IMG/VR virus record: IMGVR_UViG_3300020046_004077
DNA length: 64,000 nucleotides
Strand: one strand, 5' to 3'
Source of the DNA: a virus
Taxonomy: Duplodnaviria; Heunggongvirae; Uroviricota; Caudoviricetes
Positions 1 to 64,000 of this stretch are shown here, piece by piece (position 1 is the stretch's first letter; each line of letters opens with the position of its first letter). The translations under genes were made by a program, and so were the position numbers. The notes beneath the pieces were generated by a model. That model had not been told where the DNA came from. It saw only the letters and a program-made list of their open reading frames with translations, and made no database searches.

Positions 1-726
1 AGGTATACCATTAGCAGTACCATTTTGCCATGATGGTAACCCTCCTGACAAAGTAAGAACTTGTCCGTTGGACCCTATACCAAGATTAGTCCAAACTCCT
101 CCAGAATAGATAACTATGTCACCACTTGATGGTGTTATTGCTGAACTAAATGCTAGTCTATTGTTCAATTGAGTTTGAACAGAAGAGCTTACATCAAGGT
201 ATCCAAGAGTAACGTTTGAAACTGAAGAATGAGTAGGTATTCCATTACTGTCTGTTATAACTACAACATTTGGATTGATAGCAGCAGCTTCAGAAAACAC
301 TCCTGAACCGTTATTTACTAATAACCTGTTTGCTGTTCCAGCAGCTAACTTTGTTCTGGTTATATTAGCATTGGTTGCAATATCGTTATTTACAATAGAG
401 TTTGTTAAACTCAACTTGCTGTACGTTATTGCTGCTCCTGTGTTAATATTAGCATTTGTTATCGTATCTGCAGCTATACTTGCAACACCAGTGTTTGAGA
501 ATGTAACTTGTCCTGTGATTTGTCTTGGAGTTGCTACATTCGAGCTATTACCAACAAGTAGATAACCTGAACTAAGTGAGTTAGTCAGGTAAGTACTTGT
601 GTCTATTGTTGGAATAGAACCAACATCTTTAGTACTAGCATCCAGTGTAAGGATATTATCTCCTGTCCCACTAGGTAAGCTACCAAGAAGTTTTGCTCCA
701 TTTCTTATTACTAATTGTCCTGCCAT
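1..726 (-). CDS. tail fiber-like protein, N-terminal part (gene runs off window start); paralog of the 726..2324 fiber
   Basis: Minus-strand frame is open from ATG (rc of 724-726, TAATG stop/start overlap with upstream gene) to position 1. Translation MAGQLVIRNGAKLLGSLPSGTGDNILTLDASTKDVGSIPTIDTSTYLTNSLSSGYLLVGNSSNVATPRQITGQVTFSNTGVASIAADTITNANINTGAAITYSKLSLTNS...TANRLLVNNGSG...QTQLNN...GSNGQVLTLSGG repeats the NRLL.NGAG / QTQLN / GSSNQVLT / ..SKL blocks of the adjacent 532-aa fiber. Confidence 0.5.
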   Translation of the reverse strand, partial: MAGQLVIRNGAKLLGSLPSGTGDNILTLDASTKDVGSIPTIDTSTYLTNSLSSGYLLVGNSSNVATPRQITGQVTFSNTGVASIAADTITNANINTGAAITYSKLSLTNSIVNNDIATNANITRTKLAAGTANRLLVNNGSGVFSEAAAINPNVVVITDSNGIPTHSSVSNVTLGYLDVSSSVQTQLNNRLAFSSAITPSSGDIVIYSGGVWTNLGIGSNGQVLTLSGGLPSWQNGTANGIP

Positions 727-2324
727 TATGCTTCGTATGTTATAGTTACCCAACCTCTGTTGTAAGAAGTAGAGTCGAAACTTGTTGAATCAAAAGTTCC
801 ACTTGTTTTTCTTACCAGAGTTATGTTTGTAGAATCAATAAACTGTGCTGACCCTCCTGGTTCCTGACTTCCACCAGGAGCCAATGCAAGAAGATTAGCG
901 TATGTTGTGTCTGAGTCATTTCTCACAATACAGTCTATTGCTCTTATTTTCTTAAAGTCTGCTAACCCATGAGCAACTGTTACGCTTATGGTTGAATCCA
1001 TATTCCAATCCCCAATATTAACAACTTTCTTCTTTAGGTATGCCCCTGTTGCTTCAGTTCTGAATCCTCCCTGTATTTCTGTTGTTCCTGCTATTGTTAT
1101 AGCACCTGTTGCTTCAGAGATAATACTGTTGCTTAAGGTTGTTGAAGAACTAGCTTTTGGAAGGTACCCTGTTGTTAACCCACTTACCCCACCAGGTACG
1201 TTTTGCCATGTTGGAACACCACCAACCACTGTTAATACCTGGTTGCTTGATCCTATTCCTAATCGTGCTGTTGCATTTGACCCGTCCCTAATCAACAAAT
1301 CTCCTATTGTTGTCATAGGGTCAGTTAATTTAGAGTTAAGTTGGGTTTGAATAGGGGAAGTTACTCCTGATAAATAACCAGCTTCAATATCTGTTACGCT
1401 CGATGCAATTACTTGTCCTGCTCCATTGGATAATAACAACCTGTTAGTTGTTACTGCAGCAAGTTTAGATAATGCTATAGCAGCTGAGCCACTTATATGC
1501 GAATCAAGAATCTGTCCTGCATTGAAACTTGTTACTCCGGTATTTGTTACTGAAATCGCTCCACTCAGTGTTCTTGATTGTGCTTGGTTAGAACTATTCC
1601 CTATGAATACTGTTCCGTCTGCAAGTACATCAGAAACAGGTCCTGAACCATTTCCATTATTTGGAATAAAGTACCTTGTTCCAATAACTGTCCATGAACC
1701 AGAAGCTGGGGTTGCAATAAGTTGTATGTCACTACCTACTAATTGTACATCAAAGCTTAAGTCTGCTGTTGAACCACTAATATCTCCAGTTGAAGTGTCA
1801 AAGAATTCTATAGATGAGCCGTCAGCTAACCATGAAGCTACAATACTTCCTGCTCGTTGTTCAAGTGTACTTTTAATTACAACATAATCCCATCTTGCTC
1901 CTTTTGCATCTGTTAAATCAAAACTATCTACTGCTATTGGAACAGTAATAAGGGATTCCTGGAAGTCAGTGGCCAGTCCCGCGGGCCCCTGCGGCCCCGT
2001 TACGGAATCACCTGGAGGACCAGGTTCCCCTACTATTACAGCTGGGGCTGACTGGAAAGTAATTGGAGCTGATACAGGGAACTGGTTAAGCTCACAGAGA
2101 ATGATAAGACATTCCAGAATGTAATTCATCTGTAATATATCCTCTTCATCAGTTAACCTGGATCTCATGTTAAGAGCTTCCAGGTAACCTGATATAGTAT
2201 TAGCTTTATCCCAGGAGCTATCCAGGGCCTTACCGTACTTCTTTTTTTCTACCAGCGTGTTAACCAGATTAGTATAGTAAACCTGTGACTGATATATTAT
2301 GCTTTCCGCTCTTACATCTATCAT
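726..2324 (-). CDS. tail fiber protein with collagen-like G-X-Y segment
   Basis: 532-aa ORF. Contains GEPGPPGDSVTGPQGPAGLA (six G-X-Y triplets, encoded by the GC-rich patch 1975-2045) followed by G/S/T/N-rich beta-repeat blocks (SGSAAIALSKLAAVTTNRLLLSNGAGQV..., PIQTQLNSKL..., GIGSSNQVLTVVGG) typical of phage fibers. Lies at the distal end of the virion module. Confidence 0.6.
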   Translation of the reverse strand: MIDVRAESIIYQSQVYYTNLVNTLVEKKKYGKALDSSWDKANTISGYLEALNMRSRLTDEEDILQMNYILECLIILCELNQFPVSAPITFQSAPAVIVGEPGPPGDSVTGPQGPAGLATDFQESLITVPIAVDSFDLTDAKGARWDYVVIKSTLEQRAGSIVASWLADGSSIEFFDTSTGDISGSTADLSFDVQLVGSDIQLIATPASGSWTVIGTRYFIPNNGNGSGPVSDVLADGTVFIGNSSNQAQSRTLSGAISVTNTGVTSFNAGQILDSHISGSAAIALSKLAAVTTNRLLLSNGAGQVIASSVTDIEAGYLSGVTSPIQTQLNSKLTDPMTTIGDLLIRDGSNATARLGIGSSNQVLTVVGGVPTWQNVPGGVSGLTTGYLPKASSSTTLSNSIISEATGAITIAGTTEIQGGFRTEATGAYLKKKVVNIGDWNMDSTISVTVAHGLADFKKIRAIDCIVRNDSDTTYANLLALAPGGSQEPGGSAQFIDSTNITLVRKTSGTFDSTSFDSTSYNRGWVTITYEA

Positions 2325-2334
2325 GGTTTGAGTA

Positions 2335-3042
2335 TTATCTGGTTAAACATCCGCAGTCATCACACCATTTCTCTGCAAGTCGTGCGTTCTTTTCCCCTTG
2401 TATAAACTGTCCTTGTGCTTCATTGAGCGCAAGAGAGTTAAAGAGATCTCTTATCTTATGAAATAATCTTCCTATTCTTGAGTCACAACCACAATCATTA
2501 CCATCACAAGTTTCCTTAGCGTGTTTGGCTGAGGCCTTCATGTAGCATATTGAGGTTTGAAAATCTACTACTTTACCTATGATTTGATACACTATATTCT
2601 GAGGTTCTTCACTTGTACCTATGTCTTGTAGTAGACTTGTAGGATCAGCTACAGGTGAGAAATAGTTAGTGTTTGTTACAGCGTTTCCTGCTGTAGGACT
2701 ATCATTAATGTATTGGTAGAATGAGTTTTGTGCTGTACTCCAAACCAAGTCATATTTGTTATAGGTAGTACCTATTAACCAATTATCAACTATAATAAAG
2801 TAATACTTGTGATAACCATCTTCTCCATTAGTTGTAACAAATTCTGTTACAGTTTCGGGATCAAAAGTCTCTACCTCCAAAGCTGTTTCTACTAAATCTT
2901 CATCTACTTTGTAAGCAGTTAGATAAAGAGCCACTTCGTTACGGTCAGGATTAGCTCCTCCGTAAACTGTTTCATCAGTCCATGTACTTTCTGTACCGGG
3001 AGCTGTTATTGTACTTCTTACTAAGTTAGCTGTTAGTGCCAT
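2335..3042 (-). CDS. Cys-rich virion-associated protein (possible fiber-assembly/baseplate component)
   Basis: 235 aa; C-terminal CDGNDCGCDS ... CDDCGCLTR double DCGC motif suggests metal binding; located between fiber and major structural genes. Confidence 0.3.
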   Translation of the reverse strand: MALTANLVRSTITAPGTESTWTDETVYGGANPDRNEVALYLTAYKVDEDLVETALEVETFDPETVTEFVTTNGEDGYHKYYFIIVDNWLIGTTYNKYDLVWSTAQNSFYQYINDSPTAGNAVTNTNYFSPVADPTSLLQDIGTSEEPQNIVYQIIGKVVDFQTSICYMKASAKHAKETCDGNDCGCDSRIGRLFHKIRDLFNSLALNEAQGQFIQGEKNARLAEKWCDDCGCLTR

Positions 3043-3112
3043 GTATTATAAAAAAGAACCCTTGTAATAGTCCTTAGTCCTACTACAAGGGTTTCATTAG
3101 TAGTTAATTTAA

Positions 3113-4327
3113 TTATACTCCAAATACGGTTCCCAGAGTAGACTCCAGGGTACCTGATGATGGGGCTGCAATTAAGATTCTTTGAATTTGCTTCTGCTCA
3201 TATTGAGTAGGTACTGCACTTGGCAATACTTTTGGAGCAAGATCCAGGAATATTTGATGGTATGTACCACTTGTAGAAGCAATCAAGCTTGGTTGACCGT
3301 AGTCTGCTTTGAATGCTACGTTTAATGTACTACCAACACCATCGAAGATTGCACCTTCAGTAGCTTCCAATTCACGAATTTGAGTTCCTGCACCAGAACC
3401 AAGCTTCCAAGCTGTAATCAGAGTTACAGTATCTGCGTAGTTTAGTGCTGCTCCAACCACCTTGAAATGTGTTTCAAAGTCGATAGAAGTAAGTTTTACT
3501 CCAAGAGCTGTAGTACCAGAAGTATAAGTAATAGTACCGAATGCTGTTGTTTCTGTAGAAACGTCAATTGTTTCAGATGCTCCCTGGTATGGACGATCAA
3601 TTGTAATTACTGTACCTGATGTTACACCTGTAGTTACTTTGTAAACTGCTGAACGAGATACAATGAATGCTCCTGTTGCAATAGTAGTGTTACCACTAAA
3701 AGTAACTTGGTTTGATCCATTTACAAAAGTTGGGTCAATAGTAGAAGTGTAGTAAGTAGGTGTACCGTTAGTAATGATTTCAGCTTTTACAAAACGGTCA
3801 GGTTGTGTGCGCTGGTAATCATAGTCTCCATTTAGTTGACTTACGATAGAAGCTAGTACAGTGTACTCATCTGCTGTACTGCTGTTAACAGTAGCATAAC
3901 CTTCTTGTACAGGAAACGGTTGGTTTCCAGGTGTTGTTTCACGAACGGTAATACCGTAGGTGAGAGTGTTTGAAGAAGATGCTGCAGCAAAGTTGAAGCC
4001 TAAGTCTCCGGATGTACCATTGTATCCTATTGTGCTAACCTGCTTTACAGGAGCTGTGTAATCAACTTGAATCTTTCTAAAGATGTCGTTGAAATCAAGA
4101 ATAGGAGTTTTGTTAACTACTCCATCACGCTTTTGTGCAATGAAGAATTTGTTAACTGTTGATGTGAGGGCTGTAGTACGTACAGCACCTGTGTCAAGGA
4201 AGACACCAATTTCTCCGTCTGGAGCGTTTGCTACGAAAGCTGCGAATGTTGTGTCATCAGTGTACGTAGCTGTACCAACCATGACTTTTTGATTTAACCC
4301 TGAAAGGTTTTTGCTGTAACGACTCAT
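3113..4327 (-). CDS. major virion structural protein (capsid- or tail-type), T/S/G-rich
   Basis: 404 aa, beta-rich low-charge composition typical of abundant structural proteins; position in morphogenesis module. Confidence 0.35.
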   Translation of the reverse strand: MSRYSKNLSGLNQKVMVGTATYTDDTTFAAFVANAPDGEIGVFLDTGAVRTTALTSTVNKFFIAQKRDGVVNKTPILDFNDIFRKIQVDYTAPVKQVSTIGYNGTSGDLGFNFAAASSSNTLTYGITVRETTPGNQPFPVQEGYATVNSSTADEYTVLASIVSQLNGDYDYQRTQPDRFVKAEIITNGTPTYYTSTIDPTFVNGSNQVTFSGNTTIATGAFIVSRSAVYKVTTGVTSGTVITIDRPYQGASETIDVSTETTAFGTITYTSGTTALGVKLTSIDFETHFKVVGAALNYADTVTLITAWKLGSGAGTQIRELEATEGAIFDGVGSTLNVAFKADYGQPSLIASTSGTYHQIFLDLAPKVLPSAVPTQYEQKQIQRILIAAPSSGTLESTLGTVFGV

Positions 4328-4349
4328 GTCTGTTAGTTGTTATTAATTT

Positions 4350-5435
4350 TTAAATTGTTCTAAGTTGTGTGTCTTGTACTGTTTGCGGGTAAGCTTGATC
4401 TTTTGTATCAAGTCTTAGAATTTCTACCGCCAGATCCACTACTTTGTTATGGACTGAATCAGCCAATTCACAAGTCTGACCCAAAAGTAAACTAATTGTT
4501 CTTGGCTTCCTAATGTAGTCAATGTAAGCTCTAGTTATTATGAAGCTTTCTTTACCATAAAATATCAGGTAATCGAGTGTTTGGTCTGCGACTACCTCAT
4601 CTTTACCGCTATCGTAGAAGGAATTCTGTTTGAGGGAAGAATACAGCAGGTTTTCTTTAGTAACCTTTACAGGGACTATCTGCTTACCAGCGGAAGCTGG
4701 TATTGAAGCTCTGTTGTATATTGTGTATACGGTTGAGCTCATGGCCTGTGATGTTGCTGTAACCCCGGTTGCCGTTAAGCTAATCGTTCCAAGGTTGCTA
4801 TTACTCACAAAAATAAAGGAATTGTTATAGTATGTGTCCCTATAGCGTTCCCAGTAAACTCTTACACTGTTGCTTTGAGCTAGTCTCTCAAGAATGTTGT
4901 TTACTAATACGTATTGACTTTCCCTGTTCTGGAATCCTGCTGAAATAGCTGTTGGACTTGAATACAAGCTTCCTGAAACACTTGAGGTTATTGTAAAGCT
5001 TGGGAAGTAAGGGGCCGATGCGTTCGGTTGTGGAAATGGTATTATAGCTTTCCATTCTGCATAATTTGCAGTAGGTACTGTTGGCGCAGTTGAACAGTCT
5101 AGCGGATCTGTAACAATTTCTACCCTACCATCTACCAAGTAATAGAAATCGGGGGGTATAACAGAATAGGAGTTATCAATGTTATCTTCTGCTACAGGAT
5201 CAGAACCCCCTGGGGTTATTACCTCAAGGGGTTTTGTTTTTTTAATTAATCCTGTAATATGCGATAAGTTAATCTGAGTTCCTTGAAAGTTATTGTCAAC
5301 AGCTTCCAGTATAAGACGATCCATAGCTTTGTTTAAAGCCAGGTCTATTTCTTCAGGTCTAAACTTGTCTCGTTTGAAACTAGCTACTTCCTGAAGTCTT
5401 TGATTTACATTTAAGTGTAGCTGGAAGCAATTCAT
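4350..5435 (-). CDS. hypothetical virion protein
   Basis: 361-aa ORF in structural module, no recognisable motif. Confidence 0.3.
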   Translation of the reverse strand: MNCFQLHLNVNQRLQEVASFKRDKFRPEEIDLALNKAMDRLILEAVDNNFQGTQINLSHITGLIKKTKPLEVITPGGSDPVAEDNIDNSYSVIPPDFYYLVDGRVEIVTDPLDCSTAPTVPTANYAEWKAIIPFPQPNASAPYFPSFTITSSVSGSLYSSPTAISAGFQNRESQYVLVNNILERLAQSNSVRVYWERYRDTYYNNSFIFVSNSNLGTISLTATGVTATSQAMSSTVYTIYNRASIPASAGKQIVPVKVTKENLLYSSLKQNSFYDSGKDEVVADQTLDYLIFYGKESFIITRAYIDYIRKPRTISLLLGQTCELADSVHNKVVDLAVEILRLDTKDQAYPQTVQDTQLRTI

Positions 5436-5437
5436 TA

Positions 5438-5773
5438 TTATTCTCTTTCGTACCCTACTATTTGTTGTTCAGAGACTTGAAAGTATTCTTCCCCATCAAG
5501 TTCTATCTTCTGTGGATTCCATCCTTGCAATAGAACTATCTTGTCTCCTACTTGTATTTCCGTGCAATCCTTACCTGTCTTTGCTACAACATAGTCTCCA
5601 ATCTTGACTTTTGAACCATCATAGATTACTCTTTCATTTTCAAACTCAGAGGAATAATCCTTTAGGAATAAGTCTTTTGAAGGAAGTACTATACCCCCCT
5701 TGGTCTCTTGGGGGGTAGTTACTTCACAAAATAACACGTTTCTGAAAGTTGGGAAAAATTTGTCTAGTTTCAT
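5438..5773 (-). CDS. GroES-like co-chaperonin (Cpn10 family; T4 gp31-like role)
   Basis: 111 aa; ...TKGGIVLPSKDLFLKD...GSKVKIGDYVVAKTG...VGDKIVLLQGWNPQKIELDGEEYFQVSEQQIVG matches GroES hallmarks (GGI[VI]L mobile-loop region, VGD..V, dGeeY...e.dIl). Confidence 0.6.
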   Translation of the reverse strand: MKLDKFFPTFRNVLFCEVTTPQETKGGIVLPSKDLFLKDYSSEFENERVIYDGSKVKIGDYVVAKTGKDCTEIQVGDKIVLLQGWNPQKIELDGEEYFQVSEQQIVGYERE

Positions 5774-5798
5774 AGTTTTACGTCCTGGTCAGCTAGTC

Positions 5799-6752
5799 TT
5801 ATACAGTTTTCTCTTCAGTTTTCTTTTGTGTTACCGGTTCTGGATCTTTAGGTAGGTATTCGTCTCCCTTCTTAACCAGGGTATGGTACTCAGCCTTCAT
5901 CAAGTTCAGTTCACGCGAGTTCTTAGGGTTCTTGAAGTACAATACTGCATCTTCCAGATTCTCTCCAACTAGTTTACCTGATTCTCTGTAAAGAATGTTA
6001 TTTCCTACACGTTTCAAGTACTGAGAGCCTATCATTTCTTCAATCAGATACTTGTACTCAAGATCTTTATCTTTGGCAGTTCTAATAAAGCGTTTGAATG
6101 CTTCTTCCTGCTCAATTTTGTTGAGTTTCTTGTTCTTCTGAGAAAGTTCTTTTAACTTAAGCACTTTATCAGCCATCTTCAAGCTGTTAATATTTACTCC
6201 CATCATGGTCAGAATCTGATCCAATTTGATAGGGTTGTCTTTGTGAGACATGTAAATAGTTGTAGCTTCATCTTCCAGCTGGTTAATATCCAGAGCTCCT
6301 TTTGCTTCTTTCTCCGGATCTACAATGTAGAAACGTTTTCCAAATTGACGCTCAGCTTCAGCTTTACTTTCAGCTACGTCTCTATGACCAATCAAGTGAC
6401 GGTAACGAAGATAGTCTAACGTGTGAATAGGTAGGTTACTTGTAGATAATGGCTGGCTATCATCTTCTAATCCAATTTCAAGCTTTAGTCCGTCTTTAGG
6501 GACTGGGGTTAGGAGACTGTCATAAAATTCAATTACTTTTCTGCGGAAGTCCTTGTCTGTTGCTTCAAGTCCCAGAACTTCTGGTAACAGGAGGCGCTGT
6601 TCTTCAAAGCTAAGTCCTGTGGCTGTTGCTTTGTCTTTAAAGTAGGGGCCAATAGGACGGTAGGTTAGACCTAACCAAGCCTTAACTTCCGGGTCTGTTT
6701 GGGACATCTCTACCAAGTTAAAGTGGCGGTGTACCTCGATTTTCTTACTCAT
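5799..6752 (-). CDS. hypothetical protein (structural module)
   Basis: 317-aa ORF, charged/helical, no motif recognised. Confidence 0.3.
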   Translation of the reverse strand: MSKKIEVHRHFNLVEMSQTDPEVKAWLGLTYRPIGPYFKDKATATGLSFEEQRLLLPEVLGLEATDKDFRRKVIEFYDSLLTPVPKDGLKLEIGLEDDSQPLSTSNLPIHTLDYLRYRHLIGHRDVAESKAEAERQFGKRFYIVDPEKEAKGALDINQLEDEATTIYMSHKDNPIKLDQILTMMGVNINSLKMADKVLKLKELSQKNKKLNKIEQEEAFKRFIRTAKDKDLEYKYLIEEMIGSQYLKRVGNNILYRESGKLVGENLEDAVLYFKNPKNSRELNLMKAEYHTLVKKGDEYLPKDPEPVTQKKTEEKTV

Positions 6753-6916
6753 TTGTTGTTTTAGTTAATTAGTTGAATTGAGCTGCAAATGTAGCTTAAT
6801 AATACAATACCAGTCAATAGTGGGTTTATATTAAGCTAATTTAGTTTATAAAAAGGAAAGCCTGCTTTTTAGGCAGGCTGACCCGAACGTAAACTATGAA
6901 CTAAAACAAAAGAGCC

Positions 6917-7222
6917 TTATATAACTTTAACTGTGTAATTGAGTTCTGTGGCACTAACTTTCACTACGTAAATAATATTTATAGCATTAAGTGTTGCGCT
7001 TATTGAGTCGGTTCCTATATTAACCCAAGTGTAGTTACTTGAAAGGGTAATAGTATTACCGTCTGCAATAATTCTAACTCTATCACCTCCTCCTATTACA
7101 CCATCATTGTGCGCGGAAAGCACTAAAGCTCCGCTTTGGGTGTAATCGTTCCAGAAGGAACCCAGTGGATTATCAAGTCTGAATTGACCTTTAAATCCAC
7201 CAGGAGTATTTGCCATTTCCAT
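6917..7222 (-). CDS. small structural protein (possible head decoration/fiber)
   Basis: 101-aa ORF immediately downstream of putative capsid gene. Confidence 0.25.
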   Translation of the reverse strand: MEMANTPGGFKGQFRLDNPLGSFWNDYTQSGALVLSAHNDGVIGGGDRVRIIADGNTITLSSNYTWVNIGTDSISATLNAINIIYVVKVSATELNYTVKVI

Positions 7223-7224
7223 AA

Positions 7225-8775
7225 TTAGAATCCAGCTACTGTAGGACTAATTTCCAGGTGTAGAGAAGTGTTACCACGTCTCAGGTTTACACCACCAGTT
7301 GCCAGTCTGTGGTAAGAAGCTGCATCAATATCACTTGATAACAAGCTAAGATCTCCACTAGAAAGGTTCTGAATTCCTTGGATAATTCTGTACTGACGTG
7401 GTACGTTAGTAAGACCTGTTACAACACCGTGTAACATTCTACGACCTTTCTCACAAACGAATTGTAAGTTAGGTTCTCCATCGAACATACCGTCATCAAT
7501 GAATACCATTCTGTATGACTCCAGAGGGAACCCTGTTTCAGGGTGTAGAGGAGATTTAACTGCTCTGCGTCCGTAGTCAAAGATTGGATTGTGTTTCACT
7601 TTAATGTAGTATCCATCAATGTGATACATTGCGTTGAAGAAACCAGTTGACACAAGGTCATAGTTTCCATCACCTTTGATGAATTTGTTTGCTACGTTAC
7701 CTCCACCTTGAGCAAGCAGGTTCTGGATAGTTCCAGATTCTTTCATTGCACGGTCGAACTCACGCATACCACCACGTCCTGTGTAAAGAGTGATGCTCAT
7801 ACCATCTGTATCAGACTGTCCAAACAATGCGTTAGCAATAACGTTTTGCAGGAATGCGTAAGTAAGGCGAGTATAGGTAGAGTAGTTGTTGATTTGCTCA
7901 AGGATACCTGCTCCTGTAGGAATTACTTTACCGGTAATCAGGTCCTTCAATGGAATTTCACCATTTGCGCGTCTGTTGTAGCGAGAATACCAGAACATGT
8001 GTTCTACTTCTTCCAGCCAAGCACGTTCAAACTGATATTGTTCGAAGTCCATCCAGAGCTTCATGCTCTTTCCACCATGATCAATAGTAATTGACATTAC
8101 TTTGTTAGCAGAGTTACCTGCCCACTGGTGAGACATACGAATAACACCCATCTGGTTCTTGTACTTACCTGGTGCTACACGCTTGAATTCTGTACCACGA
8201 GATTCAGATTCAGCGTTGAATGTGTTAAGATCACACCACAGTGTAGATGCCTGTACTTCAGATGCAGGACATACAGTCTGATCTGATACAGCGTTAAGCT
8301 GGAGTGTATATTCAAAAGCTTCACCTACTTTAACAGGATCTCCAAGAACGTATGCCTGAACTCCAAGAGGAGATTCAATCATGTAATTCCGTTTGATCCA
8401 GTTGTCTGTGAACTTAAGTTTGAAAGGAGTAAGACCTTTACCAAGATCTACTGTAGAAGCTGGAGTTTCAGCAACTACTGAAGCCTTATTCAGACGGCTC
8501 ATTACTGGCCATGTGAATTGTAAGTCATCAAGTTCCTTTACTTTGTTGTTGGTTTTCTTAAAACCACCATCTCCTGATACAATGTCGCCCATTGTAGCCA
8601 TAGCTAACGGGAATGATTTAGTTGAATCACCCAGCAGCCAAGTCAGTTTCATTGTTAACTCAGCTGGCTCCCCATGACGCTGTGCGTAAAAGTTGAGCTC
8701 ATCCAACATCGCCTTTGAATCGAAGATGTCTTGCTGTACCTGAAACCTAAATTTGTTTCCGCGATTACCTGCCAT
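7225..8775 (-). CDS. putative major capsid protein
   Basis: 516-aa ORF directly downstream of acidic scaffold gene and portal, canonical position for MCP; no sequence search possible. Confidence 0.45.
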   Translation of the reverse strand: MAGNRGNKFRFQVQQDIFDSKAMLDELNFYAQRHGEPAELTMKLTWLLGDSTKSFPLAMATMGDIVSGDGGFKKTNNKVKELDDLQFTWPVMSRLNKASVVAETPASTVDLGKGLTPFKLKFTDNWIKRNYMIESPLGVQAYVLGDPVKVGEAFEYTLQLNAVSDQTVCPASEVQASTLWCDLNTFNAESESRGTEFKRVAPGKYKNQMGVIRMSHQWAGNSANKVMSITIDHGGKSMKLWMDFEQYQFERAWLEEVEHMFWYSRYNRRANGEIPLKDLITGKVIPTGAGILEQINNYSTYTRLTYAFLQNVIANALFGQSDTDGMSITLYTGRGGMREFDRAMKESGTIQNLLAQGGGNVANKFIKGDGNYDLVSTGFFNAMYHIDGYYIKVKHNPIFDYGRRAVKSPLHPETGFPLESYRMVFIDDGMFDGEPNLQFVCEKGRRMLHGVVTGLTNVPRQYRIIQGIQNLSSGDLSLLSSDIDAASYHRLATGGVNLRRGNTSLHLEISPTVAGF

Positions 8776-8799
8776 TTGTTATTTAATTGTTTATTTTAA

Positions 8800-10005
8800 T
8801 TAATCATTTATAAAACTACGGAGTGAAAGTTTACTTGTGTTATCTCCTCCTCCTGTTGTTTTCTTTGTTTTTCCTTGCTCTCCTTTAATTTTAAGTCTGA
8901 GCTTTTCAGCGTTCTTTGACGCTGCTGTTTGTTGTACTATCTTAGTCAAATCTCCTTTTTTGAATTGGAAGAATTGATATTGTAAGATTGACTCAAGGTT
9001 TGAAGGATCAATTGTTGTAGCCAGTTGGTATTTGTCTCCAGCACGTCTTAGATTTGAGTGAACAAATTCTCTGAATGCTTTTGCTTCCGCTCTGTCTACA
9101 ATCTTGAAACTTCCAAGCTTTCTTGTTTCAAGTACTTCATCAATAGCTGTTACAAGGATGTTGTCTCTTTTCTTCTCCTCTTCAGCTTTTCTTCTCTGGT
9201 TCTCCAGAATCTCTGCTTTCTCCTCTTCTTGCTCTTCAGTTAACTCACTTAGAGCATTCTTGGCTTCAGCTATTAAACCTCCTGTTGAATCTTCATCAGC
9301 TTCAATCAGTTTGTTAATCTTTTCATCACTCTTTACTCCACGACTCTTGTAGTATTCACGAAGGATCTCTTTTGCAAGAGTATCGTCTCCTTCTTTTAAT
9401 TCTACTTTTGAGTAGTCCCGTGCAGTAGTTTGGGTGAATAAGTCTGCAGGATTACCTCCATTATTAGCGTGCTCTAATGCACGATAAACTTGAGGAAACT
9501 TGTTAGATAATTCTTCCAGGAAGTTATCTACTACAGCTTCTTTTAAAGCTGCCTCACGCATTGCTACTCCTTGTGGACTAAGTGGATCTACATCTTTGTA
9601 GTCTACATTGAGTTGCTGTCCTGTAATCTTTTCAACCTCTTCAAAGAACTTAGTTGCAGTTTCAGGATCTATTTCTTCCTCTTCCTGCTCCTCTTCTTCA
9701 ACCTCTTCAGCTTCTTCCTCAAGCTCCTCTTCTTTCTCTTTAGGAGCAGCTTTCTTGGATTTCTTCTTAGGTTTTTCTTCCTCTTCCTCCTCAGATTCCT
9801 CTTCTGATTCAGAGTCTTTTTTAGAAGATTTTTCTTTCTTTTTAGCTTTTGGTTTAGGAGTTTCTTCTTCCTCCTCCTCAACCTGCTCCTCTTCCTCTTC
9901 TTCTACTTCTTCCTCTTCAAGTTCTTCCTCTTCCAAGAAGAAGTCATCACTTGCAGTAAAGTCGTCAAAAGAAAGGGGTTGTTCCTCTTTTGTTTTCTTT
10001 GCCAT
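8800..10005 (-). CDS. scaffolding protein (highly acidic, coiled-coil)
   Basis: 401 aa with long poly-E/K tracts (EEELEEEEVEEEEEEQVEEEEEE...), between portal and capsid genes. Low complexity spawns the spurious overlapping ORFs at 9058-10036. Confidence 0.5.
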   Translation of the reverse strand: MAKKTKEEQPLSFDDFTASDDFFLEEEELEEEEVEEEEEEQVEEEEEETPKPKAKKKEKSSKKDSESEEESEEEEEEKPKKKSKKAAPKEKEEELEEEAEEVEEEEQEEEEIDPETATKFFEEVEKITGQQLNVDYKDVDPLSPQGVAMREAALKEAVVDNFLEELSNKFPQVYRALEHANNGGNPADLFTQTTARDYSKVELKEGDDTLAKEILREYYKSRGVKSDEKINKLIEADEDSTGGLIAEAKNALSELTEEQEEEKAEILENQRRKAEEEKKRDNILVTAIDEVLETRKLGSFKIVDRAEAKAFREFVHSNLRRAGDKYQLATTIDPSNLESILQYQFFQFKKGDLTKIVQQTAASKNAEKLRLKIKGEQGKTKKTTGGGDNTSKLSLRSFIND

Positions 10006-10080
10006 TGTTCTTAGTTTAGTTGTTCAAATATACTAGCTTGTTTATTCCCTAGCTAATTAAGGGTTTATTCCTAGATTTTA

Positions 10081-10305
10081 TTAAGCTTTATCTTTACTTT
10101 TCTTACAAGAAAGTTTGGTTCTGAGTTTGTAGATAAGAGCATCTACTTTTTTCTTGAGAAGTTTATTAAATAAATGTGCCCCAAGTGCCCCTATAGCACC
10201 CATTGCCAATACTCCAAGGCTCTCCATCATTACTGACCCCACTCCTGCTGAGGTTATTACACCCATTACTATGTTACCCAGGTCTCCTGCTTGATCTTTA
10301 CTCAT
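10081..10305 (-). CDS. small glycine-zipper membrane protein
   Basis: 74 aa, GVITSAGVGSVMMESLGVLAMGAIGALGA hydrophobic Gly-rich segment plus basic C-terminus. Confidence 0.3.
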   Translation of the reverse strand: MSKDQAGDLGNIVMGVITSAGVGSVMMESLGVLAMGAIGALGAHLFNKLLKKKVDALIYKLRTKLSCKKSKDKA

Positions 10306-12710
10306 TACTTTTTAGATTTTGATTTAGACTTTTCTCCAACTACTTTATTCTTTAAGGCTACACTTGCTTGTTTATCAGCAATCTGTTTTCTAACCTTAAG
10401 TTCTTTCTCTTTTAAGTCCAATTCACGTTCTCTTTGACGTTCGTCAATTCTTATCTTCTGAGCAGTTAGTTGTTGATTGATTCTCTTATCTGCTTCATCA
10501 GAGAATTGTTTACGCACTTCAAGTGCATCAGGAATACCGTTATTATCGTTATCTCCTGTTCCTTCCACATTTCTGTAGGTAGAATAAGCTCCTTTGATAT
10601 GCTCTATCTCTTCTTTTCTGTCGTACTCAGCATTCATTAAACGTTCGTTAATGTAACCTTGTAATTCAGCAAAAGAGCCTTTTATCATTTCAAGTCTTTC
10701 TTGCGCCTCAGCCTCCTGTTGACTTATCGCTTGGTTAGCTTCCATTGATTTCTGTTCAGCTTCTTTTAGGATATTACGAAGCTTAGAAAGAGATCTGGCT
10801 TGTACTACATCTATGATTGTACTTGGAGCTGAGCCGTTCTGAGCGAAAGCTTGTACCTGTTGTCTTACCATTTCAAGGTTTTGGAGATCTCTTGCTGAAC
10901 GTGAGATGTAGACACCCATGTCTGTTTCAACGTATTGGGTAGGATCTATCTGTAGAATGATAGATCGCATGTCATCACCTTGATGTACAGCTTGGAAGCC
11001 GTCAATCCAAGCTAACTTAGATACGTCCAGCAGACCTTGTAGTTCACTTCTTACAAATTCCTCGAAGCGTGAAAATACCTTTTCTGAAATTACGGCTGAT
11101 TGGCTTATAGCCATTTGATTTCCTCTTACAGAATCTGAGGCTTTTGATTCTCCTTTACGCTGGCGTGTGATGCCAAGTAACTCATCCCACTCTGACTTTA
11201 CATATTCCATAATTTCTATCAGAGAAGAGATATGTTGGTAGAGGCCAAGGTCTACTGATTGATATTGGTTGAAGGATTTATCTACTCCTGGTTGACTTCT
11301 ATCTACCATTGCAAAGCCTGTTGACTCAGCCCAGTAGAAGAACTTCTCTTCGTCCCAACCAAACTTCTTTGGAATAGCGTTTTGGTCAATAAGTAAAATC
11401 TTACCTTTACTTTTGGCAATCGTTTTTTCTAAGTTGAAGTGGAGGATACGGTGTAGTGTTTCGTAAGGCAGTCCCATCTCTACGATTGATACGTTTTGAG
11501 AATGGGTATCTGAAAATCTCTTACCGTTGTATGGTAGTTTACATTCAGAAAGGTTTGTTACTGTATTACGTTGAGCTGTTACTGGTTGTATGCCGAGGTA
11601 GATTTCATCACTGATTCTATAACCTTCCCAAACTTCATTTACCCAGTACCATTCTACTGATTCTCCTTCAGAAGGTTTGTAAGTTTCAGGAACTTCTACT
11701 TCCTGCATTTGTCCCATTTCGTCCATGAAGCTGACAATACCTACTTTGGTAAGATACTTCCAAACTACATGGTAAACAATTACTTTTGAACGGTGAAGGT
11801 CCTGATCACTGTGTATACCTGTTTGTAAACCTGTTCCTATAGCACGGAGAGAAAGAACACCTGTTTCATCTTCTAAAACGTCAATATCGCTTTCTTTAAG
11901 TTCTTTGTGGAACATGTCTATAACATCTCCCCCAGTCATGTAAATTCTTCTTACAGCCCATTGAGCATCCTCGATGTATTCAACGTCAGGAGATTTATCG
12001 TAGTCGATGTCTAAAGGAGAAACACGTTCATGTACTATTTGGTTAGCTCTTACACCTTTGTAGGTATAACATTCTCCTGCAATCAACCAATCACGAAACA
12101 GTCTCTTAAATTTTTCTTCTAATTGTTGTTGGTCAATGATTATGTCCAAAGCAGCTTCTGCCATTTCAGCTCTTTGGTCTCTGTAGTTAGAGGCGAACTT
12201 AGATTTAATGTTGGCTGGTAACTCTACTTCCTGGCTTTCAACTCCGGTTTCTGCTCCCTGTTGGTTAAGGGAGTTAATGAATTGTTGTTGGAGTGATGCT
12301 AATATTTGCTGGTATTCTTGTTCCTGATAGGTGTTTACTGCATCTGCGTTATGCACCTTAACCGTAAATGCAAAAGGTCTTCTCTCGTATTCTCCTTCAA
12401 GTAAATCTACATTTGGACGAATAATGGTGTAAGGTCTTAATCTTGCAGGCCAGTTAGTATAATCTTGATTACTTGAGTTGAGGGGATTGGTTACGTAATG
12501 GAAGTATTCATCCGGCAATCTGTTGTTGTAAGCATCATAGAATACACGAACATCCCTGATGTTTGGGTCTACAACATGGTTAACAAACGTACATGCTGAA
12601 ATATAATGATCCATTACGTACTTTGTATGTTCAAAGTCGTTGGCTCTTTTTACTTTATCAGATACTCTTAATTTAGGTACCCGGCTCTTTTCTGTCCTTA
12701 CTTCTCCCAT
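10305..12710 (-). CDS. portal protein
   Basis: 801-aa ORF immediately downstream of terminase (1-nt spacing), long C-terminal coiled-coil/basic tail; size and position typical of portal. Confidence 0.5.
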   Translation of the reverse strand: MGEVRTEKSRVPKLRVSDKVKRANDFEHTKYVMDHYISACTFVNHVVDPNIRDVRVFYDAYNNRLPDEYFHYVTNPLNSSNQDYTNWPARLRPYTIIRPNVDLLEGEYERRPFAFTVKVHNADAVNTYQEQEYQQILASLQQQFINSLNQQGAETGVESQEVELPANIKSKFASNYRDQRAEMAEAALDIIIDQQQLEEKFKRLFRDWLIAGECYTYKGVRANQIVHERVSPLDIDYDKSPDVEYIEDAQWAVRRIYMTGGDVIDMFHKELKESDIDVLEDETGVLSLRAIGTGLQTGIHSDQDLHRSKVIVYHVVWKYLTKVGIVSFMDEMGQMQEVEVPETYKPSEGESVEWYWVNEVWEGYRISDEIYLGIQPVTAQRNTVTNLSECKLPYNGKRFSDTHSQNVSIVEMGLPYETLHRILHFNLEKTIAKSKGKILLIDQNAIPKKFGWDEEKFFYWAESTGFAMVDRSQPGVDKSFNQYQSVDLGLYQHISSLIEIMEYVKSEWDELLGITRQRKGESKASDSVRGNQMAISQSAVISEKVFSRFEEFVRSELQGLLDVSKLAWIDGFQAVHQGDDMRSIILQIDPTQYVETDMGVYISRSARDLQNLEMVRQQVQAFAQNGSAPSTIIDVVQARSLSKLRNILKEAEQKSMEANQAISQQEAEAQERLEMIKGSFAELQGYINERLMNAEYDRKEEIEHIKGAYSTYRNVEGTGDNDNNGIPDALEVRKQFSDEADKRINQQLTAQKIRIDERQRERELDLKEKELKVRKQIADKQASVALKNKVVGEKSKSKSKK

Positions 12711-12711
12711 A

Positions 12712-14850
12712 TTACATTATCAAATCACTATTAGGACCGTCTATTCTCATCATTTCTCTTGCTGTAAGCATAGTATTGCGTCTGTTTCCGTTGTTTGAAA
12801 AGATTGGACGGTTGAAAATATGGTCTCTATTCTGCTTTTGTTGTTCGTTAATTGTCTGTAATTCAGCTTCTTGTTGAATAGTCATTAAGACCAATAAACA
12901 AGAAATTCTATCAAAGTTACCATCTGGATGGTACTTTATCAACTCCTCTAGTAGTGCTCTATCGTATATCTTCTCAAGGTTAAGAACATATTGAGTTTCA
13001 TCTCCTACTATCTTTAAATTTCTTTCTTTCAGAAGCCAGTCAACCAGCTTTTGTACTCGCTCAGGTTTTGTATTCTCTTCAATTCGAACGAAGAACTGTC
13101 GTCCTGAAGTACGTTTAAAGTCTTTATCCTGGTTGAATACAGTAGGTCTTTCTCCACAGTAGTTTGTGAGGTTGTGTTGTATGGCGTAGTTTAGAAGTTC
13201 CTGTCCTCCACCCTTGATTTCAGTTTGTACTATAGCGTTGTAGAAACGAGCTGCCATAAATACTTTTTTGTGGAAATCTCTTACTCTTGGCGGTCTTCCT
13301 GCATACCATCCTACAAGTATGTCGTCTTCAGTAGGGAAGAGTGTGTTTGCTTTCTTGTAAACATAGTATGCGCCTAATGAATTCCAGTCTGTAGCTTGTT
13401 CAGTGTCTACTGCAAAACAGTCAGCTACGATGTAGTAAAGATTTTCAGGAACTTTACCATATTCATCGGTTAAAGGAGCTTCCAGCATTGTAAATGCTCC
13501 TTCCAAAACTGAATCAGTTTTATGAGGATACTTCTTTACAGGATCTAATTTTGAATTGAGGATAAACTTGATCTTGCCGTCTTCTACATCTATATCTCCT
13601 ACTTTTAGCATACCTTGTATTTCAGGAGTGGAGTCAACAATTCTGAGTTGCTTTTGCAGACGTCCAACCGGGAATGGATTGGCATTAAGACGCATAAGAG
13701 CTTCAGATGGACTGTAAGGTTGCTCCGCCACACGTTTGTCAAGGAGGACTTGGGACTTTTTCGCTAGTCTATCCCTTTCTTCATCACGAAATGCTTTTGC
13801 TTTAACAAAGTCGGTGTTGCCCCATTTGTCCATGAAACGTGTCATGTTGGCCCACGAAGGGAAGAAGAATCCGTGATCTTGGTTGATGGTTAGATCTGTT
13901 TCCCAACAATTATCGAATGGAAGACAATCAAACTGTTCTGGGTTACTAAAGATGTCTTCAAGCCCGGCAATACCTGGTCCTTGTTCACCACCAGTTCCCC
14001 ATACACACATCATGGCGAACTTAACACCACCTTGTTCTGCTAAGTCTTTGGCAGTCATCCAAGCTTCAACTAAATTCGGGAACGACCCCCCTTCCTCAAA
14101 GTTTACGTACCCACGGGCCCCCCTTAGTTTCCTTGGGTGATCTACTACTGCTCCTTGTATTTCTCCTCCAGTACGTTTCTCTACTCCTGATTCTGCATTG
14201 AAGTAGCTGGCACGCTTGTGTAAGTCTTGGTCTTTGTATTGGCGAAGATGCTTGAAAGCACGTTCAGTATACTCGTTGTGGAAGTTGATTTGATCCCATG
14301 CTTTAGAAAGTACACCGTCTTTGTTTAAGTATCTTTCTACAGCAACGAAATAGAATACAGGATCTTCTTTCTGGAAAGTATACTCGTGAACACCGAAGGA
14401 AGATAGGAGTTCAGAGAAACCGGTATCACGGGGTTTAAGTACAGCTAAATTCAAACCTTCTTCCTTAGCTAACATGTAATCACATGAGAAGAAGTAGTGA
14501 ATTGGCCAGAACTTGGGGAAAGCTGTAATACGCTTAGCTGATTTCTTTCCTTTATCTTCCTCTTTGATGATCTTCATCTGTTTGTAGTTGAGGAAGTGGT
14601 AGTACTTACCAGGAATCCAGAGCTTAGTTTGTGGGTTTATGTAACCGTGGATACAACGTTCTCTTTCTTCTCCCCAAAACAGATTGTATTTCTTGGAGTT
14701 GAATACCTCTCCACAATACTTTCCTTCTTTTAAGAATTTATTAGCTGCAGGACTGAATAGTTCAGTGTGCTCAAAGAAAGTGTTAAGGAGAAGATCTTTG
14801 TTGAACTTCCCCCTAACTTTCCTTGGAATGTCTTGTATTTCAAATGACAT
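12712..14850 (-). CDS. terL: terminase large subunit
   Basis: 712 aa at head of morphogenesis module; deviant P-loop-like LKPRDTGFSELLS and Asp-rich C-terminal segment (YYIVADCFAVD) consistent with ATPase + RNaseH-like nuclease architecture. Confidence 0.55.
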   Translation of the reverse strand: MSFEIQDIPRKVRGKFNKDLLLNTFFEHTELFSPAANKFLKEGKYCGEVFNSKKYNLFWGEERERCIHGYINPQTKLWIPGKYYHFLNYKQMKIIKEEDKGKKSAKRITAFPKFWPIHYFFSCDYMLAKEEGLNLAVLKPRDTGFSELLSSFGVHEYTFQKEDPVFYFVAVERYLNKDGVLSKAWDQINFHNEYTERAFKHLRQYKDQDLHKRASYFNAESGVEKRTGGEIQGAVVDHPRKLRGARGYVNFEEGGSFPNLVEAWMTAKDLAEQGGVKFAMMCVWGTGGEQGPGIAGLEDIFSNPEQFDCLPFDNCWETDLTINQDHGFFFPSWANMTRFMDKWGNTDFVKAKAFRDEERDRLAKKSQVLLDKRVAEQPYSPSEALMRLNANPFPVGRLQKQLRIVDSTPEIQGMLKVGDIDVEDGKIKFILNSKLDPVKKYPHKTDSVLEGAFTMLEAPLTDEYGKVPENLYYIVADCFAVDTEQATDWNSLGAYYVYKKANTLFPTEDDILVGWYAGRPPRVRDFHKKVFMAARFYNAIVQTEIKGGGQELLNYAIQHNLTNYCGERPTVFNQDKDFKRTSGRQFFVRIEENTKPERVQKLVDWLLKERNLKIVGDETQYVLNLEKIYDRALLEELIKYHPDGNFDRISCLLVLMTIQQEAELQTINEQQKQNRDHIFNRPIFSNNGNRRNTMLTAREMMRIDGPNSDLIM

Positions 14851-15032
14851 TAACGTAGTTTTACTTCTTCGATTGTTATGTAACCATCTTTCATGAGGTT
14901 CTCCAGATTATCTTCAACCAGGTTCTCCCAGTCGTAAGCTTCCAACTCTTTCATAGCTTTTTCCTTTGAGTCAAAGAGCATATCAGTTAAATCTGTATCC
15001 CACTCACAATTAATCCTGTAGACCTTCTTCAT
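14850..15032 (-). CDS. hypothetical protein
   Basis: 60-aa ORF abutting terL. Confidence 0.25.
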   Translation of the reverse strand: MKKVYRINCEWDTDLTDMLFDSKEKAMKELEAYDWENLVEDNLENLMKDGYITIEEVKLR

Positions 15033-15636
15033 CTTCTTCTTTTGTTTTATTTTTTGTTACTGCGTTATCCATAGCCATCCAACCAAGTTCATGATCCCCT
15101 TTGGATTTAGGATTACCTATCTGGCCCATCTTAACTTGTTGTTCAAGTTCTTGGAGAGTTTGAGCTAAACTTGGCAGCTGTTTTAGAGAATCAATTATCT
15201 CTTTTGGTTTATTGATGTAAGTGCCATCATCTTTTCTTTCTCCTAGATCTAAACTATTCAAATGAGCTTCCATTTTATCCAGGAACTTCTCAGCTGTGTT
15301 CAGGAGTCTTACAAACTTAGTTTTTTGCCCTCTTTCAAACTTAGGAATTAAAGCTTTAAGTTCAGGTGATTCTACCCAACCTTCAGGAAAGTTACAATCC
15401 TTCATTGCCTCCTCTTTTCTTTCAGCTTCAGAGTAATCCTTGTAAGGGCTCTTTGGTGAGTAGTTCAGGTATAGATACTTTAATTCAGCTAAAGCTCTGT
15501 ATCTTTTCCTACCATCATTATCTTTTGGTCCCTTGTTGTATTTGAGAGTAAGAAGAGTTTGGACTTCAGGAACAAGCTTTACTTCTTCTGAGTTGAACTC
15601 TATCTCTCCGTCTTCATTAAGCTTAAGCCATTCCAT
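15010..15636 (-). CDS. hypothetical protein
   Basis: 208-aa ORF, charged. Confidence 0.3.
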   Translation of the reverse strand: MEWLKLNEDGEIEFNSEEVKLVPEVQTLLTLKYNKGPKDNDGRKRYRALAELKYLYLNYSPKSPYKDYSEAERKEEAMKDCNFPEGWVESPELKALIPKFERGQKTKFVRLLNTAEKFLDKMEAHLNSLDLGERKDDGTYINKPKEIIDSLKQLPSLAQTLQELEQQVKMGQIGNPKSKGDHELGWMAMDNAVTKNKTKEEDEEGLQD

Positions 15637-15637
15637 G

Positions 15638-15928
15638 TTAATCGTGATCTACAAATAAAGGATACTTGTTTCTAAAAGCTCTCCAGTGAGAAGCCATGTT
15701 TTGGTATTCTCCGTACACAAGTTTAGACTCTGCTCCATGCAGGTTTAACCAAAACTTAGGACCTTTGTATTGTTTCCAGTCATCGGGATAAGGGTACTCT
15801 TCTATTCCTCTTACATCTTCCCAACAATAGCAGTGTTTGGCTGCAAATTCGTCCTTATTCTCTGTTCTAAAGATTACTGTCAGTTCAAGAGGATCATTAA
15901 AGTTGAATGAGTGTTCTATACTGTCCAT
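15638..15928 (-). CDS. hypothetical protein
   Basis: 96-aa ORF. Confidence 0.3.
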   Translation of the reverse strand: MDSIEHSFNFNDPLELTVIFRTENKDEFAAKHCYCWEDVRGIEEYPYPDDWKQYKGPKFWLNLHGAESKLVYGEYQNMASHWRAFRNKYPLFVDHD

Positions 15929-16075
15929 GTTGTTAGTTCATTTACTAGTTTTAATGTTTGTTCTTCATTTAGGTCGGTAAGAGTATCTTCGTTCCAGACC
16001 CACTTATCTTTGTTTAGCTTACCGTACCCCTCCAGTTGTAACACTGCTGCTGTTAGTCCAAACGGTTCTACTTGT

Positions 16076-16411
16076 TTAATTAGCTTCTTTATTGTCTTCA
16101 ATGTTATTTCCATTCTTTTTCTTTTCCCAAAGATTTAGTCTTATCTTTCCAGTTCTAACCATCCTTTTAAACTCAGAAGCTTGTATAGGATCCATACCTT
16201 TTAAGTGATTTATCATTTGTACCTCTTTGGGTTTGCTTTTGAAGACTCCAAGATAAGGCCACCGAATAGAATCAAAGCTGTCTGATTCCATGACTACTTT
16301 AGTGTATTCACTCTGAGCAGCAACCATCTTTTTTACAGTTGCTACTGGTAGTCCAAGTTCTTTAGCTACTTCCCAGATACAGACATCATTACAATATATC
16401 CTCTCGCTCAT
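16076..16411 (-). CDS. hypothetical protein
   Basis: 111-aa ORF. Confidence 0.3.
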   Translation of the reverse strand: MSERIYCNDVCIWEVAKELGLPVATVKKMVAAQSEYTKVVMESDSFDSIRWPYLGVFKSKPKEVQMINHLKGMDPIQASEFKRMVRTGKIRLNLWEKKKNGNNIEDNKEAN

Positions 16412-16712
16412 AGTTTATAATTATTTTGTTTTTGTAGAAGACTGGATTCATTTTATCTTCCTTGGTAATTACATTCTTCTTTTTGAATTTATTGACGTAA
16501 TTAACTGTAACCTGGTACTTTTGGTTCAACAGATTAGAAACCTGTTCTTTTACAGCTTGGTCTATAACTGTGTCCTGCTTTGGTAGAATAGAAAGAAAGC
16601 AGGCGATTACAGTGCATTCTTTGGGAGAAAGACCGTGACGATTCTTTGCTGTAATAAAGATCCCTGAGAGACTTCTTACAAAGCTACCCAGGGATTTAGG
16701 TTTAATTATCAT
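16389..16712 (-). CDS. hypothetical protein
   Basis: 107-aa ORF. Confidence 0.3.
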   Translation of the reverse strand: MIIKPKSLGSFVRSLSGIFITAKNRHGLSPKECTVIACFLSILPKQDTVIDQAVKEQVSNLLNQKYQVTVNYVNKFKKKNVITKEDKMNPVFYKNKIIINYEREDIL

Positions 16713-17005
16713 GTTTTCTCTTCAATCGCTTTTTTGTACATTGAAAGAAACTTAATCATAGTGTCTAACTTGTAGAGAACACCGTCTCTTGTTTGACCAG
16801 ATCTTCTTGGGTCTGAACACCAATCCAAGTTTAAATGAATTACAGTACTACAATCTCTTATCTTTAATTGTCCATCGTAGGAAAAGTGTGTCTTCTGGTC
16901 GTTTGGACACCGCTCTAATCTTCCCCAGATAGAGGCAACAGAGTGTTGACCTTTCTTGTTTAAGAATACTCCTTTCTCAAAAATTATCTTTTGTTTGCTT
17001 TCCAT
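16709..17005 (-). CDS. hypothetical protein
   Basis: 98-aa ORF. Confidence 0.3.
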   Translation of the reverse strand: MESKQKIIFEKGVFLNKKGQHSVASIWGRLERCPNDQKTHFSYDGQLKIRDCSTVIHLNLDWCSDPRRSGQTRDGVLYKLDTMIKFLSMYKKAIEEKT

Positions 17006-17232
17006 TCTTCCGGTATTTCAGGTATTAGCTTCTCCCCCGCTGTTGGGTTGCCGTAAATCTTAATATCGTTCTGATCTACTGTTCTAATATCCCCAGTATG
17101 ATAGAACTTAACCATAAACTGGGGATTAGAAGTGATAGATCCAGCAATCATAAACATTGCTACTCCGTGTCCAAGTTCTTTAACGTAGACATCGAAAGGG
17201 TTTAGAATTTCGTGAATTGTTTGGACTATCAT
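16984..17232 (-). CDS. hypothetical protein
   Basis: 82-aa ORF. Confidence 0.3.
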   Translation of the reverse strand: MIVQTIHEILNPFDVYVKELGHGVAMFMIAGSITSNPQFMVKFYHTGDIRTVDQNDIKIYGNPTAGEKLIPEIPEEWKANKR

Positions 17233-17831
17233 AATCCTTCTTTTTGTCTTTCTTTAGCTAACCACTCTTTGTATTCTTCATCAGCTTTAGTAAGTGGTTT
17301 AGGCATCTCTTTAGCTGATACCAGGTTTAGTTTAGCCATACGCTCTTCTTCGTCTGTAGGTAAACCAGCTAATTTCTTAGCATTCTCTTGTTGTTGAATA
17401 CGTTTAAGCAGTTCAGCATACTCTAATCCAGCTCCTACAAGACGTGCAATACAGTTGGTGAACAATTGTTCTCTCCAGGGAGAATCAGGATTTAACATCT
17501 CCTGAATATTACGGAATACGTAAGCTTCCTGATGTATAAGTTTTCCCTCCCAACCATCATCAAGTACTTGCTTACCGTCTTTATCAATCATCTGTTCTTT
17601 GTATCCTTTTGGACGGATAGATCTATCAAGACGAAGATAAGCACAGTGTTTGTTTCCACTTTCAGTGGTTACTTTATGGGTTGTTACAGTTAGAATGAAT
17701 TTAATTTCATTCTTCTCATTGTTGTTGTTAAAGGATTCTTGGTAAGCCTTGATTATGGAACTGGCTAATTCCTCCATAAATCCAGACTCAACTGTTTTCT
17801 CTTCTTGCAATTTCTCTGTTGATTTCTTCAT
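17229..17831 (-). CDS. hypothetical protein
   Basis: 200-aa ORF. Confidence 0.3.
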   Translation of the reverse strand: MKKSTEKLQEEKTVESGFMEELASSIIKAYQESFNNNNEKNEIKFILTVTTHKVTTESGNKHCAYLRLDRSIRPKGYKEQMIDKDGKQVLDDGWEGKLIHQEAYVFRNIQEMLNPDSPWREQLFTNCIARLVGAGLEYAELLKRIQQQENAKKLAGLPTDEEERMAKLNLVSAKEMPKPLTKADEEYKEWLAKERQKEGL

Positions 17832-18234
17832 TATACTTTAATGATATGTCTGTGTTAAAAAGGGCATCCATTACTTTGTTATACCCCTGTTCTATCTTAT
17901 ACTTTACTGTTGTTGGTAAAGGAGCTCCATCAAGAAACTCCTGGGTGTTGTTGCCTAACTCCCGCAGATGTTGCTTAATGAAGTTAAGTTGTTCTGTTGC
18001 TCCAATCAGGGTAGGGGGTTGAGGGTATGACATTTTATCTTCTGTCTTCTCAACTATCTCCTCTCCCCGATATTTGTCTAACTCGTCCTGAGCCTCTTTC
18101 CACCAGTAATACGTAAGTTGTAAGTTGTGGATAGCATCTTTAAGCGGGAATAATAGATTATTCTTACTATAACAAGTAATTGCTACATCCGTAGGAGTAG
18201 GGAGTTTAATTAGTAGCTCAAAGATACTTGTCAT
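17788..18234 (-). CDS. hypothetical protein
   Basis: 148-aa ORF. Confidence 0.3.
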   Translation of the reverse strand: MTSIFELLIKLPTPTDVAITCYSKNNLLFPLKDAIHNLQLTYYWWKEAQDELDKYRGEEIVEKTEDKMSYPQPPTLIGATEQLNFIKQHLRELGNNTQEFLDGAPLPTTVKYKIEQGYNKVMDALFNTDISLKYNEEINREIARRENS

Positions 18235-18542
18235 TTTCTATTCATTCTTTTAAACAGTCTGGCTTGTCTCCTGTTGAATCCTTTATGAGGATGCCATTCA
18301 AAGAAGCCAGATCCTGTCTTGTTCATTCTTACTAATTTTAATTCTTCAGTCAGGGCTTGTAGGTTAGCTCTTTTCAAAGCTAAGTCTTTACCGAATTCCT
18401 GCATTTTACTTTTCTTTTGGTCTTCGTCCAGACCTTCCTCCATTGGTTCAGACAGACTGTTTACCATTGTCTCTAGAGCCGACTGCTCTAGAATTATCTG
18501 GTTCTTCAGCTCCTTGATCTTTTCTCTTCTTGGATCGTTCAT
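18231..18542 (-). CDS. hypothetical protein
   Basis: 103-aa ORF. Confidence 0.3.
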   Translation of the reverse strand: MNDPRREKIKELKNQIILEQSALETMVNSLSEPMEEGLDEDQKKSKMQEFGKDLALKRANLQALTEELKLVRMNKTGSGFFEWHPHKGFNRRQARLFKRMNRK

Positions 18543-18688
18543 AAGCGTTTATTAATGTACATGATAAAACAAAGTAAAGTATTGCGTATGCTGCAATGGG
18601 TTGTAATAGTACCTGAATAAAGGATAGGGTGAATTGCATCAGCGCCATTGTTAGCATAATTGCAACTACTATTTTGGTTATAGTCATG

Positions 18689-19726
18689 TTAGTTACCGTA
18701 AAATTTGTTGTTAAAGAAAAACTTATTGTTGTGGTGAATTATTTGTTGTACGTAATAATTACCCTGATTGTCTATTGTTACCATAGCAAAACCATTTTGC
18801 CATTGACTTTTGGTACCACGGGGCATGTAGTTGAACAGTGGTGACGAAGCTTCCCCTCCCCACCCTATATTAAATCCCCCCACTTCCCCCTCAATGTAAG
18901 TTTGGATACGATGAGTGTGAACGTACATTACTGATCCCCTGTAAACGTCAATATGCTTCTTGGCGGAATGTACATTGAAGTATTCCCCGTGAATAAGATC
19001 AAGGTGAGCGCCTAATGTAACCTTATCCTGTTGCCATTTTGTGTAAGTGTAAAACCCTCTTTGATCAAGCTTTAATGCTTCTTGCGGTGAGGCAATAGTA
19101 GCTTTCGCCTTTTGCATATCTCCCATGTAACGGTTGTATCTATCCTCGTGATTACCGTACATGAAGATTTTTGTTGCTTTTGGGTTTAATCCTTCTGTGA
19201 TCTGGTCAAGAACTTTATTTCCTGCTTCATATTCTTTTCCTAATGTTAAGCCGGGAATAGCGGTAAATTTTCCAACATCATGACCAGATAGAGAATTCAT
19301 ATCCAGGAAATCACCGATTAAAGCAAGTCCTTGTAAGTTTGTGCCAAGGTCTTTAACCAGTTGAGAAATACCATTAATCATTGATTTATTCTCACCCGGT
19401 ACATGAACACAACCTAATACCAAGTACATACCTGGAGTAGAGAATTGAGCTGGTGTGTCCTGTTTAGTTTCTTCTTTGTCTAAAGGAATCAGCTCTTCCA
19501 ACTGCTCGAAGTCACTGCATTTACATGTTTGCTTTGAGATTATTTTTCTGACTTGTTCAGGATCGAGAGCTAATTCAAATTCTTTGATTGCTAATCTTGC
19601 AATCTCAGCTTTAGACTTTCCTTCGTGTTGTTTAGTAAATTCGTGTAAGAAGTTCCACTTACTCATTTGTGTTTTTGTTTGTTTCTTTTGTTTTTTAAAA
19701 CTGTCAATATGAAGCCTGACAACCAA
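18689..19726 (-). CDS. calcineurin-like metallophosphoesterase
   Basis: 345 aa; LVLGCVHVPG ... GDFLD ... MYGNHE motifs = phosphoesterase signature (D..H / GD..D / GNH[DE]). Confidence 0.55.
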   Translation of the reverse strand: MVVRLHIDSFKKQKKQTKTQMSKWNFLHEFTKQHEGKSKAEIARLAIKEFELALDPEQVRKIISKQTCKCSDFEQLEELIPLDKEETKQDTPAQFSTPGMYLVLGCVHVPGENKSMINGISQLVKDLGTNLQGLALIGDFLDMNSLSGHDVGKFTAIPGLTLGKEYEAGNKVLDQITEGLNPKATKIFMYGNHEDRYNRYMGDMQKAKATIASPQEALKLDQRGFYTYTKWQQDKVTLGAHLDLIHGEYFNVHSAKKHIDVYRGSVMYVHTHRIQTYIEGEVGGFNIGWGGEASSPLFNYMPRGTKSQWQNGFAMVTIDNQGNYYVQQIIHHNNKFFFNNKFYGN

Positions 19727-19759
19727 AGGAGTATAATAATTACTACTCCACCCATGTTG

Positions 19760-20092
19760 TTATTTCACTAATGTAATGAGGCTGAAAATGGAATAGCTTT
19801 CTTTAGCTTGTTCTATTGCCCACTGCTGTTCTGTCCACTCACTGGGATAAAGTGGAGATATGGGCTCCCATATAGGAACAGTTGTCCTATGAAATCCAGG
19901 ACCATTAATTGTAAAGTAATTACTTGTACCAGAACTGGTAGTTATGGTTGCACCTGTATCTACTATTCCTGTTATTAGAGGAGGGTAGTAACTGCTAGCT
20001 GCTGTAATGTTAGATGCAGACATCAGCTCATCGAGGACACGGATTTGGTCCTCGACTGAACTTGATGTTGGGGAGGGGATTTGCTCTTCCAT
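19760..20092 (-). CDS. hypothetical protein
   Basis: 110-aa ORF. Confidence 0.25.
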   Translation of the reverse strand: MEEQIPSPTSSSVEDQIRVLDELMSASNITAASSYYPPLITGIVDTGATITTSSGTSNYFTINGPGFHRTTVPIWEPISPLYPSEWTEQQWAIEQAKESYSIFSLITLVK

Positions 20093-20158
20093 AGTTTATG
20101 GATGCAAATATAAATATTGTTTAAACTAAAAAGCAAGTAAAACACAATATTTATTTTG

Positions 20159-20230
20159 AGCCTGATCCCTGGATCGAACAGGGGCATGTGAGTTTTGCAG
20201 ACCCATACCTTTCCACTTGGCTAATCAGGC
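20159..20230 (-). tRNA. tRNA-Cys(GCA)
   Basis: Hand-folded: acceptor GCCTGAT/ATCAGGC, anticodon stem TGGGT/ACTCA with loop CTGCAAA, T-arm CCCTG-TTCGATC-CAGGG. Confidence 0.55.
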
Positions 20231-20234
20231 AATG

Positions 20235-20305
20235 AGCAAGAGGAGGTAATCGAAACCTCATCCGCTGGTTGGAAGCCAGCTATAATAGCCGTTATACGAC
20301 TCTTG
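20235..20305 (-). tRNA. tRNA-Gly(TCC)
   Basis: Acceptor GCAAGAG/CTCTTGC, anticodon stem GCTGG/CCAGC loop CTTCCAA, T-arm with TTCGATT loop. Confidence 0.55.
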
Positions 20306-20361
20306 CTTAGAGTGCAGTACTGTCTAGACAGCAGGGCTACTGCACATGTTTCTCCCCTTTG

Positions 20362-20432
20362 TACCCAGTAATAGAATCGAACTACTACCACTTGCTTGTA
20401 ATGCAAGGACGCTACCATTACATCAACTGGGC
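20362..20432 (-). tRNA. tRNA-Val(TAC)
   Basis: Acceptor GCCCAGT/ACTGGGT (G1-U72), anticodon stem CTTGC/GCAAG loop ATTACAA; T-stem carries one mismatch. Confidence 0.45.
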
Positions 20433-20509
20433 GTATGTGGACTCTCTTGGTTACGCTCCAAGCTCCCTCGCTCTTCAGGCGAATGCTTTCACTAGATTAG
20501 CTTAAAGTC

Positions 20510-20869
20510 CTAAAATTCGTACTTACTACCCGGTCTAATAGAAACTACAGTTTTACCCTCAACGTCTTCTATAGGAATAAGGTAGTATCTTCCACCGTGC
20601 TCTGTTCCAAAGTAATCAATATCACTTTTAGTATACTTTATCTTATTATACCCTCCACCATTTGAGTATAAGTTAATCGTAAAAGAACCTGATTTGGTTT
20701 CTCTTGATTTCTTAACCTGTACTCTTTTTAAGTCACCTTCCTTGCTAATAAAAACAAGATCGCATTTATGACCTTCACCAAAAGGTATAAAGGTTAGGTA
20801 ATCTTTTTCCACAAATCGAGAAAGTATTTTTGCTTCAATAATATTCCCTTTTTGACAAGTATTCTTCAT
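20510..20869 (-). CDS. PD-(D/E)xK-like nuclease (possible homing/mobile endonuclease) inside tRNA array
   Basis: 119 aa; E..GHKCDLVF...RVQVKK resembles E/D/K restriction-endonuclease-fold motif; abuts tRNA-Met. Confidence 0.3.
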   Translation of the reverse strand: MKNTCQKGNIIEAKILSRFVEKDYLTFIPFGEGHKCDLVFISKEGDLKRVQVKKSRETKSGSFTINLYSNGGGYNKIKYTKSDIDYFGTEHGGRYYLIPIEDVEGKTVVSIRPGSKYEF

Positions 20870-20870
20870 G

Positions 20871-20944
20871 TAGCGGGACTAGGATTCGAACCTAGGATTT
20901 TGACCTTATGAGAGTCATGAGATAGACCACTTCTCTATCCCGCC
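20871..20944 (-). tRNA. tRNA-Met/Ile2(CAT)
   Basis: Acceptor GGCGGGA/TCCCGCT, anticodon stem TGACT/GGTCA loop CTCATAA, T-arm CTAGG-TTCGAAT-CCTAG. Confidence 0.6.
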
Positions 20945-20950
20945 ATTTAG

Positions 20951-21024
20951 TGCTGAAGGATGGATTTGAACCACCACATACCTCCTTATCAGAGAGGGTT
21001 CTGTACCACTTGAATTACTTCAGC
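20951..21024 (-). tRNA. tRNA-Ile(GAT)
   Basis: Acceptor GCTGAAG/CTTCAGC, anticodon stem CCTCT/GGAGG loop CTGATAA, T-loop TTCAAAT. Confidence 0.6.
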
Positions 21025-21029
21025 TTAAG

Positions 21030-21103
21030 TTCTGCCGGTGGGCCACGATCCCACATCCTCTCGCTTAAAAGGCGAGGGCTCCACCAATTGAGCTACGACA
21101 GAA
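21030..21103 (-). tRNA. tRNA-Lys(TTT)
   Basis: Canonical fold: TCTGTCG-TA-GCTC..GAGC-C-CTCGC-CTTTTAA-GCGAG-..-GTGGG-ATCGTGG-CCCAC-CGGCAGA. Confidence 0.65.
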
Positions 21104-21154
21104 TAAATCTTATCGTAGTCTTTCTTGTCTGATTCCATATCTTTCTTTCCTTTG

Positions 21155-21226
21155 TTGACCCTAGCAGTACCGATCTGCTGTCCTTCTCGTTATGAGCGAG
21201 ACGCGCCTCCATTGCGCCAAGGGTCG
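21155..21226 (-). tRNA. tRNA-Met-like(CAT), C1xA72 mismatch (initiator-like feature)
   Basis: 5' CGACCCT / 3' AGGGTCA with C1xA72, D-stem GCGC/GCGC, anticodon stem TCTCG/CGAGA loop CTCATAA, T-loop ATCGGTA. Confidence 0.5.
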
Positions 21227-21305
21227 ATGTTCTCTGTCTCCCCGGCTAGATTCGAACTAGCATAGTCAGCTTAGAAGACTGACGTCCTTCCATTGAACGA
21301 CAGAG
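21227..21305 (-). tRNA. aberrant tRNA-like gene, anticodon loop CTTCTAA (Arg-TCT-like), possible pseudogene
   Basis: Clear anticodon hairpin TCAGT-CTTCTAA-GCTGA and T-arm GCTAG-TTCGAAT-CTAGC, but the acceptor strands (CTCTGTC / GACAGAG) are displaced by ~6 extra nt (CGGGGA) after the T-arm and the D-arm is short. Confidence 0.35.
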
Positions 21306-21307
21306 AG

Positions 21308-21700
21308 TTACTTCAGATTCTTGAGTTTGTAGAGAGTAGTCTTGATCAGGGACTTAATCTCATCTACTTTGTTCTTGAGATCTGAATCTGAGAATGCTAT
21401 TGATTCCGCCTTAGTGTGTACACTATTCAGGAATTCAATAGCACTTTCAGTGTCTTTAAGGTCTTTCATGGCGTAGCTGGAGTACCCTGTTACTATGCCA
21501 TACTTACCTTGATAAGCTTCTATTAATTCATCAGCCAACCCCACTACTTCTTCGTAGTAACTCCCTAATGCTGCATGTGCTGCATAGGACTTAGTTTGGA
21601 AGTGAAAGATGTGGGCCTGGGTGCTTGAATTGAGCAGCATTGAGAAGAACTCAACGATACTATCAGTTTCCTTAGGCTTCTTTAACTTTAATTCTGCCAT
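21308..21700 (-). CDS. hypothetical protein embedded in tRNA array
   Basis: 130-aa ORF, helical, no motif. Confidence 0.35.
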   Translation of the reverse strand: MAELKLKKPKETDSIVEFFSMLLNSSTQAHIFHFQTKSYAAHAALGSYYEEVVGLADELIEAYQGKYGIVTGYSSYAMKDLKDTESAIEFLNSVHTKAESIAFSDSDLKNKVDEIKSLIKTTLYKLKNLK

Positions 21701-21712
21701 ATTTTACTTTTA

Positions 21713-21785
21713 AGATCCCCGAGTCAGAGTCGAACTGACGAATGGCAGTTTACAAAACTGCTGCTGTAGCCACTGAGCCACCGAG
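21713..21785 (-). tRNA. tRNA-Thr(TGT)
   Basis: Acceptor TCCTCGG/TCGGGGA (2 G-U), anticodon stem GCAGT/ACTGC loop TTTTGTA, T-arm GTCAG-TTCGACT-CTGAC. Confidence 0.5.
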
Positions 21786-21792
21786 GAATTGT

Positions 21793-21864
21793 GCACAGGC
21801 CAAAGGAGTTGAACCTCTAAATCACAGTTTTGGAGACTGCTTATCACGCCTCATGAGGACCTGC
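21793..21864 (-). tRNA. tRNA-Trp(CCA)-like with shortened D-arm
   Basis: Anticodon hairpin GCAGT-CTCCAAA-ACTGT, T-arm AGAGG-TTCAACT-CCTTT, acceptor GCAGGTC/GGCCTGT (2 G-U); D region is 2 nt short of canonical. Confidence 0.35.
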
Positions 21865-22296
21865 GTATTTATATAAATCTTTGTGTCTCTTCCTATGGCA
21901 ATTAGCACACAAGGGAACACACTTTTCTATTTCTCTAAGGACTGCTTCTTTACTACTTCCTATCAATTGACCTACTACATCTTTTTTGGCAGATGGATCA
22001 ATGTGGTGGAAGTCACAGATCTCAGGACAATCTAGAAATGAAACAGTACAATCAGTACAATTTAAGGTTCTTTTATACTTCCAGAACCATTCTTGTAGTT
22101 CCCTTCTTCTTTCTAGCTGTCTAGCTATTTGTTTTTCTTTGTTCTTAACGTACCAAGCATCTCTGTGCTTCTTTACGATTTCTTTATTTTTTGAAGGCAC
22201 GAACAAAGGTACTGCTTTCAAAAACAGTATCCAAATAAAATTTAATATTTGGATACTGAGAGGGTCGTAGTTGAATCGAACAACTGTAGGGCACAT
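21844..22296 (-). CDS. HNH homing endonuclease (start codon uncertain; N-terminal 12 codons of ORF overlap tRNA-Asn)
   Basis: 150-aa ORF with ...CDFHHIDP....KKD...N...LCANCHRKRH (HNH motif: His-Asn-His with Cys pairs); embedded between tRNA genes. Confidence 0.6.
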   Translation of the reverse strand: MCPTVVRFNYDPLSIQILNFIWILFLKAVPLFVPSKNKEIVKKHRDAWYVKNKEKQIARQLERRRELQEWFWKYKRTLNCTDCTVSFLDCPEICDFHHIDPSAKKDVVGQLIGSSKEAVLREIEKCVPLCANCHRKRHKDLYKYAGPHEA

Positions 22297-22332
22297 TAAC
22301 AGTGTGCTGCCTGACCTCTAGGCTAACAACCC
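22261..22332 (-). tRNA. tRNA-Asn(GTT)
   Basis: Acceptor GGGTTGT/ACGACCC, anticodon stem GCACA/TGTGC loop CTGTTAA, T-arm AGTTG-TTCGATT-CAACT. Confidence 0.6.
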
Positions 22333-22337
22333 TTAAG

Positions 22338-22410
22338 CGCATCGTATGGGATTTGAACCCATGATCTCCTGCGTGACAGGCAGGCAGGGACTCCGCTCCC
22401 CTAACGACAC
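22338..22410 (-). tRNA. tRNA-Asp(GTC)
   Basis: Anticodon stem CCTGC/GCAGG loop CTGTCAC, T-arm ATGGG-TTCAAAT-CCCAT, acceptor GTGTCGT/ACGATGC. Confidence 0.55.
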
Positions 22411-22415
22411 GTATG

Positions 22416-22495
22416 TGGACTATGTGGGAATCGAACCCAATCAATCTCCTTGCAAAGGAGTTGGTCTGCCGTTGACATCAAGCCCATAAATAAGA
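22416..22495 (-). tRNA. chimeric/aberrant tRNA-like element (anticodon loop TTTGCAA, Ala-TGC-like), probably a pseudogene
   Basis: Good anticodon hairpin CTCC-TTTGCAA-GGAG and T-arm TGGG-TTCGATT-CCCA, but the 5' strand (GGGCTTG) is not complementary to the 3' strand (ATAGTCC). Confidence 0.3.
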
Positions 22496-22670
22496 AAGGT
22501 TCCCTTTTGAGGAACCTAGCTTACTTTTCACACTTCAATTTTAAACTATAATAAGTAAAGTAAAGTCTAAGCTTGGTTCCCACATAATGTCCCCACTCTG
22601 CCACAATCTCTGGCAAACGTAGTGATAATTATATTAAACCAATTCTTTTTCATTTTCTAATTTAAGTTTG

Positions 22671-22743
22671 TACTCCAGACGAGACTCGAACTCGTTCCTT
22701 AGCCTTGAAAGGGCTACGCCTCAACCTGTTTGGCCTCTGGAGC
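22671..22743 (-). tRNA. tRNA-Glu(TTC)
   Basis: Acceptor GCTCCAG/CTGGAGT (G1-U72), anticodon stem TAGCC/GGCTA loop CTTTCAA, T-arm ACGAG-TTCGAGT-CTCGT. Confidence 0.5.
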
Positions 22744-22842
22744 ATTACGCTCCTCAGCCTCAATGTTCTTGTCTGAAGTAATCATGAAGCAAATGTAGGA
22801 AGCTTGTTTGAAACTTCCAAATTTTATTTAAACTTTTTTTAA

Positions 22843-22916
22843 GTCCCCCAGAGTAGACTCGAACTACATGTGGTTCGCATTTACAGTGCGTCCAACCAGC
22901 CCTGGGCGTTGAGGGA
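22843..22916 (-). tRNA. tRNA-like, anticodon loop CTGTAAA (Tyr-GTA-like), irregular acceptor/D region
   Basis: Anticodon hairpin CGCA-CTGTAAA-TGCG and T-arm GTAG-TTCGAGT-CTAC found; acceptor pairing only with mismatches (CCCAGGG/CTCTGGG) and D-arm not foldable. Confidence 0.3.
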
Positions 22917-22921
22917 GAAGA

Positions 22922-23005
22922 AGAGAGTAAGGGATTCGAACCCTTGGATCGTTAGACCTACAAGTTAGCAACCTGTTGCAATAAACCTGACTCTGCCAAC
23001 TCTCT
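22922..23005 (-). tRNA. tRNA-Ser(GCT), class II
   Basis: Acceptor AGAGAGT/ACTCTCT, anticodon stem ACAGG/CTTGT loop TTGCTAA, long variable arm, T-arm AAGGG-TTCGAAT-CCCTT. Confidence 0.55.
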
Positions 23006-23011
23006 TTGTAG

Positions 23012-23097
23012 AAGAGGGTGTGAGATTCGAACTCACGGACCAGTTACGGCCTCCAGTTTTCAAGACTGGTGCAATAATCCATCTCTACCAACCCTCC
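23012..23097 (-). tRNA. tRNA-Ser(TGA), class II
   Basis: Acceptor GGAGGGT/ACCCTCT, anticodon stem CCAGT/ACTGG loop CTTGAAA, long variable arm, T-arm GTGAG-TTCGAAT-CTCAC. Confidence 0.55.
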
Positions 23098-23103
23098 TTG
23101 TTG

Positions 23104-23192
23104 TGTCCCCAGAAGGCTTCGAACCTTCACGCTACTATTACTTCGCTTCAGATTTTAAGTCTGACGTGTACTGCCAATTTCACCATAGGGAC
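23104..23192 (-). tRNA. tRNA-Leu(TAA), class II
   Basis: Acceptor GTCCCTA/TGGGGAC, anticodon stem TCAGA/TCTGA loop CTTAAAA, variable stem-loop AGCG..GCGT, T-arm GAAGG-TTCGAAG-CCTTC. Confidence 0.55.
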
Positions 23193-23196
23193 AAAG

Positions 23197-23272
23197 TACC
23201 TGTGGCAGGCCTCGAACCTGCAAAATCTCCTGATCCTAAGTCAGGCGCCTTTTCCAATTTGACCACACAGGC
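23197..23272 (-). tRNA. tRNA-Leu(TAG)-like
   Basis: Acceptor GCCTGTG/CACAGGT, anticodon stem CCTGA/TCAGG loop CTTAGGA, T-arm GCAGG-TTCGAGG-CCTGC; variable arm is short for a class II tRNA. Confidence 0.45.
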
Positions 23273-23277
23273 ATTAG

Positions 23278-23348
23278 ACTTCTCGAAGGGGTACGAGCCC
23301 TTACCTGATAGATTCGTATTCTATCGCTCTTCATTAAGCTACGAGAAG
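23278..23348 (-). tRNA. tRNA-Arg(ACG)
   Basis: Acceptor CTTCTCG/CGAGAAG, anticodon stem GATAGA/TCTATC loop ATACGAA, T-arm AAGGG-CTCGTAC-CCCTT. Confidence 0.5.
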
Positions 23349-23352
23349 ATAG

Positions 23353-23426
23353 GTGCTTGACGAGATTTGAACTCGTGATCAGGGAACCACAACCCCTTGC
23401 TTTAGACCTGTCTAAGCTACAAGCAC
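23353..23426 (-). tRNA. tRNA-His(GTG)
   Basis: Acceptor GTGCTTG/CAAGCAC, D-stem GCTT/AAGC, anticodon stem AGGGG/TCCCT loop TTGTGGT, T-arm ACGAG-TTCAAAT-CTCGT. Confidence 0.6.
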
Positions 23427-23428
23427 AG

Positions 23429-23500
23429 TATCAGTATACAGATTCGAACTGTAACTACAGGGACCAAAACCCTAGGTGCTAACCGTTACACCATACTGAC
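23429..23500 (-). tRNA. tRNA-Gln(TTG)
   Basis: Acceptor GTCAGTA/TACTGAT, anticodon stem TAGGG/CCCTG loop TTTTGGT, T-arm TACAG-TTCGAAT-CTGTA. Confidence 0.6.
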
Positions 23501-23502
23501 AG

Positions 23503-23578
23503 TAGCGAATACTGGATTCGAACCAGTGCGTTCAAGCTCCCAAAGCCTGCCGGAAAAACCTGACTTCCGTAATTCGCT
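23503..23578 (-). tRNA. tRNA-Pro(TGG)
   Basis: Acceptor AGCGAAT/ATTCGCT, anticodon stem CAGGC/GCTTG loop TTTGGGA, T-arm ACTGG-TTCGAAT-CCAGT. Confidence 0.55.
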
Positions 23579-23580
23579 AT

Positions 23581-23610
23581 AAAATAAAAAACCCCGCTTA
23601 TCAGGCGGGG
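23581..23610 (-). terminator. rho-independent terminator upstream of tRNA array (minus-strand sense)
   Basis: Hairpin CCCCGC-ttatcag-GCGGGG (23592-23610); on the minus strand it is followed by a T10-type run (rc of aaaataaaaaa at 23581-23591). Confidence 0.6.
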
Positions 23611-23743
23611 CCAAAAACCAATATGAAAAAACACTATATTCCTAATTGATTACACCCCTACCAGTCTCTAAACTGAGATACTGTTGTTGTAGTGAGGGGC
23701 GTAAATGCTTCATGGTGCAAATATAACTAAAGTTAATTACAAG

Positions 23744-24067
23744 TCAAGTCTTTTCTAAACTTTTTTCTTCCAAATACACAATCTTCTTAACAACACCTCT
23801 TGGTATTCTGGAAACGTGGGACAACTGTGATTTATCTTCAAATACAGCCCCGGCAATAAGGATGTAATCTTCTGTCTCGTCAATCAAAGTACCATACTGT
23901 CTAACCGTATAGGATACAGCATTCTGTATATACTCGTGATCAAGGGCTTCATCCAACTCAAGCCAACCGCTGGGAAGATCAACTATATCCTCCCAAATAA
24001 TCATTACTGGTTTATGTAATAACATCTTTCCTCCTTTGCTGGTATGACATGACCACAAGCTGTACAA
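23744..24067 (-). CDS. hypothetical protein
   Basis: 107-aa ORF. Confidence 0.3.
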   Translation of the reverse strand: MYSLWSCHTSKGGKMLLHKPVMIIWEDIVDLPSGWLELDEALDHEYIQNAVSYTVRQYGTLIDETEDYILIAGAVFEDKSQLSHVSRIPRGVVKKIVYLEEKSLEKT

Positions 24068-24210
24068 GGATAACCTTCCGTCATTCTTGTTACCTGCAGT
24101 CTATAATGGTACCTCTTGAAAGTAACTGGTTCATCAGCGATAGGAATCTCATTTCTACAAGCTCCACACTCAGTTACTCTAATTCTTTCTTTTCTTCTTT
24201 GTTTATTCAT
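24004..24210 (-). CDS. small zinc-ribbon protein
   Basis: 68 aa with CGAC....CTAC (two CxxC pairs). Confidence 0.3.
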   Translation of the reverse strand: MNKQRRKERIRVTECGACRNEIPIADEPVTFKRYHYRLQVTRMTEGYPCTACGHVIPAKEERCYYINQ

Positions 24211-25061
24211 GTTTAGACATTATACCCCTCTTTCATGAGGTTTTAACTCATCAGACTAATTAATAACTATCTTTAACCGAGTTTGTGTTTAGCCCACTTC
24301 CTGCTATTCTCTTGCCGTCTCTGGCTGCAGGTCCACGATCTCAATAGTTACCGTTTTCGACACTATCGGGGACACCTCATTTTCAGATCAAGTCCTACTT
24401 CTTACTACCCGACTTCTAGGGTTCATTAGCTTTCGCCCTTTCCAACCCGAACACATTTTATGCGTATGTCTACCCTAAAAAGAAAAAACCCCCTTAGAGT
24501 TTGCGACAACTGACCGGGGGAATAGGTAAACTAATAAATAGAATAATCTTCTTACCTGTCATTTGTCGCAGAGCAAATGTAGGAGAGAAACAGATTCAAA
24601 GCAAGAAAAAAGCAATATTTATTTTTAGCCCCTGGTAGTCAACGTCTTATAAGCAACCCCCCCCCCTCAAAAATATAGTATGTGAGTTGAATGGGGGGCC
24701 CGCTCATAACAACTCCCCCCTAGGTTTGGAAAGAGTTGAGTACCCCCGGGGACATTAGCTGCCAATTTCTCAAATTTGAAAAGAACGAGAGTTGGAACAA
24801 CAGCCAAATGAAGGGGGAATTCAACTTGAACGTTCAACCAAATTCAAAAGCTATGAAAAAGGGTTTAACTGTTGCATTGACCATGATACTGTGGTTCAGT
24901 GCACTTGGATTGCTGTCAACAGTAATTCATTAGAAATCAAGTAGTTGAGGTGCAAAAGCCTCAATTACTTCGTTCAAACGCTCATAAAAACCTTCTCTTA
25001 GGTTTGGAATATACAAGGAATGCTGATGCCTTAAAGTAAGCACAATTTAATAAAACTCGTC
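24211..25061. promoter_or_regulatory. divergent intergenic/regulatory junction between minus and plus transcription blocks (contains C10 tract and GC-rich patch)
   Basis: ~850 nt with only one short ORF; strand switch; segment 24290-24540 is GC-richer than its surroundings; homopolymer CCCCCCCCCC at ~24658-24668 and GGGGGG at ~24693. Confidence 0.4.
24736..24933 (+). CDS. small membrane protein
   Basis: 65 aa, C-terminal TM (GLTVALTMILWFSALGLLSTVIH). Confidence 0.3.
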   Translation: MSTPGDISCQFLKFEKNESWNNSQMKGEFNLNVQPNSKAMKKGLTVALTMILWFSALGLLSTVIH

Positions 25062-25349
25062 ATGGAAACAACAATCAATTACAGCAAAACCAAGATCAGC
25101 GAATCAGGTCGTCAGTACATTCGTGCTGCTGCTCCTGTTTGGGTTGATGGAATCAAAGCCTCTGAAAAAGTGGGTTTTGTGGAAGTACAACCTGAAGCAG
25201 CTGATAAAGCACTTGCTCGGTTTGTAGCAGGTGAACTTGGAGTTGAGTTCTTGGGTTACAATCAGTTGACTGGAAACTACAACGTTGAGGTGAGAGGCCT
25301 GAATGTTGCAGCAACACAGACAGCAGCAACCCTGGAGCACACAGCTTAA
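25062..25349 (+). CDS. hypothetical protein
   Basis: 95-aa ORF, first gene of plus-strand block. Confidence 0.35.
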   Translation: METTINYSKTKISESGRQYIRAAAPVWVDGIKASEKVGFVEVQPEAADKALARFVAGELGVEFLGYNQLTGNYNVEVRGLNVAATQTAATLEHTA

Positions 25350-25435
25350 GGAAAGAGTGAAGGGGCAGAAAAGCCCTTTCTCTTTTGTTTTTAGCACTCA
25401 CTCTATAGTCAGATGCAATTAGATTATTGTTGTAA

Positions 25436-25476
25436 GTGATTGAGTTTGAGTGAGTTGTGAGTTGAGAGAGGTAGCT
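25436..25476. repeat. short GAGTT/GAGTG tandem-like repeats
   Basis: gtgattgagtttgagtgagttgtgagttgagagag; iteron-like. Confidence 0.35.
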
Positions 25477-25558
25477 AATTCATCACTCCCATTTTCACAC
25501 CATTCTAACACTCATTCCAATTCTAATCTTAAATATACAAAACTATTAAGCTAAAGCT

Positions 25559-25813
25559 ATGAATACCACTAAAATACTTGTTGTTGGTGAACTACCAGAC
25601 CCATCTGTATTACACGAGATACAACAAACTCTAAAACAAAATGAACAACAAATCATTATTGTTTCCAACGATACAGACATTTTCAAAGAACCAATTCCAC
25701 TCAAATTAACTGATGAATTAGTTCTACCTATAAAGGTAAAACCTGATATTTTAAACATTAAAAACAGGGATAAAAAGCATTTTCGTGGTCTAAGTAACAG
25801 ACATAAATATTAA
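25559..25813 (+). CDS. hypothetical protein
   Basis: 84-aa ORF. Confidence 0.3.
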   Translation: MNTTKILVVGELPDPSVLHEIQQTLKQNEQQIIIVSNDTDIFKEPIPLKLTDELVLPIKVKPDILNIKNRDKKHFRGLSNRHKY

Positions 25814-25822
25814 CAATCTTAT

Positions 25823-26368
25823 ATGAAAATAGCAATAACAGGTCATAGACCACATAAACTTGGTAATGACTATGATCTTACTAGTCCATTACTTCAGCTA
25901 ATTAAGTATCAAATTGAGAACTTACTAGCTAAGTATGATTTCATGAGTGAAACTGATCTTACGCTAATCACAGGGATGGCATTAGGCATTGATACTCTGT
26001 TTGCTCAAATAGCTATCAGTTTAAGAATACCGTTCATAGCTGCTATTCCTTGTAAAGGACAGTACACACGATGGCCTAAAAAGTCAGTAGATCAATATTT
26101 CAATATCCTGACACAATCCCATGATGTGTTTTTGGTAGACCATAGAGTTTCATTGCACAAAGATTTGGACAATCTTAAAACTTGTCTTTCACCTAGCGGT
26201 AACTCATATTCTACCCAGAAAATGCAACAGCGAAATATCTGGATGGTAAACAACTGTGATCTATTAATTGCAGTTTGGGATGGTTCATCTGGTGGTACAG
26301 CTAATTGTGTAAAATATGCACAATCAGTTGGTAAACAAATTATTCAAATTAACCCAAAGGAGTTATAA
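25823..26368 (+). CDS. YpsA-like SLOG-family protein (DUF1273)
   Basis: 181 aa; N-terminus MKIAITGHRPHKLG closely resembles B. subtilis YpsA MKVLAITGYKPFELG; Rossmann-like ITGMALGIDT and LLIAVWDGSSGGT motifs fit the SLOG/DprA/LOG superfamily. Confidence 0.5.
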   Translation: MKIAITGHRPHKLGNDYDLTSPLLQLIKYQIENLLAKYDFMSETDLTLITGMALGIDTLFAQIAISLRIPFIAAIPCKGQYTRWPKKSVDQYFNILTQSHDVFLVDHRVSLHKDLDNLKTCLSPSGNSYSTQKMQQRNIWMVNNCDLLIAVWDGSSGGTANCVKYAQSVGKQIIQINPKEL

Positions 26369-27130
26369 AACACTAGCTTGTGAACAAAGCAAAGAGGCTG
26401 TAACCAATTTGTACAAAAACACACTCTTTTACAGAAGGGTAACGTAGCGAATAGTTACGTCAGCAAGACTCATAATCTTGCTGAAGCTAATATTAAATTT
26501 ACATGAGGCATGTAGCAAAGCGGGTATTATCACACACAGATCTCTGTGCAGGAAATACAATGTTAAGGTAACAGAGTGTACACCTAGTTGCATATATACG
26601 TAAGTTCGAATCTTACCTTGCCTCCTCTAATTAAGCTAGTTTATGAACAGCCACACACATGAATGTATCACTTTGAGGGTTGCTCCTCATAGCTGAGTCT
26701 CGTAGGTGTAAAGCAGTGAGATGCTGCATTATTATTATTCATTATTAATTCATAACCTAAGTGAATTAATTCTATTACATTTACATCTTAATTGCTGTTT
26801 CAAAGCAGCAACACTTACAAGACTACTATACTTGAGGTATTAGATTTACTAATCCAACACAGTTAGAAATCGGTCTAAGCTTGTATGCAAAGTAAGTAAA
26901 TTTTGAAAAAGGTTGTAGGTAGCGATATAGAAAGAACGGCTAAAGAATTAAAAGTACTTGATCTATGGTTTGAACCTGTATATGAACCAGAGAAGAGGTG
27001 CTACAAATACTTTTACAGTTTGCGGAAGATTGCGATAGCAATGAAGATCTAATTTGTTATGATGGTCATATTGATGGAATTAGACAATATAATGACCTTA
27101 AAAAATGGTTTGAACAAAACGTAAAATAAC

Positions 27131-27334
27131 ATGGAATATATTTTAATCAAATGGCCTGATAGTCAAGGACTTATGGATAAAAGTTGGTTCAAAGAATGTG
27201 TTCTTATGAATGACGCTAATCAGTTTGATACTGTTGGTTACGCAGCATACTTCGTTCCTAAACAATATGCTGATGGATACTTAAAAGAACTTGAGAAGAA
27301 GAAAAACAAAAAACCTAAACTTCAAAAAACATGA
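27131..27334 (+). CDS. hypothetical protein
   Basis: 67-aa ORF. Confidence 0.3.
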   Translation: MEYILIKWPDSQGLMDKSWFKECVLMNDANQFDTVGYAAYFVPKQYADGYLKELEKKKNKKPKLQKT

Positions 27335-27753
27335 AGATTTTAATTAAAGTAACTAAAGACATACTCAAGAAAAGTATGATGTGTGGTTACCATGCGGTAC
27401 CTGAAACAGGTTCTATAAAAGAACTTCAAAAGTCATCAATTGGTTCTAATTGTGCTTTTGCATTAGCTGTGCGCGAAATATGGCCAGAAGCTTGTGTAGG
27501 ACTCAAAATCTACCCTTATTACTATGCTAATGATGGTATCTTAAACATGTCCACGCCCATTCATTTACCTACCAAGGCCTTATTGTACATCAGCAAGTTT
27601 GACGCTTTAATATTAACTCCAGAAAAAAGACTTGAGTTACCTGAAATCTCTGTAGAGATAGATGTGCCGTATTGTATTCTTGAAAAGGTAGGTATCTCTG
27701 AAGTGTATAAAATACTTTCAGAGAGTAAAACTCTTGAATGTGTAAGCATTTAA
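27331..27753 (+). CDS. hypothetical protein
   Basis: 140-aa ORF. Confidence 0.3.
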   Translation: MKILIKVTKDILKKSMMCGYHAVPETGSIKELQKSSIGSNCAFALAVREIWPEACVGLKIYPYYYANDGILNMSTPIHLPTKALLYISKFDALILTPEKRLELPEISVEIDVPYCILEKVGISEVYKILSESKTLECVSI

Positions 27754-37458: not shown

Positions 37459-37650
37459 ATGACAAAATTAATTGAATCAGATTTCAAGCAGAAAATCGAA
37501 CTTTACAAGGGAGCTTATGACCGTATGGTTAGTAACAAGAAAGCAGCACAAGATCGCGAGTCCACTAATAAAGTTGTTGAAACCGGAAGAAGTAGATCTA
37601 TCAACGATCTTACTGACGAGCAATTCAACGCTATGTTTGGAAGAGACTGA
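37459..37650 (+). CDS. hypothetical small protein
   Basis: 63-aa ORF overlapping the 5' extension of the polymerase ORF in another frame. Confidence 0.3.
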   Translation: MTKLIESDFKQKIELYKGAYDRMVSNKKAAQDRESTNKVVETGRSRSINDLTDEQFNAMFGRD

Positions 37651-39739
37651 GTTTAAAGATTGGTGGGTATTAGGTCATGATATTGAGAATAAGGGTGACT
37701 TTCCTGTAAAGGAGAATCTTATTCTTAGCTCTTTCTGTAATGATGGAGAGAATGTACTAACTATTGATAATACAAGTGTAGACAACAGTGAAGTATTCTC
37801 AAAAGAGGTACTTGCTCATTGTCTATTCGTAGCTCATAATGCTGATCATGAAGCTTCTTGGGGAGTAAGAACAAACTTCTTACCAGCCAGGTATGCTTGT
37901 ACAATGGTTAATAGTAAACGTCTTTTATCCGGTCAGGAAGGGTATAGATTTGATTTGGTTTCAGAAATCTCACGAAGATTAGGACCAAAAGCAATTCCTG
38001 AATGGATGAATAAAGACATCAGGAGTCAATTTAGTGACCATGATGGTACCTTAACAGACGATCAAGTTTTATACAATGCAGCTGACACTATTCGACTTAA
38101 ACAGCTTCTTGCTGAGCAAATCAGACAAGCAGCAATACAAAATCAACTTTTCCTCAACAACACAATTAACTCCAGACTCATTATCCCCATCGCTGAAGCA
38201 GAAATGTATGGAATTAGACACGATGCGGACAAATGGAGTGAGATTGCAAGAGACAGGAAAACAAAAGCAGATGAAATATGCAAAGAACTAGACGGGTTAG
38301 TGGTACAACAGTATCAGATAAACCCGGAAGAAATAAATCCAACTCTAAAAAAAGAGAGGGAGAAGAAAGAAAGAAAAGAAAACAAGTTAGAGGTAAGAAT
38401 AACAAAACTTCAAACCCAGTTAAAAAGACTACAGGACGCAAACAAAACCCATCTAAAGTCTTATCTCAAACAGAAGGAACAACTGGAGAAACTTCTTACT
38501 ACACCGCAAGAGTCGGTTCAGGAGGAAAGTGGCATTATTAACTGGGGCTCACAACCTCAAGTATTAAAGTTCTTTAACAAAGTTGGAGTTCCTTTACCTC
38601 AAGCTAAAGATAAAAAGACAAGAGAGTTTAAACCCAGTGTAGGAAAGGAAGCACGAGCTAACTGGTTTGTAAATAACCAAGATTCTCCATTTTATCCTGT
38701 CATGGAGAAATTTGACAAGTATAAAAAGTTAATCCACAATGTAAACTCTTTTGGAGAGAAGTGGATAGTACAATATACCAATCCTATTACAGGGAGAGTA
38801 CATACTAAACTTGATCAAGCTGGAGCTGATACTGGCAGGTTTACTTCAGGTTCTAAAGGAAAGAATAAGAAGTATCCAAACATGCAACAAATACCAAGTC
38901 CACCTGAATACAGGGGTTGTTTTGGAGATGGTGAGGGAAGAACAATAATCACCCTTGATTACGCTAATTGCGAAGGTGTTGTTATGACTTCTCTATCCGG
39001 TGACATGAATATGAAACAGATTATCCAGATGAAGGATAGTCATTCATATCTTGGTACTAAGTCTTGGAGGGAGATATACAAATATCGCTATAAGAAAACT
39101 AGTGATCCTAAATGGCTTGAGTTGTCTCAAAACTATGAGATGAACAAATCTACTCCGGAAAAGGATAAGGAAAGAACTGTATTTAAAAACAGTGGGGGAT
39201 TATTCCCTGTTGCTTATGGAGTTGCTGCAGCTAAAGTTGCTGCTACTTCTAAAATAACAAATCAGGAAGGTCAGGTAATGATTGATGCTATTAAAGCAGA
39301 AATTCCTGATGTGATTAACTTCTTAGACGGCAAGTCTAAAGAAGCTGTAGAAACCGGTTACGTAGTACATAATACACGTACAGGTTCAAGGAGATGGTTT
39401 AGTTCAATATTAAACCATAAGCATTATGGCTGGCCATTAAGTAAGTCAGAGATAGCTGAAGTTGAGTTTGCTGCAAGAAATAGTCCTATCCAAGGGACAA
39501 ACAGTGACTTAATGAAAGAAGCTATTTGTATGATAGACTTGTGGCGCAGACTATTTAAACAAGACATTCGGTTTATGCTCACAGTCCATGATGAGTATGT
39601 TTGTAGTGTACCTACAGAACAAGCTGAGTTTCTTGGAGAGAAAATTAAAGAATTAATGAAAAGAGCAGCCAAACACTACTTGATCAAAGAGATTGAAATG
39701 GACGTAGATATGCGCATTGCTCCACATTGGAAAAAATGA
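37472..39739 (+). CDS. DNA polymerase I family (family A); true start probably downstream (~37650) of the ORF-track start
   Basis: VAHNADHE (ExoII-like H-N-A-x-x-D), LDQAGADTGRFTSG...KYPNMQQIPS (pre-motif A TGR[LF]SS...PN[LM]Q[NQ]IP), TVHDEYV (motif C HDE). Confidence 0.8.
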   Translation: MNQISSRKSNFTRELMTVWLVTRKQHKIASPLIKLLKPEEVDLSTILLTSNSTLCLEETEFKDWWVLGHDIENKGDFPVKENLILSSFCNDGENVLTIDNTSVDNSEVFSKEVLAHCLFVAHNADHEASWGVRTNFLPARYACTMVNSKRLLSGQEGYRFDLVSEISRRLGPKAIPEWMNKDIRSQFSDHDGTLTDDQVLYNAADTIRLKQLLAEQIRQAAIQNQLFLNNTINSRLIIPIAEAEMYGIRHDADKWSEIARDRKTKADEICKELDGLVVQQYQINPEEINPTLKKEREKKERKENKLEVRITKLQTQLKRLQDANKTHLKSYLKQKEQLEKLLTTPQESVQEESGIINWGSQPQVLKFFNKVGVPLPQAKDKKTREFKPSVGKEARANWFVNNQDSPFYPVMEKFDKYKKLIHNVNSFGEKWIVQYTNPITGRVHTKLDQAGADTGRFTSGSKGKNKKYPNMQQIPSPPEYRGCFGDGEGRTIITLDYANCEGVVMTSLSGDMNMKQIIQMKDSHSYLGTKSWREIYKYRYKKTSDPKWLELSQNYEMNKSTPEKDKERTVFKNSGGLFPVAYGVAAAKVAATSKITNQEGQVMIDAIKAEIPDVINFLDGKSKEAVETGYVVHNTRTGSRRWFSSILNHKHYGWPLSKSEIAEVEFAARNSPIQGTNSDLMKEAICMIDLWRRLFKQDIRFMLTVHDEYVCSVPTEQAEFLGEKIKELMKRAAKHYLIKEIEMDVDMRIAPHWKK

Positions 39740-40337
39740 TATGTGTTTAACAACTGAAACTGTTAAATTAACAGCCAGACGACAGGAAAAAGTTAAAGAA
39801 TTACTTAATCAGCACAAACTTTTAGAAAAGAAGTGGAAACAGGAACAAGCAGATTTAGAAAAAGAAATGAGGGTTCTTGGAAAGAAAATGGATAAGCTTG
39901 ATAGTCAGTATTATAGCCAAGAAGATAAATTTGTGCAGAAAGAAGCTGAGATATACGCTAAAGATGTAATTAAGGTAGCTGAAAAAGATATTGTTTGTTA
40001 CAAAGAATTTTCACTGAGCGATGAAACAGCAACTCATTACGTTACACCTTATCAACATTTTAAATGGCCAAAAACTGGTTTAGTTAAAGTAAAGAAGTTT
40101 GGGTTGTCAATGGGCAGCCGTCATATTTCAGTAGCTGAAGGCCTTCATGCTTATACACAACACCGCATGGAGAATCATAACATCAACACTGATGCCTTAC
40201 CTAAAAGGTATCAGAGAATGATTATTCCAAAAGGAACTAAGTATATCCTGAATGAACGTGGTACTGAAGTAGTTGCTTTAGCTATGAAAGTAGCTCCTAA
40301 GAAGAAAAATGCAAAACGAAGAGCAAAGAGAAGCTGA
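39717..40337 (+). CDS. hypothetical protein, basic C-terminus
   Basis: 206-aa ORF ending KKKNAKRRAKRS. Confidence 0.3.
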   Translation: MLHIGKNDMCLTTETVKLTARRQEKVKELLNQHKLLEKKWKQEQADLEKEMRVLGKKMDKLDSQYYSQEDKFVQKEAEIYAKDVIKVAEKDIVCYKEFSLSDETATHYVTPYQHFKWPKTGLVKVKKFGLSMGSRHISVAEGLHAYTQHRMENHNINTDALPKRYQRMIIPKGTKYILNERGTEVVALAMKVAPKKKNAKRRAKRS

Positions 40338-40489
40338 TTTAGGTAATTTTGCTGAATGGGTATCTGATAATGGTTATGTATGGGATGGTGTTAGTCTCTG
40401 GAAAAAGAAGTTTTATAGTGACACAATACATCATAAGATAATCTCATTCAGAACGAAGGAACTTGTTGAAAAATATTTAAAAGAAAGGG

Positions 40490-41758
40490 ATGGATCCAAG
40501 GGAGGAGATACAGGAAAAAGCCAAACAAGCATGGCTTAATTCCAATAAGAAGAGTACTATTATCTTGCCAACAGGCGGGGGTAAAAGTAAAGTAGCAATC
40601 GATCTTGTAAAAGAAATCAATCCCCCCAGTGTTCTTTTACTTACAAACTCAGAACAACTCAGAGATGTAAACTGGAAAGCAGAATTTGATAAGTTTGGAT
40701 TTGACTATAGTAAAGTTGTTTCTGAATGTTATCAAACAGTTTATCGTTGGAAGGATAAAAGTTTTGATTTTGTAATAGCTGATGAGATAGATTTTATAGC
40801 AGAAGGGTACGCACAGTTCTTTGAAAATAATGTCTGTAAAGTAATTCTTGGTCTTACAGGATTTACGACAGAGAAGAAAGAAGAGCTTATTAATAAGTAC
40901 GCACCTATCTGTTTTAAAGAATCTATTGATACTATGCAGGAAGCAGGTATGTTGAATAAGAGTGAGCTTATTTTCATCAAGTTTCCTTTAAGTAAGGTTA
41001 AAAATATTGAACAAAAGAAAAGAGCAGGAGGTACCTTCTTTACCTCTGAAAATGATCTGTACAAGTATTATGACAAAGAGTTTCAAAAAGCTCTTGTTGT
41101 TAAATCCAAACTGGAAAAGAAATACTTTATAGAGGGTGTTGATCCTTCTAACCAGAGCGATTATAAAGCTGCTGAGTGGAAGTTGAGGATTGTTGCTGCC
41201 AAACGTAAAAAGATTCTGGATAGTCTTAATTCCTCAGTTGAGGTTGTCAAAGAACTACTTAGAATAATTCATTCAGAAGAAGGTAATAAGGTCATCATAT
41301 TCAGTAATCTCACCTCCCAAGCCGACAAGTTTCCTTACCCTTTTCACGGGAAGTCCCCAAAGTGGTTTGATGGAGTTGCAGAGTTGAATGCTGGTAATAT
41401 AAATACCCTTTCTGTAGTGAAGAAACTTAACCGTGGTGTAAACCTGGTTGGAGTAAACTATAGTATAAAGGAATCTTATGATGGAGGTGAGACTGATTTT
41501 CATCAAACTCATGGACGTTTAATGAGATTAAGACCAGATCAAACAGCTAAGTACATACTTCTAATACCTCAGTTTTGGGACTATGTGAGAACTGAAACAG
41601 GAGCGTTTAAGGCTATAATTATCCCTACACAAGCTCAGAAATGGGTAGAAAGAATGCTGGCCTCATTTAAAGGCAGTTCAAGAACAATTGTACTGGATAG
41701 TACATTGAAAATTAAAGATGGAGAATTTAAGGGAAGCAGTACAGTGGCTGCTGGATAA
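40490..41758 (+). CDS. SF2 helicase/ATPase (DEAD/DEAH, ResIII-like)
   Basis: Walker A ILPTGGGKSKVA, Walker B/DExx FVIADEIDFI, motif III-like GLTGF. Confidence 0.55.
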   Translation: MDPREEIQEKAKQAWLNSNKKSTIILPTGGGKSKVAIDLVKEINPPSVLLLTNSEQLRDVNWKAEFDKFGFDYSKVVSECYQTVYRWKDKSFDFVIADEIDFIAEGYAQFFENNVCKVILGLTGFTTEKKEELINKYAPICFKESIDTMQEAGMLNKSELIFIKFPLSKVKNIEQKKRAGGTFFTSENDLYKYYDKEFQKALVVKSKLEKKYFIEGVDPSNQSDYKAAEWKLRIVAAKRKKILDSLNSSVEVVKELLRIIHSEEGNKVIIFSNLTSQADKFPYPFHGKSPKWFDGVAELNAGNINTLSVVKKLNRGVNLVGVNYSIKESYDGGETDFHQTHGRLMRLRPDQTAKYILLIPQFWDYVRTETGAFKAIIIPTQAQKWVERMLASFKGSSRTIVLDSTLKIKDGEFKGSSTVAAG

Positions 41759-42197
41759 TGGGTATGGAGTTATGGTATCTGGTCAATTCGTCCCAACTCA
41801 GAAGTTAAATAACGAGTTGGGAGGAGGAGACGAAATTGTGATTCCTTTAAGAGTAGCTACAATTTCTAATCCTTCAGACAGGAAGGAGTTGTGGAATAAG
41901 TTCATAGCAGATGCAGAGATCCCTCACAGGGTTACATCTCCTAACGGTACAGGACAATACACTGTTAGACAATATTCAGAAGTTGCAGTTAAAGCTCTTG
42001 TGAAGATTGTTAATGATCCAAGTATTAATTATGAGAGATTAGTAGCTTCAACAAAGCATTATTATAAGACAGTATCTTATAAGCAAATCTTAAGTAATTA
42101 CCTCGTGAACGGTACCTGGAAACATGAATATGATGAGTATAAACCTGAAAACAAAGCAGTACAAAACAATGACGGTAGTAATCGTTGGGAATCATGA
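41718..42197 (+). CDS. hypothetical protein
   Basis: 159-aa ORF. Confidence 0.3.
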   Translation: MENLREAVQWLLDNGYGVMVSGQFVPTQKLNNELGGGDEIVIPLRVATISNPSDRKELWNKFIADAEIPHRVTSPNGTGQYTVRQYSEVAVKALVKIVNDPSINYERLVASTKHYYKTVSYKQILSNYLVNGTWKHEYDEYKPENKAVQNNDGSNRWES

Positions 42198-43261
42198 GTC
42201 TGATTGGAAGAACACTTGCTTTAAGTAACTCTGGTCATAGTGATATACCAAACTGGGTTCCAACTAACCTGCCGTTATATAACGAATATCTGTATGGTGT
42301 GAGACAGGCAGTATACGTTAATATGATAGCAGAAACAGCTGTTGGTAAAACAGGTTTAGGTCGTCATCTGTATGTACATACTCCTTACGAGCATTATAGG
42401 TCAGTAAATGACCCAACTAAGTTTGATGTTGAAATAGCTGATTTCAGTCTTGAAATAGCTGCAGAGAATAATATGGCTGCTGCTATAAGCAGGAAAGCTT
42501 TCATGGAATATGGAAAGATTATTCCAACCGCTAATATCTTTGGATGGGGTGGTAGAAAGCTGGATCAGGAACAAGCAGCATTAGTTCATAGTGCTGAGTA
42601 TACTTCATATTTTGAGGACTTTGAAAGGAAGTGTACTATCGTTGATGGAGAGGTTTCCCCCACTCTTTATCATGATGTTTTGTTTGAAATGGCAAAGAGG
42701 AATGGAACATTTGAAAGAGAGGGAAGATGGGTTAGTGAGTGTGGTAATTGGGTTCCAAACAATCCAAATAAACTACTTATTGCTATCTTTGATACCATTA
42801 ATATTGCTGAGGTAGAACCTGGTCATGATACTGTTAAAAGTAGTATTGACAGGATTAGTCGTATTTCAGTTTTATTCAGGAACAAGTGTAGGTTCTTTAT
42901 CTGTATTCTACAACAAATATCAGCTGAAATTGCTTCAACAGACCGGTCAAGATACGGCATTACTTCTCCAATCCTGCGAGATGCAGAAGATTCAAGAAGA
43001 CCAACTAAAGATGCTAATATTGTACTAGGTCTTTATGAACCAATAAGGCACATGAAGGAAGGACAAACTACGTTTAAAGGATATGATATGGAACAGTTAC
43101 AGTCATGGCTGAGAACCTTACATATTCTAAAACACAGGGAAGGAGTTATGAACAAATACATACCCATTAAAGCATACGGAGCAGTCAATTACTTTGATCA
43201 ATTACCGTATGCAAAAGACATGACTGCAGAAGATTACTTACAAGCAACAAGATATAATTAA
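42185..43261 (+). CDS. DnaB-like replicative helicase (RecA-fold C-terminal domain only)
   Basis: NMIAETAVGKTGLG (H1/Walker A), ICILQQISAE (H3-like), NIVLGLYEP (H4-like). Confidence 0.5.
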   Translation: MGIMSLIGRTLALSNSGHSDIPNWVPTNLPLYNEYLYGVRQAVYVNMIAETAVGKTGLGRHLYVHTPYEHYRSVNDPTKFDVEIADFSLEIAAENNMAAAISRKAFMEYGKIIPTANIFGWGGRKLDQEQAALVHSAEYTSYFEDFERKCTIVDGEVSPTLYHDVLFEMAKRNGTFEREGRWVSECGNWVPNNPNKLLIAIFDTINIAEVEPGHDTVKSSIDRISRISVLFRNKCRFFICILQQISAEIASTDRSRYGITSPILRDAEDSRRPTKDANIVLGLYEPIRHMKEGQTTFKGYDMEQLQSWLRTLHILKHREGVMNKYIPIKAYGAVNYFDQLPYAKDMTAEDYLQATRYN

Positions 43262-43995
43262 TGCCTGAAGAAACAATTAAACTACCAACTCAAACAAGGA
43301 AGGCAATCACCAAATCCCCACAAAAACTAGTTATTTACTCTGCTCCAAAAGTAGGTAAAACAAGTTTAATGTCAGGACTGGAGAATTCTCTTCTTATTGA
43401 TATTGAGAATGGTAGTGATTCAGTTGACAACCTGATGGTGTTGAAAGCCAGCACATATCAGGAACTATACGCAATAGTAGAAGAAATTAAGAAACAAGGA
43501 AAGCCTTACAAGTACATAGCGCTTGATACAGGTACAGCACTGGAAACATTAGTTGTTCCATTAGCTTTAAAACTGTATCAAAAGACTCCAATGGGAAGAA
43601 GCTACACAGATAATATCCTTAACCTGCCTAATGGTGCAGGTTACTTGTATATCCGTGAAGCCTACATGATGATGATTGACATGGTAGCTGGAGTATGTGA
43701 GCGTATGATATTGTTTGGTCATATTAAAGATAAAATAATTGAAAAAGGAGGGAAGGAAGTGTCAGCTAAAGACATAGATTTAACTGGTAAGTTAAAGACT
43801 ATTGTTTGTGCTAATGCTGATGCAATCGGTTTCATGTACCGTGAAGGTAATAAGAACATTATTACATTTCAAACTACTGATGAAGTAACTTGTGGAGCCA
43901 GATCGCCACATTTACGTAATGCTAAGTTTCCATTATCTGAACTCAAAGAGGACGGAACAATAGAAACAAGCTGGAATAAGATCTATATTGATTAA
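43261..43995 (+). CDS. AAA_24/Sak4-like RecA-family ATPase
   Basis: 244 aa; KLVIYSAPKVGKTSL P-loop near N-terminus, size typical of Sak4. Confidence 0.5.
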   Translation: MPEETIKLPTQTRKAITKSPQKLVIYSAPKVGKTSLMSGLENSLLIDIENGSDSVDNLMVLKASTYQELYAIVEEIKKQGKPYKYIALDTGTALETLVVPLALKLYQKTPMGRSYTDNILNLPNGAGYLYIREAYMMMIDMVAGVCERMILFGHIKDKIIEKGGKEVSAKDIDLTGKLKTIVCANADAIGFMYREGNKNIITFQTTDEVTCGARSPHLRNAKFPLSELKEDGTIETSWNKIYID

Positions 43996-44007
43996 AAATA
44001 AAAGAAG

Positions 44008-44634
44008 ATGTATTCTTTTTTGCAAAATTTAACACTCAAAGACACAACCAGGAAAAGAGTTCCTACTACAAGACACCCTGAAGGTTTAGCCTTGAGGATT
44101 TTTAGTACCGGAGAAGTTTATCCAAGTAAGGAATTAACAGACAAGTTTGATTTAGAGTATAAGATTAAAAGCAGTGAGAACAGGGGTAACGGTTTTGATG
44201 TGTTTGATTCCACTGAATGGACTCCAACAGCAGAATTACCCCGTATGATTCTGGTTGCTGCTGTCCCTAAATCTGAAGCTAAAGTAACCTTATTTAGTAC
44301 ATGTAGATTTGATTCAGAAGGAAATCCACTATCTAGTGTACAAACCCAAGGTTCTGTGTGTAAAGAGTTACTTAGTCTTGTGAGATCAATGGGCTATTTG
44401 ACAGATGAACAGAAGTACTGCGATCTGCAAGTAGTTATTGATTATCCCATCAAGACTGAAGATGGTATTGCTTATATACCAAAAACAATTGAAAGAGGAG
44501 CTGAAGCTGGAAACAAAACGAACGAACGGAGAGAAAATCTTACAATTTACCCGTTGAACACAACTGAGAATCTGGAGGAGATGCGTAAAGCAACAACTTC
44601 ACCACAGGAAGTTCAACAAACATCAAAAGTGTAA
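44008..44634 (+). CDS. hypothetical protein (possible SSB-like partner of Sak4)
   Basis: 208 aa; position only. Confidence 0.25.
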   Translation: MYSFLQNLTLKDTTRKRVPTTRHPEGLALRIFSTGEVYPSKELTDKFDLEYKIKSSENRGNGFDVFDSTEWTPTAELPRMILVAAVPKSEAKVTLFSTCRFDSEGNPLSSVQTQGSVCKELLSLVRSMGYLTDEQKYCDLQVVIDYPIKTEDGIAYIPKTIERGAEAGNKTNERRENLTIYPLNTTENLEEMRKATTSPQEVQQTSKV

Positions 44635-44655
44635 TTAACTTAAACTATTCTATAC

Positions 44656-45333
44656 ATGCTAAAAGTCGGTATTCACGAGAACTTAGTGATCACTAAAACG
44701 ACAAAAAACGATCAAGGAACATTGGTTATTGGGTTTAAAGAAGCGGGGGAGATTGATCCTATTGCTGCAATGAATTCATCTGACTCCGTGTCCTTTGATA
44801 AAAATGAACAAGATCTTCTGATCTATCCTCCTAAACTGGAGAACATGCAAGGAGAAACTAAAACTGCAGATGTCTTGATGAAAGATATTGCAGATGTTAG
44901 AGATCCTCTCAACAAGATCTTGCAACAATACAAAACTAAAGACAGCATTACATGGGACATCTTTGCAGGTACAGGACTTACTGCAGGAGATGACTTTAAC
45001 AAGAAATTGACAACTCAAGGAGTAATTGACAAGGTTTACAGCAATATTGTAGATCAGTTCATTGCCCAGATGGCTCCATTTGTAGGAGAGTCAGGTAAGA
45101 AAATGCGTGTGTTGTTTATTCGCCAATCTAAGGCTAAACATTACCCACGTCTGCGTACTAAATTCCTGGATTCTAATCCATTTATTGAACCAATGGTAGT
45201 ACCAAAGGCTCAAAGTAAAGTGAAATTTACTAAGTGGGAAACAGAGAACGGTTATGCAAACCCTGAACCTGTAGGAGGTCAACAACAAGTGTCTGCAGAA
45301 GACGCTAAACAAGCAGAATCACTGTTTAATTAA
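44656..45333 (+). CDS. hypothetical protein
   Basis: 225-aa ORF. Confidence 0.3.
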   Translation: MLKVGIHENLVITKTTKNDQGTLVIGFKEAGEIDPIAAMNSSDSVSFDKNEQDLLIYPPKLENMQGETKTADVLMKDIADVRDPLNKILQQYKTKDSITWDIFAGTGLTAGDDFNKKLTTQGVIDKVYSNIVDQFIAQMAPFVGESGKKMRVLFIRQSKAKHYPRLRTKFLDSNPFIEPMVVPKAQSKVKFTKWETENGYANPEPVGGQQQVSAEDAKQAESLFN

Positions 45334-45341
45334 TAAGTCTT

Positions 45342-46328
45342 ATGGACTTTGATGAAGTTTACAAGTCCATAGTTCTTACAGAAGAAGCTGTACTTGATCT
45401 GGTAGATGAGTACACTTTGTACTGCTATTACACAGGAATAGATAATATCATTCCTGGTAAAGCTTATCAAGCTCCTTATTACAGAAAAGACAATTATCCA
45501 AGCTTCTCCATTTATGAGTGTAGATCCCCACGTATTGAATATATGTGGAAGGACCACGCTACAGGTGAAGCAGGTAGTATCTTTAAGTTGATACGGATGA
45601 TTGAAGGGCTTAACAATTCAAATGAAGTACTTGCAAGGATAAATGAAGATTTCGACTTAGGTTACAATACCACTAATCCAGTTAGGAAAGAGAAGATTGT
45701 ATGGTATGAAAAACCTGTTGAAAACAACATTAAAATAAAAGTAGTCGATTGTAATTTGACTAAGGTGGCGAAAGAGTACTGGTCTACCTTAAAAGTAGAT
45801 CAGGCTCTTTTATCCTTTTTTAACGCAGGTCAAGTTAAATTTTATTGGACATACGAAGGTCAAGCTACTCCACAACTAGCCCCAGACCCAATGTTTTACT
45901 ACAGAGTAGGAGAATATTACCAACTCTACGCCCCTTATGTAGACAAGAAATATAAATTCAGGAATGATCTTCCTGAAAACTATTTTCTTGGATATATGCA
46001 ACTCCCCAAGACTGGTCAAAAGCTTGTAATTGACAAGTCAATGAAGGATGTTATCTTTTGTCATAGACTGGGATTTCCTGCAGTAAGTGGGAAGAGTGAA
46101 ACAACTATGATTCCACACAATAAAATGCTTGAACTAAAAGAACGATTTGACGAAGTTTACTTAACTCTTGATCCTGATGCTGCTGGAAGAAAGCAGGTAG
46201 AGAAATACATGTCTCTATATCCTTGGCTAAAACCAAGATTTCTCGAAGAAGCTAAGGACAAAAGTGATCTATGTTTCAAGTATGGATTTGAACACGCTCA
46301 AGAAACAATAAATAAATTATTAACATGA
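45342..46328 (+). CDS. Toprim-domain DNA primase
   Basis: VIFCHRLGFPAVSGKSE...EVYLTLDPDAAGRK (Toprim E...DxD...G motif). Confidence 0.5.
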   Translation: MDFDEVYKSIVLTEEAVLDLVDEYTLYCYYTGIDNIIPGKAYQAPYYRKDNYPSFSIYECRSPRIEYMWKDHATGEAGSIFKLIRMIEGLNNSNEVLARINEDFDLGYNTTNPVRKEKIVWYEKPVENNIKIKVVDCNLTKVAKEYWSTLKVDQALLSFFNAGQVKFYWTYEGQATPQLAPDPMFYYRVGEYYQLYAPYVDKKYKFRNDLPENYFLGYMQLPKTGQKLVIDKSMKDVIFCHRLGFPAVSGKSETTMIPHNKMLELKERFDEVYLTLDPDAAGRKQVEKYMSLYPWLKPRFLEEAKDKSDLCFKYGFEHAQETINKLLT

Positions 46329-46684
46329 AAGACGGAATGATTGTATTCCCGGCAGTAGATCTGGAAGGTGATCGAAAATTAACCCTTGCGGCAGAAGTAC
46401 ATACTTTGCGTGATGATGAAGATGATGCAGTTGGAAGAGTAGCTACATTTGGTTATTCAATAAAGAATCCCAGTGATAAAGAGAATACCGAATTAGCTAA
46501 AGTAATTGCTAAAGGAAGGGCTTCAAAGAGTCCTGTTTTTATCTTCTCTACAGCAGGTTATGATATGCCAAGAGAGTTACTTAACAAAGTAGCAACTGTA
46601 GTACAAGAAGAGTTTAAAACACGACTTAATTACTACGTTCCATTATCAAAGAAAAAAGATGGAACAAGCAAAAAGATTCAATAA
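46325..46684 (+). CDS. hypothetical protein
   Basis: 119-aa ORF. Confidence 0.3.
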   Translation: MKDGMIVFPAVDLEGDRKLTLAAEVHTLRDDEDDAVGRVATFGYSIKNPSDKENTELAKVIAKGRASKSPVFIFSTAGYDMPRELLNKVATVVQEEFKTRLNYYVPLSKKKDGTSKKIQ

Positions 46685-46997
46685 AGGCAAACTCCGCTGG
46701 GGTTTAGTTGATTTTGAAGCAGTTGGTGAAATGGTCAAAGTCCTGGAAGCAGGAGCAATTAAGTACGGACCTGATAATTGGAAAAAAGGATTAAACAGAG
46801 AAGAAATCCTTGAATCAATACAGAGACACTTAATTTCAACCTTTGAAAAAGAAGAGGTTGATCAGGAACTTGGCACTTATCACATAGCTAACATAATGGC
46901 TAACTGTATGTTTTACCTATACCATCACAGAAATGATAGTTTCAGTGATCAAAGGAACAATCCCTTTGTAAAACAAGAGATTGAAAAGAAGGCTTAA
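46659..46997 (+). CDS. dATP/dGTP pyrophosphohydrolase-like protein (N-terminal domain type)
   Basis: NKGKLRWGLVDFEAV...AGAIKYGPDNWKKG resembles the NxGKxRxxLxP...GAxKY..NW signature of phage dNTP diphosphohydrolase domains. Confidence 0.4.
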   Translation: MEQAKRFNKGKLRWGLVDFEAVGEMVKVLEAGAIKYGPDNWKKGLNREEILESIQRHLISTFEKEEVDQELGTYHIANIMANCMFYLYHHRNDSFSDQRNNPFVKQEIEKKA

Positions 46998-47021
46998 TTA
47001 AAACAAAACAAATAAAGCAAA

Positions 47022-47294
47022 ATGAGTAAATTTTTAGACCGCCTGAACCAAGGCAAAGACGAAAAGAATGCAGCTTCAAACAAATTGGTTGCATCAAACG
47101 CAAAAGCACAAACTGAGCAAGAGGTTTCTCGTTTGACTGCTAAAGCAGCTACATTGGAAGCAGCTTATGAAGCAGCTTTCAGTGATGGTAATTTCCAAAT
47201 CAACCGTGTATTCGGTTTGGTGAAGGAAATTGAGGAAAACAAAAATAACCTCGCCCTCGCTAAGAAAATTCTGTCTGAAGAATTTGCAGACTAA
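47022..47294 (+). CDS. hypothetical coiled-coil protein
   Basis: 90-aa ORF. Confidence 0.3.
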   Translation: MSKFLDRLNQGKDEKNAASNKLVASNAKAQTEQEVSRLTAKAATLEAAYEAAFSDGNFQINRVFGLVKEIEENKNNLALAKKILSEEFAD

Positions 47295-47316
47295 TTAAAA
47301 CGCGAAAAAAGAAAGA

Positions 47317-47562
47317 ATGAGCACACGTAAAATTGTGGGGACATCTACAGCAGCACCAGGTCAGAACACTGTCTTTTCGGCAGCTACTACCTGGGGCCAG
47401 CTGAAGAGCGAAGACGCTGAATTAGGCGCTCGGTCCATTGGAATGAAAGCCTTTGTAAAAGAAACCAGTACTTCTCTTACAAGCGACAGTCAATCCCTAC
47501 CTGAAGGAGACTTTACATTGTACTTCTTAGTAGAGAAAAATGACTCAGGCAAAAACGACTAA
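47317..47562 (+). CDS. candidate ThiS/MoaD-like beta-grasp ubiquitin-like protein with C-terminal tail beyond a Gly
   Basis: 81 aa; C-terminus EGDFTLYFLVEKNDSG-KND parallels MoaD/ThiS dGDEVAFFPPVsGG; N-terminus RKIVGTS... could form the first beta-strand. Confidence 0.35.
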   Translation: MSTRKIVGTSTAAPGQNTVFSAATTWGQLKSEDAELGARSIGMKAFVKETSTSLTSDSQSLPEGDFTLYFLVEKNDSGKND

Positions 47563-47759
47563 CGAAGAATCAGGTAATGTTATTCCTGAAGTGCTTGAAG
47601 TTATAGATGCTTTTGTAAAGCAGTTTGAACAACAAAATCACTTAGTGAATAGCAAAAAACCAAGCGAAGAAGACGATACTCCTTTCTAAAAGGAAAAATA
47701 GAGTTTTTATTTAAAGGTGGGGTTAATACCTCACCTTTTTACTCTTTGCAAACAGATAA

Positions 47760-49031
47760 ATGAGAAAATTATTTAAAATTAGCCGAAAGGCTATAGAAGA
47801 ATTTTATGGTTCTTATCCTAGATACGTTACTCACTATTCCTTGGGTCCCGGACATTCAGAAGGAAGACATAAACTACCAGTCAAAGAAGAATATGATTTA
47901 AGTGTATTAGCAAATCACGGTCCAGTATCTTATGTAAAGGTACACGGTATTGGAGATAGTGCATTTTTACCCGTATTACGTAAAGATTTAATAGAAGTTG
48001 AGTTACCAGATGCTATAGTTGAATTTAAAGAAGTGTTGGAGAGCTTACATCCTGGGCATTATTATATGCCTGACGATAATGGTATAATTTACATTCACTA
48101 CCCTGAGTTAACAATAACTAACAGTCATGATGCAAGTCATAAAATCTATGACTTAGTTGTTAATTTTACAGTAGATCCAACAAACGGTACTTTACTTTCA
48201 TCTTTATATGGTATGAGGTTCTCTTTAAGTCAAAGAGAACTAGCAAAAGGTTACATTCATTCACACTTAAAAACTAATTATCACTCTTTTAATAATCCTT
48301 TCTGTTTAGGGGGAGGTAGTACCTTTCAAAAGATGGTCAATAATTTGTGTTGTTCAGGCAGTGTGACAAAGGAACAGTTTGAGTTATTTATTTTACAGTT
48401 AAACTCTTATTTATGTTGGGAAAGTCTTGAAGGTACTCCCCACATGAGTATTTTAAGCTTGTCTGGAGCTATAGCAGATTCTGGAGATAGTGCTTTTCGT
48501 ACAACAGATGAAATTTTAAATCTGGAAAAGTTAGGTGGTAAAACATGTATGTCTTTTATTGATACTAATCTTGACAGCATTTACTTTACTCCATTAGGAA
48601 TTCCTGTATTTGATCCTGGTCTGGTTAGCAAAAAGTTTTTTGACTTTGAGGTAAATACTTTAACTAAAATAGTAGCTGGGGCTCACTTAAAACAGTGGAA
48701 TGAAGATACAGGACAGTATGTGGTTAGTGGAGTTAATCAGACTTCAAACACTTATAGCTTACCGAGAGATGTTTTAGATTACTATGAAAGCTATAGACTT
48801 AATAAACACCTTCCTGGTATCAAACCAAGAGTGATAGAAGAAGAACAAAATACGAATAAAACAAAAACAATTACCAGGTTATCAAGAACAGCAATAGAGG
48901 TAGTAACCAGAGGAACTAATTCAATATTGATACAAGCATTAAATAAACATGCAAAAAGAACAAACCCCAAAGAGGGAAGTACTAGTAGTAGTAACAGAGA
49001 AGTTAGCAGGGCAAATACACTTCCTGCATAG
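47760..49031 (+). CDS. unknown 423-aa protein in Ubl/JAB/E1 cassette (candidate E2-like or substrate)
   Basis: No clear motif; HSFNNPFCLGGGS and LCCSGS Cys patches; overlaps JAB ORF by 83 nt. Confidence 0.3.
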   Translation: MRKLFKISRKAIEEFYGSYPRYVTHYSLGPGHSEGRHKLPVKEEYDLSVLANHGPVSYVKVHGIGDSAFLPVLRKDLIEVELPDAIVEFKEVLESLHPGHYYMPDDNGIIYIHYPELTITNSHDASHKIYDLVVNFTVDPTNGTLLSSLYGMRFSLSQRELAKGYIHSHLKTNYHSFNNPFCLGGGSTFQKMVNNLCCSGSVTKEQFELFILQLNSYLCWESLEGTPHMSILSLSGAIADSGDSAFRTTDEILNLEKLGGKTCMSFIDTNLDSIYFTPLGIPVFDPGLVSKKFFDFEVNTLTKIVAGAHLKQWNEDTGQYVVSGVNQTSNTYSLPRDVLDYYESYRLNKHLPGIKPRVIEEEQNTNKTKTITRLSRTAIEVVTRGTNSILIQALNKHAKRTNPKEGSTSSSNREVSRANTLPA

Positions 49032-50046
49032 TCAATGTCCTACAGGAACAGAATGGTCAGGACTTTTAGTCTACCAAATTGTTGAAGGGGATGTTGACGA
49101 ATTCACAAAAAACGATAAAGCTTACTTAGAAATAAAGGCTGAAGCTGTGTTCCCAATGGATTTTGGAGACGCAGGATTCACCAGCTTTGAGGGGAGTGTA
49201 GATTGGATTAAATGTTTCCAGCAATACCCTCAAATTGATCCAATGAATCCCGAACCGGGCTGGTATGTGGGTAAAATTCATAGCCACCATAACATGAACG
49301 TGTTTCATTCAGTAACAGATAACACTGACTTAGAACAAAATGCTCCTAAGTTACCTATCTTCCTTTCACTTATTGTAAATTATAAGTGTGAGTTAGATTG
49401 CAAATTAGCGATTGCTATGGAGTCCAAGGAGATAGTTCTTACAAGAACAGAATGGAAGTTTAAGAGTTGGAAGACTTGGAAAAAAGCGGTAAAGAAAGAG
49501 GAAAAACAAAAACCTGGTGTATTTACCATTGCTTGTAAGACTACTTATGAGCAAGAAGATTGGTTTGTAGATCAAACAGAACAGCTTGCAGCAAGAAAGA
49601 AAACCTCGCAGTATAGCTACAAACCACCTCAACAAGAAAGTACTAATAAAGTATTACTTCCCCATGAGGGAGATGCGGCTACAGACGTTAGTCAGGAAAC
49701 AATGAAGAGAGTTCTTAATAACTTCCCGGAACTTGTTTCTTTAAACTGTTTGAAGTTAGTAACTCCACTTGAATCAATAACAGTAGTTGATCGGGATTTG
49801 AAGGTGGAAGATATGGAAAACTATAAGAAAGCGTTTAAAGCTTACTTTACAAGTGTTTGGTTTGATAAACACTTTTCTGACACTAAGATTGAACATACAG
49901 AAGTTCTTGATGGTATTAGGAAGTTTCTAAATCATCATCACGGTTGGCTTGTAGGACATTTAAAGAATTTAACTAATGAGCTCAGAGAAGAATACGACTC
50001 ACTTTGGCCGTTTCAAGGGTCTTCCGTGGTTCGAGCCGATCTCTAA
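48949..50046 (+). CDS. JAB/MPN+ (JAMM) metallopeptidase with ~200-aa C-terminal extension
   Basis: N-terminal domain: ...TEWSGLLVYQ (conserved Glu) ... GWYVGKIHSHHNMNVFHSVTD = H-x-H-x7-S-x2-D JAMM zinc motif. Confidence 0.65.
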   Translation: MQKEQTPKREVLVVVTEKLAGQIHFLHSQCPTGTEWSGLLVYQIVEGDVDEFTKNDKAYLEIKAEAVFPMDFGDAGFTSFEGSVDWIKCFQQYPQIDPMNPEPGWYVGKIHSHHNMNVFHSVTDNTDLEQNAPKLPIFLSLIVNYKCELDCKLAIAMESKEIVLTRTEWKFKSWKTWKKAVKKEEKQKPGVFTIACKTTYEQEDWFVDQTEQLAARKKTSQYSYKPPQQESTNKVLLPHEGDAATDVSQETMKRVLNNFPELVSLNCLKLVTPLESITVVDRDLKVEDMENYKKAFKAYFTSVWFDKHFSDTKIEHTEVLDGIRKFLNHHHGWLVGHLKNLTNELREEYDSLWPFQGSSVVRADL

Positions 50047-50731
50047 TTCCAGTATCTTTATTGGAGGTGCTGGAGGAATATCATCCTGGTTAACTTTCTT
50101 TCTTGCAAGAGCCGGGGCTACTATTTATGTAGTAGACAACGATGTAGTAGATGAAGTAAATCTTGCCGGTCAATTGTACGGTAAGGAAGACGTAGGTAAG
50201 AGTAAAGTTGAAGCCATTTCAGATGTAGTTACAAGACTTTGTGGAGAGAATAACATAACCCCTGTAGAAACCTTTATAGATGAAAATGGAGGGTTGTGGA
50301 CTAACTTGATAGCTCAGAGTGATGTAGTTTGCGTAGGTTTTGACAACCTTAAAGCAAGGGAACTTGTATACAAGGAGTGGAGGGCTAATGGTAAAGAAAA
50401 GTCATTCTTTGTTGACGGAAGATTGTCAGCAGAAAATGGTCAGATTTTCACTCTTTCCAAAGACTCTTTGGAACTGGATTTTACAGCTTATGAGCAAACT
50501 TATTTTCCTGAATCAGAAAGGGTAGAATTACCTTGCAGTATGAAAGCTACAAGTCATTGCGGGGCTTTAATAGCATCATTAATGACTGCTCAGATTACTA
50601 ATTGGTTTAATAATGGTTTAGAGGAGAATGTTCCAAGAACTACTTCAAATATTGAATTTCATTTACAATTAATGATTTTCGATCAACCAAAGTACAAAGT
50701 AAAAACAGAAGTTTATGTTAACGAAGTTTAG
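49976..50731 (+). CDS. ThiF/MoeB/E1-like adenylyltransferase (ubiquitin-activating-enzyme family)
   Basis: IFIGGAGGISSWLTFFLARAGATIYVVDNDVVDEVNLAGQ = E1 Rossmann GxGxxG plus D-x-D...N-L-x-x-Q nucleotide-binding signature; CGALIASLMTAQI matches the E1 G..G...A.E..K region; Cys in PCSMKATSHCG. Confidence 0.65.
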   Translation: MSSEKNTTHFGRFKGLPWFEPISNSSIFIGGAGGISSWLTFFLARAGATIYVVDNDVVDEVNLAGQLYGKEDVGKSKVEAISDVVTRLCGENNITPVETFIDENGGLWTNLIAQSDVVCVGFDNLKARELVYKEWRANGKEKSFFVDGRLSAENGQIFTLSKDSLELDFTAYEQTYFPESERVELPCSMKATSHCGALIASLMTAQITNWFNNGLEENVPRTTSNIEFHLQLMIFDQPKYKVKTEVYVNEV

Positions 50732-51551
50732 TGGAGAAGAATGGATTTTAACTTATCCAGTTGAAGTAACAAGCCCTGATCAGTTTATTCCTTTATTTAC
50801 AGCTTTCGATTCTGATGTTATTTACACTCACAGAAGGTATAGATTCAACTACGTTCTACAGGGGCAGGGGATGTATTTAGTTTTATCTGATGAAAAAGAC
50901 TTGGGAGTTAGTAGCAAAAACTATACAGCAGAGGAGGTAAGAGAAAGACTAATAAAACAATTCAACTATAGTTATCCTGACAGATATTCAGTTCCTTTAA
51001 GTTACAGGGTTGTTAAGAATAATGTTAGTTATGGCTCAGGCTGGAATGACTTAGTTAAGACTTTTAACGGGTTGTCTCCATGCTTCTATGATGGTACTTA
51101 TTATGCACTTCCAGGTTTGGTTTGTAAAATGCAAGGTTCTAATTACAGTTCTGCAATAAGCACCTTGTCCAGTAAACAATTTTTAGCTCATACTATTTTC
51201 AGGAGACATGATTTGTTGTTTGCTTTTAAACCATGTGCTTTAGTGTTAGTTAAAGCTAAACATATTCCACTAATAAGAATATGCCAGCATTTAGAACAAC
51301 CTTTCAACATTCCTTTTGAAGACTTTAAACTCTTTACTATAAACAACCCTGACGTTTACGAAGGCAGGGCTATTAAGGAAGTATTGTCAACAAGTAGTGG
51401 ATTTGGGCAGTTTATAAGCAAGAACAGTGTGGAAAGGAACTATGTAGACAAAGAGGTAATGGATAGTTATTTAATTGGTCCTTACAGTGTTCCTTCTAAA
51501 GCAAACCTTGTAGAACTTGCTAAAACTGTAGTTGAAGAACAAAACCTTTAA
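50715..51551 (+). CDS. unknown 278-aa protein downstream of E1
   Basis: No motif recognised; start overlaps E1 stop. Confidence 0.3.
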   Translation: MLTKFSGEEWILTYPVEVTSPDQFIPLFTAFDSDVIYTHRRYRFNYVLQGQGMYLVLSDEKDLGVSSKNYTAEEVRERLIKQFNYSYPDRYSVPLSYRVVKNNVSYGSGWNDLVKTFNGLSPCFYDGTYYALPGLVCKMQGSNYSSAISTLSSKQFLAHTIFRRHDLLFAFKPCALVLVKAKHIPLIRICQHLEQPFNIPFEDFKLFTINNPDVYEGRAIKEVLSTSSGFGQFISKNSVERNYVDKEVMDSYLIGPYSVPSKANLVELAKTVVEEQNL

Positions 51552-52006
51552 TGACGAACGGAAAGAGAAACAGGCAAGCAGGACATAGATTTGAATTGTT
51601 CTGTGTTAATGCCTTTAAGCAAGCTGGATTTAATGACGTTGTTTCGTCCAGAAGTTCTAACAGAAGCAGAGATGCTCAGAAGATTGATCTGGTGAACAGA
51701 GATGAAATAAATTCAGGCAGATTGCCTTGGGCAGTTCAATGTAAGAATGTTGCAGGTACTTTAAAGTATCCTGCTGTTCTTGCAGAATTACCTAATGAAC
51801 CAGGAATAACAAAAGTTATTCTACATAACCAAACTCAAAAGGTTGGTAATAGGTTCATAACGAGAGACAGGTTTGCTATAATGTATATGAATGACTTTAT
51901 GGCAATAGTGAAGAAACTAAGAGAGTATGAACAAAGAGATGTTAGGAGAGTCGTGGTTCAAAGTACTGGAACAGGAAATGAATCAAGAACGGTTCCAACA
52001 ACTTAA
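51551..52006 (+). CDS. PD-(D/E)xK nuclease, Hjc-like Holliday junction resolvase
   Basis: GHRFELF...AGFNDVVSSRSS..SRDAQKIDLVN...WAVQCK = E ... D ... (Q)xK pattern and spacing of archaeal-type Hjc resolvases. Confidence 0.45.
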   Translation: MTNGKRNRQAGHRFELFCVNAFKQAGFNDVVSSRSSNRSRDAQKIDLVNRDEINSGRLPWAVQCKNVAGTLKYPAVLAELPNEPGITKVILHNQTQKVGNRFITRDRFAIMYMNDFMAIVKKLREYEQRDVRRVVVQSTGTGNESRTVPTT

Positions 52007-52643
52007 ATCAGAATTGAAGAATGAGTATGCTAAATATCCTGTAAGACCAGCTCCAGCTGACATCTTTAAAGCATTTAAATTATGTGCATTTGAAGATACA
52101 AGAATAGTTGTAATCGGGCAGGATCCTTATCCGTTTGGTAGTCATGCTGATGGATTAGCTTTCTCTTCTAAAGAAGAAGATACACCAGCATCCTTGAGAT
52201 ATATCTTGAGAGAAGTAGATCGGGATATTACCCGTACTACTTCTTATCAGGAGTATAAACAAGCTTTTCCAACTAACAGGTTGGATAGCTGGGCTAAACA
52301 GGGTATATTGCTACTTAATACTTCTTTAACTGTAAGAGCTGGGGAACCAAACTCCCACAAAGAACTTGGTTGGACCCCATTTATTGAGTTTGTATTAACA
52401 AGTTTATGGAATCTGGACAGAAGTCTGGTTTTTGTAGTTTGGGGAGAACAAGCAAAGAAAGCATTACTTCCTGTAGTTAAAGCTAACCCTAAACAAGTTC
52501 ACTATATTCTTGAATCAGGACATCCTGCTTCAGGAAGTCATGGTAAGGATAAATTCTCAGGTTGTAATCATTTTTCAAAAATTAATAACTATTTTTACAG
52601 GGGCCAGTTACCTGAAATAGACTGGAAACTTAATGCAAACTGA
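51927..52643 (+). CDS. ung: uracil-DNA glycosylase (family 1 UNG-like); start probably internal (overlaps resolvase)
   Basis: VIGQDPYPFGSHADGLAFS (GQDPY water-activating loop + HG.AFS) and C-terminal ESGHPASGS (HPSPLS-like). Confidence 0.7.
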   Translation: MNKEMLGESWFKVLEQEMNQERFQQLKSELKNEYAKYPVRPAPADIFKAFKLCAFEDTRIVVIGQDPYPFGSHADGLAFSSKEEDTPASLRYILREVDRDITRTTSYQEYKQAFPTNRLDSWAKQGILLLNTSLTVRAGEPNSHKELGWTPFIEFVLTSLWNLDRSLVFVVWGEQAKKALLPVVKANPKQVHYILESGHPASGSHGKDKFSGCNHFSKINNYFYRGQLPEIDWKLNAN

Positions 52644-52980
52644 AAAAACTAAATTTAGACTACCAAGACAATTTGCTGATAAATGGTTGGCTGCTCTTAG
52701 ATCTGGAGAGTACATGCAAGGACAAGATTATTTAAAGCACAATGGCCGTTATTGTTGCTTAGGGGTAGCTTGTGCTATAACTGAAGGGGTTGAAATAGTA
52801 GAGCCAGAAGCACAGATGATCATTTATGCAGATGAAATAAAAAACATCCATTTAATTCCTAAAGAGCTAACTGGAATGAGAAACTCTTTACCTATTGAGT
52901 TATCTACAATGAATGATAACGGAAGTGACTTTAAGCAAATCGCTAACTGGGTTGAAGAAAACGTAGAACTATATGGCTAG
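52633..52980 (+). CDS. hypothetical protein
   Basis: 115-aa ORF. Confidence 0.3.
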   Translation: MQTEKTKFRLPRQFADKWLAALRSGEYMQGQDYLKHNGRYCCLGVACAITEGVEIVEPEAQMIIYADEIKNIHLIPKELTGMRNSLPIELSTMNDNGSDFKQIANWVEENVELYG

Positions 52981-53158
52981 ACTATTCCAAGCAGAAATCC
53001 AGATTGTGGGTGATGATAAATCCACCACGAGCAAAATACAACAAATATTAGAGAAAGAATTGAAAGAATTGAAAGTAGAAGGAGTATTTGTAAGAGAGGT
53101 AAACTTAGCTCGTGAGTTGGACGAAGAGGATGAGTACGAAGAAGATAGCAATAATTGA
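52973..53158 (+). CDS. hypothetical small acidic protein
   Basis: 61-aa ORF. Confidence 0.25.
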   Translation: MARLFQAEIQIVGDDKSTTSKIQQILEKELKELKVEGVFVREVNLARELDEEDEYEEDSNN

Positions 53159-53921
53159 CCTGGATTCAGTATGTTACACAATAGGTCATGGGAATAAGAT
53201 TACATTACCTGACGGCAGCTTCAAGAAAGAAGGAAACAGGTTAGTTTATCAAGAGAAAACTGACTCTGAATTGATAGATGCTGCCAACAAGGTTATGTCT
53301 GATATTCTACGTTCTTGCGGAGCTACTCATTATATTGGTTACATGAAGGGGTTTAATACTACGGATAGCCGGAAAGCAATAAACCCTAACTACAAAGCTC
53401 AAAGGTCAACAGAACCTCCTAAATGGTGGAACTTTGTTCAGAATCAGTTGCATCTTGAGTGGAAGGCTGTTTATGTAGATGACATTGAGGTTGATGACGC
53501 TGTTAATATAACCAAGTTACAGCTTAGTGATTCCTTTATTGTTGCTATTGATAAAGACCTTTTAAGCTTGCCCGGTACCCATTATAACTGGAGAAAGGGA
53601 GAATGGACTACTGTTGCTTCAGAGGAAGCTGCTTACAGATTCTGGTCAGATATGATTGTAGGACAGCCTATAGACAACGTTAAAGGTATCCCAGGAAAGG
53701 GGGAAGCTTTTACAAAGAAGTTGTTTGAGCAGGAAAGTAATTATCCAAATGCAACGTTTAATGCCTACATTAAGTTTTTTGGGGTTGATTCTGGAATAAA
53801 GGAGTTTTATAAAAACTATGTTTCTTTAAGATTACTTGATTACGCCCCTAATTTCTCTATTCCATTACCAGTTGAATCCCCTACTATTAAGCAAATACAA
53901 CAAGAAGAATTTCCTTTATAA
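53112..53921 (+). CDS. 5'-3' exonuclease / flap endonuclease (RNase H-like, T5 D15/PolI 5'-nuclease family); likely starts at MSTKK (~53130)
   Basis: KKIAIIDLDSV N-terminal Asp cluster; H3TH motif GQPIDNVKGIPGKGEAFTKKLF. Confidence 0.65.
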   Translation: MSWTKRMSTKKIAIIDLDSVCYTIGHGNKITLPDGSFKKEGNRLVYQEKTDSELIDAANKVMSDILRSCGATHYIGYMKGFNTTDSRKAINPNYKAQRSTEPPKWWNFVQNQLHLEWKAVYVDDIEVDDAVNITKLQLSDSFIVAIDKDLLSLPGTHYNWRKGEWTTVASEEAAYRFWSDMIVGQPIDNVKGIPGKGEAFTKKLFEQESNYPNATFNAYIKFFGVDSGIKEFYKNYVSLRLLDYAPNFSIPLPVESPTIKQIQQEEFPL

Positions 53922-53989
53922 AACTTACTAAGTTTAGTTGACTTAACAAGAAAGATTAATTACCTTTATCACTTCTCAACAAAAGAAAA

Positions 53990-54517
53990 ATGAGCGAAAA
54001 GAGAAGTGTTAATTTATGCAGTACCTATGTTCTGCCCTTACTTGGGCTCAACAGGTATAGTTTTGGTTCGCCAGAGAAGTTTATAAACAGTTACGTTAGT
54101 GAAGATGATCTGCATATCGTTGTGGAATGCACTCATCAATATTCTACTGTAATTGTTAATCACCCTAATTTCAAGTTAGGTATGGAGAAAGGAGACGTCT
54201 ATATTGCCGTCTTTGATGTACCTGTATACTACCGTGAAGATGTTAAAAAGTTTAGAGAAGGTAAGTACTCACAACTTACAGAATCAGCTAAAAACATGAT
54301 TAGGAAGAAATCTGGTTTACCTTACAAAGTACCAATTCCGGGAGGAGGGTATAGGTCTGCCCCTGAGTTGCTAGCATTAGATAAAGACAAAGTGTTAAAG
54401 AAGCATCTGGAAGAATCTTTGGGAACAAAGATAGACAATGATGCAGAACTGGCATCTATTCCAGGTGAAGATAATTTCTATAACCTTAATCTATCAAATA
54501 AGTTACAACCTTGTTAA
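53990..54517 (+). CDS. hypothetical protein
   Basis: 175-aa ORF. Confidence 0.3.
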   Translation: MSEKRSVNLCSTYVLPLLGLNRYSFGSPEKFINSYVSEDDLHIVVECTHQYSTVIVNHPNFKLGMEKGDVYIAVFDVPVYYREDVKKFREGKYSQLTESAKNMIRKKSGLPYKVPIPGGGYRSAPELLALDKDKVLKKHLEESLGTKIDNDAELASIPGEDNFYNLNLSNKLQPC

Positions 54518-54857
54518 TTTTTATAAAGAAATGGAAGAAGTGAAATACAAGAATCCTATTACAGGAGAGAATGTAGATGAAGTAATTACAGAAAAAGAGG
54601 CGAGAAAAAGAGGATATTTTGATTTACAATTTATACTCCGTCACTTAGAAGACGATAATGAATTTGTTAAGTACTTCATAGTAGAAGGTAAGAAAATAAT
54701 TGTTGATCTGGAGAAGCCTTACTTAAACTACAAGAAAAATACCCAAATTAACCACGAGAGAGTGCTCACAGCTCTTGATGTGGTAGGACCAGTTAAATCA
54801 ACACCAGCTCCTGAATCCTGCAGTATGGATGATGGATGTGTATCCTGTGGATCCTAA
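54438..54857 (+). CDS. hypothetical protein
   Basis: 139-aa ORF (start may be internal). Confidence 0.25.
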   Translation: MMQNWHLFQVKIISITLIYQISYNLVNFYKEMEEVKYKNPITGENVDEVITEKEARKRGYFDLQFILRHLEDDNEFVKYFIVEGKKIIVDLEKPYLNYKKNTQINHERVLTALDVVGPVKSTPAPESCSMDDGCVSCGS

Positions 54858-55386
54858 GAAGTATAATCTTTCTTTAAGATTTTCAAGATCATTTGACAAA
54901 AATATAGATCCAAGAGACGTAGTTCACGACTGTTACATTAAGTGGAGGAAGTACTACGATAGGGATCTTTTTGAAGAAGATCCTGTAAGAATCTACGTTG
55001 CTGTCAAGCAGTATTTTGGAATTCTATGGAAAGCTAAATCTTTTGCTCAAAAGGGAACTTCCATGAAGTTACCTAAGAGTGAAATAAGTCTTAGTGACAC
55101 TTATCCTGATGGTGACCCCGTTTACAACTTTCCCAATAATGAATCTATTGAAGATAATTACATAAGAGACGAATTAGATGCTTACTTTCAGAAGACGGTT
55201 ACTGCAAAGCTGATGTTAAATAAGCATGGAAATAATCGGGTAGATTACAATGCTGCTTACGAGTTAATGAAACAAGGATGTGGACATAGTGAAATACAAG
55301 AAGCAATGGGACTATCAAGGAGTACTACTACAGAAACAATTAGGTACATTCGTGAAACTTTAGTTGAAGTTTATGAACGAAGATGA
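54829..55386 (+). CDS. sigma-70-like/ECF-type transcription factor candidate
   Basis: 185 aa; C-terminal GHSEIQEAMGLSRSTTTETIRYIRETL resembles region-4 HTH. Confidence 0.35.
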   Translation: MMDVYPVDPKKYNLSLRFSRSFDKNIDPRDVVHDCYIKWRKYYDRDLFEEDPVRIYVAVKQYFGILWKAKSFAQKGTSMKLPKSEISLSDTYPDGDPVYNFPNNESIEDNYIRDELDAYFQKTVTAKLMLNKHGNNRVDYNAAYELMKQGCGHSEIQEAMGLSRSTTTETIRYIRETLVEVYERR

Positions 55387-55567
55387 AGAAATACCTGTAC
55401 CTCTTTGGGTATTAAAGGGAAAAGTAGAAACTGACTGGGAAGAGTATCTCTTTTTGTCTGGAGGTGACATAGAAAGATTTCCTGTTTACGACAGTACAAT
55501 AGAAGTACTCAAGATCTTAGAAAAGCGAGGAATAAAGTTTAATAAAGAAACAAGAGAGTGGGAGTAA
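55364..55567 (+). CDS. hypothetical protein
   Basis: 67-aa ORF. Confidence 0.25.
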   Translation: MKFMNEDEEIPVPLWVLKGKVETDWEEYLFLSGGDIERFPVYDSTIEVLKILEKRGIKFNKETREWE

Positions 55568-55583
55568 CATCCCACTTTTATTT

Positions 55584-55721
55584 TGTGGGTATATGCCTGG
55601 AGGCTGAAAGTTATCGACAAAGGCACTTATCTGAAAGGTGAAAGTAGGTCAGCTACGATTGAGTAATCGAGGATAGTGAAATACTGCCTGATAACCAGTA
55701 GGTTCGAACCCTACACCCACA
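55584..55721 (+). ncRNA. tRNA-like element: perfect 7-bp acceptor-type pairing plus canonical T-arm separated by ~105 nt (interrupted or atypical tRNA)
   Basis: 5' TGTGGGT (55584-55590) pairs with ACCCACA (55714-55720) directly after GTAGG-TTCGAAC-CCTAC (55697-55713); interior contains CTGATAAC loop-like motif. Confidence 0.3.
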
Positions 55722-55909
55722 GCGAAATAAAACAAACAATATGGAAGCAGATTACATGAAATACATCCATTATTGGAAAAGACAAATATCAGACTCTAAG
55801 CTACAAGCTATGATCGACAAATATGCTCTGTATTCCAAGGATGTTTGGTTAATTTTACTTGAAGAAAAACTAAGGAGAGTCGAGCTCGAAATCTCGATAT
55901 TTTAATACA

Positions 55910-56158
55910 ATGAACAACATGGTTTTAGTGGCTGCCGGACTCTTATCAACAGAGGAGATCGTAGACAGGCTTGAAGGTGCAATACAGAACTATAGAATAG
56001 TTCCTGATGAGGAAAAAATTTTAGGTGTCGAGATGTGGTGTGCAATTCTCATGACTCACCAAGCAGCTAAAGACAAAAAAGATGGTGTACTGGGTGTAGC
56101 AAAAGACCTGGATAACATGGCAAAAGCTGAAAAGTTTATAAAGCCTAATCAAAATTAA
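55910..56158 (+). CDS. hypothetical protein
   Basis: 82-aa ORF. Confidence 0.3.
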   Translation: MNNMVLVAAGLLSTEEIVDRLEGAIQNYRIVPDEEKILGVEMWCAILMTHQAAKDKKDGVLGVAKDLDNMAKAEKFIKPNQN

Positions 56159-56196
56159 ACTAACCAAGCCATTTAGCTCAAAGTCTATACGGGTTT

Positions 56197-57060
56197 TTGA
56201 TAGCTTCTCCTGTATGTAAAAATAGAGCCTACGAAGACGAGCGTAAAGATGCAAGATTGACGATCTTGCGATGGCTTACTTTTATTATGAAATACGAAAG
56301 AATAAAGTATCCTGATGGACAGATCTCAGTTAAAATAACTGATATAGAAGGTCCGTTGGAGATCAGAGAAAGAATAAACTCTTATGAAGACTTGTTCTTC
56401 TTAAGAGCATTAGCTGATGCTATTCACACAGCTTATGCAGACCCAATCATTCATGTAGCAATACCTTGTATGTTTGGTCAAAGAAGTGATCGTAGGTTTC
56501 ATCCTCACCAATCCTTTGACTTAAAGTTAATTGCTGAAGTAATTAATAGCTGTAATTTTACAACTGTTAATATCCTGGATCCTCATTCAGACGTAACACT
56601 TGCTTTAATTAATAAGTCTTACAAAGAAGGTGTTGAACACTTTGTAACTCAAGCCGTTGAGTCTATAGCTAAATTAACAAAAGAAGAGATAGTACTTGTT
56701 TCCCCCGATGCCGGAGCGTACAAGAAAGTATTTGAACTAGGTACTAATCTTGAACTTCCTGTAGTTGCGGGAGTTAAGCACAGAGATAACGAAGGAAAAA
56801 TAGATCTTCAGTTTACAGGAGATGTAAAAGACAAGAATTGTCTTATTGTAGACGACATTTGCGATGGTGGGTACACATTCATCGTTCTTGCTAAAAAGCT
56901 TCTTGAACAAGGAGCAAAGCGTGTGTACCTCTATGCTACTCATGGATATTTTTCCAAGGGTATTAATGTATTAGAAGATTGTGGTTTATCACACATCTTC
57001 TGTACTAATTCAGTAAAGGATGTAGATCATCCATTTGTAACTCAATTTAAAATAATATGA
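56197..57060 (+). CDS. prs: ribose-phosphate pyrophosphokinase-like (PRPP synthetase / type I PRTase fold)
   Basis: 287 aa; PRPP-binding loop NCLIVDDICDGGYTF, N-terminal Prs-like domain. Confidence 0.55.
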   Translation: MIASPVCKNRAYEDERKDARLTILRWLTFIMKYERIKYPDGQISVKITDIEGPLEIRERINSYEDLFFLRALADAIHTAYADPIIHVAIPCMFGQRSDRRFHPHQSFDLKLIAEVINSCNFTTVNILDPHSDVTLALINKSYKEGVEHFVTQAVESIAKLTKEEIVLVSPDAGAYKKVFELGTNLELPVVAGVKHRDNEGKIDLQFTGDVKDKNCLIVDDICDGGYTFIVLAKKLLEQGAKRVYLYATHGYFSKGINVLEDCGLSHIFCTNSVKDVDHPFVTQFKII

Positions 57061-57129
57061 ACGAAAGTAAAAAAGTCTATCAGGTAGTAGATAATAACTG
57101 GTTTAACAGATTAATAGCTAAAATCTTTT

Positions 57130-57321
57130 ATGGGGTCGATTTTGAGTCGAATTAACGATGACTACGAAGAATATGAGTACGTATGTGATTTATTGAACAT
57201 ACGTCCTCATTTCTTGAGAGGGTTAAAAGAAGGAGATACTTTCTACAACCACCTTAAACAACTCTGTAATGAACATGGTGTTCATACAGTAGATGAATTA
57301 ATTAAAAAATTGAAAAAATGA
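57130..57321 (+). CDS. hypothetical small protein
   Basis: 63-aa ORF. Confidence 0.25.
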   Translation: MGSILSRINDDYEEYEYVCDLLNIRPHFLRGLKEGDTFYNHLKQLCNEHGVHTVDELIKKLKK

Positions 57322-59033
57322 ATCCACTACTATTAGTTGATTATTATAAAACGGAACATCATCGTATGCTACCAGAAGGTACTACAATGATCTATTCCAA
57401 CTTCACTCCAAGAAAGAGTAGAATTCCTGGAATAGACAAGGTTGTATTCTTTGGATTACAGCATTTCTGTCTTGAGTATTTGATTAAAGAATTTGACAAG
57501 CTCTTCTTTCACAAACAGGACATAGAGAATGAAGTTGAAAGACTTGGAGGTCTTCAAGGAGTTGACAGTAAAACATTAACCACTATCAAGTTAATTTACA
57601 AGTCCTCTGTTATTAAAGAGTATCAGAAGCACATTCCTGTAGATACTAAGCACATTGAAGCTTTGTGGGATTTAGGTTATTTACCTATTGAAATTAAAGC
57701 TGTTCCAGAAGGTACTTTAGTTCCAATTGGAGTTCCCTGCTTTACAATTAAAAATACACATCCTGACTTTGCCTGGTTAACAAATTACTTGGAAACCTTA
57801 ATTTCAACTATGATGTGGCAACCAATTACTTCAGCAACAATAGCTTATGAATACAAAAAAGTCCTTTCAAAATACGCATTGGAAACTACAGGATCTTCAG
57901 AATTCGTTCAGTGGCAAGGTCATGACTTTTCTATGCGTGGTATGTCTAGTATTGAATCCGCTATTCTTTCTGGCATGGGTCATCTTACATCGTTTACCGG
58001 AACGGATACTATTCCAGCTATATATCAGCTTGAAGAATCTTACGGAGCTACAGGGCTTATCGGTGCTTCTGTACCTGCTACTGAGCACAGTGTTATGTGT
58101 ATGGGTACTAAAGAAGCTGAGGTGGACACCTTCAAAAGGCTTCTGGATCTATATCCTACTGGTATTCTTAGTGTCGTTTCTGATACATGGAATCTTTGGG
58201 AAGTCCTGACAGTTCACCTTCCTCAAATTAAGGATCAAATCCTTTCAAGAGATGGTAAACTTGTTATTCGTCCAGATTCTGGTGACCCTGTAGATATTCT
58301 ATGTGGAGTAGAGTATTATCAAAATACGGATGGGAAATATTACTACAAGCGTGGAGGACAACTTAAGGAAGTACCTGAACCAGAAAGAAAAGGTGTAATT
58401 GAACTTCTCTGGGATTTGTTTGGAGGTAAAGTAAATGAATATGGATATAAAGAACTTGATCCTCATATTGGTGCTATCTATGGCGATTCTATCACTCTGG
58501 AACGTGCCGCTCAGATTTGTGAGAGACTCAAAGCTAAAGGTTTCGCTTCGACTAATGTGGTTCTTGGTATTGGTAGTTACACTTACCAGTATAATACTCG
58601 TGATACTTTCGGCTTTGCGATGAAAGCTACCTACGGTGAAGTATTAAATGTACCTACTGTTAAAGTAAAGAAGGCTGGAGGAGAAGAAGTTGAAATAGCT
58701 TTTGATCGTTCTAACCCTAAACATCTTGATCTTATCAAAGCAACTTACAGTCTGACTGGTAGAGAAGATCTTGTTGAAACTAGAGAAATCTACAAAGATC
58801 CAATTACTGATGATGGTACTAAGAGGTCTAAGAAAGGTCTTTTACAAGTATTTAACAATTATTGGGATACTCATCCAGCAATGCAGAAGTTTGATGGAAC
58901 TGATGAGTTGAAAGTAAATGATCAATGTACTTGGGAACAAGAAAACGGAGGCTTACTTGAAACTGTTTTCAAAAACGGTGAGTTAGTAAGAACTACTACC
59001 CTGGAAGAAATCAGAGAAAGATTGAAAGTATGA
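57318..59033 (+). CDS. nadV: nicotinamide phosphoribosyltransferase (NadV/Nampt) with C-terminal extension
   Basis: 571 aa; N-terminus MNPLLLVDYYKTEHHRMLPEGTT matches the Nampt N-terminal motif (D-x-YK-x-xH); overall type II PRTase-like. Confidence 0.65.
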   Translation: MNPLLLVDYYKTEHHRMLPEGTTMIYSNFTPRKSRIPGIDKVVFFGLQHFCLEYLIKEFDKLFFHKQDIENEVERLGGLQGVDSKTLTTIKLIYKSSVIKEYQKHIPVDTKHIEALWDLGYLPIEIKAVPEGTLVPIGVPCFTIKNTHPDFAWLTNYLETLISTMMWQPITSATIAYEYKKVLSKYALETTGSSEFVQWQGHDFSMRGMSSIESAILSGMGHLTSFTGTDTIPAIYQLEESYGATGLIGASVPATEHSVMCMGTKEAEVDTFKRLLDLYPTGILSVVSDTWNLWEVLTVHLPQIKDQILSRDGKLVIRPDSGDPVDILCGVEYYQNTDGKYYYKRGGQLKEVPEPERKGVIELLWDLFGGKVNEYGYKELDPHIGAIYGDSITLERAAQICERLKAKGFASTNVVLGIGSYTYQYNTRDTFGFAMKATYGEVLNVPTVKVKKAGGEEVEIAFDRSNPKHLDLIKATYSLTGREDLVETREIYKDPITDDGTKRSKKGLLQVFNNYWDTHPAMQKFDGTDELKVNDQCTWEQENGGLLETVFKNGELVRTTTLEEIRERLKV

Positions 59034-59389
59034 TAAGCTACAAATTACTGCTAGCCATTGGGTTAATCCACTGGTTAGCAGATTTTGCTCTACAGACTCA
59101 TTGGCAAGCGTCTAATAAATCAGACGACATGTTTGCATTACTAAAACATGTAGCAACCTACTCTTTAGTTTGGTTGCTCTTCTCTACCATTCACTTTGAA
59201 CATTTCGGGACAGGTGTAGTCTTTGCAGTAATTACATTCGTTACACACTTTGCTATTGATCTTATTACTAGTCACATTGTTAAACAGTGTTTTGATGAAG
59301 GAGACTACCATAATGGTTTTGTAGTTATAGGATTTGATCAAATCTTACATTACGTCCAGTTAATCTTAACTTACGAATTACTAAAATGA
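59030..59389 (+). CDS. multi-pass membrane protein
   Basis: 119 aa with three or four hydrophobic segments. Confidence 0.35.
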   Translation: MISYKLLLAIGLIHWLADFALQTHWQASNKSDDMFALLKHVATYSLVWLLFSTIHFEHFGTGVVFAVITFVTHFAIDLITSHIVKQCFDEGDYHNGFVVIGFDQILHYVQLILTYELLK

Positions 59390-60201
59390 AAAGATTTGCA
59401 ATAGGAGACATTCACGGGAACCATAAGGCTCTCGTGCAATGTCTTGAAAGAAGTGGGTTTGACAAAGAGAAAGATCAATTAATCACCTTGGGAGACATTG
59501 CTGATGGTTGGCACGAAGTATACGAATGTGTAGAAGAGCTGTTAACTATCAAGAATAGAGTCGATATTCATGGTAATCATGATGATTGGTTTTTGCAGTG
59601 GTTAAAAACTGACAAGCATCCAGACAACTGGGTACAAGGCGGAGAAGGAACTCTTAGATCATATACTAAGAAGCTGGGCTTTGGCTACGGTAAGCTGCAG
59701 ACTGGTGGCTGGGATCTTGGTGACCCAAGAAGGTTAACTACTGGAATGGCCCCTACAGATATTCCAGAGAGTCACAGAGACTTTTTCTATAACCAGAAAC
59801 CTTATTATAGAGATGGATTAGATAACATCTTTGTACATGGAGGGTTTAACAGGCACTATCTAATGGATGAGCAAGTAGCTTATACTTTATGGTGGGATAG
59901 AGATTTGTTTTACGCTGCTTTAGCTACTTCGGGGATCAACTATAACTCTTGTAGTGATAGAATCCTGAAGTTCAAAGATAAGAGTATCAATGAGGTGTTT
60001 ATCGGGCATACACAAACTACTTACTGGAAGGATAAAGCTAATCAGCCAATTACAGTTCCTATCTTTACAGACAGGATCATCAATCTTGATACTGGAGGTG
60101 GTTGGAATGGAGTTATAACCATTATGAATGTTGATACAAAGGAGTATTGGCAGTCTGATAAAGCTATGGAACTATACCCAGGAGAAAAAGGAAGAAATTA
60201 A
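59386..60201 (+). CDS. Ser/Thr phosphatase / ApaH-like metallophosphoesterase (PPP family)
   Basis: FAIGDIHGNHKAL, LGDIADGWHE, DIHGNHDDWF = GDxHG / GDxxDRG-like / GNH[DE]. Confidence 0.7.
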   Translation: MKRFAIGDIHGNHKALVQCLERSGFDKEKDQLITLGDIADGWHEVYECVEELLTIKNRVDIHGNHDDWFLQWLKTDKHPDNWVQGGEGTLRSYTKKLGFGYGKLQTGGWDLGDPRRLTTGMAPTDIPESHRDFFYNQKPYYRDGLDNIFVHGGFNRHYLMDEQVAYTLWWDRDLFYAALATSGINYNSCSDRILKFKDKSINEVFIGHTQTTYWKDKANQPITVPIFTDRIINLDTGGGWNGVITIMNVDTKEYWQSDKAMELYPGEKGRN

Positions 60202-60641
60202 TGGAACAACCTATTGTATTTGCTTATTGGAAAGATGATGAATTTAAAGGCTTTAGAGCTGACACATTTAACACGATTTCAAAGAAGTCCCCCAAAATCT
60301 ATCTTTATACTAAGAAACAGGTAGAGATTGTGATAAATAATGTTAAAAGTGGCTGTAATCAAGCCGGAACAAAATTCATGAAAGAACTTTTAAACTCTAA
60401 AGCCACAGTAATTAACACAACTGGCGAAGATTTAAATGATCTTTTAGTAGGACATTTAAGCAGAACTGAACAGAAATTCAGGGAATGGAAAACTTTTGAA
60501 CTTAGAGTTCATCCTTTTACCTCACCCGAAGAATTCTATTCTCTTCGTGAAGGAGATGAGTGGAAACTAAACAAGTATCTAACTGAGTTAGAACCTGCAT
60601 TAGAAGTACATAAATTTCAGATATTAGAGAATGAAAATTAA
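60201..60641 (+). CDS. hypothetical protein
   Basis: 146-aa ORF. Confidence 0.3.
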   Translation: MEQPIVFAYWKDDEFKGFRADTFNTISKKSPKIYLYTKKQVEIVINNVKSGCNQAGTKFMKELLNSKATVINTTGEDLNDLLVGHLSRTEQKFREWKTFELRVHPFTSPEEFYSLREGDEWKLNKYLTELEPALEVHKFQILENEN

Positions 60642-60703
60642 TACAAAAATCTTATGTTTAACCTAACCCAAAGTGCCATGAAGTAAGTTAAATAGCTTAA
60701 ATC

Positions 60704-60841
60704 ATGGCGAAAGTAAATGGCGGTAAGAACCGCAAGCACGGAAGAGAAAAGAAGAAACGCTTACGCAGCAATTCTCCTATCTCTCAGTACGTTAAAGGTA
60801 AAATCTCTTTTGAGAATTACTGGAAGACGGTTAAAAAGTAA
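60704..60841 (+). CDS. small highly basic protein (45 aa), not in ORF track
   Basis: ATG 60704 to TAA 60839-41: MAKVNGGKNRKHGREKKKRLRSNSPISQYVKGKISFENYWKTVKK. Confidence 0.3.
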   Translation: MAKVNGGKNRKHGREKKKRLRSNSPISQYVKGKISFENYWKTVKK

Positions 60842-60845
60842 GTAA

Positions 60846-60886
60846 TACCCAGATTGAGCTTCGGCTTGGTCTGGGTATTTTTTTTC
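60846..60886 (+). terminator. terminator hairpin at convergence of plus block and minus-strand large gene
   Basis: TACCCAGA-(16 nt)-TCTGGGTA followed by TTTTTTTTT. Confidence 0.6.
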
Positions 60887-63800
60887 TTATTTATATCCTC
60901 CTCTTTGTATCAGTCTTGTTTTACGGGAGAGATCGTCAAATTGTTTTTCAAACCCGAGACCAAGCTGTCTCTTTAAGTCTGCAGAAAGCTTGTTTTCTCC
61001 TTTATACGGACCTGATTCATACACTGGTTGATCTTCACCCATTATTACAGCTCCAAGAGAGTTAAACAAGTCTCCTTGTATTCTGTTTAAACCATCTACT
61101 GTGTTGAGTGCTACTGTAGGAGAACGTAATACCTCCCAAGCTGTAGAAGGAGAATAGAAAGTACTCATTTCTCTTCTTATTCTTGCGGTCATGTACTTAG
61201 TATAACTCTCATCATCATCGTCCCAAGCTAATCCAAGAAGGGCTGTTAAAACAATAATAGAATAAAGTTCAAACAACGTTTTACGGATGTTAGCTTTTCT
61301 CATGTTAATGATGTTATCCTTCTCTTCCTGGGAAAGCTCTAATTCATTTGGTAGTAATAATAATTCAGGATTACTTGCACCAAACCAGCTTAAGATACGT
61401 AAAGTATCAATTGTTCCCTGCACTATACCATTTCTGCTATAACTGTTGTTAAACGCTATTAAAGCTGAGAGATAATGACCTTCGTTCTCTTTTTGCAATC
61501 TTTCATCGTAATACTTAGTTTTCCATCTCGCTTGAATACCAGGGATTAACCAGTTACGCATGAAGAATAATAATCTACCTGCAGCATATTCGTTAACAGC
61601 AGGTTTATCCATCTGATTGTACACACCATTCATTAACTGGTATACCCGAATAGAGTAGTTGCGGATTTCATTTATATCTTCTCCGCTTATACTCTTCTTA
61701 CCTTTGTAGGTATACCCTTCTGATAATGTTACTTTACCTGTATTACTTACTTCAATAGCATCATACAACGGAACTTCTTCCCCTTTGCTATTCTTAGCTT
61801 TAAATCTATTAAATGTAGCACCAATAGCTTTAGATCCAAGGTAAAATTCTATTGAACTTCCTCCTGTTCTGCTAAGTGTATTCCAGATAGTTCTCATCCA
61901 GTTAGTATCTACACCAAGGTCAGTTACAGCTCTGTTATGATCAAGAGGGTTGAAGTAAGTTAATATTCTTCCTGCTTTGGTTTTCTTCTCTCTTCTTCCA
62001 AGATCCTGAGCAGAAGGTAATGCTATTTGACTAAAGAATTTATTAGCGTAAGCGTAATCTTTTTTATCAATTAAGTTTCCACCAACTACTTCTTTTACCA
62101 TTGTAAGTTCTCCTACAATACCGTTAGTTAACGGTATAGCTAGGTTACCGAACATGATTTTAAATCCAGTGAATCCAAGGAAGCTATCAACCATCTTGGA
62201 TACAGAGAACTTCTTACCATCTTTTTCTACATCTCCTTCGCTTTTCTTAACTTGCCCGTACATGAATCTTCTAAGTAGTGAATCGTAGGCTTCAAAGGAC
62301 TTGCTTTGCTCTCCTTTGATCGTATCAAACTTACCTGAAGCTAAAGGAATACCAGTTCTTTCTCTTGTTAACCAAGGGGTTAAGCCTGGTCCTTTAACTC
62401 TTCTTGTCTTCATTACTTCACGTTCAGCAAGTACAAGTTTACCCAGTTCAAGATCAGAGTGTAGGCTTTCAAGTCCTTTTCTTGAATACATTTCATGAAT
62501 AAAGAGTGGTAGAGTAGAGGCTAAGTCCAAGCTTACTTCCCTTGTGCTTAGTCTTCCAGATTTACCGTCCTGTTTAGCTATGAATCTGACAGGAATGTAC
62601 TCTTGCGGCTTACCATTCTCGTCTACAGCTTTAAAGTCTTTTTCGTCATATCTTTTACGAACTGCATCAATAGCACGTTCTTTTAGAACATTAAATTTGT
62701 CTTTACCTTCTTCACGAATAATACCTTCAAGCATAGAACGTTGGATAGAAGGGATTCTCAAGCCGGGTCTCATGGCAAGAGCAGGTATGTTTTCCTGTGA
62801 CTTTAAGTAACCTAACACAAAGGTTTCATAGAACTGTCTTAGAGGGAAATCAGGACTACCTTCTTTTATAGAAAGAATTGCTTTCCCTTCTTTGCTCCAA
62901 GGAGAAATTAGTTTTACACCATTCTCGTTCTCAGCAAGACTTTCCATATCCAGGATTGGAGCAAACTTATCTACAATACTGTTTGGGTTTCTGCCTTTAG
63001 ATTTTAACCAACCTTCGTACTCATTTAAAGACTTAAGCATACCTGTAGAGGTAAACTCTATAGTCTTCTTTTCCCACTTATACTTACCTTTTTCAGTAGG
63101 TACTTTTAATACAACTACAGCTTTCTGTTTTTTCTTCTCTGTAGTATAAAGGTCATCCTGAATCGCACGGTAAGCTGATGTAGTGTTATTTGTGAGCATT
63201 TTATGTGCTGTACGTACTGCTACGTCATCCATTTCCATGCCCACTTCTGTCCAGCGATTTAACCAATCAATGTCACGATCTGCAACTTCCAGTTGATCTA
63301 CAATTGATTCAAGGGTTATATTAGGGTCAGTAAGGGTATTCTTAATAACTGAAGCAAACCTCTTAATAGCAAGACGTCTTGTGTCATTGTTCATTTTATG
63401 TACATCTGCACGAAGTTGATCCAAGCTCTTCAAAAGAACCTCACTATTACCCCCTTCAGGAATAAAGTTATCCGGGTTTTGGTGAATTTGGTCAGAGAAG
63501 GCATCAAGTAACTTATAGGACACAAGCTGTTCTCTCATAGCAAAGAGTGTATCAGGGTTGATCTTACCTGGATCTTTAGCCATTAAGTTGTAAGCTTCCT
63601 TCAGCTTATTCATTTCTTCCTCTACTGTAATCAAGTATTTAACTACAGCTTCGTTACGCTTAGTTTTAACCAACTCAGTAAGTACTTCTATGTTTCCTCC
63701 AAGTTGTTTAGCTTCAGCTCTTTTGCCCTTTGTTTTAAGTCTTTCTTCTCTGGCTTTAAGAGACGCAAGCATTTGATCAAGTAAGTCTATTCTCTTACTT

Positions 63801-64000
63801 CCAACCTTAGTTTCCTTCTTTTCAAAACCAAGTTCTACAGGACTGTAGTTCTGTAAGTTATCAGCTTTGTCAAGTACTTTGTAGTATTCCTCTAAGATTT
63901 GATCAAACTTATCTGTAAACCCAAGTAACTTACGTAAAGCTCTTATAAGCCTGCTCCATAGACTTGTACCTCTTAACTTAGCTCTGAACTTAGAATTAGA
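60887..64000 (-). CDS. very large virion-type protein (>1030 aa; tape-measure/internal-virion-protein candidate), 5' end beyond window
   Basis: ORF track gives 961 aa from ATG at 63772, but the minus-strand frame stays open upstream to 64000 (...DLLDQMLASLKAREE reads through), so the gene continues off the window. Confidence 0.45.
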   Translation of the reverse strand, partial: SNSKFRAKLRGTSLWSRLIRALRKLLGFTDKFDQILEEYYKVLDKADNLQNYSPVELGFEKKETKVGSKRIDLLDQMLASLKAREERLKTKGKRAEAKQLGGNIEVLTELVKTKRNEAVVKYLITVEEEMNKLKEAYNLMAKDPGKINPDTLFAMREQLVSYKLLDAFSDQIHQNPDNFIPEGGNSEVLLKSLDQLRADVHKMNNDTRRLAIKRFASVIKNTLTDPNITLESIVDQLEVADRDIDWLNRWTEVGMEMDDVAVRTAHKMLTNNTTSAYRAIQDDLYTTEKKKQKAVVVLKVPTEKGKYKWEKKTIEFTSTGMLKSLNEYEGWLKSKGRNPNSIVDKFAPILDMESLAENENGVKLISPWSKEGKAILSIKEGSPDFPLRQFYETFVLGYLKSQENIPALAMRPGLRIPSIQRSMLEGIIREEGKDKFNVLKERAIDAVRKRYDEKDFKAVDENGKPQEYIPVRFIAKQDGKSGRLSTREVSLDLASTLPLFIHEMYSRKGLESLHSDLELGKLVLAEREVMKTRRVKGPGLTPWLTRERTGIPLASGKFDTIKGEQSKSFEAYDSLLRRFMYGQVKKSEGDVEKDGKKFSVSKMVDSFLGFTGFKIMFGNLAIPLTNGIVGELTMVKEVVGGNLIDKKDYAYANKFFSQIALPSAQDLGRREKKTKAGRILTYFNPLDHNRAVTDLGVDTNWMRTIWNTLSRTGGSSIEFYLGSKAIGATFNRFKAKNSKGEEVPLYDAIEVSNTGKVTLSEGYTYKGKKSISGEDINEIRNYSIRVYQLMNGVYNQMDKPAVNEYAAGRLLFFMRNWLIPGIQARWKTKYYDERLQKENEGHYLSALIAFNNSYSRNGIVQGTIDTLRILSWFGASNPELLLLPNELELSQEEKDNIINMRKANIRKTLFELYSIIVLTALLGLAWDDDDESYTKYMTARIRREMSTFYSPSTAWEVLRSPTVALNTVDGLNRIQGDLFNSLGAVIMGEDQPVYESGPYKGENKLSADLKRQLGLGFEKQFDDLSRKTRLIQRGGYK

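Follow-up and report, generated by a model that had tools for sequence, protein, structure and literature searches.

Introduction

Two neighbouring genes in a 64-kb stretch of viral DNA (hereafter the window; 64 kb of a genome of about 95–100 kb) raise the question of which NAD+-forming pathway they encode. The upstream gene product resembles PRPP synthetase (Prs) and the downstream one resembles Nampt (NadV). The initial annotation read them as a salvage pair in which Prs makes PRPP for Nampt, in which the missing NMN adenylyltransferase (Nmnat) may be replaced by a non-canonical partner, and which is a candidate counter-measure to defences that deplete NAD+ (Thoeris, DSR and SIR2/SEFIR systems, for instance). 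Both genes are indeed real and adjacent on the same strand, with family matches far beyond chance. There is, however, another pathway with enzymes of these two folds, that is, NARP1 (NAD+ reconstitution pathway 1), in which Adps and Namat rebuild NAD+ from ADP-ribose and nicotinamide against NAD+-depleting bacterial immunity (Osterman et al. 2024) and for which structures are available (PMC12774641, PMC13586617).

To judge from comparisons of the encoded proteins, the locus is very probably a NARP1 operon, encoding Adps and Namat, in a crAss-like phage. Family membership is shown by signatures in the sequences, by the conserved catalytic residues and by the linkage of the genes; we infer both the chemistry and the role in anti-defence from experiments on the homologs of Bacillus phage SPbetaL1, E. 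coli phage Bas63, Bacillus phage FADO and Vibrio phage ICP1. NARP1 has already been described, and the locus adds another example of it rather than a PRPP-synthetase/Nampt pair missing a partner enzyme. The result for the window alone is an ordinary one, its only mildly new aspect being the translationally coupled cargo downstream.

Organization of the Locus

The two ORFs lie head to tail with 258 bp between them (Table 1). The phage is a crAss-like virus, as indicated by a Crass_capsid match (3e-61), and is without a close cultured relative. A megablast search of positions 56000–60700 against 50,697 phage records or genomes gave zero matches, so the identification was made via protein comparisons. 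The start of the Prs-like gene had been placed at 56197, which is a mechanical TTG; relatives begin with MKYEKI or MFERI, and these N-termini support the ATG at 56287 and a protein of 257 aa, which is most likely the true extent of the gene.

Table 1. Positions of predicted genes and sequence features in and around the putative NARP1 operon
Feature	Position	Strand	Remarks
adps, predicted ADP-ribose pyrophosphokinase (Prs-like), 257 aa	56287..57060	+	Start by N-termini of relatives
Adps-type block DPHSDVTLALIN	56578..56613	+	Includes His100 (= ICP1 His121)
Adps catalytic Lys164 codon	56776-56778	+	Aligned to ICP1 Lys185
Adps PP loop / donor site DDICDGGYTF	56851..56880	+	Aligned to ICP1 Asp212-Phe221
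orf63, conserved, 63 aa, between adps and namat	57130..57321	+	Stop overlaps namat start (ATGA)
namat, predicted nicotinamide ADP-ribose transferase (Nampt-like), 571 aa	57318..59033	+	
Namat clamp-loop Arg35 codon	57420-57422	+	
Namat insertion, aa 77-98	57546-57611	+	
Namat insertion, aa ~331-353	~58308-58376	+	
Namat selectivity-clamp helix GSYTYQYNTRD, aa 419-429	58572..58604	+	
Largest Namat internal insertion, aa 442-486	58641..58775	+	From alignments to SPbetaL1 Namat and metagenomic relatives
Namat insertion, aa ~517-527		+	
DUF3307 small integral-membrane protein, 119 aa	59030..59389	+	ATGA at both ends, translationally coupled
Metallophosphoesterase, lambda-PP / ApaH / PnkP clade	59386..60201	+	Translationally coupled
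orf146, conserved, fold unassigned	60201..60641	+	Has the invariant motif GFRADTF; ends the gene block
Terminator-like hairpin, 16-bp stem + T-run	60844..60879	+	Closes the + strand block

The Prs-like Protein

The Prs-like protein matches PHROG 619 (3e-61) and the Pfam families Pribosyl_synth and Pribosyltran, and its best match in a set of PDB sequences that does not contain the ICP1 Adps structures is B. subtilis Prs (6e-18). Pairwise BLAST gave 108 bits and 40% identity with the Adps of ICP1, 93 bits and 39% with that of SPbetaL1 (both comparison sequences were drawn from phage records) and 76 bits and 28% with E. coli Prs, a margin over the cellular enzyme that appears modest in this kind of comparison. 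With an HMM made from two validated Adps and 66 NARP1-linked homologs that are all less than 45% identical to the window protein, the window protein scored 239 bits and E. coli Prs, the one cellular Prs compared directly, 91 bits. In addition, the Prs equivalog cut-offs of NCBIfam were all missed (NF002320, 105 bits vs 297; NF002095, 93 vs 296), and the broad subfamily model TIGR01251 was barely passed (120 bits vs a cut-off of 113).

Residue roles have been described for ICP1 Adps (PMC13586617), and its Arg87, His121, Asp161, Lys185, Asp212, Asp213 and Phe221 correspond to Arg66, His100, Asp141, Lys164, Asp189, Asp190 and Phe198 of the window protein, that is, all are conserved; the first six, the acceptor and catalytic residues (Arg87 to Asp213), are invariant in a three-way alignment. 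Furthermore, the ‘DLHA.QIQGFF’ block of Prs, which reads DLHAEQIQGFFD in E. coli, is replaced in the window protein by DPHSDVTLALIN, with the equivalents DPHSDVTPALIN in ICP1 and EPHSDVTPALIN in SPbetaL1. The pattern DPHSDVT.ALIN is common to the Adps proteins only, in a comparison with one cellular Prs (E. coli), and a block of the DPHSDV type is found in most of 72 relatives. The PP loop of the window protein (DDICDGGYTF) resembles that of ICP1 (DDICDGAASF), the corresponding sequences being DDLSSFGGTF in SPbetaL1 and DDMIDTGGTL in E. coli Prs; this loop alone is not discriminating, because the validated Adps differ among themselves. The protein also has no C-terminal α11-α12 module of Prs: it is 257 aa long as against 315 and ends about 30 residues short of the E. 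coli Prs C-terminus. Loss of this module has been called the ‘defining evolutionary signature’ of Adps (PMC13586617).

The Nampt-like Protein

The Nampt-like protein matches PHROG 448 (1.5e-185) and the Pfam families NAPRTase (1e-36) and NAMPT_N, and passes NF006629 (540 bits vs 405). Its best PDB matches are 9W5X and 9W5W, which are structures of SPbetaL1 Namat (E=4e-155, 521 bits), and SPbetaL1 is also its top match among the 50,697 phage records, with 50% identity. Rat/human Nampt and Xanthomonas Nampt gave 217 and 203 bits, respectively, and by these bit scores the validated Namat is a nearer relative of the window protein than the validated Nampt enzymes are. The second-best Namat-like PDB match is 9KE8.

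The catalytic core of Namat was defined, in SPbetaL1 numbering, by the nicotinamide-stacking Tyr/Phe, Asp215, the catalytic His and Arg306/Asp308, and alignment to 9W5X and relatives indicates that the window protein keeps it with Asp8, Tyr10, His257 (in PATEHSV), and Arg318 and Asp320 (in IRPDSGD). The published adenine-clamp signature of Namat is GS-X-φ1-X-φ2-X-φ3-TRD with an aromatic residue at each of positions 3 and 7 (PMC12774641). GSYTYQYNTRD of the window protein fits it exactly, whereas the same position in Xanthomonas Nampt reads GGALLQKVDRD and is without these aromatic residues; the strict motif is fitted by 72 of the 80 relatives. Moreover, Arg35 (TPRKSR) aligns to Arg40 (TPRTSR) of SPbetaL1, which lies in the clamp loop and stacks on the adenine (PMC12774641).

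The extra length of about 80 aa had been described as a C-terminal extension, but the C-termini align within two residues (query 569 = residue 489 of 491 in SPbetaL1 Namat), and the 80 residues are distributed over four internal insertions (Table 1). Relatives vary at the same four sites, where they carry unrelated insertions of 0–100 aa. The enzyme may have different properties as a result of the insertions, of which one, 45 aa long, follows the clamp helix closely.

Linkage of the Two Genes

An adps gene lies within 6 kb of namat on the same strand in 72 of 80 related viral loci, and seven of the eight unlinked loci have truncated flanks. Published data indicate that 97% of the genes in the Adps clade adjoin Namat. 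As for orf63, which separates the two genes in the window, it has no Pfam, PHROG or NCBIfam match; a HMMER scan of 1.84 billion representatives gave about nine small homologs of 57–68 aa with 39–53% identity, and none occurs in the 80 related NARP1 loci.

Predicted Pathway and Alternative Interpretations

If the enzymes act as their validated homologs do, a host NADase effector (e.g., Thoeris ThsA, DSR1/2, SIR2-HerA or SEFIR) would cleave NAD+ to ADP-ribose and nicotinamide, Adps would pyrophosphorylate ADP-ribose at its 1'' hydroxyl with the β,γ-pyrophosphate of ATP to give ADPR-PP and AMP, and Namat would join ADPR-PP and nicotinamide directly to NAD+ with release of pyrophosphate. PRPP, NMN and Nmnat would play no part in such a pathway. 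Of the reading offered at the outset, the idea of NAD+ reconstitution as counter-defence is retained, by homology to validated systems, and the PRPP/NMN enzymology is not: the Adps features and the ADPR-PP selectivity clamp of Namat contradict a Prs that makes PRPP for Nampt. The observation that no Nmnat can be recognised was correct. Profile searches of the neighbours, including orf63, the metallophosphoesterase gene and orf146, which had been proposed for this check, and of 71 other ORFs of the window yielded neither an Nmnat or Nudix domain nor a Macro or RyR domain, and no CTP_transf_like, NUDIX, NadR or PnuC match was obtained among its 80 ORFs. This absence is expected and leaves no gap, because NARP1 yields NAD+ in two steps without Nmnat; a non-canonical partner is not needed, and the C-terminal hint of one does not exist. 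Databases and gene callers still give the names ‘ribose-phosphate pyrophosphokinase’ and ‘nicotinamide phosphoribosyltransferase’ to such genes, names that lead to the false inference of a missing Nmnat, and the present assignment corrects this annotation habit.

The classical route, in which the Prs-like enzyme supplies PRPP, NadV/Nampt forms NMN and the last step to NAD+ falls to an Nmnat of the host or an unrecognised one of the phage, like NARP2 with its partner missing, is to be regarded as highly improbable. The generic family models (TIGR01251 and NF006629) are passed, NadD or NadR is normally present in hosts, and Namat enzymes in vitro keep about half of the PRPP-dependent NMN-forming activity of human Nampt (PMC12774641), so some PRPP-dependent flux is possible. 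Against this stand the clamp signature and Arg35, which NARP2-type and cellular Nampt do not have, the Adps-specific features together with the wide margin by which the Prs equivalog cut-offs are missed, and the lack of an Nmnat or Nudix gene in the 64-kb window. According to the literature, 94% of the phage genes in the Nampt clade are accompanied by Nmnat, they are not accompanied by Adps, and Nampt-Nmnat and Adps-Namat were not present together in any phage. That Adps and Namat form mainly an auxiliary metabolic module, providing NAD+ for replication by, for example, recycling ADPR from housekeeping turnover, is very unlikely as well. The operon does end a replication and nucleotide-metabolism block, near genes for DNA polymerase, helicases, UDG and a dNTP diphosphohydrolase-like protein; nevertheless, the phenotype of NARP1 deletion was specific to hosts with NAD+-depleting defences in three tested phages (literature), the substrate ADPR accumulates when NADases fire, and genes for Macro/Adpp and NADAR, which handle immune-derived ADPR derivatives, have been recruited into the operons of relatives. 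An intact NARP1 in a divergent crAss-like lineage would imply that these viruses, which are abundant and for the most part uncultured, are under selection from NAD+-depleting immunity.

Comparison with Known Systems

The locus shares with the NARP1 of SPbetaL1, Bas63, FADO and ICP1 the two-gene, same-strand adps-namat arrangement, Namat's clamp and its catalytic core, and the catalytic residues, DPHSDVT.ALIN block and shortened C-terminus of Adps. It is different from them in that identity to the validated proteins is just 34–40% for Adps and 50% for Namat, Namat has 80 more residues, the genes are set apart by a 63-aa ORF, the operon runs on into the DUF3307, metallophosphatase and orf146 genes, and the carrier is a crAss-like phage. 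NARP1-AP of Vibrio phage Gary consists of Adps, a Macro-domain Adpp and Namat (bioRxiv 10.64898/2026.01.28.702374) and thus also combines the NARP1 core with a phosphatase-class gene in one operon, but the phosphatase in the window is an unrelated calcineurin-like metallophosphoesterase, and an assignment to NARP1-AP was rejected since neither the operon nor the rest of the window gave a Macro (Adpp) match.

NARP2 of Vibrio phage KVP40 (Nampt and a bifunctional Nmnat/Nudix) likewise employs a Nampt-family enzyme to rebuild NAD+ against depleting defences; it uses PRPP and NMN and needs Nmnat, whereas the window has Adps and a clamp-bearing Namat, and with no Nmnat/Nudix among the 80 ORFs this assignment was rejected too. 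NARP3 of phage Bas30, a PnuC-like transporter with a NadR-like enzyme (PMC13464706), resembles the present locus in being a phage module for restoring NAD+ with a membrane protein among its products, but DUF3307 is unrelated by sequence to PnuC, and NARP3 was rejected for want of a PnuC or NadR homolog among the same ORFs. Finally, cellular class I Prs and Nampt/NadV salvage enzymes have the same folds and match the same generic family models; compared with cellular Prs, the window protein is without the regulatory and filament-forming C-terminal module and about 25 N-terminal residues.

Downstream Genes

The operon continues with three genes, of which the first encodes a DUF3307 protein (Pfam PF11750, 3.5e-10; PHROG 2470, 1e-18) with the invariant intramembrane pairs H14/D18, H73/D77 and D103/H107. 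The second encodes a metallophosphatase (Pfam Metallophos, 3.7e-9; PHROG 246, 3e-41), whose AF2 model (pLDDT 93) has lambda phosphatase 1G5B, the PnkP phosphatase domain and ApaH as its best Foldseek matches and which has GDxxDGW where the PPP motif reads GDxxDRG. Cargo across the NARP1 loci of relatives includes Macro, NADAR, Nuc_deoxyri_tr2, metallophosphatase and DUF3307, with Macro/Adpp-like genes in the operons of 22 of the 80, and such loci, collecting NAD/ADPR-related cargo, serve as a useful catalogue of enzymes that are candidates for an accessory role in anti-defence. DUF3307 homologs sit between adps and namat in four loci (L016, L033, L060 and L069), and the NARP1 operons of six contain metallophosphatase homologs (L008, L012, L017, L036, L103 and L104). 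A tight and exclusive linkage of either gene to NARP1 is unsupported, as independently seeded homologs are mostly elsewhere: DUF3307 homologs lie near adps in just 3 of 11 cases, and metallophosphatase homologs lie away from NARP1 in 2/4 and 4/4 of the sampled cases. DUF3307, the metallophosphatase and orf146, together with the intervening orf63, are best described as variable cargo of uncertain relevance.

A rather unlikely extension of the pathway is that the metallophosphatase, and possibly DUF3307, convert a modified product of NAD+ breakdown, e.g., ADPR-1''-phosphate (from aRES), 2'-phospho-ADPR, NADP or the like, into a substrate for NARP1 such as ADPR, or into NAD+, so that the two may be non-homologous counterparts of Adpp in NARP1-AP or of RyDEP. 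Such accessory enzymes feeding NARP1 have precedent in Adpp and RyDEP; start and stop codons overlap all the way through namat, DUF3307, the metallophosphatase and orf146; and metallophosphatase homologs are found inside or directly abutting NARP1 in at least six further loci and three gene orders, and never together with Macro (present in 22 of 72 loci). If true, the phage would overcome a wider range of NAD+-targeting defences. The samples are, however, small and phylogenetically non-independent, many close homologs of the metallophosphatase lie away from NARP1 and few independently seeded DUF3307 homologs lie near adps (counts above), and the lambda-PP/PnkP/ApaH fold class equally fits RNA-end healing or protein dephosphorylation, with RNA ligase and kinase genes nearby in relatives.

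The hairpin beyond orf146 sits where the block converges with a giant minus-strand gene. Stop-codon recoding of this gene, suspected from a JGI call of 2373 aa vs 961 aa in the ORF list, was rejected; its frame stays open to the window end.

The NARP1 operon

Work published in 2024 characterised this type of gene pair as NAD+ reconstitution pathway 1 (NARP1), in which Adps, which is homologous to Prs, adds pyrophosphate to ADP-ribose to yield ADPR-PP, and Namat, which is homologous to Nampt, produces NAD+ directly from ADPR-PP and nicotinamide (Osterman et al. 2024). NARP1 is present in 4.3% of phages and overcomes Thoeris, DSR1/2, SIR2-HerA and SEFIR; Namat adjoins 97% of Adps-clade genes, NARP2 (Nampt + Nmnat, as in phage KVP40) forms a clade of its own, and the two pathways occur together in no phage (Osterman et al. 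2024). Judged by sequence comparison, this divergent crAss-like phage carries an intact NARP1 operon, and we infer the chemistry and phenotype of the gene pair from homologs. The initial annotation took the genes as an NAD+ salvage pair; as an NAD+-reconstituting counter-defence module this stands by homology, but its PRPP/NMN chemistry and its missing or non-canonical partner were wrong, because NARP1 needs neither PRPP nor NMN and works without Nmnat. Phage counter-defence of this kind is already known and is common, and the value of the check is that the enzymology is corrected, supposed anomalies are removed and variable operon cargo is flagged for NARP1 accessory-enzyme screens.

The assignment to the crAss-like phages comes from a Crassvirus major capsid protein in the structural block (Crass_capsid PF23898, 3e-61) and from a DNA polymerase I closest to the enzymes of such phages (22-27% identity), and no nucleotide-level relative was found among 50,697 phage genomes. 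The downstream genes of the operon (DUF3307, metallophosphoesterase and 146-aa ORF) overlap throughout at ATGA/TAATG junctions, and the same operon is also present, identical, on a JGI metagenome contig.

Features of the window and of related loci (L numbers)
Feature	Position	Strand	Remarks
adps, Prs-like ORF	56197-57060	+	mechanical TTG start; PHROG 619 and Pfam
orf63, 63 aa, between adps and namat	57130-57321	+	
namat, Nampt-like ORF, 571 aa	57318-59033	+	PHROG 448 and Pfam
DUF3307 membrane protein	59030-59389	+	downstream of namat
Calcineurin-like metallophosphoesterase	59386-60201	+	
146-aa ORF	60201-60641	+	last gene of block
Terminator-like hairpin, 16-bp stem	60844-60879		closes block opposite giant convergent gene
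Giant convergent gene	60887 to beyond 64000	-	frame open up to window end
Structural block	1-25400	-	
YpsA/DprA-like SLOG-domain protein	25823-26368	+	PF06908, 1e-11
dATP/dGTP diphosphohydrolase N-terminal domain protein	46659-46997	+	PF18909, 2.8e-24; MazZ-like
ThiF-family E1-like protein	49976-50731	+	1.4e-24
Nuc_deoxyri_tr2, example	L065:7652-8209		
Macro/Adpp-like, example	L074:4845-5483		
NADAR, example	L068:3573-4088		
Family without Pfam match, ~144 aa	e.g. L051:5097-5669		15 loci
Family without Pfam match, ~167 aa	e.g. L043:4853-5413		12 loci
Namat called as two ORFs	L104:7252-8659		243 + 235 aa

Adps

The adps product matches the PHROG 619 'ribose-phosphate pyrophosphokinase' (3e-61) as well as Pfam Pribosyl_synth and Pribosyltran. 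Structural work sets Adps apart by its acceptor and catalytic residues, by a PP loop that is remodelled and by the absence of the alpha11-alpha12 module found at the C-terminus of Prs (PMC13586617). Compared with the validated Adps of ICP1 and SPbetaL1, the window protein has invariant Arg66, His100, Asp141, Lys164, Asp189/190 and Phe198 at the positions of ICP1 Arg87, His121, Asp161, Lys185, Asp212/213 and Phe221, and it shares with both enzymes the block DPHSDVTLALIN, in place of which E. coli Prs has DLHAEQIQGFFD. It ends about 30 residues before the Prs C-terminus, about 25 N-terminal Prs residues are also missing, and its PP loop, DDICDGGYTF, resembles that of ICP1, but the validated Adps vary among themselves here, so that the loop by itself does not tell Adps from Prs.

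Pairwise scores were 108 bits with ICP1 Adps, 93 bits with SPbetaL1 Adps and 76 bits with E. coli Prs, and an HMM built on 66 NARP1-linked homologs (<45% identity to the window protein) and the two validated Adps gave 239 bits for the window protein and 91 bits for E. coli Prs. Moreover, the NCBIfam Prs equivalog cut-offs are missed widely (e.g., 105 bits vs 297), the broad TIGR01251 subfamily being the only NCBIfam Prs model that is passed, and barely. The true start of adps is most likely ATG 56287, giving 257 aa, because the proteins of relatives begin with MKYEKI or MFERI.

Namat

The namat product matches PHROG 448 (1.5e-185) and Pfam NAPRTase and NAMPT_N. By HMMER it scores 521 bits (E=4e-155) against SPbetaL1 Namat (PDB entries 9W5X/9W5W), compared with about 215 bits for rat/human Nampt and 203 bits for that of Xanthomonas, and SPbetaL1 is also its top match among the 50,697 phage genomes (50% identity). 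In Namat the adenine 'selectivity clamp' combines Arg40, which lies in a loop, with a helix of the form GS-X-phi-X-phi-X-phi-TRD that has aromatics at positions 3 and 7 (PMC12774641). The window protein carries the exact signature GSYTYQYNTRD at aa 419-429, where Xanthomonas Nampt has GGALLQKVDRD; its Arg35 is aligned with the clamp-loop Arg40 of SPbetaL1, and the core residues Asp8, Tyr10, His257, Arg318 and Asp320 are kept. The strict clamp motif is fitted by 72 of 80 Namat relatives, and nearly all the others are off at one position. Since Namat enzymes partly retain PRPP-dependent activity in vitro (PMC12774641), a minor Nampt-like side activity of the window enzyme is conceivable.

The C-terminal extension of about 80 aa ascribed to NadV does not exist, for the HMMER alignment reaches query residue 569 at SPbetaL1 Namat 489/491; the 80 extra residues lie in four internal insertions (aa 77-98, ~331-353, 442-486 and ~517-527). 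At the same sites metagenomic relatives (484-608 aa) have insertions whose sequences are unrelated and whose lengths differ greatly; this indicates lineage-variable surface loops, not a domain pointing to a new partner.

Linkage and the NMN adenylyltransferase

In 72 of the 80 viral contigs encoding Namat relatives (49-69% identity) an Adps homolog shares the strand of namat and is no more than 6 kb away, and seven of the other eight loci are on truncated contigs. No Nmnat, Nudix, Macro, RyR, NadR or PnuC domain was found in the operon neighbours and 71 further ORFs on both strands of the 64-kb window, the genome being perhaps about 92-100 kb as related contigs suggest. The earlier observation that no NMN adenylyltransferase is recognised in the window was therefore confirmed, and the proposed profile search of neighbouring ORFs for Nmnat/Nudix folds gave no match.

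Accessory genes

The 63-aa orf63 has no family match but has some nine small homologs. Three His/Asp pairs within the membrane are invariant in DUF3307, for which a literature search gave no function. The confident metallophosphatase model (pLDDT 93) is nearest to lambda phosphatase, the PnkP phosphatase domain and ApaH, and every metal-ligand motif is present. GDxxDGW is, however, invariant across its family (alignment A7) in place of the GDxxDRG of PPP-family phosphatases, and this loss of the phosphate-binding Arg suggests that substrate is bound differently than in classical lambda-PP.

Recurrent cargo in the NARP1 operons of relatives (80 loci, L003-L082) includes Nuc_deoxyri_tr2 (30), Macro/Adpp (22), Band_7 (13) and NADAR (6); Nuc_deoxyri_tr2 and the two families without Pfam match count as candidates for accessory factors of NARP1. 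In L008, L012, L017, L036, L103 and L104 the metallophosphatase gene lies within the operon or directly next to it, with three gene orders among them and in no case alongside Macro, and in four loci DUF3307 separates adps from namat. That these accessory genes are a functional extension of NARP1 is nevertheless improbable, because independently seeded homologs are often elsewhere (metallophosphatase 6/8, DUF3307 8/11 away from NARP1) and because a role of the metallophosphatase in RNA repair, in keeping with RNA ligase and kinase genes near the loci of relatives, is an equally good reading.

In three jumbo-phage contigs (L088-L090, 118-434 kb) an Adps homolog has a DUF3307 gene about 1.1 kb upstream, and a search of the 12-kb loci detected neither Namat nor Nampt homologs; this Adps may be separated from its partner or paired with a different one. 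The split Namat of L104 may stem from a frameshift or an error of assembly, or it may be a pseudogene.

Other genes of the phage

The structural block also contains a match to the Cpn10 (GroES-like) co-chaperonin (8.7e-8). SLOG domains bind nucleotide-derived ligands, cADPR isomers in the case of Thoeris ThsA, and the phage SLOG protein could serve as a sponge for the signal or as an enzyme that processes nucleotides. MazZ-like proteins occur in phages modifying their purines; a PurZ-like adenylosuccinate synthetase was not seen within the 64-kb window. A ThiF-family protein is encoded as well. Stop-codon recoding is not needed for the giant gene, its reading frame being open through to the window end; on JGI contig Ga0206648_1001864 the same gene encodes 2373 aa, and its versions in the relatives L100 and L105 have 4644-5033 aa.
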